Assembly (NCBI RefSeq): GCF_900079115.1
Contig: NZ_LT549890.1
Coordinates: 330,001 to 362,000, forward strand
Source: Saccharolobus solfataricus
Lineage (GTDB): Archaea; Thermoproteota; Thermoprotei_A; Sulfolobales; Sulfolobaceae
Direction of reading: 5' to 3'
DNA length: 32,000 nt
In this document: piece after piece, positions 1 to 32,000 of the stretch
How the letters are laid out: each line of letters starts with the position of its first letter
How positions within the stretch are numbered: the stretch's first letter is position 1
The notes under the pieces: model-generated
Seen by the model: only the letters and a program-made list of their open reading frames with translations
Database searches by the model: none
What the model was told of the DNA's origin: nothing
Translations under genes and position numbers: made by a program

Positions 1-263
1 GTATCTGGGTTTGCTAAATTAGAAGATAGGTGAGCGTAAGGGTAAATAACCACAGAATCCGCTTTTACCTTACTATAAACGTCTAAGATATCGTCTATTG
101 CTTTGCTTAAAATCTCCTCATCATCTCCTTTCTCCACTGTAGTAAAACAGACTAGAGTGTTCTTCAGCTCTATCGATTTTAATTTTGCTTCTTCTGGTTC
201 CTTAATAGCTCTTTCCTTTACATTAAATGAGAAGTCAGATGCGTGAATAAATAGTATTATCAC
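1..263 (-). CDS. 5' part (about 87 codons) of a gene running off the left edge; the N-terminus resembles the archaeal ThrRS-type editing domain
   Basis: This is my own translation of the minus strand from GTG 263..261, with an in-frame TAA just upstream at 269..267. It reads [25 protein letters not shown]...[19 protein letters not shown]. The IH(A/S)D start and the YP(Y/F)AHLSS motif match the N-terminal editing domain of archaeal threonyl-tRNA synthetases as I recall them. It is absent from the ORF track because the window edge truncates it. Confidence 0.5.
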
Positions 264-285
264 AAATTACGGTTACTTTAAACGT

Positions 286-1554
286 TTATAAACTAATTTC
301 TTGACCATTTTCCGGAGTTATAACTTCAACCCCAATCTCTTGCTTTATTAGATCCGCTAAAGATGATTCATTATCTGGAGAACCATGAACGAGCACGACT
401 TTTTCCAAATCCTTAACGGATTTAACTATTTCCAACAACTGTCTTCTTCCAGCGTGACTTGAAAAGTCAAAGATTTCTAACCTAGCCTTTAACAATCCAG
501 AATACTCATCGAACTTACCCATTTCTAATAGCTTCCTTCCCGGAGTGTTAATAGCTTGGTAACTGACTAAGAATACCGCATTCTTACTATTTTCTGATAG
601 CTTTTTGAAGTAATAAACGGCTGGCCCACCCTTAAGCATTCCCGCACTCGCAACGATAACCCCTTTCTCCTTCCATGCTCTATGCCTATCCTCCCAGCCC
701 TTAACGTAATTGAAATTATCATAAGCCTTCTTAAGCAGATCTGGTCTATTCAAAAACTCTTTAAAACCAAGCATTATCTCCGTTATCTCTCTGGACATAC
801 CGTCATAATAAACTGGATAAGGAAAATTCCTTTCCGCCAATACAGATAAGACTTCCTGGCTCCTAGCTAAACTAAAAGCTGGTACTAAAACAGTCCCACC
901 GCTTTCTACTACTTCCATAACCTTATCGTAGAAATCGTTTTCAACATCTTTTCTATTTGGATGATTAAACTTGCCATAAGTTGACTCCATAACTAAAACA
1001 TTTGCATCTCCTATATTCTCAATTTCTGCAGGTTTCATTAATTTGGTCTCCGTTAAGTTAATATCCCCCGTAAAGGCTATTACGCCTTTCTCTGACGATA
1101 CCTTAATAATAGAACTTCCCGGTATGTGCCCAGCATTGTAAAGCGAAACTTTCAAACTATCTATTTCTACTTCTTCCCCATACCCAATTGCCATGAAATT
1201 GTCCATTGTTTTCCTTACTTCAACCCATTCGTACGGTATTTTAGCTCCAGAAAGCTTTAGAAAATCCTTTAGCATTGTCTCAGTTATTATCCTAGTGGCC
1301 ACAGTGCCATAGACCTTAGTGTTCAATGAACCTATTTGATAAATAGGTAAAGCTCCTATATGGTCTAGATGTGCATGAGATACGACAAAGCCCTTCACCT
1401 TACCTGGCATTTCTTGCAACGGAAAATTAGGATTGTCCTTTTCATCGAAGTTTACACCATAGTCTAGTATTATGCTACCATCACTATTTCCAACCTCAAT
1501 GGCAGATCTACCTACTTCTCTTCCACCACCTAATATTTTCAGAAAGTAATTCAT
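286..1554 (-). CDS. beta-CASP metallo-beta-lactamase ribonuclease (aCPSF2 / Sulfolobus 'RNase J-like' 5'-3' exonuclease type, no KH domains), 422 aa
   Basis: Contains the HxHxDH motif ([14 protein letters not shown]), a [10 protein letters not shown]-terminus and beta-CASP C-terminal motifs (SSHAG, VHG). I moved the start to ATG 1554..1552 ([11 protein letters not shown]...). The 70-codon hydrophobic extension in the track overlaps the divergent NAC gene and looks like non-coding read-through. Confidence 0.85.
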
Positions 1555-1612
1555 TTGTGAAATATCGTAACCGCAAACTATTAAGTTTACTTCCTCTTCA
1601 ATAAAACATGTA

Positions 1613-1963
1613 ATGGCAAAAATAAAACCCTCTGATCTAAAGAAAATGGAAAGAATGGGAATAAAAACTGAACAAATAAATGCAACTAGAGTGATAATTG
1701 AGACTAATGAAAAGAATATAGTAATTGAAAATCCTACCGTTATGAAAACAAATGTCATGGGCAATGAGGCAATTGTTATATATGGTGGGCAAACCAGGGA
1801 AGAGAAAAAGCAGAGTCAAATTGAAATAAAAGATGAAGATGTAAAATTTGTCGCTGAACAAACTGGTAAAAGCGAAAAAGACGCCAGAGAGGCCTTAGTT
1901 AAGGCAAATGGCGACATAGCAAAGGCAATTATGATTCTGCAAGGAGAGACCTCAAACCCTTAA
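1613..1963 (+). CDS. nac: nascent polypeptide-associated complex protein (archaeal NAC alpha, NAC domain plus C-terminal UBA)
   Basis: 116 aa. The NAC beta-barrel region is [19 protein letters not shown]...NPTVM. The C-terminal UBA-like helix bundle is [34 protein letters not shown]. Confidence 0.9.
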
Positions 1964-2654
1964 TTAAATCCTCCTCAGTTGGTTTCATAGAGACAATGAT
2001 GTTTATTCCTTCAACCTCACTTAACATTAAGGCTAAGGGGTCTAGCTTAACCGGTCTATGGAAAACCACAACCTGAGGCCTTATTGGGGCAACCTTAAGA
2101 GCTATCATTGGAGACCTACCGCTACTTACTCTCGTGAAAACCACAACCCTATTCACCATCATACTCAAAACTTGATAAAACTCTAAACCACTTAAACTCA
2201 GAATAGCCCTAATACTATCGGTAACAACGTAACCGTAAACCTTCTTATCAGTAACAAAGGAATTTACGACAACACCGTCAACAGCCCTAATCAACTTATC
2301 TATACAAATAGGAGAATTGAAATCCCTCATATCAACAATGAAAGGGAAATTTATACCAAACATCTTAGCCAACTCTTTAACAACCTTATAACCCCTCCTA
2401 GCGTCAATTGAAATCAAAGCAGACACATAACGCTTAATGAACTCACTACCAGCCTGCCTTCTTCCCCTTTCGTAATCTGCGATAACAGATTGCTTAATTC
2501 CCATCTCCCTAGCCAGCTCACCTTGAGAAACGTTAAACATTTCCCTCCACTTCCTTAAAGATCCGGATATATCCTTACTCCAAACAATATCTCCAGATAT
2601 TCTCTTACCAATAGTCTCTATTATATAGGAATCAAATAATTCATCAACTGCCAT
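1929..2654 (-). CDS. XRE-family helix-turn-helix transcriptional regulator with an uncharacterised C-terminal domain
   Basis: The HTH segment is [34 protein letters not shown]. The track start at 2669 is a GTG; the ATG at 2654 (MAVDELFDS...) sits about 27 nt from a TATA-like element and would give a leaderless mRNA. The 3' end overlaps the NAC 3' end by 35 nt (convergent). Confidence 0.6.
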
Positions 2655-2659
2655 TAGTG

Positions 2660-2666
2660 TTATAAA
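2660..2666 (+). promoter_or_regulatory. TATA box (TTATAAA) for tRNA-Pro
   Basis: It is centred about 28 nt upstream of tRNA position 1 (2691), the usual Sulfolobus TATA-to-TSS distance. Confidence 0.4.
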
Positions 2667-2672
2667 CACGCG

Positions 2673-2687
2673 TTATAATTTAAATAA
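2673..2687 (-). promoter_or_regulatory. TATA-like element (minus strand TTATTTAAATTATAA) for the HTH regulator gene
   Basis: It is centred about 27 nt upstream of ATG 2654 on the minus strand, consistent with a leaderless transcript. It lies closer to the tRNA than the tRNA's own TATA does. Confidence 0.35.
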
Positions 2688-2690
2688 TAG

Positions 2691-2766
2691 GGGTCCGTGG
2701 TCTAGCCTGGACTAGGATGCGACGTTCGGGTCGTCGTGGTCCCGGGTTCAAATCCCGGCGGACCCA
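2691..2766 (+). tRNA. tRNA-Pro (anticodon CGG)
   Basis: Hand-folded cloverleaf. Acceptor GGGTCCG/CGGACCC. D arm GTCT..GGAT. Anticodon stem CGACG/CGTCG with loop TTCGGGT. Variable loop TGGTC. T arm CCGGG-TTCAAAT-CCCGG. Discriminator A. No encoded CCA and no intron. It is a GC-rich island in AT-rich DNA. Confidence 0.9.
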
Positions 2767-2896
2767 TACATAAATTAACTACTTCTTCCAATTCCTAACT
2801 AAAATCTCCCGAAAAGTAATGCATAATATACGAAATTTACGTTAATGGGTACTTTGTAGAATCGTCGAATTTTCACTATAGAGTTGGTGGTAGAAC

Positions 2897-2980
2897 AAGC
2901 AGAGATTGTGCATCTGATCATCAATTGAAAGGAAGTTAATACTAGTTCAGTAGAAAAATATTCAACACGTTAACTAAGCA
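2897..2980 (+). repeat. Copy A of an ~84-nt intergenic element with conserved blocks (partner at 9755..9838)
   Basis: Block 0 is aagcagagattgtgcatct (15/19 identical to the partner). Then a 7-nt spacer, AATTGAAAGGAAG (13/13), an 18-nt spacer, AAAAATATTCAACA (14/14), a 4-nt spacer and AACTAAGCA (9/9). The spacer lengths are identical in both copies, but the spacer sequences have mostly diverged. Confidence 0.7.
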
Positions 2981-3135
2981 TTTAGTGAGACCTATGATAG
3001 TAAAGTATCTCGGTTTCATTAGAAGATAATAATTGCCATACTCTCCCTAATGGGATTTTACGATAATATTTAAGATCTAATGTGAATTTCCTAAAGTGCT
3101 ACCCCATATCCAAAACCAAAGTTTCTATTCTCAAA

Positions 3136-4365
3136 TCAAATAAGATACTTCTTTAAAATTTTCAAGACAGAATTGGCAACATTATCCCAATTCGAATGCA
3201 GCTTTAAGAATTCCATTAACTTATCTCCATTCATGATCTCTTCAATTTCTTTCTCACTCATTTTGTAGAACTTTAAAGCGTTTTCAGCCATACTTTCCTT
3301 ATCGAATTCATTAACAATCCTAACACACTCTAATCCTCCATAAACACTCTTAATTGCGGGAATGTCATAGGCAACAACCGGCGTACCTAGGGCTAGAGAT
3401 TCTAGAGCAACTAATGAGAAACCATCAACATGAGATGGATAAATTAGAACCTTAGCCTTAGAAACAATATCTGCTAACTCCTCCCTCTTAACAAAGCCCT
3501 TATAGTCAACCCTCAAATCGTATTTTCTGACCTTAGACCAAAACCTCCTCTCGTTGTATTTATCGAAAAATTTGCCCATTAGAATTAACCTTACCTTATT
3601 ACCACCCCTCTTTTCCATAATGCGCAAAATGTCTGGCAACTCATGAAAACCCTTATCTTGATTTAACCTACTCCAGAATACAACGTAATCCTCTTTCCCC
3701 CTATTCCTAAACTTCAGAAGAGAAGGATTAAAAGCATTTCCGGGTTTAATAACCTCACCACCTAAACCAGACTCAAGTAAAGGAGCTTCACTGACACCAG
3801 CTAAAAAAGTAGGTTTTTTCACTTTTTTAAACAACCTCTTATACAAATATTTTATATACTCGTTGTATAGAAACCTAGTGTGAAAACCTTTTCCAGTATA
3901 TGGATTTACACCATAAAATTTGACTAATCTCCTAAAGTATCTAAGGGAGTTATTATAAAAGGGGGGTTCATGGAAAGTTACGCCATATTTAGTATCCCTA
4001 GCCAGATAGAAAATATCAAGGGATGTGTGGTCTGGCTCGTACAAGATATCGGCGTCAACTTTAAAACCCTTGGAAAACTCCCTAGCGATCTTATCGGCAA
4101 ATAAAAACCTCTTAAGCCTTCCAATTCTCCTCTTCTCCTCCAATATCTCATAAAATTCATCAGCAACCTTTATGCCTTGGCTCTCTAATTCCTTAGCCTT
4201 CTTCTCTACGTTCTCCTTATCCCATGAAAGGACTGGGCTAGAAGGGTAATATACAATTTTGAAATGCTCCTTAAGCCTAATCGTAACCTCATAAGCATGA
4301 ACGGCTCCACCACCAGCAAAATACGGTGAGAGGAATTTATCGTAGACAACTCCCAGTGTAGTCAT
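3136..4365 (-). CDS. GT4-family (GT-B fold) glycosyltransferase
   Basis: 409 aa. The C-terminal retaining-GT signature is PSHVDGFSLVALESLALGTPVVAYD (EX7E-like), and the N-terminus is the typical GGGAVHAYE. Confidence 0.8.
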   Translation of the reverse strand: MTTLGVVYDKFLSPYFAGGGAVHAYEVTIRLKEHFKIVYYPSSPVLSWDKENVEKKAKELESQGIKVADEFYEILEEKRRIGRLKRFLFADKIAREFSKGFKVDADILYEPDHTSLDIFYLARDTKYGVTFHEPPFYNNSLRYFRRLVKFYGVNPYTGKGFHTRFLYNEYIKYLYKRLFKKVKKPTFLAGVSEAPLLESGLGGEVIKPGNAFNPSLLKFRNRGKEDYVVFWSRLNQDKGFHELPDILRIMEKRGGNKVRLILMGKFFDKYNERRFWSKVRKYDLRVDYKGFVKREELADIVSKAKVLIYPSHVDGFSLVALESLALGTPVVAYDIPAIKSVYGGLECVRIVNEFDKESMAENALKFYKMSEKEIEEIMNGDKLMEFLKLHSNWDNVANSVLKILKKYLI

Positions 4366-4380
4366 TTCCTACACATAAAC

Positions 4381-4388
4381 TTTATTTA
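4381..4388 (+). promoter_or_regulatory. TATA box (TTTATTTA) for tRNA-Ala
   Basis: It is centred about 29 nt upstream of tRNA position 1 (4414). Confidence 0.4.
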
Positions 4389-4413
4389 GTCTCAATAAAA
4401 ATTCTTAACCAGT

Positions 4414-4487
<74 letters not shown>

Positions 4488-4489
4488 CT

Positions 4490-4514
4490 GTGGGGGATAC
4501 CCCCACACCCCCAC
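4490..4514 (+). repeat. G5/C5/C5 inverted-repeat hairpin immediately 3' of tRNA-Ala
   Basis: The sequence is GTGGGGGATACCCCCACACCCCCAC. GGGGG (4492..4496) can pair either with CCCCC at 4500..4504 (3-nt loop) or with CCCCC at 4508..4512. Confidence 0.5.
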
Positions 4515-4661
4515 TGCTAACGTAAAACTTCAATAACCTTACCAAAAGAGCTGTCTGTTCTTCCACTTTAATGAGCATTTTTCAACAACGAAACTTCAAT
4601 ACCCTCTTATGCCTATTATATTTTTATTTAATGGTACAAAATTTGAAACTGTATACAAAGC

Positions 4662-4669
4662 TTTATAAA
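4662..4669 (+). promoter_or_regulatory. TATA box (TTTATAAA) of the slaA promoter
   Basis: It lies about 33-40 nt upstream of ATG 4702, which predicts a short 5' UTR. Confidence 0.5.
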
Positions 4670-4701
4670 GTATTTTCGCTTATTCCACTAGCAGATGTAG
4701 T

Positions 4702-7700
4702 ATGAATAAAACCCTCGGTCTAATCCTAACCTCTGTATTCCTACTATCCACTTTAGGCATAATAACTGGATTTGTAATACCAACACAAGCTGCCAACTCT
4801 AATGATGCGGCAATATACACAATACCTAGTGTTACTAGTGTAAGTAATACTTCTAATATAGTCATTAACCTATTCTTTAACGCTACTTCAAACTCTACAG
4901 TAGGCGCACAAGCATCTGCATTTAATTATGGTTTAGCAATTAACTATACTTTAGATGCCATAACGTTTACCGTGGTACTTCCAAGTGGTACGTCCTATCC
5001 ACTAATAAAATTAAATGCTAAAAATTTTGCAAATTATGGATATTATGATCTAGCTCACAATTCAATAGTTTTACTATTAAATACTACTGCTTCATCCACA
5101 GCCAAAGAATTGGCATATAGTTATGAGCAAAGTATTGGAGTAACTCCTTCAGCAAGTTATAAAATTTATAATTATACTAATAAAACCGTAAATGTTAATC
5201 AATACATGAATGAGCTACCTCTATCAATGTTGATATATATGGCAACTAATGGAAAATATAACAATTTAGCATCATTACCAGTAGGTACTAAACTAGAATT
5301 CACTTACGCTGGTGTCACTTATATCATAGCAGTGTCCCCAACCGTGAAATTAGTAGGTGAGTTATTAAACCCATTGTATACAGCAAATTCAAAGATGTTA
5401 CCTGGCACTAACTACGCAGTTGGAAGAAGCAACATAACCGTAGCAGTTTACGATAACTTGATTACAACTACCACATCACCATTTAACTTTACCTTAACCT
5501 ATTCCTCATTAGCGCCAGCCCTAATATACTGGTTTGTAATAGCTAATACAACATATACTAATAATGGTGCTTCTACACCAACAGCTAGCTTCCAGGCTCC
5601 ACCGTTTAAACAATACTTCCCATCTAATAGTACCATATTATATTCCGCAGCACCAACTAAAAGTTCGATCCTAATGTTTAATGGACAAATGAACGTCACT
5701 GCACATGAAAACGTAACGCTAACCTTACAAACCGGTACTAACATATACACATCTCCAAACTTCAACGTGACTCCACCAGGTAATTATACTTTCTCTGGTA
5801 AGTTAGGTGTTGGATTCAATGGCTTCATCTATCAAAACGGTAGTGCAACATTAACTGCAACTATATTTAATGGTACAATTAATTTCTTCTTTAGCAGTAC
5901 TGGCCAGAAAGCCGCATTTACTTTCTTCCTAGTTCCGATAGTTCCAATAAACTTAGGCGATAATAATGGTGCAACAGTGATCTATAATGGGGTATCTCTC
6001 AACACTGGCTTCCCACAAGTAGTAGTAATGTTTAACATAACTGGTAATTTCACTAAATCTGGAAGTAATTATCTATTATACGGATCAGTATATGAGGCTG
6101 AGTTAAAACCGTTAGGCTCTACTCAATTACAAAAATTAGCTGGTGCAACTGATAGTACACAGTTCGTGGGTAACTTAATTTCATCCGCTTCATCACCTTT
6201 AGTATCTTACTTCAACTACGGTGAATCTACAACAACAATAACAGGAACATCATTATCCTTCACAGTGCTAATGCCATTAAAGTTCATTGTTGAGAGATTA
6301 GGCTACATCTATCTAGTAACCTTCCATATATGGGGTCCGTCAGCTACTGTAACTGTAACTGGTGTTGACTACCACGGTACCCAAATTGCACTAGGTTCCT
6401 TTAGAGCATATGTAGCACTTCCAAGCTTCTATACACTGCCAAAAACTCCATTGGTTGGCTTAACTTGCGACAACATGTATACACTAGCACAAGTAAGTGA
6501 TGCTGGCTCAGTCCTAGAGACCTCCACGGCGAATTCCAATGCTAATAATGCAACTGTTATTGGACCCTATGACTTAATGTCCAATGCTGGTCTACACGTG
6601 GCAATTTACAATGGTTCTAAACTAGTGAAGAGTGGGAATTTAGGCCTATTACCCAATGCGACAACAGCTCCTATAACCACTACTATAACGCTAAATGGAC
6701 AAACAGTTGCATTAACTTACTCTTCTGCTCCAACAGCGATATACCCAGTTGATTTCAAGTTTGAGCCAGGATTCAGTTACAGTGTTACAACTAACGTGAT
6801 ATATAATACTTCAATTCCAACCTATGTTGTGACTGTATATATGCCATTGAAATACATACTACAAACTAAAATCGTAATGTGGTATGTGAGTCCTGACTAT
6901 GCTGCTTACTTCTATTATTCAAGCACTGGACAGTATCAAACTAGTAACGTAACCTTAACGTTTGCAAATGTTACTCCAGAATTAGTAATGCCACAAGTAT
7001 TCCCGGTTGGCAAACTATACATGCCCTTCGGAATTAATGATCCGTATTACGTGTTCTACAGCAGTATAAGTATAGGTCCGCAGAGTGGAGTAATTGAAGC
7101 TGTTGAGAATGGATTTAACGTAGGTAACATTACTTCAATTACTGTAGAACTAAATGGTATGAACGAGTCAATAGTATTATCACCACTAAATGTTAGTAAA
7201 TTATTAATATCAAGTAACTTAGGTGAAGTATCTCAATGCAGCCCATTATTTACAACTACACTATTCAACATATCCGCGTTAGCTTCACTATTAGGTTTAC
7301 CAAACGCAGCTGCTCTAAATGGAAGCTATTTATATGTAACCTATCACGATATAATCAGTGGAGCTTATGTGACAAACAGGACCTTACTGGTGGTTGGTCA
7401 ATTCTACGTGATGCCACCAACTACTCCAGGTTCGGTTGAATGGATATTAACTGCAAAGTACATTAATGCTACAACGGGTATTCCAGTTGAGATAAGCTAT
7501 GCTGTAGTGCAACAGCCAAGTGCTAAGGTAGTTGATATAAACGCAGCTAATGCAAGCATTACACAAATACAAGTAACTGGTGTGAAGATTGTTAGCAAGT
7601 ACGCTACTGTGACAGTTATGTATAATCCAAGTAATGCAAGCACAATCGTATACATGAACGGTATGTTTGTAGCTTCATATGGTGGTAATCTAATATCTTC

Positions 7701-8397
7701 GCTATCAGAGACGTCAACATTTGGAGTATATTACGGAGCAGTAGTTAACTTATATGTAGCGACTGGTACATTAAGTAGTCCTAACGGAACAATGTATGTA
7801 GTATTAGGATCTCATAAAGTTGCAGTAGGTACTGCTAATCTATACACTTACGCTGGATACCACTTCGGTCCATACACAGCCCTACCACTAGTATCTAATG
7901 TAACATTTACAGTACAAGACCCAGTAACTCATGCGACACTCACTGGTCAAACCACCTTAGGTGCATTTAACAACACTCCAATTAGGTTAGCTCCATTAGG
8001 TGTATCAATACCTCAAACTGCCCAATATAAAGTGTTCTACTACTATAGCACACCTTTAGTATTAAGCCCAACAAGTCAGTACATAGTGTTGTCTGTGACA
8101 AGTGTTATATCCTATCCATATCCATTCTACATAGAAACTGTATCGTTCTTAGGTTATAACGTAACTACTGGAACTCCAGTGCCTGGCACTCCAGCATTCC
8201 AGACAGTATATTCGCCATCCTTAGGTCCTGGTGTAGTATTACAAGTACCTGTTCAGTCATATCAGTTCATAAGCTTATCGACTCCAAGTGAGCCTCATAC
8301 AGTAGTAATGTTTGCAGTGCCGTTTGCAGGCGGTCCAGCAATATCTCTATACCCGACATTCTTAGTATACGCTAATGTGACGGCGATTTCAAGTTAA
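4702..8397 (+). CDS. slaA: large S-layer lattice protein SlaA
   Basis: 1231 aa. It has an N-terminal signal peptide (MNKTLGLILTSVFLLSTLGIITGFVIPTQA/ANS). It is very rich in Thr/Ser/Asn/Val/Tyr, with well over 30 N-x-S/T sequons by eye and almost no charged residues. It is followed directly by slaB. The sequence matches my memory of Sulfolobus SlaA. Confidence 0.9.
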   Translation: MNKTLGLILTSVFLLSTLGIITGFVIPTQAANSNDAAIYTIPSVTSVSNTSNIVINLFFNATSNSTVGAQASAFNYGLAINYTLDAITFTVVLPSGTSYPLIKLNAKNFANYGYYDLAHNSIVLLLNTTASSTAKELAYSYEQSIGVTPSASYKIYNYTNKTVNVNQYMNELPLSMLIYMATNGKYNNLASLPVGTKLEFTYAGVTYIIAVSPTVKLVGELLNPLYTANSKMLPGTNYAVGRSNITVAVYDNLITTTTSPFNFTLTYSSLAPALIYWFVIANTTYTNNGASTPTASFQAPPFKQYFPSNSTILYSAAPTKSSILMFNGQMNVTAHENVTLTLQTGTNIYTSPNFNVTPPGNYTFSGKLGVGFNGFIYQNGSATLTATIFNGTINFFFSSTGQKAAFTFFLVPIVPINLGDNNGATVIYNGVSLNTGFPQVVVMFNITGNFTKSGSNYLLYGSVYEAELKPLGSTQLQKLAGATDSTQFVGNLISSASSPLVSYFNYGESTTTITGTSLSFTVLMPLKFIVERLGYIYLVTFHIWGPSATVTVTGVDYHGTQIALGSFRAYVALPSFYTLPKTPLVGLTCDNMYTLAQVSDAGSVLETSTANSNANNATVIGPYDLMSNAGLHVAIYNGSKLVKSGNLGLLPNATTAPITTTITLNGQTVALTYSSAPTAIYPVDFKFEPGFSYSVTTNVIYNTSIPTYVVTVYMPLKYILQTKIVMWYVSPDYAAYFYYSSTGQYQTSNVTLTFANVTPELVMPQVFPVGKLYMPFGINDPYYVFYSSISIGPQSGVIEAVENGFNVGNITSITVELNGMNESIVLSPLNVSKLLISSNLGEVSQCSPLFTTTLFNISALASLLGLPNAAALNGSYLYVTYHDIISGAYVTNRTLLVVGQFYVMPPTTPGSVEWILTAKYINATTGIPVEISYAVVQQPSAKVVDINAANASITQIQVTGVKIVSKYATVTVMYNPSNASTIVYMNGMFVASYGGNLISSLSETSTFGVYYGAVVNLYVATGTLSSPNGTMYVVLGSHKVAVGTANLYTYAGYHFGPYTALPLVSNVTFTVQDPVTHATLTGQTTLGAFNNTPIRLAPLGVSIPQTAQYKVFYYYSTPLVLSPTSQYIVLSVTSVISYPYPFYIETVSFLGYNVTTGTPVPGTPAFQTVYSPSLGPGVVLQVPVQSYQFISLSTPSEPHTVVMFAVPFAGGPAISLYPTFLVYANVTAISS

Positions 8398-8401
8398 AAG
8401 G

Positions 8402-8419
8402 TTTTTATTTTTTTCTCTT
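8402..8419 (+). terminator. T-rich tract (TTTTTATTTTTTTCTCTT) between slaA and slaB; probable partial terminator
   Basis: Oligo-T runs are the archaeal intrinsic termination signal. This tract begins 5 nt after the slaA stop. Confidence 0.4.
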
Positions 8420-8431
8420 AACCATATATTT

Positions 8432-8438
8432 GAGGTGA
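8432..8438 (+). promoter_or_regulatory. Shine-Dalgarno element GAGGTGA for slaB
   Basis: It is fully complementary to the 3' end of crenarchaeal 16S rRNA. It lies directly before TTG 8439 and 6 nt before GTG 8445, so the true slaB start may be 8445. Confidence 0.5.
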
Positions 8439-9632
8439 TTGGTTGTGAAAAAAACATTCGTTTTATCTACCTTGATATTAATTTCAGTTGTAGCGTTAGT
8501 GAGTACAGCAGTTTATACATCTGGTAACGTAACTTTTTACAGTCCTAGTGTAAATAATCAAATTTACTATGTTGGAAAATCAGTAACAATTGATGCTGTT
8601 GTTCCTCAACAATTTGCTGGTCAAGGAGCTGTTATAAACTTATTCTTCCCTAATTCAACGCTAGCTGCTAGTATTCCTACTACCGTTAATGCTACTGGTG
8701 GAATTTATGTGCCCAATGCTTATACATTTCCTCACGTAATAGGAATTTGGCAAATTACTGTTGAAGTTACTGGTGGTGTGGCTGTAGGTACAATTGACGT
8801 TAATGTTACAACTCCCGCAGTAGCTCCAATCATATTAACTCTACAAAACTTAGCTATGTATGAGAATACTTACCCACAGTTTATAGAGTTTGCTAATGGT
8901 ATCATAACTTCAGTGGTTATGCAAAACGGTACTGTGAACATAATGGGTTACGTCTATAATAGTACAGTAGGTCCATTATCTGGTGCTACTGTTTCCTTAA
9001 CTCTTAATATACCCACTGTTGGGACTAAAACGTTATCTACGACAACTGCTTCAAACGGGTCGTTCATGTTAAGTTTCCAAGTTCCTCAATTATCAACCAC
9101 TTTAACGCTAATATCTTCCTACTTGATCAGTGGTAGCTTAACGGTATCTTATGGAGTCCATACTGTAACTTATAACGTATTTATAACCGCAATTCCGAAC
9201 TATCTTAGTGTAATTAATGCGTTAAATAATGAAGTTAGTACGTTAAGGAGTGAGATCTCATCGTTAAATAGCACAATCGCTAGCTTAAATAAGAGTTTAG
9301 CTAATGCAAATACTCAGATATCCAATTTACAGAGTGAGATAACCACATTGAATAGCGAAATAGGAAAGTTAAACAGTACTGTAGGATCGCTAAGTACTCA
9401 ACTTAGCTCACTGTCTTCACAGTATAATACTTTGAGCAGTCAAGTTACTGCACTAAATGGTAAAATAAGCAATCTAAGTACAAGTCTCAGTACTTTAAAC
9501 GGAGAGGTTGCTAGCTTAAGGAGTACTGTTAGTAGTTTAACTACAATAGCCTATGGCGGAATTATAGCTGGCATAATAGGTCTAATTGTTGCAATAGTAG
9601 CCATAGTACTAGTAATGAGGAGAATAAGTTAA
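8439..9632 (+). CDS. slaB: small S-layer anchor protein SlaB
   Basis: 397 aa. It has an N-terminal signal/TM segment and a Thr/Val-rich beta domain. A long Ser/Leu/Asn coiled coil (aa 256-367, nt ~9204..9539; repeats such as LNSxIxSL) follows. A single C-terminal TM anchor (IAYGGIIAGIIGLIVAIVAIVLV) ends in MRRIS. Confidence 0.9.
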   Translation: MVVKKTFVLSTLILISVVALVSTAVYTSGNVTFYSPSVNNQIYYVGKSVTIDAVVPQQFAGQGAVINLFFPNSTLAASIPTTVNATGGIYVPNAYTFPHVIGIWQITVEVTGGVAVGTIDVNVTTPAVAPIILTLQNLAMYENTYPQFIEFANGIITSVVMQNGTVNIMGYVYNSTVGPLSGATVSLTLNIPTVGTKTLSTTTASNGSFMLSFQVPQLSTTLTLISSYLISGSLTVSYGVHTVTYNVFITAIPNYLSVINALNNEVSTLRSEISSLNSTIASLNKSLANANTQISNLQSEITTLNSEIGKLNSTVGSLSTQLSSLSSQYNTLSSQVTALNGKISNLSTSLSTLNGEVASLRSTVSSLTTIAYGGIIAGIIGLIVAIVAIVLVMRRIS

Positions 9633-9643
9633 GCTAATTATTG

Positions 9644-9672
9644 TTTTTTTTAATAAGAACTTTTTCTTTTTT
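9644..9672 (+). terminator. Oligo-T terminator region after slaB (T8 at 9644..9651, then TTTTTCTTTTTT)
   Basis: Two strong T-runs occur within 40 nt of the slaB stop codon. Confidence 0.55.
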
Positions 9673-9754
9673 CCAAACTCTGTTTCAATGCGTTCATTGC
9701 TTAAGGTGCTTTGTGGGTTTGATGAATTTTTCGCCAAGAGTTAAGAGGATTCAT

Positions 9755-9838
9755 AAACAGAAATTGAACATCTTGAGATTAATTGAAAGGAAGATATTGG
9801 TGATTTAATTTAAAAATATTCAACAGATCAACTAAGCA
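9755..9838 (+). repeat. Copy B of the ~84-nt intergenic element with conserved blocks (partner at 2897..2980)
   Basis: The sequence is aaacagaaattgaacatct, then 7 nt, AATTGAAAGGAAG, 18 nt, AAAAATATTCAACA, 4 nt and AACTAAGCA. Orientation and block spacing are the same as in copy A. Confidence 0.7.
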
Positions 9839-9855
9839 GCAGCTCATAGGGAAAA

Positions 9856-9865
9856 AAATAAATAC
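9856..9865 (+). promoter_or_regulatory. TATA-like element (AAATAAATAC) for tRNA-Gly
   Basis: It is centred about 30 nt upstream of tRNA position 1 (9892). Confidence 0.4.
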
Positions 9866-9891
9866 CTTCCCCATTCTCATTATTATAGAGT

Positions 9892-9973
<82 letters not shown>

Positions 9974-9984
9974 ATGTGATTGAG

Positions 9985-12168
9985 ATGTTTGAAAATTACT
10001 TCATGGATGCGGTAAAGGGTTATTATAGGCATTTAGCGATAATTGAATCTCAAGATCCTTTAGAGAAGATTAATTCATTAATTGATGACTATTTAAAGGT
10101 TAACAAGAAGCCAAGGGTTATATACGGCTTTCATCCTTGGCTCGACAATTCAAAAGATAGAATGAAAGAGCTGAAAAAGAGATTTGAAAACTTTCTCGAC
10201 ATAGATTACTCCAATTCAGAGAAATATCTTGGGCAAAGCGCGGATTTGGTAATATTAGACGCAATGGATGATTTTAGGCCTAACTACATTGCTAGATTCG
10301 TTGACATGACTAAGGGAGGAGGTATAGCGATAATCTACAGCGATAACATCCTAGAGGGTAAGTTGTATAAGAAGTCTTTGACCAGGTATGGTGTTGTTAA
10401 AGATCTGTTTGAAGCTAGGTTTATTGAACTGGCTAAGAGATATAGAGGGATCATTTTCTTTCAAGGAAATGATAGGATAACTTTTACACCGTATTCCTCA
10501 AATGAAACTCACAAACCATACAAGAAAATACCTAAAAGTCCTAAAGTTTCGATGGAGCTTCATGAGCTTTGTCTATCTTCTGACCAGAACAAGGTTCTTG
10601 AGGAATCCTTGTTCATTATGAATCTAGGGAAAAGAGTTTTAGTAATAACTGCAGCAAGGGGTAGGGGTAAGAGTGCATCCATAGGTTTGTTTTTGTCTTA
10701 TTTAATGAGTGAGGGAAATTTTGGTAGTATTATAGTAACTTCCCCAACGTACTATTCTTCACAAGAGATATTCAAATTCATAATTAGAGGGTTAGAAGCT
10801 CTAAATGTTAAGTATAAGGTAATCACATCAAGGGATGGTAAGATAATGAAGATATCTACAAGGGATTCCAGGGTAAAATGGGTTTCTCCGGACTTAGCTA
10901 AAAATGAGGAGGGTGATTTAATAGTTATAGATGAGGCAGCTGCTATGGGTATAGAGTTTTTAGACTATATCGTGAGATCTTGGGATAAGGTAATCTTGGT
11001 TACTACTATTCACGGTTATGAGGGTTCTGGGAAGGCATTTTTAAAGTACGTTGATAAACTGAAGGGTAAGGTTCTTTTGAAGAATATAAAGATGGATTAT
11101 CCTATTAGGTATGCTAAGGGTGATCCTATTGAGAAGTTCTTATTTGATGTATTCTTATTGGATGCTGAACCGCATGAAGTTGAATATAATGGTAAGTTGA
11201 AAATAGTTGAGGTTCCTCAAGAGGAATTGTTTCGAGATGATGATTTGCTTAAGAGCGTTTATGGAATATTGGTTACTGCTCATTATAGGAATTCCCCTGA
11301 TGATTTAATGCTTTTAGGCGATATGGCTTTCCAAAAGGTTATAGTAGGTTATTCATCTGAGAATCCTGTGGCAGTTTGTCAAGTTGTCTATGAGGGAGGT
11401 CTAACTGATAAGCAAATATGGGATATTTCCAATGGGTTAAAGAATGAGGGGCATTTGATTCCTCATAGGCTTATAAAGTACATGAGGGCTTTAGATTTCG
11501 GTAAGTTGAAGGGTTGGAGGATAATGAGGATTGCTGTTTCTCCGGAAAATCAAGGTAAGGGTATAGGGAGTAGAGTTATCGAAGAGGTTATTAAGATGGC
11601 GAAGGGAGTTGATTGGATTGGATCTTCATTTGTTGCAGATTACTCCGTTTTACGATTTTGGATAAAGAACGGATTTTTGCCGGTTTATTTATCCTCTATT
11701 AAGAATGAGGAACTTAATGGTTATTCGGTGATTGTGATTAAGGCTTTAAGCGAGAGAACTAAGGAGTTTGTTGTTAAACTTTCCAGTTTATTGAAGGATA
11801 AGCTATTGAGAACTTCTCATCAAGTCTATTATAATTTGAATCCTCAACTTATTGTTCTATTATTAAGGAATACTTACAGTGAAAGGATAGAGGGAGAGGT
11901 TCCAGATCTATATGTTGATAAGATTAAGGCTTATACTGAAGGTAAGGTTCCATATAATGTCATCGCTGAAGCTGCACATTTCTTAGTTACTAAACATTTT
12001 TTAGAACTTAAAGCCGATTTAAGTATAGAAGCCGAGGCTTCACTAGTAGCTAGAGTTTTACAAGGTAAAAGTTGGTATCATGCAGGTTTAATGTTAGGTT
12101 TGAGTAGTAGGGAAGTTGAAGATAATGTTAAGCAGAGTTTAGGGGTTTTGTTAGAAACTTATACTTAG
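9985..12168 (+). CDS. tmcA: TmcA/Nat10-family RNA cytidine N4-acetyltransferase (helicase-like ATPase plus GNAT)
   Basis: Walker A is [14 protein letters not shown], Walker B is [11 protein letters not shown], and the GNAT acetyl-CoA motif is [23 protein letters not shown]. The track ORF begins inside tRNA-Gly, so I set the start at the first ATG after the tRNA (9985, [10 protein letters not shown]...). Confidence 0.85.
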
Positions 12169-12798
12169 TGGACTTTCTCTCTCTGTATAGATGGTATGTA
12201 TATGTTATGGAATCACTTTACTTTGCAGTAGTTTTCCAAAGGTATGAAGAAGGGATTGTTATCTTTTATCATCTTGTAAAATAGCTAAATTGAAGATTTT
12301 TTATCATTTTCTTTTAACTAAACACTTTTTGATGCAAAATTTACTAACTAAATAGACTATAAACATGTTTTCGTTGCTGTAATACGGGACGGGAAAATGA
12401 AGAAAGAAAAGAGCAGTTTTGAAGTGGAGATACAATTACGCTAGAGAAACGATAAGTATCACACCTATTGATCGGAAACGATAAACGGTTAGGCGAAGGA
12501 AATTTACGTTGTTCTTCAATGGCGTTATTTGGTTATATGTAAATTAGAAATGGAATCGAGGGTAAGGTTAGCTGTTTTCCCTATACTTTAATTTAAATCA
12601 TTTTATGCTCTATCACGTTAGTCTCAACCATAAGGTAAGTTATAAGGCTCCTTTGAGCTTAACGGCATAAGGTTCACTTTTCTGTTTTTCTCCTCAGTTA
12701 ATTTACATAGAATTCCTTGGGAACATCACTCCCGTCGAACCGGAATTATAGAGAACTAGTAATAAGAAAAATCAATATAAAAAGGGTTAAACGCTTAG

Positions 12799-12883
12799 CG
12801 CCGGGGGCGGGATTTGAACCCGCGCAGGCTAGACACCTACTGGCTCTCAAGGCCAGCCCCTTGGACCACTCGGGCACCCCGGC
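12799..12883 (-). tRNA. tRNA-Ser (anticodon UGA), class II with long variable arm
   Basis: Read on the minus strand. Acceptor GCCGGGG/CCCCGGC. Discriminator G. Anticodon stem CTGGC/GCCAG with loop CTTGAGA. Variable arm of about 16 nt. T arm GCGGG-TTCAAAT-CCCGC. No CCA and no intron. Confidence 0.85.
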
Positions 12884-12907
12884 AAATTATAGTTTAACAC
12901 TATAGCT

Positions 12908-13468
12908 TTAATCTTTAACTATTGTTATTAAGGAATATCCTTTTTTTCTCTTTATGGATTCAATTTTAAATCTTTTACTGAATATTTTCTCTATATTTTC
13001 TTCACCCTTATATGCTATCAACTGTATGAATCCCTTTTCAACTAATCTATCATAGGCTTCGGCTTCAAGCTTCTTTAGAAAATCTACTCCTTTAGAAAGA
13101 GGAGGGTTAGAATAAATTGCGGTAAATTTAACGTCGATAGGAATGTTATCAAAGATATCTGATTTCACTATTATTGTCCTATTTTCAACCCCATTAAGTT
13201 TTGCATTTTTCTTAGCCAGCTTAATTGCAATGTAGTTGACATCTACCATGTAGACCTTAAGGTTAGGATTTTTCAATGCTAGGTAGATTCCTATGGGTCC
13301 GTAGCCACAACCAACGTCTGCTACAGTTCCGTTTTCCGCTACTTTTATGTTTTCCAAAAGTATCCTTGTTCCCAAATCTAGTTCCTTTTTTGAAAATATC
13401 CCCGGTGAGGATAGAAGGGTTAGAGGTATACCGTTAATTACTTCAAAAATTATGTACTCATGACTCAT
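12908..13468 (-). CDS. class I SAM-dependent methyltransferase (small 'MTS' RsmC/RlmG-like domain)
   Basis: 186 aa. Motif I is VADVGCGYGPIG and motif IV is YSNPPL (an NPPY-type amino-group methylase motif). Its start overlaps the cbf5 stop by 11 nt, so it is probably co-translated in the rpl14e-cbf5 operon. Confidence 0.7.
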   Translation of the reverse strand: MSHEYIIFEVINGIPLTLLSSPGIFSKKELDLGTRILLENIKVAENGTVADVGCGYGPIGIYLALKNPNLKVYMVDVNYIAIKLAKKNAKLNGVENRTIIVKSDIFDNIPIDVKFTAIYSNPPLSKGVDFLKKLEAEAYDRLVEKGFIQLIAYKGEENIEKIFSKRFKIESIKRKKGYSLITIVKD

Positions 13469-14499
13469 GTTTTTTCCATGCTTTTGGATATATATCTCTC
13501 TGCATAAAAACTCTACTTAAGTTGACTACTATTCCCTTTTTTGCGTTTTCCAATTCTTCGCTGTCCATTAGTGCGTTGCCTGTCGCTACTAATTCCCCTT
13601 TAAGCGTTAATACTGCGACTGTATCGTTCTTTTTAAAGTTCTGATAAGCTACTACTCCAGGTACTGCTAGTTGCGCACCATAAGCTAATGCGTTTACAGC
13701 TGAGTCTTCTATTACAATTTTTGGAATTTCACAAGTTGCGAATTCCATTGGTATAAGTACTCTTCTTAGTTCTGTTTCGTCTTTGCAGTTCTTGTATAAG
13801 TATATTGCTTCAGAAAGTTCGTGTAATTTCACTAGATTTGTGGATTCTGTGAAAATCCCGGATCTAGTTCTTCTTAGCTCTCTCATATGAGCTCCACAAC
13901 CGTAAATTATTCCTATATCATGACATAATTTTCTCATGTACGTCCCGGAGTCACAGTTTACTCTAAGTAATACTAACTTCTTGTCCATGTCTAGAATTTC
14001 TATATCATATATTCTTCTAATTCTTAGTCTCCTTTTGACTGATGATCTAACTGGTGGTCGTTGGTATATTTCTCCTTTAAATGAACTTATTATCTTTGCC
14101 AATTCCTCTTTATTGTATTCACAGTGAACTTGCATTACACATACGTACTCTTTTCCTCCTTTACTTATATAGTTCATTATTTTAGTTGCGTTCTCTATTC
14201 CTATTGGTAACACACCGGTAACTTTAGGATTACCCCGCCCAATGAATGGGCTCTAGGGTCCCCCCATGTCCTGCTTTGGTAACGTTTAACATCTTTTTAA
14301 CCCAATACGCTACTTCATGGCTCGTGGGCCCTGGAGGTTTATCAAGGTTTATTATTGAGTTTTTGATATGTATCTCTATTGGTCTTTTTTCTGGATAATA
14401 TCCGTATTTATCTGATGTTTCACTATCCTTCCTTATCTTCCATTCATTTTTATATCCACAAAAATTATCTATTTTGTAAATAAAATCATTTAAAATCAT
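13458..14499 (-). CDS. cbf5: H/ACA RNP pseudouridine synthase Cbf5 (TruB family plus PUA). Two exons: 14499..14253 and 14230..13458. The spliced product is 339 aa
   Basis: The upstream ORF ends ...KAGHGGTL-EPIHWAG*. The downstream frame reads PKVTGVLPIGIENATK... Removing 22 nt restores GHGGTLDPKVTGVLPIG, which carries the TruB/Cbf5 catalytic Asp. The C-terminal PUA-like region is AVNALAYGAQLAVPGV. Confidence 0.85.
14231..14252 (-). other. 22-nt bulge-helix-bulge intron in the cbf5 pre-mRNA (a substrate of the tRNA-splicing endonuclease type)
   Basis: The minus-strand RNA is GGGA-CCCU-[AGA]-GCCCA-UUCAU-UGGGC-GGGG-[UAA]-UCCU. The outer helix is GGGA/UCCU and the central 4-bp helix is CCCU/GGGG. 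There are two 3-nt bulges and an inner hairpin. Cutting after the second nucleotide of each bulge gives CUA G|AU CCU, which is in frame. Confidence 0.8.
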
Positions 14500-14504
14500 C
14501 TAAA

Positions 14505-14795
14505 TCACAATGTTGGCATCCTAATCTTTATTTTCTCCTTCATGTACTCTGTTAAGTTGGACTCCTCTAATTTCTTCTTTACTTCCTCATCCGAAGCTCC
14601 TTTCTGTATATCAATTTTCTTATCAGTTGGTTCTAAGTGAAGAATGTTAACCCTTCTTCTCTTAACGCCAGTTATGTCTTTTGGTCCGGTGACTAATACG
14701 AAATTGTCATCTATTATGTCTACTATTACGCATTTGCTTCCAGCTTCTCTTCCTTTTACTTTTACACAAATTCTTCCAACTTCTATTGCGGGCAT
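14505..14795 (-). CDS. rpl14e: 50S ribosomal protein L14e (eL14), KOW motif
   Basis: 96 aa, starting [39 protein letters not shown]... Confidence 0.9.
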
Positions 14796-14835
14796 TTTAA
14801 TCTCACAAAAACTTTTAAGAGGCTTAAATTTAAGA

Positions 14836-17577
14836 TTAGTGCCAGTATTTTCTTGTTCTTATAAATCTTTTCTCTTCATCTATTAAGGCCATGTAAAACT
14901 CATTTTCTCCTTCATTTAATTTACTCAATACTTTGCCTAAATTACTTGGTCCAACTCCATTAGTTGCTAATGCTATTAGGCTGTACTTACCGTAATCTGG
15001 GAAGAAGGAGGCAACTCTCTTCAAGTCTTCTAACTGTCTTCTCTCCTTACTTGTTAATTTCTCACCTTTTATTGCTTTTCTCACTATCTTCACGGAATCG
15101 CTATCATCTGGATTAGTTGCAGTTAAGAAAATTGAGGAACATTTGGGGCATTTGCTAGGTGAGTTAATTATAGAGTATTTTCCCTCCCACCCACATGAGA
15201 GACAGATTAATTTCAGCTCCTTGTTTTCTAATCTCTTTTTGAAAATTTCAATCATTAATGGTTTTTCTTCTTTATCGAACGAGGTGTAGTTAAGGATTTT
15301 ATCTAGAAATTGTTTAGCTAAGGGGGACGCTTCGTAAACCTCTACTATTTTCCAGTTGTAATTCTTGAGTTCCTTTATTATTTCTACATCATAATTTTTG
15401 ACTAATAATTCCTTAACTGCTTCTTCTCCAATTATTGTATCTCCATAAGCCTTTATAATGGATGAGGTAAGCGTTATTTCCTTTTCTGGGTCTATCATCC
15501 CAAACCTCTTTATCTCAACCAATAATTTCCACTTGAATTGCGGACTTTCTTTAATTCCCTTCTTTAATATTTCAATTATTCTGTCTATAGGAGTAGAATT
15601 TAGCGTAGAGACAATTTTTTCCATATCATTTTTAGTTATTGGCAGTACAGAAGATATTGCGATGTGATATGGATCAGCCCTATAAGTCGTTTTGGTCTGT
15701 TTTTCTACGTCTAACATAACTGAAATTATGGCACCAAGCGTGTTGTTTCCTCTTGAGCCGAATGGTGAATGCACTATTATTAAATTATTCTTTACTATTT
15801 CAACAAGGATTAGATCTGGTCTTAGTTCTGGATATCCTCTTTTCATGTATTCTCTAACTACTTCAGCTAAGCTATTATCTTCAGTTTCCCTTTTTTCCTT
15901 CTCCACTGCGTAAATATACTCGTAGACTTTCCTAGCTATCTCTTTCTCAACTGGAATTGATTCTCCGAACCAACTAGGCAATATTCCGTTTTTTAGCTCA
16001 GCCCTTTCCACAAATATTCTGTCGTTCTCTATGGATACGACTTTCCATAGTCTACTTCCTAAAATGAATACACTATCTTCATCTAGTGTGACTACGAAAT
16101 CTTCGTCTAAGGTACCTATTTTCATGTTGGTAGCATGGTCAATTACTATATAACTTCTAATGGAATCTGGTATCATATTAGTAGTGTAATAATATTTCCA
16201 AATTCTTCTACTTGGAAATAAGCTTCCGTCTTCTCTTCTTTTAACTATTTTTGCGCTCTCTAATAATTCTATAACGTTTTCGAACATCTCATCGGTGAAG
16301 TTCTCGAAATAAAATGAATTGCGAAGAATCTCCATCATTTCTTTAGGGTTTTTATAACCTTCTAAAACCATTCCCGCTATTTCATGTGCTGCAACGTCAA
16401 GTGGGTTTTCTTCAAACAGGGGTTTTTCCAAATAACCAGAATATAATGCTTCAATTATTGCTCTGCACTCTAAAATATCGAAAAGGTCCTCTGAGGGTAT
16501 AACGTAACCTATAGACGTTCTACCTATTTTATGTCCACTTCTTCCGACTCTTTGAATTAACCTAATTACTTGTCTCGGTGACATGTATTGGACAACTAGA
16601 TTAATTCTACCGATATCAATACCCAATTCTAAGCTCGAGGTTGCGACTATAGCGTCTATATTACCGTTTTTGAAGTCGTTTTCAGTTTTTATTCTAATTT
16701 CTCTTGATAATGAGCCGTGATGAGAAGCTATTTTTAAGGAATAGTTACTCATGAGTTGGTTTGCTATGAATTCGCTAGTTTCCCTAGTATTTGTAAATAT
16801 TATAATAGGTTTGTTGTTTTTTATAATTTCGTTAAGTTTCTCAAGTCTCGCAATTGTATCTGGTCTTAATCCCAACTTTACTGCTAAATCCGCATCTTTC
16901 TTTTCAACCTTAGGGAGTATTAAATCCACTTTTATATCCTTTATTGCGTTGATATTCGCTATTTCGACCTCTCCCTCTCTATCTAAGTACCTTTTTGCTA
17001 TTTCAACATCACCAATAGTAGCTGAAATTCCTATTAATTGAATTTTATTTCTTGTTGCTATTTTTTTGATCCTTTGGATTAGTACAGAGAGTTCTATTCC
17101 TCTTTTCTCATCTAACATTTCTTGTAATTCATCTATTATTATCCATTTCAGATTGGTAAAGTACTTCCTAAAAGTATCGTTTAGCACTAAGTAAAGTAAC
17201 GTTTCTGGCGTTACTAATAATACGTCAGGAGGGTTATCCAAAATTTCCTTCCTTTCTTTCTGAGAGGAATCTCCGTGTCTTACGTTAACACTAATATTAA
17301 AGGCTTCACCTAGCCTTCTTAACCTTAACTCAAGGTCTCTATTTAGCGCTCTTAAGGGAGTTATATAGAGTGTTGAGATTTTTTCAGGTTTATCTTTAAA
17401 GATAGTATAAAAAATTGGTAATATCGCTGCCTCAGTTTTGCCATACCCCGTTGGTGCTATGATTAAAACATTCTTTCCAGATAGTACTTTTGGTATTGCT
17501 ATTTTTTGGATTGGCGTTAAATCTTCATAGCCAAGTTTCTTCAGTCTTACCAAGAATTCATTGGTTACATTTATCAT
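14836..17577 (-). CDS. Lhr-type superfamily-2 ATP-dependent helicase with a C-terminal DEAD/H-associated region and zinc ribbon
   Basis: 913 aa. Motif I is [11 protein letters not shown] and motif II is IIDELQEM (Q where DExH helicases have H). Other motifs: [18 protein letters not shown], and motif [11 protein letters not shown] late CxxC...CxxC is present (CLSCGWEG...CPKCSS). Confidence 0.85.
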
Positions 17578-17609
17578 TACTTTGGCAATAATGTAATACT
17601 AAAGAGGAG

Positions 17610-17616
17610 TATATAA
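17610..17616. promoter_or_regulatory. Palindromic TATATAA in the 39-bp divergent region between the helicase and ATPase genes
   Basis: It is about 33 nt upstream of the helicase ATG (17577, minus strand), which fits that gene. It abuts the ATPase ATG (17617), so the ATPase must use a different promoter or a downstream start. Confidence 0.3.
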
Positions 17617-19335
17617 ATGTATGAGAAGAGACACATTGTTGCTAATATATTAATGCTTATTGTAGCTTATCTAGTTGATAATTTAATGTATTATTTGACA
17701 TCAGCAGGTAATTTAAGCCAGTTAGTAAATAATCTGTCTACATTACTATTAATTATTCCTATATTAGTAGTGATATTTTCAGTATTCATAACTTTAATGT
17801 TTTCATCCATAATAGTCTCATTCCTTTATTACGTAACAGCCATAGCTTACGCGTTAGTAATTTCTAATAACGTGGGCTCTACCCTTATTTTATCTACGTT
17901 CTTAAATTTGTTAGGATATTATGCTCTTGCTACTATTATTATCGGAGTTATATTGGGAATTTCTAGAAGAAGTTTTCCAGATGAGATTTTGTTAAATGTT
18001 TCACGGCTTAATGTGAGTGTTAATAAGAAGAATGCTATCTATGGGGGATTGATTGTTTTAATTTCTTTCCTGATTTTCTATGAGGTTTTATCCAGTCCAT
18101 TCTTGTTTGTAGGTAGCATAGCATCATTCACCTTACTATTCTTTATTTCAAATGACTCTATTTTTCCGTTAATTATCTTGTCGTGGTTCTCATTTCCATT
18201 CCTATTTACGCAATTATCTGCGTATTCTGTTAACGAGAAGGGGATAGAGCTCGGTTCTATTGAGGGAGTGTTGGCTCCTTCATTAGTTAATAGGATATCT
18301 AATACTAAGTATGGTTGGAAGAAATTTTCTAACTTGAAGTTTGTTCTAAACTTTGATGGAGCAAAGAACTATAACATAGTGATACTAGGTACAAGTGGAT
18401 CTGGAAAGTCTAGTTTAGCTAAGAGTATTATTGGGAAATTTACAGATGCTAGTTTCTTGGTTTTTGATCTACATGGAGAGTATGAGATTGAAAAAGCAGA
18501 AAGAATTGACATCTCTAAGAATTCATTAAATCCTCTTTCGTTAAATGGCGCATCTCCTAGGCAAAGGGCATTGGAAGTGGCTTATATGCTAAGGTCCATT
18601 TTTAAACTTGGTAATTTACAAACTATAGATATTTTTAATATTATAATGGATACCTATGCCGAAAAGGGAATTGATGAAAACGATGAGAGCAGTTGGAATT
18701 TAACACCACCTACTTTTAGGGATGTATTATTAATGATAGAGAGAAGGAAGAAATTAGTTGATAATTCACAAGACCTTTCTAGGCTATCTTCAATTGAACC
18801 GTATATACAATTTTTGGCTAATCAAATTTTAAGTGGTAATAGCTTAAATATGAAAAAAATTTTCGAGAGTAATATAATTCTGGATTTTTCTAAAGTTACT
18901 ACAGACGAGCTAAAATATGTTTTAATTGAAACGATACTTAGAGATTTTAGAAATTACATATATAGGCGTGGGATATCTGGTTTGTGGAAATTTTTGGTTA
19001 TAGACGAGGCTCCTTTTATACTCAGTAAAGAGACTGGATTAGAGATAGTTGAGAGATTATTCGCAGAGGTTAGGAAGTTCGGAGTCGGAATGATTCTTAT
19101 ATCTCAATTAACTGAGAATATAGAAAATATTGTCCAAAATTCGAGTTATATCTTTATATTTAATGTTGTTGAGCCAAAAGAGTTAGATTACTTAAGTAGG
19201 GTGTTAAGTGGAAGCGACAGAGATAAATACGAGGCTATTTATCAAGCTATTCGATCTTTAGAAAGGGGTTACGTGGTTACTGTAAGCGGGGATAACAGAG
19301 CTATACTTTTAGTAAAGCTTAATTCTTTAAAATAA
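17617..19335 (+). CDS. polytopic membrane domain (about 7 TM) fused to a HerA/FtsK/VirB4-superfamily P-loop ATPase (DUF87-like); function unknown
   Basis: Residues ~7-200 form consecutive hydrophobic helices. Walker A is NIVILGTSGSGKSS (nt 18388..18411), followed by FLVFDLHGEY (a HerA/VirB4-type signature). Walker B is KFLVIDEAPF, followed by GMILISQ. Confidence 0.7.
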   Translation: MYEKRHIVANILMLIVAYLVDNLMYYLTSAGNLSQLVNNLSTLLLIIPILVVIFSVFITLMFSSIIVSFLYYVTAIAYALVISNNVGSTLILSTFLNLLGYYALATIIIGVILGISRRSFPDEILLNVSRLNVSVNKKNAIYGGLIVLISFLIFYEVLSSPFLFVGSIASFTLLFFISNDSIFPLIILSWFSFPFLFTQLSAYSVNEKGIELGSIEGVLAPSLVNRISNTKYGWKKFSNLKFVLNFDGAKNYNIVILGTSGSGKSSLAKSIIGKFTDASFLVFDLHGEYEIEKAERIDISKNSLNPLSLNGASPRQRALEVAYMLRSIFKLGNLQTIDIFNIIMDTYAEKGIDENDESSWNLTPPTFRDVLLMIERRKKLVDNSQDLSRLSSIEPYIQFLANQILSGNSLNMKKIFESNIILDFSKVTTDELKYVLIETILRDFRNYIYRRGISGLWKFLVIDEAPFILSKETGLEIVERLFAEVRKFGVGMILISQLTENIENIVQNSSYIFIFNVVEPKELDYLSRVLSGSDRDKYEAIYQAIRSLERGYVVTVSGDNRAILLVKLNSLK

Positions 19336-19650
19336 ATGGTATCTGGTATGTCAACAGATGAGGAAAAGGAAGGGACTAGTGACGAGGAGGTTAATGAGGA
19401 AAAGGAAGTTGAGGAGACATCGGAAGACGAGTTTCCAAAACTTTCAATACAAGATATAGAGCTACTAATGAGAAATACTGAAATTTGGGATAACTTGTTG
19501 AACGGTAAGATTACTTTGGAGGAAGCTAAGAAGTTGTTTGAGGATAATTACAAGGAATATGAAAAGAGGGATTCTAGGAGGAAAGCTAAAAAGGCTGTTA
19601 GTAAAAAAGTTAAAAAGACAAAGAAAAAAGAGAAGAGCGTAGAGGGTTAA
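19336..19650 (+). CDS. rpo13: RNA polymerase subunit Rpo13 (Sulfolobales-specific)
   Basis: 104 aa. It has an acidic N-terminus, a helix-turn-helix core (FPKLSIQDIELLMRNTEIWDNLLNGKITLEEAKKLFEDNY) and a Lys-rich tail (RRKAKKAVSKKVKKTKKKEK). This matches my memory of Rpo13. The ATG directly follows the ATPase stop (TAAATG). Confidence 0.7.
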   Translation: MVSGMSTDEEKEGTSDEEVNEEKEVEETSEDEFPKLSIQDIELLMRNTEIWDNLLNGKITLEEAKKLFEDNYKEYEKRDSRRKAKKAVSKKVKKTKKKEKSVEG

Positions 19651-19654
19651 AATT

Positions 19655-20404
19655 ATGTTTAAGATTGTTTACCCTAATGCAAAAGACTTTTTCTCTTTTA
19701 TAAATTCCATTACGAACGTTACTGATTCCATTATTCTAAATTTCACTGAAGATGGAATATTTTCGAGACATTTGACTGAAGATAAAGTGCTAATGGCGAT
19801 TATGAGAATACCTAAAGATGTTTTAAGCGAATATAGTATTGATAGCCCTACTTCAGTTAAATTGGATGTCTCTTCAGTAAAGAAGATTCTTTCAAAAGCC
19901 AGCTCAAAGAAAGCTACGATCGAGTTGACAGAGACTGATAGTGGATTAAAGATTATAATAAGAGATGAGAAGAGTGGGGCGAAAAGTACAATTTATATTA
20001 AAGCAGAGAAAGGTCAAGTTGAACAACTAACTGAACCGAAAGTTAATTTGGCCGTGAATTTCACTACAGATGAAAGTGTACTTAATGTAATAGCAGCTGA
20101 CGTAACTTTGGTTGGAGAAGAGATGAGGATTTCAACAGAGGAGGATAAGATAAAGATAGAGGCTGGTGAGGAGGGGAAAAGATATGTCGCATTTCTTATG
20201 AAGGATAAACCCCTAAAGGAACTTTCTATAGATACATCGGCATCATCTTCTTATAGCGCGGAAATGTTTAAGGATGCTGTAAAAGGTCTAAGAGGTTTTT
20301 CGGCCCCAACAATGGTAAGCTTTGGAGAAAATCTCCCTATGAAAATTGACGTAGAAGCAGTAAGTGGGGGTCATATGATCTTTTGGATAGCGCCAAGGTT
20401 ATAA
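19655..20404 (+). CDS. PCNA1: DNA sliding clamp subunit PCNA1
   Basis: 249 aa, from MFKIVYPNAKDFFSFINSITNVTDSIILNF to ...GGHMIFWIAPRL. It has the PCNA two-domain fold signature and is recognised as the PCNA1 paralog of the Sulfolobus heterotrimer. Confidence 0.9.
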   Translation: MFKIVYPNAKDFFSFINSITNVTDSIILNFTEDGIFSRHLTEDKVLMAIMRIPKDVLSEYSIDSPTSVKLDVSSVKKILSKASSKKATIELTETDSGLKIIIRDEKSGAKSTIYIKAEKGQVEQLTEPKVNLAVNFTTDESVLNVIAADVTLVGEEMRISTEEDKIKIEAGEEGKRYVAFLMKDKPLKELSIDTSASSSYSAEMFKDAVKGLRGFSAPTMVSFGENLPMKIDVEAVSGGHMIFWIAPRL

Positions 20405-21510
20405 ATTATTTTATTACCTCTTTTTATAATTCCAATATATTTATTATTTGAGTTTAATATGCCCGTGCTATCTCCCTCAAGGACTAGTAACCCAGCTTCA
20501 ATAGGGTTCCCCTCTTCTATCCATCCTCTAATTCCTAAAAACTTATAAGCGTTAATAGTACTTGCCTTCAATATTTGTAGTGAGTGGTCAGAAAGTGGAT
20601 CTTGAACCCTTGAAATTAGAAGCAAAGTCTCCATTTCTTTCCACATGTCTGGATCTAATACTCCCCCATTATCAGTTCCAATCAATAGATTAACCCCACT
20701 CTTTAACCCATTTATTACCTTTGGTATCCCTACAGAGAACCACAGATTACTCCTTGGACAATAAACTATGGATGCTTTCCTATATCTCATAATATCAATT
20801 TCCTCTTCACTTAAATAAGTACCATGTATTATTAGGTTTGGTTCATATCTTTTCATAACGTACTCTAAGTCATCTCTTAACCAATGTTTTATGGTCTCGG
20901 ATACGTGAACAGACCTAATTTTATTGTTAAATACGTGTTTTATTAACTCTATTTCAGATGTGCTAAAAGCACTAGATAACCCATAACCGTCAGCTATTTT
21001 ATATAAACTATTTAAATTACGGATATCCTTGAACTCATCTTCTTCAAGTCTTCCTAGAAAGTAATACTTCACCCCGTTCGTAGCCATTTTCTTCTTAATT
21101 GTACTTGAAATTAAGCTTCCCTCTAATCCTTGCTCTCTAAAGTCTATCATTACATTTGAACCTAGTTCTCTCGCTCTTAAGACAAATCTCTCTATGGAGT
21201 TCATGATGGATTCTTTTGTGTTTTTTGCAAAACATTCGTATTTAACGCTATGCGGATCTCCAACGACTTTACTTATTGGCATATTGTATCCCATTTCTTG
21301 GCATATGAAGTCGGCAGAATGCACATGAGCGTTAACTATCCCAGGGATTAAGATTCCGTTTTTAAACGTTATGCCTTCAGATGAGAAACCATTTCCTATA
21401 TGAGTTATTATACCTTCTTCTATTTCTATATTAACGTTCTCTCTTATTTCTAGCTCTTCTCCTACGAGAGCTATTCTTACATTTAGTGTTATTCTTCCTC
21501 CATATGCCAA
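20371..21510 (-). CDS. amidohydrolase-superfamily enzyme of the deaminase/chlorohydrolase type
   Basis: The metal and catalytic motifs occur in the canonical order: NAHVHS (HxH), HVSET (HxxE, typical of deaminases in this superfamily), HGTYL and GTDNGG. The start is TTG 21510, overlapping the arfA stop by 22 nt. The 3' end overlaps the PCNA1 3' end by 34 nt (convergent). Confidence 0.75.
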   Translation of the reverse strand: MAYGGRITLNVRIALVGEELEIRENVNIEIEEGIITHIGNGFSSEGITFKNGILIPGIVNAHVHSADFICQEMGYNMPISKVVGDPHSVKYECFAKNTKESIMNSIERFVLRARELGSNVMIDFREQGLEGSLISSTIKKKMATNGVKYYFLGRLEEDEFKDIRNLNSLYKIADGYGLSSAFSTSEIELIKHVFNNKIRSVHVSETIKHWLRDDLEYVMKRYEPNLIIHGTYLSEEEIDIMRYRKASIVYCPRSNLWFSVGIPKVINGLKSGVNLLIGTDNGGVLDPDMWKEMETLLLISRVQDPLSDHSLQILKASTINAYKFLGIRGWIEEGNPIEAGLLVLEGDSTGILNSNNKYIGIIKRGNKIIYNLGAIQKII

Positions 21511-22184
21511 GTTTTTTCCCTATTATTTCTTATTTTTTCTAAAGAAGTAGTAGCCAATCTTATTGCAGTTCTCGCATTTTTCCCTATTCCTATTCCTACC
21601 TTTATCTTGTTATCATCACTAAATTCTTCGATTACTTTATTGACGCTCTCAGTCGATATAAAGCCTAAATAATTATCCCCGCCTAGATATTGCAGTATCC
21701 CGCCTATCTTGTATAAAAATCTTGATAAGTTTACATATATATTGGTTATCTCTATAAATGAGTCGTATACAGATGTGTATTTTAACGTTTCCGTATTAAA
21801 ATTTATATCGAAATGCAAAGCGGCTATTTTTTCGTCTGTATATTCCTTAATTTCATTATCGTCTTGATTATTTAGACAAATTGACGCGTTCCATTGCGCC
21901 TCTAGTGGAGTTTTTCCATAACCTAGGCAAGACTTTATCCTTACTGGAAGGTTCTCTTGCATATCATTTATCATGTATGCTAGTTGAGTGGTAGTTATCC
22001 CATCAGCTATCATTAGGAAATTGTCAAATCTGAGTTGAAGGGGAAATGTGTTATATTGGGAGGCTATTTCATGAATTTTCATCATAAATTTATTTTGAAT
22101 TTTTTGGATTAACCACTCTCTATCATACCCTAACCTTTCAGTCCACTCTCTATAATCTAAAAGCTTTATCGCTAATATCTTCAC
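21489..22184 (-). CDS. arfA: GTP cyclohydrolase III (ArfA, MJ0145 family), first step of archaeal riboflavin/F420 pyrimidine synthesis
   Basis: 231 aa. Recalled similarity to MJ0145: N-terminal [10 protein letters not shown] (vs VQIDNYGPWT), GGDNYLGF (vs GGDNFM), and [13 protein letters not shown] (vs KAGIGIGKTAEDA). The GTG start overlaps the ribH stop (GTGA). Confidence 0.8.
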
Positions 22185-22645
22185 TCTATGATCACCGTTT
22201 CCTTGATTTCTTTTAATTCATCTAATTTCCTAGTTCTCTGAACTAATTTTATTGCAGCCTCTACTGCTCTGGTAGCGTATTCTTCAATTCTTTCAACAGC
22301 TTGTTCGTGGGTTGCTCCATGCCCAATTATCCCTAACGTCACTGGTTTGTTGAATTCCGTAGAGAGATCGACTATTTTCCTAGCAGTCTGGCTTGCAACT
22401 AGCTCATCGTGCTTAGTTTCTCCCTTTATTACTGCTCCTAAAGTCACCACAGCATCTATGAAGTCTTTCTCAAGAAGTTTTTTAATTGCAAGAGGCATAT
22501 CGAAGGTGCCTGGTACTTTTATTACCACTTTTACTTCCACATTCAAGAATCTAGCATGTGATAATGCTTTTTGTAACATCAACTGCGTAATATCATAGTT
22601 GAATTCAGCTACTACTATACCTAGTCTAATCGATTTCTCCTGCAT
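22181..22645 (-). CDS. ribH: 6,7-dimethyl-8-ribityllumazine synthase
   Basis: 154 aa, with [32 protein letters not shown] and [12 protein letters not shown] as lumazine synthase signatures. Confidence 0.9.
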
Positions 22646-23093
22646 TGCTATACCCCTGTCTCAACCCTTTCCCCGCGTATTTAGTTAGCGCATTTTTGCC
22701 CTCCTTTACTAGCTTAACTAAGTTTTTAGCGTGTTTAGTGGCTCTATCAATTGCTATTTCCTTTAGTTTCTCCTCATCATCTGCTTCATCCTCATGTACT
22801 GTTACGTCAATCACGTGTTTAGAAGTTAGAATTTGAACCATTATTAAGCCTATGCTCGTAGCTAAGTAGCTGTACTTATCTAACATCGTTTTGCCTACCC
22901 ATCCCAAGGTTATTACACCATCACATCCTTCATCTATTAATCTTTTCGCAGCTACTGGTAGGTCTTTAATACCTGGTACAGTATACCTAACGATATCCGC
23001 TTCACTGTCTTCGCTTCTTATTACCTTGTATACTAGACTTCCCATATCTACTCTTGAAAATGTAGTATCCGCTATTCCATATTTTCTCGTCAT
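22626..23093 (-). CDS. ribC: archaeal-type riboflavin synthase (MJ1184 family, a lumazine-synthase paralog)
   Basis: 155 aa. The segments [38 protein letters not shown] and [13 protein letters not shown] closely parallel the M. jannaschii enzyme as I recall it. Confidence 0.85.
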
Positions 23094-23749
23094 ATGATCA
23101 CCTCTTTAAAGATGTCTTTTCCCTCTATAAAGTGAAGCCCGAAGTTCTTTGCAATCATTTTTGCCTTATCTTTATTCATGCTGGACTTCTCGTCTAGTAT
23201 CTCTGCTATTACCGCACTTCTTTCTAATCCTAGTTTTTGTAACAATGTTATTGATAATTCAGTATGGCCCCTTCTCTCTCTTATATCCCTTGCAATGAGT
23301 ATAGGTACATGACCTGGTGTCATGAAGTTCTCATAAAATTCCCTTCTTGCCTCTTCTGGATTTGTTTTAGTTTTGAGTATTATTTTATGTAATTCGCTTA
23401 TAGTAATATATCTATCATAGTCAGAGATTCCAGTTTTTGTATTAACATGATTAACCCACACGGAAAATGCTGGGTAATCTCCATAAGAAGGCTTCTTTAC
23501 TAGTTTACTGTATGTTTCGTGTTGTTTTAACTCTTCTGCTATAAAATTCAGACCTAATGTTTTAGCTTCGTTAATTGCTGTTGCGTAGCATATTAATCCC
23601 CCTGCTTCTTTCCTTAGAGTATATATGCTTTTCCAGCTTATTGCTCCCGCGTAAAATACCATGTCAGTTTCTTCTTCCCTTCCATCAAAATCATATATTA
23701 ATATCGGTATTCCAGATTCTAGATCTTTACGTAAACTGAGAAAATCCAT
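23090..23749 (-). CDS. ribB: 3,4-dihydroxy-2-butanone 4-phosphate synthase
   Basis: 219 aa. The archaeal RibB pattern is FDGREEETDMVFYAGAIS, ...GGLICYA and RRGHTELSI. Its stop overlaps the ribC start (ATGA). Confidence 0.85.
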   Translation of the reverse strand: MDFLSLRKDLESGIPILIYDFDGREEETDMVFYAGAISWKSIYTLRKEAGGLICYATAINEAKTLGLNFIAEELKQHETYSKLVKKPSYGDYPAFSVWVNHVNTKTGISDYDRYITISELHKIILKTKTNPEEARREFYENFMTPGHVPILIARDIRERRGHTELSITLLQKLGLERSAVIAEILDEKSSMNKDKAKMIAKNFGLHFIEGKDIFKEVII

Positions 23750-23876
23750 ACCAAGAATATCAGAACTGCAATAGTATAAAAAAGTATTTACTCATATCTA
23801 AGTACAATATTTATTTAAACGGGTAAATTATTGATCCAACAGAAATATAAGCTTAAGTTATAAAGTTATAGTAGCA

Positions 23877-24635
23877 ATGTCCTCTACTGGATATAATCCA
23901 TTCAACTGGAAGTTTGTACTACTATCACAAGTAATGATGATATTGTTTTCTCTAGTACTTAGCTTTTTCCCAAAGTATTTTATAGAATTTTACATACTAT
24001 ACATTTTAGTTTACTTGGGTATAACATCAGTAATAATGATGCGTTCGAATCCTTTACTTAGAGAGAGGAGATCCTTAGGTGAAATAGCTAATGCTAGAAC
24101 CTTATATGAAGAGAAAAAAGCAAGTGAACTCGTAAACCAAGATGAGGAGTATTTAAAGGAAACTACTGAGGTAATGAAGAAGAATTTCTCCTCAATGGGT
24201 ATTATGTTCTTATACATGATAATACTAATATTAGTTTATAATTATGTGATAATTAGATTTGTTACTAATATTGATAATACATTATATAAATTTGGATTCT
24301 TCGTGTTGTATTTTGAATTGCTCTACGGTGTTAGCTTTTTAATGAATAGACGTGTACTAAAGTTTCAAACTAATATCCCCATGGCGCCTACATCATATAA
24401 AATAACAGAAAAAGGTATTATAGCTACTGATAGATCTGGCGTATTTTTACCATCAAAGTATCTAATAGATGCCCAAATTTCTCAAAATAGAGATAAAAAG
24501 TACATTGAGATTAGGTCTTCATCAAAGTTCCCATTCCAGGTGAGACTGTATTCACAAGATATAGATAAAGTTTCCGAATTAATTGAGAGGGTAAAGAAAA
24601 TAGAGCTCAAAAAACAATCCTCAGCTGAAAGTTAG
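23877..24635 (+). CDS. hypothetical membrane protein (4 predicted TM helices plus a ~90-aa C-terminal soluble domain)
   Basis: 252 aa. There are two hydrophobic helix pairs (aa ~12-55 and ~105-157) separated by a charged linker. I recognise no catalytic motifs. The 3' end overlaps the cbiA 3' end by 29 nt. Confidence 0.55.
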
Positions 24636-25911
24636 AAAAGTGTAAGTGAGAGTAACTTGCAACAGTGTTATTGCTTTTTACGCCGTCCAATTTATTAATA
24701 ATACCTTTCCCTATTCTAACTTTAAATACAAATTCTTTTTCATTAACGCTTATGGGTTTAGACACATGAAATTCATGCCCCCTGACTACATTGTTCTTAT
24801 TAACTATGAAGTTCTCTTTAACTGCCTCTAATTCTGTATATCCAATTGTTAATTTATCTTTAGTTTTTATATCAATATCAAAAATACCAGTCATACTATG
24901 GTTTTTATTATTTTCGTCTATTAGGTTTTTAGATAAGTACATTAGTCCACCGCACTCAGCATAGATTTTTACTCCCGCGTAAGACATATTTTTAAGCCAT
25001 TTCTTCGTTCTAGTGGACTTTTCTAACTCATTTAGATGAAGTTCTGGATAACCTCCCCCGATATATATGGCTTCCGCATCCTCCACATATTCGTTATTTA
25101 GAGGGCTGAAGAATTCCAATTCGTATTTATTTTTCAATATATCCAAGTTTTCTTGATAATAGAAACTAAATGCTGGATCGTAAGCTATTGCCATTTTTCT
25201 TTTTACCCCATTACTCTCATTATCTTCCGGAAGATCGATTTCAAGATCTTCATCTGAAGCCATTTCATAGATCTTATCTAAATCAACGTATTTCTCTACT
25301 AACTCTGAGGCATATCTAATTAAGTTTTGTACTTCTCTATTATCTTCGACGGTAACTAAACCTAAATGTCTAGACTTAATTTCTAAATTCTTATCAAATG
25401 GGACATAGCCTAAAACTTCAACATCCTCTACTGCGTTCCTACAGTAATTATAATGGGTCTCAGAAGCTATTTTATTAAAGATTACACCCCTTATACTTAC
25501 GTCGCTTCTATAATATTTTAGCCCCTTTACAATTGCACCTACAGTGCTCCCTATGTTGGAGCAGTTAATTATTAAAATTATTGGGGTCTTAGTAACCTTG
25601 GCTAGCTCATAAGTGCTGTAAAGCGTGTCAACACCATCATATAAGCCCATTACTCCCTCAATTATTCCTATATCGAATTCCTTTCCGTATTTCGCTAGAC
25701 TTCTTTTTACATTATTTTTTCCCATCATCCATAAGTCCAAGTTTATTGAAGGAAAACCTGTGGCAATCTTGTGATATCCTGGATCTATGAAATCTGGTCC
25801 CGCTTTGAAACCTCTGACTTTATATTTTTTAGATAGTGCTCTCATTATTGCTGAGGTTATAAGCGTTTTACCTGATCCACTTCTATCTGATGATAACAAT
25901 ATCCTTTTCAT
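24607..25911 (-). CDS. cbiA: cobyrinic acid a,c-diamide synthase (CbiA/CobB family)
   Basis: 434 aa. It has an N-terminal P-loop ([19 protein letters not shown]) and a C-terminal glutamine amidotransferase with the nucleophile Cys ([10 protein letters not shown]) and a late HEFH. Confidence 0.85.
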
Positions 25912-26020
25912 TGCTATTAGAAGTATATATTTAAAAGGTAGTTAAATCTTGTGAATCTTTAGTTAAATTGAAAGTATGATATATCTTAAATCTTTTGAAA
26001 GGAATATAAGATTGATTAAC

Positions 26021-26755
26021 ATGAAAGTAGTTTACGATGATGTAAGGGTTCTTAAAGATATCATACAAGCCTTAGCCAGGTTAGTTGATGAAGCGGTATT
26101 AAAGTTTAAGCAAGACAGCGTAGAGTTAGTCGCGCTAGATAGAGCTCATATTTCCCTTATATCAGTAAACTTGCCTAGAGAGATGTTTAAGGAGTATGAT
26201 GTAAATGACGAATTTAAATTTGGCTTTAATACTCAATATTTAATGAAAATTTTGAAAGTAGCCAAGAGAAAAGAGGCAATAGAGATAGCTAGTGAATCTC
26301 CAGACAGTGTTATCATAAATATTATAGGGAGTACTAATAGAGAATTTAATGTTAGGAACCTAGAGGTATCTGAACAAGAGATACCAGAGATCAATCTACA
26401 ATTTGATATATCAGCGACTATTTCCTCAGATGGTTTTAAGTCTGCTATATCAGAAGTTTCCACAGTTACGGATAATGTAGTTGTAGAGGGCCACGAAGAT
26501 AGAATACTAATTAAGGCTGAAGGTGAAAGCGAGGTTGAAGTTGAATTTTCAAAAGATACCGGAGGTCTTCAAGATTTGGAATTCTCTAAAGAGTCCAAGA
26601 ATTCATATTCCGCGGAATATCTTGATGACGTCTTATCTTTAACTAAACTTTCAGATTATGTGAAGATTTCATTCGGTAATCAGAAGCCCCTTCAGTTATT
26701 CTTTAATATGGAGGGAGGGGGGAAAGTTACTTATTTATTAGCTCCAAAAGTTTGA
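26021..26755 (+). CDS. PCNA3: DNA sliding clamp subunit PCNA3
   Basis: 244 aa from ATG 26021 ([29 protein letters not shown]...) to ...[12 protein letters not shown]. The 15-codon upstream extension in the track has no PCNA counterpart. Confidence 0.9.
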
Positions 26756-26757
26756 TA

Positions 26758-27744
26758 ATGAATGTGAAAAAAGCCTTAGTGGGTAGTTTTCCAAAAAATC
26801 CAAAATTAGGGAAAGTAATTTCATGGTACAATACAGGCAAGATAAATAAGGAGAAACTAGAGAAGCATATAAGTGAGAATATAAAAAAATTGTTTGAGCT
26901 AGCTGGAAATATCAAACTAGAGTATACTACCAATGGACTTTTTAGGTGGGATGACATAGTGGATGTAACATTTGGTTTTATTAGTGGTACTGAAAAGGGT
27001 CCCCTACAAAGGTTTTTCGATAATAACTTCTATTATAGACAACCTATAATTAAGGAGAAAATAAATGTAAAGAAGAGAGAGGAAAACTCTTTCCTACAAG
27101 ATTTGGAATTCTCTAGGAAAATTAAGGAAGAAGTAAGTTTACCTTCAAAGTTAAAGGCCGTAATTCCAGGACCTTTAACGTACTATGTACTATCTGATAA
27201 TCGGTATTACAATAGTCCAATAGAACTAATGATGGATTATGCATCAGTGGTTAATTCATTATCACAAGAACTTTCGAGTGTGGTAGATGCTATAGAAATT
27301 CATGAGCCTGCCATATATACTAATAACATCAAGAGAGATATTTTAGAGAAATTACCGGAGATATACAAAAGCATGTTAGATAATGTAAAAATAGAGAAGC
27401 ATCTAATAACCTATTTTGAAATCAATAACTTAAAGAGGCTAGATACTCTATTCTCCTTACCAGTAGACTATTTTGGTATAGACGTGATAGAGAACTTGAA
27501 GAAACTTGGGAGAGTATATACATATTTCTCCTCTAGGAAAGTATACTTAGGTATGTTAAATGCTAGGAATACTAAGATGGAGAGGATAACTACAATTATT
27601 AGAGTTTATAACTCCGTTAAGCGAAAAGGTGTAAGTGATGTAATTATAGGTAATAATACCCTATTTGATTTTATACCAGAGGTAGTTGTTGTAAAGAAAC
27701 TTAAACTTTTAAAGAAATTAGAAAAGGTGGAAATCAATGAGTAA
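26758..27744 (+). CDS. MetE N-terminal-barrel-like protein (degenerate, non-catalytic half of cobalamin-independent methionine synthase)
   Basis: 328 aa from ATG 26758; the track start at 26752 is a TTG overlapping the PCNA3 stop. It has a MetE-like layout ([20 protein letters not shown]). It lacks the HxCYG and NPDCGL zinc-ligand motifs that are present in the next gene. Confidence 0.65.
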
Positions 27745-28735
27745 GTTACCTTTACTTCCTACCACTGTTATAGGAAGCTATCCTAGACCTAAATGGTTAA
27801 GGGAATCCATAAGGCTCCATAAAGCTGGTAAAATGAGCAATGAGGACTTACAAGAGGCCTTTAATGATGCTGTAATAGCAGTTTTTCAAGATCACTATAA
27901 GGCAGGGGTGGACGTACCTACAGATGGCGAAGTCAGAAGAGATGAAATGGTTGAATTTTTTGCCGAGAGAATAAAAGGGTTTAAATTCTATGGTCCAGTA
28001 CGAGTGTGGGGAACTGCATATTATAGGAAACCCTCTGTTGTAAGCAAAATTGAATATAGAGAACCAATGTTAGTTGATGAGTTCACTTTTGCAAAATCCG
28101 TCTCTTATACTGATAACTTAAAAATAACAATAACTGGTCCTTACACCATAGCTGAATGGTCCTATAACGAGTACTATAGAAATAAGAAAGACCTAGTTTT
28201 TGATCTAGCGAAAGCGATAAATCAAGAAATCAAAAATTTAGTAGAAGCAGGTGCTAAAATAATACAAATAGATGAACCCGCCTTACATACTAGAAAGGAA
28301 GACGTAAGTTGGGGTGTAGAAGCAGTAAATGAGGCTGTAAAAGGTGTAAATGCTAAGTTGGTTATGCATATATGCTATGGTGATTACAGCTTTGTTGCAC
28401 CATACTTTAACGAGATTAAAGTTGATCAGATTAATTTTGCATTAAAAATTTACAACTACAAGCCTTTAGAGCTTTTGAAGAAGTATGGTTTCGATAAGGA
28501 ACTTGGCGCTGGCGTGGTAGATGTGCATAATAGAAAGGTCGAGACGTCTGAGGAAGTTGCCAATGATATAAGAAAGATTTTAGAGTATTTCCCACCAGAG
28601 AAAGTGTGGATAAATCCAGACTGTGGGCTGAAATTACTTTCTAGAAAAATAGCCTATCAGAAACTAGTATCCATGGTAGAGGGAACAAAGGTTGTCAGAG
28701 AAGAACTTAAAAGGAAAGGATATAGTGTAGATTAA
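27737..28735 (+). CDS. metE: cobalamin-independent methionine synthase, catalytic (C-terminal-type) barrel
   Basis: 332 aa with [24 protein letters not shown], the zinc ligands HICYGD and NPDCGLK. Its start overlaps the upstream gene by 8 nt. Confidence 0.85.
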
Positions 28736-28758
28736 AGGTAGTAATTTGGTGAACGCAG

Positions 28759-29217
28759 ATGAACAAGAGGAGGGCTAAAGGTAAATCGCATTCCATAAGG
28801 CCTGCTAGAGCTGGAGCACCTAAATGGGTAAGGTTAACCAGAGAAGAAGTTGAAATGCTAGTTGAAGAATTGGCAAAAAGAGGTTATACTCCATCAATGA
28901 TAGGGATAATATTAAGAGATCAATATGGGATTCCTTTAGTTAAACAAATAGTCGGGAAAAAGGTTACTCAAATACTGGAAGAAAGAGGTTTAGCTCCTCA
29001 AATACCTGAAGATCTTTTCAATCTGATAAGGAAGGCAGTAAATGTAAGGAGGCATATCAATGAATATCCACGTGATAAAACAGCAAAGAAAGGATTAGAA
29101 GAGATTGAATCAAAAATCAGGCGTTTAACTAGGTATTATAAAGGTATTGGAAAACTACCACAAGAATGGGTTTACGATCCTGCAAAGGCCGAGCTATTAG
29201 TAGCTGGTGCAAGTTAG
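28759..29217 (+). CDS. rps15: 30S ribosomal protein S15 (uS15, S13e type)
   Basis: 152 aa, [24 protein letters not shown]...[16 protein letters not shown] Shine-Dalgarno element sits 7 nt upstream. Confidence 0.9.
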
Positions 29218-29600
29218 TAGTTTTTGTTGTAAGTTTCGTTTACTCTTTTAACCAATACCTCTCCTATTTTCTCATCAAATCCTAATGGATCAGCTATTGT
29301 TATTTCAATTTCTCTTCCCATGTATCGTATTTTCTTTTCATCGTTGTCTATACCTAGTAGCCTTGGGATATCTCTTCTGAAATGAGTTCCGGTTGCAAAT
29401 AGTAATGGAACTACTACTATCTTGTCAGCGCCTTTAGCGAGAAGGTTACTTAGGGCTTCGCTTAGCGTAGGTTTATTAAATTCTAAGAAACCAAATTCCA
29501 CCAAACTAAAATATTTAGATAAATATTCGGCATACTTAATACCAACGTCTTTCCATTCTGGTATCTTGCTACCATGTAAAACTAACAAAACTCCTAGCAC
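29214..29600 (-). CDS. cbiX: small sirohydrochlorin cobaltochelatase (CbiX-S)
   Basis: 128 aa with [12 protein letters not shown] and [17 protein letters not shown], which are CbiX signatures. It has a GTG start, and its stop overlaps the rps15 stop by 4 nt. Confidence 0.8.
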
Positions 29601-29677
29601 CGCTGTTCACATAGCTTATGGTAATGCGATTTTATATATTTGTTTTAAGTATACCACACAAAAGGTGGCATTGTTAA

Positions 29678-30322
29678 ATGCCGGACTTCAAAATTGTCAT
29701 TTCAGATCCACAATCTGTAGAGCCTAAAAGAATAAAGGTCAAAGTAAAGGCAAGTGATCAAGTTAAATCAATTACTGGGGAAAAAGATGGAAAAGCGGTA
29801 CCACAAGCTAAGGTTAATGAAAAAACTAAACAATTATTAAATGTTGATACGCTTTTAACATTAGAAATAACCAAACAAGAAGGCGATAAAAAGGTAAAGG
29901 TAAAAGGTCATTTTAAGGTAGATGTAGATAACAGTGTACCAGATAACGAAGTATGGATAAGTAAAACAATGGCGGAGAAATTTGGAGCTGAGGATTTTGA
30001 AGCCTTTGCATATAGGACTAAGACGCTACAAATAAGTGTTGATCAAAACAAGGCAACGAATCTAGTCGGTCTAAAAATAGGCGATGTATTCGAAGCTAAT
30101 CAACTAATTGGGTTACCAGTTAAGTTGAAGATAACTGGAGGATCGGATAATTCAGGGTTCCCAATGCGATTTGATGTTATTGGGGCAGCTAAGCGTAAAA
30201 TATTACTAAGTGGGCCTCCTGGATTTTACCCGAATGAAAATGGAGAAAGAAGAAGAAAAACTATACGAGGAAATACAATTAGCCAGGAAATAGTTCAAAT
30301 TAATACCATAATAGTAAGGTGA
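29678..30322 (+). CDS. rps6e: 30S ribosomal protein S6e (eS6)
   Basis: 214 aa, [12 protein letters not shown]...[14 protein letters not shown]...RRRKTIRGN. Confidence 0.9.
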
Positions 30323-30330
30323 AGTAGTTT

Positions 30331-31578
30331 TTGGCATGGCCTAAAGTTCAACCAGAAGTTAATATAGGTGTAGTTGGTCATGTAGATCATGGTAAGACTA
30401 CACTAGTTCAAGCAATAACGGGAATTTGGACATCAAAACATTCCGAAGAATTAAAAAGAGGTATGACAATAAAACTGGGTTACGCAGAGACTAATATAGG
30501 TGTTTGTGAAAGTTGTAAAAAACCTGAGGCATATGTAACTGAACCCTCATGTAAATCTTGTGGATCAGATGATGAGCCCAAGTTTCTGAGACGAATTTCC
30601 TTTATTGATGCCCCGGGCCATGAAGTTCTAATGGCTACAATGTTATCTGGAGCTGCATTAATGGATGGCGCAATTCTAGTCGTTGCTGCAAATGAACCTT
30701 TTCCGCAACCTCAGACTAGAGAACATTTCGTAGCATTAGGTATAATAGGAGTGAAAAACCTAATTATAGTTCAAAATAAGGTAGACGTAGTCTCCAAAGA
30801 GGAAGCGTTATCGCAGTATAGGCAAATAAAGCAGTTTACGAAGGGAACTTGGGCTGAAAATGTACCTATAATCCCAGTAAGTGCACTTCATAAGATTAAT
30901 ATAGATTCTCTAATCGAAGGTATAGAAGAGTATATAAAAACTCCTTACAGGGATCTCTCACAAAAACCTGTTATGCTTGTGATAAGAAGTTTTGACGTTA
31001 ATAAGCCCGGTACCCAATTCAATGAGTTGAAGGGTGGTGTAATAGGTGGCAGTATTATACAAGGTTTGTTTAAAGTTGACCAAGAAATAAAAGTATTACC
31101 GGGCTTAAGAGTGGAAAAACAAGGTAAAGTATCTTATGAACCTATTTTCACAAAGATTTCGTCCATAAGGTTTGGAGATGAGGAATTTAAAGAGGCTAAA
31201 CCAGGAGGTTTAGTTGCAATAGGTACATATTTAGATCCCTCATTGACTAAAGCTGATAATTTGCTTGGCAGTATTATTACCTTAGCTGATGCTGAAGTTC
31301 CAGTTTTATGGAACATTAGAATAAAGTATAATCTCCTAGAACGTGTAGTTGGAGCTAAGGAAATGTTAAAGGTAGATCCCATAAGAGCTAAGGAAACTTT
31401 AATGTTGTCTGTAGGTTCATCGACGACTTTGGGTATCGTTACCTCTGTAAAGAAGGATGAGATTGAAGTGGAGTTAAGGAGACCTGTGGCAGTATGGTCT
31501 AATAATATTAGAACTGTCATAAGTAGGCAAATAGCTGGTAGGTGGAGAATGATAGGATGGGGTTTAGTAGAGATCTAA
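30331..31578 (+). CDS. eif2g: translation initiation factor aIF2 gamma subunit
   Basis: 415 aa, [31 protein letters not shown]. It has a zinc knuckle (CESC...CKSCG), DAPGHE and NKVD. The start is TTG at 30331, with an AGGTGA Shine-Dalgarno element about 10 nt upstream. Confidence 0.95.
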
Positions 31579-31979
31579 AAGTACTAGTTGATACTAATAT
31601 TTTATTGTACGTGTATGATGGTTTAGATCCATTTAATAAGGTATTAGAATTTCTAGATTATAAACCGTCTTTTTTTATTCATTCTACAGTCTTAAGAGAG
31701 CTAGATATTTTATTTGAGAAGAACAAAAAAGGATTTATTATATCATCTAGAATTAAGATAGCCAGAAAATATTTGGAAGTATATAAAAATTTATGGAATT
31801 TAATAAATGATTATGATGATTTACCTACAGATGAAGCATTAATAAGGACCGCTCTTAAGCATAATATGTTTATATTTACTAATGATAAGGAATTAAAAAA
31901 TGATGCAATTAAAAAGGGTATAGGAGTTTTATTTCTTCAGAATAGGAGTAAAATTATAAAATCCTTATATCCTATCTAA
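31557..31979 (+). CDS. PIN-domain protein (Fcf1/COG1412-like putative rRNA-processing endonuclease)
   Basis: It carries PIN acidic motifs ([10 protein letters not shown] ... FTNDKELK). The start is either ATG 31557 or GTG 31542, and both lie inside the last codons of aIF2-gamma. Confidence 0.65.
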
Positions 31980-32000
31980 CGTATGTATAAACTTATTAAA

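Follow-up and report, generated by a model that had tools for sequence, protein, structure and literature searches.

A known 22-nt bulge-helix-bulge intron within the catalytic aspartate codon of Saccharolobus solfataricus cbf5

Pre-mRNA splicing in Archaea was first described in 2002, for the cbf5 genes of Aeropyrum pernix, S. solfataricus, and S. tokodaii (Yokobori et al., 2009, PMC2738675). Cleavage of cbf5 transcripts depends on a structure like the bulge-helix-bulge (BHB) that is recognized by the splicing endonuclease EndA; EndA-dependent cleavage has been reported for the S. solfataricus gene, and the endonuclease cuts between the second and third bulge residues (PMC2738675). For S. solfataricus cbf5, Additional file 1 of the same paper gives an intron length of 22 bp and a cDNA accession, AB245525. 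[quoted passage not shown] Watanabe et al. proposed that the intron acts as a "negative regulator," a role that was suggested rather than demonstrated according to the account given of it in PMC2738675. A circular-RNA sequencing study of S. solfataricus P2 noted a "short intron" of Cbf5/SSO0393, with circular junctions lying 1 nt from the excision site (PMC3326292), and in work on the H/ACA ribonucleoproteins of S. islandicus the two cbf5 exons were joined by overlap PCR owing to the intron. In a 2023 review, Sulfolobus cbf5 serves as the classic example of an mRNA spliced by the tRNA endonuclease, and only two genes, cbf5 and HVO_1309, are named there as showing such splicing in Archaea (PMC10485636). 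The cbf5 motifs are termed "BHB-like" or "relaxed" in this literature (PMC2738675, PMC10485636). Protein-coding RNAs spliced by the tRNA endonuclease are very rare in Archaea, and such splicing routinely breaks automatic gene calling.

We analyzed cbf5, which encodes the H/ACA-guided RNA pseudouridine synthase, in a window of 32,000 nt from S. solfataricus; all coordinates are positions in this window. The gene lies on the minus strand in the following neighborhood:

4702..8397 and 8439..9632, plus strand: probable S-layer gene pair; the second gene was scanned, and its C terminus matches SlaB below the model's cut-off
9937..12168, plus strand: TmcA-like tRNA acetyltransferase
12798..12883, minus strand: tRNA-Ser(UGA)
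12908..13468, minus strand: RsmC/HemK-like class I methyltransferase, whose start overlaps the cbf5 stop by 11 nt
13458..14499, minus strand: cbf5
14505..14795, minus strand: ribosomal protein eL14, ending 5 nt upstream of the cbf5 start, present on the same run-derived contigs (see below) and an exact match to AAK40722.1
14836..17577, minus strand: Lhr-type helicase
19655..20404, plus strand: PCNA
30331..31578, plus strand: aIF2-gamma

The minus strand carries Cbf5 in two halves. An 89-aa ORF (14499..14230) ends in ...GHGGTLEPIHWAG (also given as ...KAGHGGTLEPIHWAG), and it contains the DKCLD domain. A 251-aa ORF (14213..13458) contains TruB_N and PUA; its listed start is an internal GTG, which reflects the convention of the ORF tool, and the same frame is open farther upstream, where it reads ...PKVTGVLPIG. 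The two ORFs match exactly the S. solfataricus (Sulfolobus solfataricus) entries AAK40721.1 and AAK40720.1, and deposited records accordingly divide cbf5 between two protein entries, "tRNA pseudouridine synthase A" and "B," an example of the gene-calling problem noted above. Read on the minus strand, the region between the halves is ...GGACAUGGGGGGACCCUAGAGCCCAUUCAUUGGGCGGGGUAAUCCUAAAGUUACCGGUGUG.... Removal of 14231..14252 joins CUA-G to AU-CCU and gives a 1020-nt coding sequence for a 339-aa protein that contains GHGGTLDPKVTGVLPIG (GHGGTLDPKVTG). The resulting layout is as follows:

14253..14499, minus strand: cbf5 exon 1, 247 nt, comprising 82 codons and the G of the Asp83 codon; DKCLD and the beginning of TruB_N, up to GHGGTL
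14231..14252, minus strand: 22-nt BHB intron, RNA AGCCCAUUCAUUGGGCGGGGUA; its deletion restores the frame and the Asp, it is missing from 10 run-derived contigs, and 22 bp is the published length for S. solfataricus
13458..14230, minus strand: cbf5 exon 2, 773 nt including the stop, whose first two nucleotides, AU, complete the Asp83 codon; remainder of TruB_N, then TruB_C_2 and PUA

We slid the 22-nt deletion from -4 to +4 nt and found that the Asp is restored only in the proposed register and in its neighbor at shift -1, whereas the other registers give E or N. The neighbor is identical in sequence because an A is repeated at both intron borders, and the sequence alone leaves the exact splice junction uncertain by this one A.

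The spliced product has the features of a complete Cbf5. The DKCLD, TruB_N, TruB_C_2, and PUA domains all score above the Pfam gathering thresholds, and the protein reaches 484 bits against a cut-off of 242 for NCBIfam NF003280 (the Cbf5 equivalog) and 445 against a cut-off of 238 for TIGR00425. The combination of Cbf5 domain architecture and equivalog score was found in the spliced product only. Alignment with Cbf5 of Pyrococcus furiosus (PDB 3lwo; E = 3e-108) is gapless across the junction (KAGHGGTLDPKV), where the query kaghggtldpkvtgvlp stands opposite KAGHGGTLDPKVSGVLP. The GGTLDPxxxG motif is present, and Asp83, whose codon exists only once the exons are joined, stands opposite the Asp of the P. 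furiosus motif GGTLDPKVSG. The corresponding Asp is the established catalytic residue of the TruB/Cbf5 family (PMC2738675).

The RNA around the two junctions forms a complete hBHBh' motif, with the following parts:

14226..14262, minus strand: complete hBHBh' motif, a substrate for the splicing endonuclease; -16.2 kcal/mol, an outlier relative to the window and to shuffled sequence
14259..14262, minus strand: outer helix h, 5' strand, GGGA (exon 1), paired with 14226..14229
14255..14258, minus strand: central helix H, 5' strand, CCCU (exon 1, Thr-Leu codons), paired with 14233..14236
14252..14254, minus strand: bulge 1, AGA, with the 5' splice site between 14253 and 14252
14237..14251, minus strand: inner hairpin h', GCCCA-UUCAU-UGGGC (intron)
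14233..14236, minus strand: central helix H, 3' strand, GGGG (intron)
14230..14232, minus strand: bulge 2, UAA, with the 3' splice site between 14231 and 14230; the same UAA terminates the upstream ORF, in frame, in unspliced RNA
14226..14229, minus strand: outer helix h, 3' strand, UCCU (exon 2, end of the Asp codon and the Pro codon)

The two bulges are each 3 nt long, lie on opposite strands, and are separated by exactly 4 bp. The flanking helices, for which at least 2 bp each is required, comprise 4 bp including one G-U pair (outer) and 5 bp (inner). Cleavage by the published rule predicts the junction CUA-GAU-CCU, with Asp83 and the reading frame restored. An unconstrained minimum-free-energy fold of 71 nt yields exactly the pairs listed. 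The anatomy given in the original prediction was reproduced throughout: the 89-aa and 251-aa ORFs recovered from the ORF list are the N- and C-terminal parts of Cbf5, on a strand that the prediction left unstated and that is the minus strand; the break falls within the catalytic motif, and the proposed deletion gives a 339-aa Cbf5 by domain content, equivalog score, and alignment; the helices, the bulges, and the inner hairpin are all present as described; and the stop codon of the upstream ORF coincides with bulge 2 (UAA, 14232..14230).

We then asked how readily such a motif arises by chance. The folding energy of the whole 71-nt segment is ordinary for its composition (z = -0.55 relative to shuffled sequences), and in its place we scored the energy of the motif itself. 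The search used a strict pattern (h and h' each at least 4 bp long, H of 4 bp, G-U pairs allowed, and an intron of up to about 120 nt). Counted on both strands, the window contains 93 instances of this pattern and its dinucleotide-shuffled versions contain 70–99; there is no enrichment, and because the pattern is as frequent in shuffled sequence, its presence alone proves nothing. Two properties set the cbf5 motif apart. The first is its stability: at -16.2 kcal/mol it leads the next most stable strict motif in the window (-8.9 kcal/mol) by 7 kcal/mol, and the best motifs in 12 shuffled windows lie between -4.3 and -9.4 kcal/mol. The second is its position. With about 93 motifs distributed over some 6.4 million combinations of position and length, the probability that one would match the Asp-restoring junction by chance is about 1e-5.

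The runner-up (31915..31965, plus strand, -8.9 kcal/mol) was rejected as a chance occurrence, as its energy is within the range of the shuffled windows and it lies inside an uninterrupted ORF. Scanning of the whole window for BHB motifs revealed nothing beyond cbf5 that looks spliced. A search of the window against Rfam at gathering thresholds returned four tRNAs only and no family for the cbf5 element, and ARAGORN found no intron-bearing tRNA in the window, so that the motif search had no internal positive control.

To place the interruption in a comparative context, we used a homologue scan of one genome per archaeal species, which gave 80 cbf5 loci. The best match was a Saccharolobus MAG with 76% identity; the source genome itself was not returned. 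In 25 of the 80 loci an interruption of 16–37 nt splits cbf5 at the same codon (GTL|D). Across a range that reaches from S. solfataricus to distant orders, both exons are intact and conserved. The intron varies among relatives in both length and sequence, and base pairing alone is kept.

Covariation was measured in 26 intron-bearing cbf5 loci that represent 21 distinct sequences. The BHB core (4+4+3+4 / 4+4+3+4 nt, with the loop trimmed) was extracted in register with the splice rule. Central helix H is paired in all of the distinct sequences (100%), and two of its pairs show compensatory changes between exon and intron, in which a synonymous exon change (CCCU to CUCU or to CCUU) is accompanied by the corresponding intron change (GGGG to GGAG or to GAGG). 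Inner helix h' is 95% paired, and all four of the pairs counted covary. Outer helix h is 76% paired and shows no compensatory changes, and two of its four pairs depart only through unpaired cells. None of 500 column shuffles reached the observed covariation score, and every slid register scored lower. Compensatory maintenance of the BHB structure was thus found, in an alignment whose construction in the splice-rule register makes it lean toward that structure. The bulges behave differently from each other. Bulge 1 is AGA at every locus, an invariance expected because AGA is coding, whereas bulge 2 is UAA, AGA, AUA, AAA, or UUA, which indicates that the stop codon found there is a coincidence of the S. 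solfataricus lineage.

These comparisons qualify the description of the motif as "textbook" in the original prediction. The description holds for S. solfataricus, whose motif has the strict geometry, and it does not extend to most of its relatives, in which the outer helix is relaxed. It is because of this weaker outer helix that most cbf5 motifs carry the label "relaxed" or "unconventional" in the literature.

Sequence that lacks the intron exists in public data. The 339-aa spliced protein is present as an exact sequence in the protein collection, where its only sources are assemblies made from public sequencing runs. Ten contigs from ten different SRA runs (SRR4096251, SRR4096252, SRR1588125, SRR1588088, SRR29706757, SRR29706754, SRR12455258, SRR12455257, SRR11589511, and SRR11589509) match the window over 2.1–7.0 kb with at most one mismatch and a single gap. 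In all ten the gap corresponds exactly to the 22 nt of 14231..14252, and in none of them does the unspliced junction occur. The intron-less form is confined to contigs of at most 25 kb, whereas the split ORFs are found on 12 assemblies of more than 1 Mb, as well as on dozens of other contigs, and all complete genomes retain the intron. Several of the short contigs end inside or just past the downstream tRNA-Ser, at differing points, as expected of contigs assembled from transcripts. The intron-less contigs are probably RNA-seq assemblies, which is the most economical interpretation. A literature search for papers citing these SRA runs gave no relevant match.

Three other explanations of the split gene can be weighed against splicing. 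The first is a programmed +1 ribosomal frameshift, in which the 22 nt would be read through and ribosomes would shift near the UAA to make a single polypeptide without splicing. Measured against the upstream ORF, the downstream frame is indeed shifted by +1, with a stop codon at the shift point, an arrangement that superficially resembles known +1 frameshift sites. The product would, however, read GTLEPIHWAG-NPKV, with seven additional residues and with Asn replacing the catalytic Asp. The inserted residues are not conserved among relatives, where the interruption ranges from 16 to 37 nt and keeps its pairing but not its sequence, and in some relatives its length is a multiple of three, so that no frameshift would be needed. 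A frameshift also fails to account for contigs with an exact 22-nt deletion or for the cDNA without the 22 nt that has already been published for S. solfataricus. We consider it extremely improbable.

Nor do we give more than the slightest credence to the view that the locus is a nonfunctional pseudogene, or that the 22-nt insertion is an error of sequencing or assembly. Two adjacent partial ORFs that annotators have filed as separate proteins could suggest either. Yet the identical split recurs in the 12 large assemblies and the dozens of other contigs, both exons remain intact out to distant orders, and the insertion is always at the same codon, with the BHB maintained through compensatory changes. 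Cbf5 is, moreover, the sole catalytic subunit of H/ACA ribonucleoproteins.

Finally, there is scarcely any likelihood that the two ORFs are translated into separate polypeptides of 89 and 251 aa that together form an active synthase, because, although each ORF has recognizable domains (DKCLD in one and TruB_N/PUA in the other), the Asp codon is itself split so that neither product would contain the catalytic Asp, translation of the 251-aa ORF would need to begin at a GTG that lies inside the conserved TGVLPIG motif, and the tail of the 89-aa ORF is nonconserved sequence encoded by the intron.

We conclude that cbf5 of S. solfataricus is almost certainly split inside the codon for the catalytic Asp83 by a 22-nt BHB intron that is removed by the tRNA-splicing machinery, and none of our results contradicts this explanation. 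The original prediction had argued for an intron over a frameshift or pseudogene, and the full-length spliced Cbf5, the exact junction in run-derived contigs, and the conserved split all favor that reading. Its proposal that cleavage after the second nucleotide of each bulge gives the in-frame junction agrees with the published rule and with the junction seen in the ten contigs.

The steps of expression can be outlined on this basis. The eL14 gene, cbf5, and the downstream methyltransferase gene are probably cotranscribed, given that they adjoin or overlap one another and occur together on the run-derived contigs. The pre-mRNA folds into the hBHBh' structure, which is built from exon sequence (GGGACCCUAG...AUCCU) and from intron sequence (GGGG and the 5-bp hairpin). 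EndA, which in the Sulfolobales is the hetero-tetrameric (alpha-beta)2 form, cuts at 14253/14252 and 14231/14230, between the second and third nucleotides of each bulge. An RNA ligase, presumably RtcB, then joins the exons and probably circularizes the 22-nt intron. The mature mRNA, reading CUA-GAU-CCU (Leu-Asp-Pro), encodes the active Cbf5 of 339 aa, whereas unspliced mRNA can yield at most an 89-aa fragment ending at the UAA of bulge 2.

Because the Asp codon exists only after cleavage and ligation, and because unspliced mRNA stops at the UAA, synthesis of Cbf5 could in principle be tied to the capacity for tRNA splicing. That the intron serves as a checkpoint of this kind, taken jointly with the reading of its age and spread given below, seems to us doubtful.

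The species scan also bears on the distribution of the intron. An intron at the same codon is present at seven loci in Thermofilaceae MAGs, at one locus in a Bathyarchaeota (Bathyarchaeia) MAG, where it is 16 nt long, and at two loci in Candidatus Pelearchaeum MAGs (Caldarchaeales, phylum Nitrososphaerota); it is absent from the Thermofilum and Infirmifilum loci and from most Pyrodictiaceae loci. A text search of the literature found no paper describing a wider distribution of the cbf5 intron, and its occurrence in Thermofilaceae, Bathyarchaeia, and Caldarchaeales may go beyond what has been published. Such a distribution would mean either that the intron long predates the ancestor of Desulfurococcales and Sulfolobales to which its gain was assigned in 2009, or that it has spread horizontally to the same site.

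For the window itself, the practical value of the analysis is a correction of the annotation, and no new question is opened. The two deposited proteins should be replaced by one Cbf5 of 339 aa, encoded on the minus strand by joining 14499..14253 to 14230..13458.

The closest described system is the cbf5 intron of S. solfataricus P2 (Watanabe et al., 2002, FEBS Lett 510:27; Yoshinari et al., 2006; Yokobori et al., 2009), which is the same object. The species, the gene, the 22-bp length, the position in the catalytic Asp codon, and the cleavage rule all agree, and we detected no difference; the run-derived contigs are the same kind of evidence as the deposited cDNA AB245525. The intron described here is already known, having been characterized experimentally more than 20 years ago in the same species, and the original prediction was right in calling it rare but previously reported by Watanabe and co-workers.

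The BHB introns of archaeal tRNAs and rRNAs, which are likewise EndA substrates, share with the cbf5 motif the 3-nt bulges, the 4-bp central helix, the helices h and h' (in the nomenclature of Marck and Grosjean), and cleavage between bulge residues 2 and 3. At 22 nt the cbf5 intron also falls within the 11–175 nt spanned by tRNA introns (PMC2738675). Unlike those introns, it resides in an mRNA, without a tRNA body, and half of its motif is coding sequence (the Gly-Thr-Leu-Asp-Pro codons), so that the motif is constrained by both protein and RNA structure. According to the 2023 review, just one further archaeal mRNA is reported to undergo endonuclease cleavage at a BHB, that of Haloferax volcanii HVO_1309 (Schwarz et al., 2020, cited in PMC10485636), which differs from cbf5 in being another gene, in another phylum, with an endonuclease of the alpha2 type.

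Ten run-derived contigs (L081-L090, Logan contigs from ten SRA runs) carry cbf5 minus exactly the 22 nt of the intron. Apart from this gap, each of them differs from the window at no more than one position. Their counterpart in the window, and the tRNA gene at which some of them end, are as follows.

10458..17499: counterpart of contigs L081-L090
12798..12883, - strand: tRNA-Ser(UGA)

All contigs found to have cbf5 without the intron were at most 25 kb long. They are probably RNA-seq assemblies, and therefore would represent mature mRNA sequence deposited as though it were genomic. Several of them (L086, L088, and L089) end inside or shortly past tRNA-Ser(UGA), and L088 continues past GCGCGGGTTC in the T arm with 29 nt of unrelated sequence. 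The switch in L088 and the contig ends at this tRNA look as if either the assembly is chimeric or the coverage breaks off where the tRNA is conserved or modified.

The genes around cbf5 are closely packed. The eL14 gene ends 5 nt before the start of cbf5, and an RsmC/HemK-like methyltransferase gene begins within the stop region of cbf5, the two sharing 11 nt (13458..13468, - strand). A TmcA-like gene on the opposite strand and the tRNA-Ser gene on the same strand adjoin this group, and together they form a compact cluster for RNA modification and translation.

The second most stable strict bulge-helix-bulge (BHB)-like motif of the window lies elsewhere.

31915..31965, + strand: BHB-like motif, -8.9 kcal/mol

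It sits within an unbroken 145-aa ORF (31542..31979) for which no family match was found. Because its energy falls inside the range obtained with shuffled sequences, this motif is most likely due to chance.

In an alignment of the BHB cores of intron-bearing cbf5 loci (A1), about half of the relatives have an A-C or other mismatch at the outer-helix pair adjoining bulge 2 (columns 3-4 and 27-28), and their motifs are "relaxed" for this reason, whereas the Saccharolobus and Metallosphaera sequences retain the strict motif.

Among loci labelled Pyrodictiaceae or Pyrodictium, L056 (Pyrodictiaceae) contains a 37 nt cbf5 intron at approximately position 3200. The intron is absent from the others (L003-L011 and L013), in agreement with the published loss of the cbf5 intron in Pyrodictiaceae. 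Either the MAG label of L056 is loose, or the loss was not family-wide.

Introns at the GTL|D codon of cbf5 were also present in three further groups, at approximately position 3200 of each locus.

L021, L065, L069, L071-L074: Thermofilaceae MAGs
L068: Bathyarchaeota
L079, L080: Ca. Pelearchaeum, Caldarchaeales

These introns are 16-23 nt long, interrupt the same codon, and have a BHB core; cbf5 of Thermofilum and Infirmifilum (L024 and L026) has no intron. A text search of the literature found no report of this wider distribution. Gain of the cbf5 intron was assigned to Desulfurococcales/Sulfolobales (Yokobori et al., 2009; PMC2738675), and the intron-bearing Thermofilaceae, Bathyarchaeota, and Caldarchaeales loci lie outside both orders.

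Follow-up and report, generated by a model that had tools for sequence, protein, structure and literature searches.

The locus examined here, in a window of 32,000 nucleotides from Saccharolobus solfataricus (contig NZ_LT549890.1, positions 330,001 to 362,000), raises the question of what an ATPase fused to a large membrane domain (hereafter, the TM-ATPase) does in the immediate company of a repair helicase, an RNA polymerase subunit and a sliding clamp. The reading favored below, to which a probability of about 0.42 is attached, is that of a membrane-embedded hexameric DNA motor that works with the divergently encoded helicase aLhr1. The features of the locus are collected in Table 1.

Table 1. 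Features of the TM-ATPase locus, in coordinates of the window.
Feature	Position	Strand	Details
aLhr1 helicase	14836..17577	-	913 aa; DEAD, Helicase_C, WH_Lhr, DEAD_assoc, C-terminal Zn-ribbon
Divergent promoter region, aLhr1/TM-ATPase	17578..17616	.	39 bp, shared
TM-ATPase gene	17617..19335	+	572 aa, ATG start, TAA stop; Saccharolobus solfataricus
Polytopic membrane domain	17617..18219	+	residues 1-201; hydropathy, AlphaFold2 (AF2) models, conservation
Long beta-hairpin	18244..18348	+	residues 210-244, joins membrane domain to ATPase; G213 invariant
HerA/FtsK-superfamily P-loop ATPase domain	18364..19320	+	residues 250-568
Walker A VILGTSGSGKS	18379-18411	+	residues 255-265
FLVFDLHGEY motif	18454-18483	+	residues 280-289
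NPLSL..SPRxR helical insert	18529-18567	+	
Walker B KFLVIDEAP, catalytic Glu E464	18988-19014	+	residues 458-466
Arginine-finger motif E484-x-R486-K487	19066-19077	+	
Sensor-1 Q497	19105-19107	+	
rpo13, RNA polymerase subunit Rpo13	19336..19650	+	104 aa; Pfam PF12136, 70.7 bits
PCNA1 sliding-clamp subunit	19655..20404	+	NCBIfam NF002218, 356.8 bits vs cutoff 267

The open reading frame represents a real gene: its product matches a S. solfataricus protein at 100% identity, and full-length orthologs extend to ~22% identity. Both the frame and the motifs quoted for it in the preliminary description of the locus were confirmed in position. The family corresponds to arCOG00285, with M164_1755 as the ortholog in S. 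islandicus M.16.4; in S. solfataricus, the tag of the locus is probably SSO0395, as judged from SSO0394, which is aLhr1 (PMC10003305). Other probable orthologs are SiRe_1604 and, in S. acidocaldarius, Saci_0815. Among the relatives found, the family comprises ~80 clusters at 50% identity, all from Sulfolobales/Desulfurococcales-type Thermoprotei. The gene is chromosomal and vertically inherited, occurring in single copy at a fixed housekeeping location across two orders. No full-length relatives were detected in PLSDB plasmids, INPHARED phages or IMG/VR, and an origin in mobile elements or viruses was rejected; the absence of the family from plasmids, phages and viral contigs argues for a host function. 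In S. islandicus, M164_1755 is non-essential (Tn-seq). The literature, queried with locus tags and the arCOG number, yielded no mention and no functional description of this unnamed gene, as the preliminary description had maintained; S. islandicus tables annotate the ortholog as ‘HerA helicase’.

The protein begins with ~200 hydrophobic residues; a long beta-hairpin then leads into an ATPase of the HerA/FtsK superfamily that is complete, with Walker A, Walker B, the arginine finger and the sensor-1 Gln all present. The catalytic residues are all invariant in 20 orthologs that are 26-87% identical to the window protein. These include G258, S260, G261, G263, K264 and S265 of the GTSGSGKS motif (residues 258-265) and E464 and A465 of the VIDEA motif (residues 461-465), in which D463 is near-invariant. 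E484, R486 and K487 are likewise invariant and are followed by a strand (residues 490-496 in the AF2 model) that ends at the invariant Q497. The HerA/FtsK clade is defined by a sensor-1 Gln with an arginine finger just upstream (PMC10853773), and the TM-ATPase carries both in this arrangement. Its earlier placement in the HerA/FtsK/VirB4 superfamily is upheld by matches to Pfam DUF87 (39.7 bits, above cutoff) and the PADLOC DndH C-terminal domain (87 bits), by PDB profile matches to 7es4 (1.8e-14) and S. solfataricus HerA (4d2i, 3e-9), and by Foldseek matches of the ATPase domain to 7es4 (6e-18), HerA and VirB4. The closest relative of the ATPase in these comparisons is the C-terminal motor of DndH/DptH, followed by HerA and VirB4, rather than classical HerA; the nearest relatives, with S. 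solfataricus HerA and the VirB4/CedD-type profiles included, are DNA motors.

The DndH/DptH C-terminal motor (7es4) is the best match in both sequence and fold, over residues 250-561 and at ~21-25% identity, and shares with the TM-ATPase the helical insert NPLSL...PRxxA...LGxxQ, the arginine finger and the sensor-1 Gln. DndH models, however, align with the TM-ATPase at this motor only (positions ~1333-1666). DndH is a ~1700-aa bacterial restriction protein with SWI2/SNF2-C, TRD, inactive methylase and REase regions, none of which occurs in the TM-ATPase, and it has no TM domain, whereas the 572-residue TM-ATPase is membrane-embedded. No dnd genes were found in the window. Identity with DndH/DptH was therefore rejected, the multidomain architecture and the dndFG partners being absent. 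The top match to a restriction protein nevertheless brings up a role in defence against viruses or plasmids, in which an Lhr-type helicase and a ‘captured’ HerA/FtsK motor would intercept incoming DNA at the membrane. Capture of HerA/FtsK ATPases is a recurrent defence theme (PMC10853773), and matches of the Lhr protein to SngC and BrxHI, both defence helicases, reach 1e-91 to 3e-95. Such a role is very improbable for a single-copy gene that is inherited vertically at a fixed housekeeping location, with a conservation pattern typical of core genes, that encodes no nuclease or other effector domain and is absent from plasmids and viruses; moreover, aLhr1 is a near-universal archaeal repair helicase, whose knockouts give DNA-damage rather than infection phenotypes (PMC10003305).

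HerA (S. solfataricus 4d2i) has the fold, the catalytic motifs and the DUF87/‘HerA central domain’ match in common with the TM-ATPase, but it contains a HAS-barrel N-domain and has NurA as a partner; the TM-ATPase has neither and is membrane-embedded. No Pfam match to the HAS-barrel (PF09378) was obtained, and the NCBIfam HerA_Thermprot model scored 42 bits against a cutoff of 800. The two proteins belong to different arCOGs (00280 for HerA), and in S. islandicus HerA is essential, in contrast to the TM-ATPase. The herA operon of that species occupies M164_0062-0065, at a distance from M164_1755, and nurA, mre11 and rad50 are not neighbors of the TM-ATPase gene. The protein is therefore not HerA proper.

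The same organisms possess two membrane-anchored HerA/VirB4-type ATPases with related ATPase domains, CedB and CedD, the latter described in 2025 (PMC11868833, PMC11823120). These have short TM anchors and a VirB4-like N-domain (PMC11868833), whereas the TM-ATPase combines a ~200-aa polytopic domain with a beta-hairpin only (residues 202-249 in the AF2 model), and fold alignments cover its ATPase half only. The NCBIfam CedD model scored 42.9 bits against a cutoff of 600, and the CedB model was not among the significant matches of the window protein; a divergent family member, P0208, reached 56.7 (CedD, cutoff 600) and 52 (CedB, cutoff 700). Scores so far below the curated cutoffs, together with the missing VirB4-like N-domain, led us to reject an identity with CedB or CedD. 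Since both of these carry TM segments, the fusion seen here is not unprecedented in these organisms, and the earlier premise, by which characterized archaeal members either are soluble or work with separate membrane partners, is outdated. What distinguishes the TM-ATPase is a large polytopic TM domain without detectable relatives and the lack of a VirB4-like or HAS-barrel N-domain.

VirB4 itself is among the best structural matches (4ag5/4ag6, target-normalized TM-score 0.77-0.78 in Foldseek). VirB4-type NCBIfam profiles score as high on the TM-ATPase as those of HerA or CedD, and P0208 scores 82 bits against VirB4_plasma. VirB4 energizes pilus biogenesis and is not demonstrably a DNA pump, which, for so close a structural relative, counts against a DNA motor. 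A VirB4-like ATPase that assembles or extracts membrane proteins instead of acting on DNA, e.g., in the insertion or dislocation of CedA1-type pilins or of surface-filament subunits, would be consistent with these scores, with the large TM domain, which fits membrane-embedded substrates, and with the linkage of CedA1 pilin genes in several lineages (see below). It is considered unlikely, as the VirB4 N-terminal domain is missing, the DndH DNA motor is the closest relative, and the gene is linked most tightly, and universally, to a DNA helicase rather than to pilin genes; the family also persists where ced genes are unlinked.

In overall design, the TM-ATPase resembles FtsK/SpoIIIE and Streptomyces TraB, members of the same superfamily with an N-terminal multi-TM region and a C-terminal hexameric RecA-fold DNA pump. 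FtsK/SpoIIIE differs in its alpha and gamma (KOPS-binding wHTH) domains, which the TM-ATPase lacks; the latter has a very short linker and an unrelated TM domain, and it ends directly after the ATPase core in the AF2 model. The FtsK_SpoIIIE profile (PF01580) scored 14.1 bits against a cutoff of 24, and over the P-loop only, so that identity with FtsK/SpoIIIE was rejected as well.

The hydrophobic character of the N-terminal region was confirmed by Kyte-Doolittle analysis and in the AF2 monomer model (pLDDT 85), in which helices span residues 2-29, 33-62, 65-82, 88-117, 137-157, 161-176, 180-191 and 193-201. According to the positive-inside rule, the K/R-rich N-terminus and the loop at 116-138 are cytoplasmic; since the ATPase is necessarily cytoplasmic too, the predicted topology comprises six membrane crossings and a short helical hairpin (180-201), which may be re-entrant or interfacial. 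The earlier count of ~7 TM helices was thus approximate, while the hydrophobic N-terminus on which it was based stands. The hairpin bears the near-invariant S189 and the family-invariant W190 and P194, and G166 in the membrane domain is also invariant. With invariant residues of its own (G166, W190, P194), the TM domain is more than a passive anchor. It has no Pfam match, and the separate structure search proposed in the preliminary description revealed no relative in the PDB (Foldseek, best E 0.55). A channel of the CedA/VirB6 type was rejected on the same evidence and on a comparison with CedA by hhalign (probability 0.08%, E 0.66). When the TM domain alone was searched against an index of 5.8 billion proteins, one truncated fragment was recovered, hydrophobic words having probably swamped the candidates.

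The beta-hairpin (strands E210-221 and E232-244 in the AF2 model) belongs to the ATPase module, since it is retained in a sister group of soluble proteins without the TM domain, for which the match to the family profile starts at about position 197-205. The C-terminal domain of this soluble group, considered as a candidate PD-(D/E)xK nuclease that would have favored DNA as the substrate, displays an invariant pattern, E-H...PD...ExExxGxK, but found no support in PDB, Pfam or NCBIfam.

The divergent neighbor, aLhr1, is a genuine repair gene, as its knockout in S. acidocaldarius causes sensitivity to UV, 4-NQO, H2O2 and cisplatin (PMC10003305). Each of the 26 distinct orthologous loci examined, which comprise 24 genome loci and the two more divergent metagenomic loci L070 and L072, has aLhr1 divergently adjacent to the TM-ATPase gene; the set returned by the genome-contig search did not include S. 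solfataricus, S. islandicus, S. acidocaldarius or Metallosphaera. Identity between the ATPases of these loci falls to 21-30%. The neighborhood is thus preserved far beyond close relatives, and more strongly than the preliminary description had expected; the divergence across 39 bp that it reported for the window is exact. In seven of the eight Sulfolobales loci in which both start codons could be placed, the spacer measures 38-42 bp.

Within the shared promoter of the window, TATATAA occupies positions 17610-16 and a GGAG element lies upstream of the ATG of the TM-ATPase; TAATACT (17594-17600), which is 17-23 nt away from each start codon, reads as the aCcr1 box AGTATTA on the complementary strand. 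In the study that defined this motif, Lhr (SiL_1597) is a box-bearing, repressed gene; it is repressed by aCcr1 in S. islandicus together with cdvA and segAB, and the S. acidocaldarius homolog is listed as non-cyclic (PMC9976892). A box in the middle of the shared promoter, the FtsK-like order of TM region and motor, and the occurrence of the family in Sulfolobales/Desulfurococcales-type lineages would all suit an analogue of FtsK/SpoIIIE that, in Sulfolobales and Desulfurococcales, removes chromosomal DNA from the ESCRT/Cdv division site or segregates it there. The box, however, is exact in the window, reduced to a 6-nt core in L001 and absent from the other Sulfolobales loci, so that it is not a family feature, and a conserved cell-cycle box was rejected as a family trait. 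With the S. acidocaldarius homolog non-cyclic, the TM-ATPase non-essential, the FtsK_SpoIIIE score below threshold, and neither alpha/gamma domains nor a long linker, a division-site role is quite unlikely.

On the downstream side, rpo13 starts at the base following the TM-ATPase stop codon (0-nt gap) and is probably co-transcribed with it. In 24 of 25 loci, the next ORF after the TM-ATPase is of the Rpo13 type, the gap measuring between -20 and +91 nt. PCNA1 begins 4 nt after rpo13, is preceded by a GAGGG Shine-Dalgarno-like element, and is probably the third gene of the transcription unit; the PF12136 and NF002218 matches bear out the earlier observation that rpo13 and PCNA1 abut the ATPase gene on the same strand. 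A PCNA gene lies downstream on the same strand in 20 of 24 genome loci and is inverted in L015; L070 and L072 likewise carry one. This arrangement, and the finding of the family only in Sulfolobales/Desulfurococcales-type lineages, where Rpo13 also occurs, may point to a role in transcription or replication through Rpo13 and PCNA1, in which the TM-ATPase, together with aLhr1, would resolve R-loops or transcription-replication conflicts, or would tether active chromatin at the membrane. Such a role is improbable: the order kept with housekeeping genes may reflect co-expression alone, rpo13 is itself non-essential, and none of the known mechanisms for these processes calls for a polytopic ATPase in the membrane. 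That the TM-ATPase gene is universally co-oriented with rpo13 and pcna1, both housekeeping genes, suggests that it is expressed constitutively, unlike the ced genes, which would count against a DNA motor serving DNA exchange.

In three deeply separated clades of the family, an operon of the cedA1-cedA-cedB-like type adjoins Lhr or lies within 3.4 kb of it. In L015 and L072, Lhr has the ced genes as its direct neighbors; in L009, L011-L014 and L016, they lie ~3.4 kb or less away. The linked CedA1 scored 131 bits (cutoff 100) and is accompanied by a CedA-like protein and a CedB-like ATPase; in L072, PINA and Hjc are encoded within 10 kb. No ced genes were found near the TM-ATPase in the Sulfolobales loci, this window included, nor within 8 kb in the Desulfurococcaceae-type clade (L018, L020-L024). 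The ancestral order appears to have been cedB-cedA2-cedA-cedA1-Lhr <> TM-ATPase-rpo13...PCNA. The portion from cedB to the TM-ATPase is still intact in Pyrodictiaceae-type and other deep lineages. The ced linkage in other lineages had not been seen in the preliminary description.

Taken with family membership, which together with gene context suggests DNA as the substrate and hence a putative DNA translocase, these linkages lead us to favor the membrane-embedded motor introduced above. Six subunits would form a ring ATPase, with the cytoplasmic motor ring directly against the membrane, since the linker is only a beta-hairpin, and beneath a bundle of ~36 TM helices. The ring would most likely move or hold DNA at or across the cytoplasmic membrane. 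As its most likely partner, the 3'-5' repair helicase aLhr1, expressed from the shared promoter, would unwind or feed the DNA substrate, through a coupling that may be physical or functional. Given the ancestral ced-Lhr-TM-ATPase setting, the process served would probably be recombinational repair linked to intercellular exchange of chromosomal DNA. Against this reading stand the non-essentiality of the gene, the unlinked ced genes in Sulfolobales and in L018 and L020-L024, and the absence of the TM-ATPase from the published UV/TFB3-induced genes screened for DNA transfer (PMC11868833, PMC11823120). No expression or mating data on the TM-ATPase were found in the literature or in the supplement of the Ced paper.

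A more far-reaching proposal, regarded as rather unlikely, is that the TM-ATPase and aLhr1 constitute the module still missing on the donor side of chromosomal DNA exchange in Crenarchaeota. Here, aLhr1 would produce single-stranded DNA with no relaxase involved. The membrane motor would deliver this strand to the partner cell's Ced/Ted-type apparatus, either by exporting it or by passing it on at the membrane, and the cedB-cedA2-cedA-cedA1-Lhr <> TM-ATPase cluster would be what is left of a single, complete conjugation-like machine.

In Sulfolobales, the repair of UV damage relies on the exchange of chromosomal DNA, and the import side of this process is known (CedA, CedA1, CedA2, CedB, CedD and CedE). 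According to both 2025 papers, neither the exporter nor the enzyme that generates the transferred strand has been identified (PMC11868833, PMC11823120). The favored motor would be a specific candidate for the missing part, as a conserved membrane protein of a DNA-pump superfamily that is locked to aLhr1 and lies beside ced genes in several deep lineages. It is also genetically tractable, the TM-ATPase and aLhr1 genes both being non-essential, and donor/recipient mating assays exist, one of them a CRISPR-based test of DNA export and import (PMC11868833) and another based on pyrE (PMC11823120). New in this work are the universal pairing with aLhr1, the linkage to rpo13 and the ced linkage in three clades. 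Even without the connection to Ced, the family would add a third class to the membrane-bound HerA/FtsK ATPases of Crenarchaeota, provide a partner for the poorly understood aLhr1, and draw attention to an unexplained, near-universal ATPase-rpo13 gene pair.

The gene 17617-19335, whose product joins a membrane domain to a HerA/FtsK-superfamily ATPase (arCOG00285; hereafter TM-ATPase), is a real feature of the window, and its product is 100% identical to an S. solfataricus "ATP-binding protein" at NCBI. The motifs quoted in the preliminary description were all recovered (VILGTSGSGKS at residues 255-265, FLVFDLHGEY at 280-289 and KFLVIDEAP at 458-466), as were the neighbours it named, i.e., Lhr across exactly 39 bp, rpo13 and PCNA. 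The remaining genes of the window are of a housekeeping nature (TmcA, a methyltransferase, cbf5, L14e and riboflavin genes). Two consecutive ORFs fit in size and order the S-layer pair SlaA/SlaB of S. solfataricus and are candidates for it. In cbf5, excision of 22 nt (cccattcattgggcggggtaat) rejoins the conserved GHGGTLE/PKVTGVLPIG, and the break is presumably the known archaeal mRNA intron of crenarchaeal cbf5.

Features of the window and of compared loci (L numbers)
Feature	Position	Strand	Remarks
TM-ATPase gene	17617-19335	+	572 aa
Lhr-type helicase (aLhr1)	14836-17577	-	39 bp from TM-ATPase gene
rpo13	19336-19650	+	first base next after TM-ATPase stop codon
PCNA gene (pcna1)	19655-20404	+	4 nt past rpo13
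1231-aa protein ORF	4702-8397	+	no Pfam match at E<1e-5
397-aa coiled-coil protein ORF	8439-9632	+	next after 1231-aa ORF
cbf5 (pseudouridine synthase)	13458-14499	-	two ORFs, different frames; junction ~14229-14250
PAPS-reductase-like gene	L009, L011-L014, L016 (about 1270-4650 in L012); L070 1095-3059		

The same layout of the protein emerged from hydropathy and from an AlphaFold2 prediction based on 20 orthologs (mean pLDDT 85, pTM 0.68). In the model, four long N-terminal helices (residues 2-29, 33-62, 65-82 and 88-117) are followed by a K/R-rich loop (116-138), two further helices (137-157 and 161-176), a short broken helix pair (180-191 and 193-201) and a long beta-hairpin (210-221/232-244) that precedes the ATPase. 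With the ATPase in the cytoplasm, the positive-inside rule points to a topology of six membrane crossings, the additional hairpin probably being re-entrant or interfacial. Within the membrane domain, invariance among orthologs is confined to G166, W190 and P194, with S189 near-invariant; all but G166 fall in the helical hairpin region. A Pfam search with the membrane domain gave no match, and a separate model of this domain (pLDDT 80) had no significant counterpart in the PDB (best E 0.55, TM-score ~0.15). A fused CedA/VirB6-type channel was rejected when the domain profile was aligned by hhalign with a CedA TM-domain profile made from the loci (probability 0.08%).

All of the catalytic signatures of the HerA/FtsK clade, as defined in PMC10853773, are present and are invariant or near-invariant in orthologs that share 26-87% identity with the window protein: Walker A, D284/H286/E288, Walker B with E464, the Arg finger E484-x-R486-K487, and sensor-1 Q497, which closes strand 490-496. 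The only above-threshold Pfam match was DUF87/"HerA central domain" (39.7 bits), and the NCBIfam models for VirB4-like CD1110, CedD and crenarchaeal HerA each scored ~42-43 bits against cutoffs of 325-800. Relationship is clearest to the DndH/DptH C-terminal motor (a restriction-protein domain), which scored 87 bits in PADLOC, versus 52 bits for the best HerA model; its structure (PDB 7es4) matched at 1.8e-14 by sequence and at 6e-18 by Foldseek, outranking HerA of S. solfataricus (4d2i) and VirB4 (4ag5/4ag6). From this ranking, sequence and predicted structure place TM-ATPase as a distinct branch of the HerA/VirB4/DndH-C radiation. A VirB4-like ATPase serving membrane proteins or pilins is considered unlikely. 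Identity with HerA was ruled out (no HAS barrel, no nurA operon, and arCOG00285 rather than arCOG00280), as was identity with CedB or CedD. Moreover, herA is essential in S. islandicus, in contrast to the TM-ATPase gene.

Among 1.84 billion representatives, searched exhaustively by HMM, 444 proteins fell below 1e-30, of which ~80 clusters at 50% identity (550-666 aa) aligned end to end, including the TM domain. Named members belong to Sulfolobales, Desulfurococcales, Thermosphaera, Pyrodictiaceae or "Thermoprotei archaeon", under generic or wrong labels ("ATP-binding protein", "DUF87", "EcfA2"). No full-length relative was found among the plasmids, phages and viral contigs searched. A role as a defence module is contradicted by vertical inheritance like that of a core gene, and is very improbable. 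The sister group is soluble (550-600 aa) and begins with the hairpin and ATPase, to which a C-terminal extension of ~200 aa is joined; the latter bears an invariant E-H...PD...ExExxGxK pattern, which reads E-H...PD...IEYETGxK in P0176, P0178, P0181, P0186, P0189 and P0196. In sequence this domain possibly resembles a PD-(D/E)xK nuclease; it had no match in Pfam, NCBIfam or the PDB. In the sister-group locus L071, radA lies ~2 kb upstream and Lhr is absent.

The literature, searched by locus tag and arCOG number, contained nothing on TM-ATPase, in keeping with its earlier designation as undescribed. The sole datum found for the family is the Tn-seq of S. islandicus M.16.4, in which M164_1755 ("HerA helicase/ATPase AAA", arCOG00285), Lhr (M164_1756) and rpo13 (M164_1754) are non-essential and pcna1 (M164_1753) is essential (PMC6249222 supplements).

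The aLhr1 gene lies divergently upstream of the TM-ATPase gene in all 24 orthologous loci from reference genomes and in two still more divergent metagenomic loci (L070, L072), among which pairwise TM-ATPase identity falls to 21-30%. The synteny check proposed in the preliminary description thus shows the pairing to be kept far beyond close relatives. The spacer measures 38-42 bp in 7 of the 8 Sulfolobales loci in which both starts could be placed, and 67-140 bp in Desulfurococcales-type loci. The clade-specific linkage appears to be unreported, because a survey of Lhr neighbourhoods, annotated with TIGRFAM profiles only, saw no conservation of aLhr1 context across all archaeal genomes studied (PMC8301817). 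The helicase itself (SSO0394, Saci_0814, SiRe_1605) co-purified with SSB-ssDNA, and S. acidocaldarius knockout cells are sensitised to UV, H2O2 and cisplatin and markedly to 4-NQO, and do not grow at 80 C (PMC10003305).

Midway in the 39-bp spacer is an exact box for the cell-cycle repressor aCcr1 (ccr-2; AGTATTA, minus strand, 17594-17600), 17-23 nt from both start codons, for which ~0.03 occurrences would be expected by chance in 39 bp. This box is the only support for TM-ATPase as an FtsK analogue in Cdv division; it is not conserved (L001 holds the 6-nt core only and the other Sulfolobales loci have none; L010 holds two copies), and such a role seems rather improbable.

Downstream, the directly following same-strand ORF is of the Rpo13 type in 24 of 25 loci (gap -20 to +91 nt), with an acidic N-terminus, a "(S/T)(I/V)xD(I/L)E...TE(I/L)W" helix-turn-helix and a K/R tail, and PCNA is found further downstream in most loci. 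A role tied to transcription or replication via Rpo13 and PCNA is given little weight. The near-universal position of rpo13 next after TM-ATPase extends to Desulfurococcales-type lineages, in which the gene is at the limit of detection by tblastn and Pfam; loci L001-L024, L070 and L072 thereby yield a highly divergent Rpo13 set and a conserved TM-ATPase-rpo13 pair.

On the other side of Lhr, the loci of the most divergent member, P0208 (L068, L069, L072), carry a same-strand run starting with CedA1 (NCBIfam 131 bits, cutoff 100) directly downstream of the helicase. It continues with a protein of 500 aa, best matched by CedA over its N-terminal 190 residues (119 bits), a two-TM ORF of 57 aa, and a DUF87 ATPase of 432 aa for which CedB is the best, though weak, match. 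With P0208-locus proteins as tblastn queries, a CedA1-CedA-CedB-like run was detected immediately beside Lhr in L015 (Pyrodictiaceae), and CedA1 plus CedA ~3.4 kb beyond Lhr in six loci (L009, L011-L014, L016), separated from it only by genes for an RHH protein, an acetyltransferase and a PAPS-reductase-like protein. The latter (654-659 aa) has a Zn-ribbon N-terminus and a ferredoxin-like C-terminus, and its gene is convergent with the adjoining Lhr in several Desulfurococcales-type loci. The ced-linked loci represent three deeply separated clades of the TM-ATPase tree. Read most simply, the arrangement cedB-cedA2-cedA-cedA1-Lhr <> TM-ATPase-rpo13...PCNA would be ancestral and later dispersed in Sulfolobaceae and one Desulfurococcaceae-type clade. 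In L072, PINA (PIN plus PINA_C ATPase) and the Hjc resolvase (19053-21081, ~7 kb from TM-ATPase) add a recombination flavour to the neighbourhood.

In UV-induced exchange, DNA is taken in by the Ced system, whose ATPases CedB and CedD are TM-anchored and HerA/VirB4-like (PMC11868833, PMC11823120); the earlier premise that archaeal members are either soluble or dependent on separate membrane partners does not hold. The DNA-export component and the ssDNA source are called unknown in these two papers of 2025 and in Beltran et al. 2023, none of which mentions Lhr or TM-ATPase. TM-ATPase is probably a hexamer, its motor ring kept close to the membrane by the very short linker, a geometry nearer to that of VirD4/TrwB- or SpoIIIE-type conduits than to that of long-linker FtsK. 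Partnered by aLhr1, which would unwind or load the DNA, it would move DNA at or across the membrane, or hold it there, in a setting of recombination-repair or DNA exchange; this tentative reading is given a probability of about 0.4.

Membrane-anchored motors of the HerA/FtsK superfamily are a known kind, and the fusion as such is not unprecedented. What distinguishes arCOG00285, a new form of this kind, is the orphan polytopic domain, together with a three-way gene linkage (aLhr1, rpo13 and, ancestrally, ced) of unusual depth. Since the TM-ATPase and aLhr1 genes are both non-essential and donor/recipient assays exist, the proposed role in DNA movement at the membrane is directly testable.
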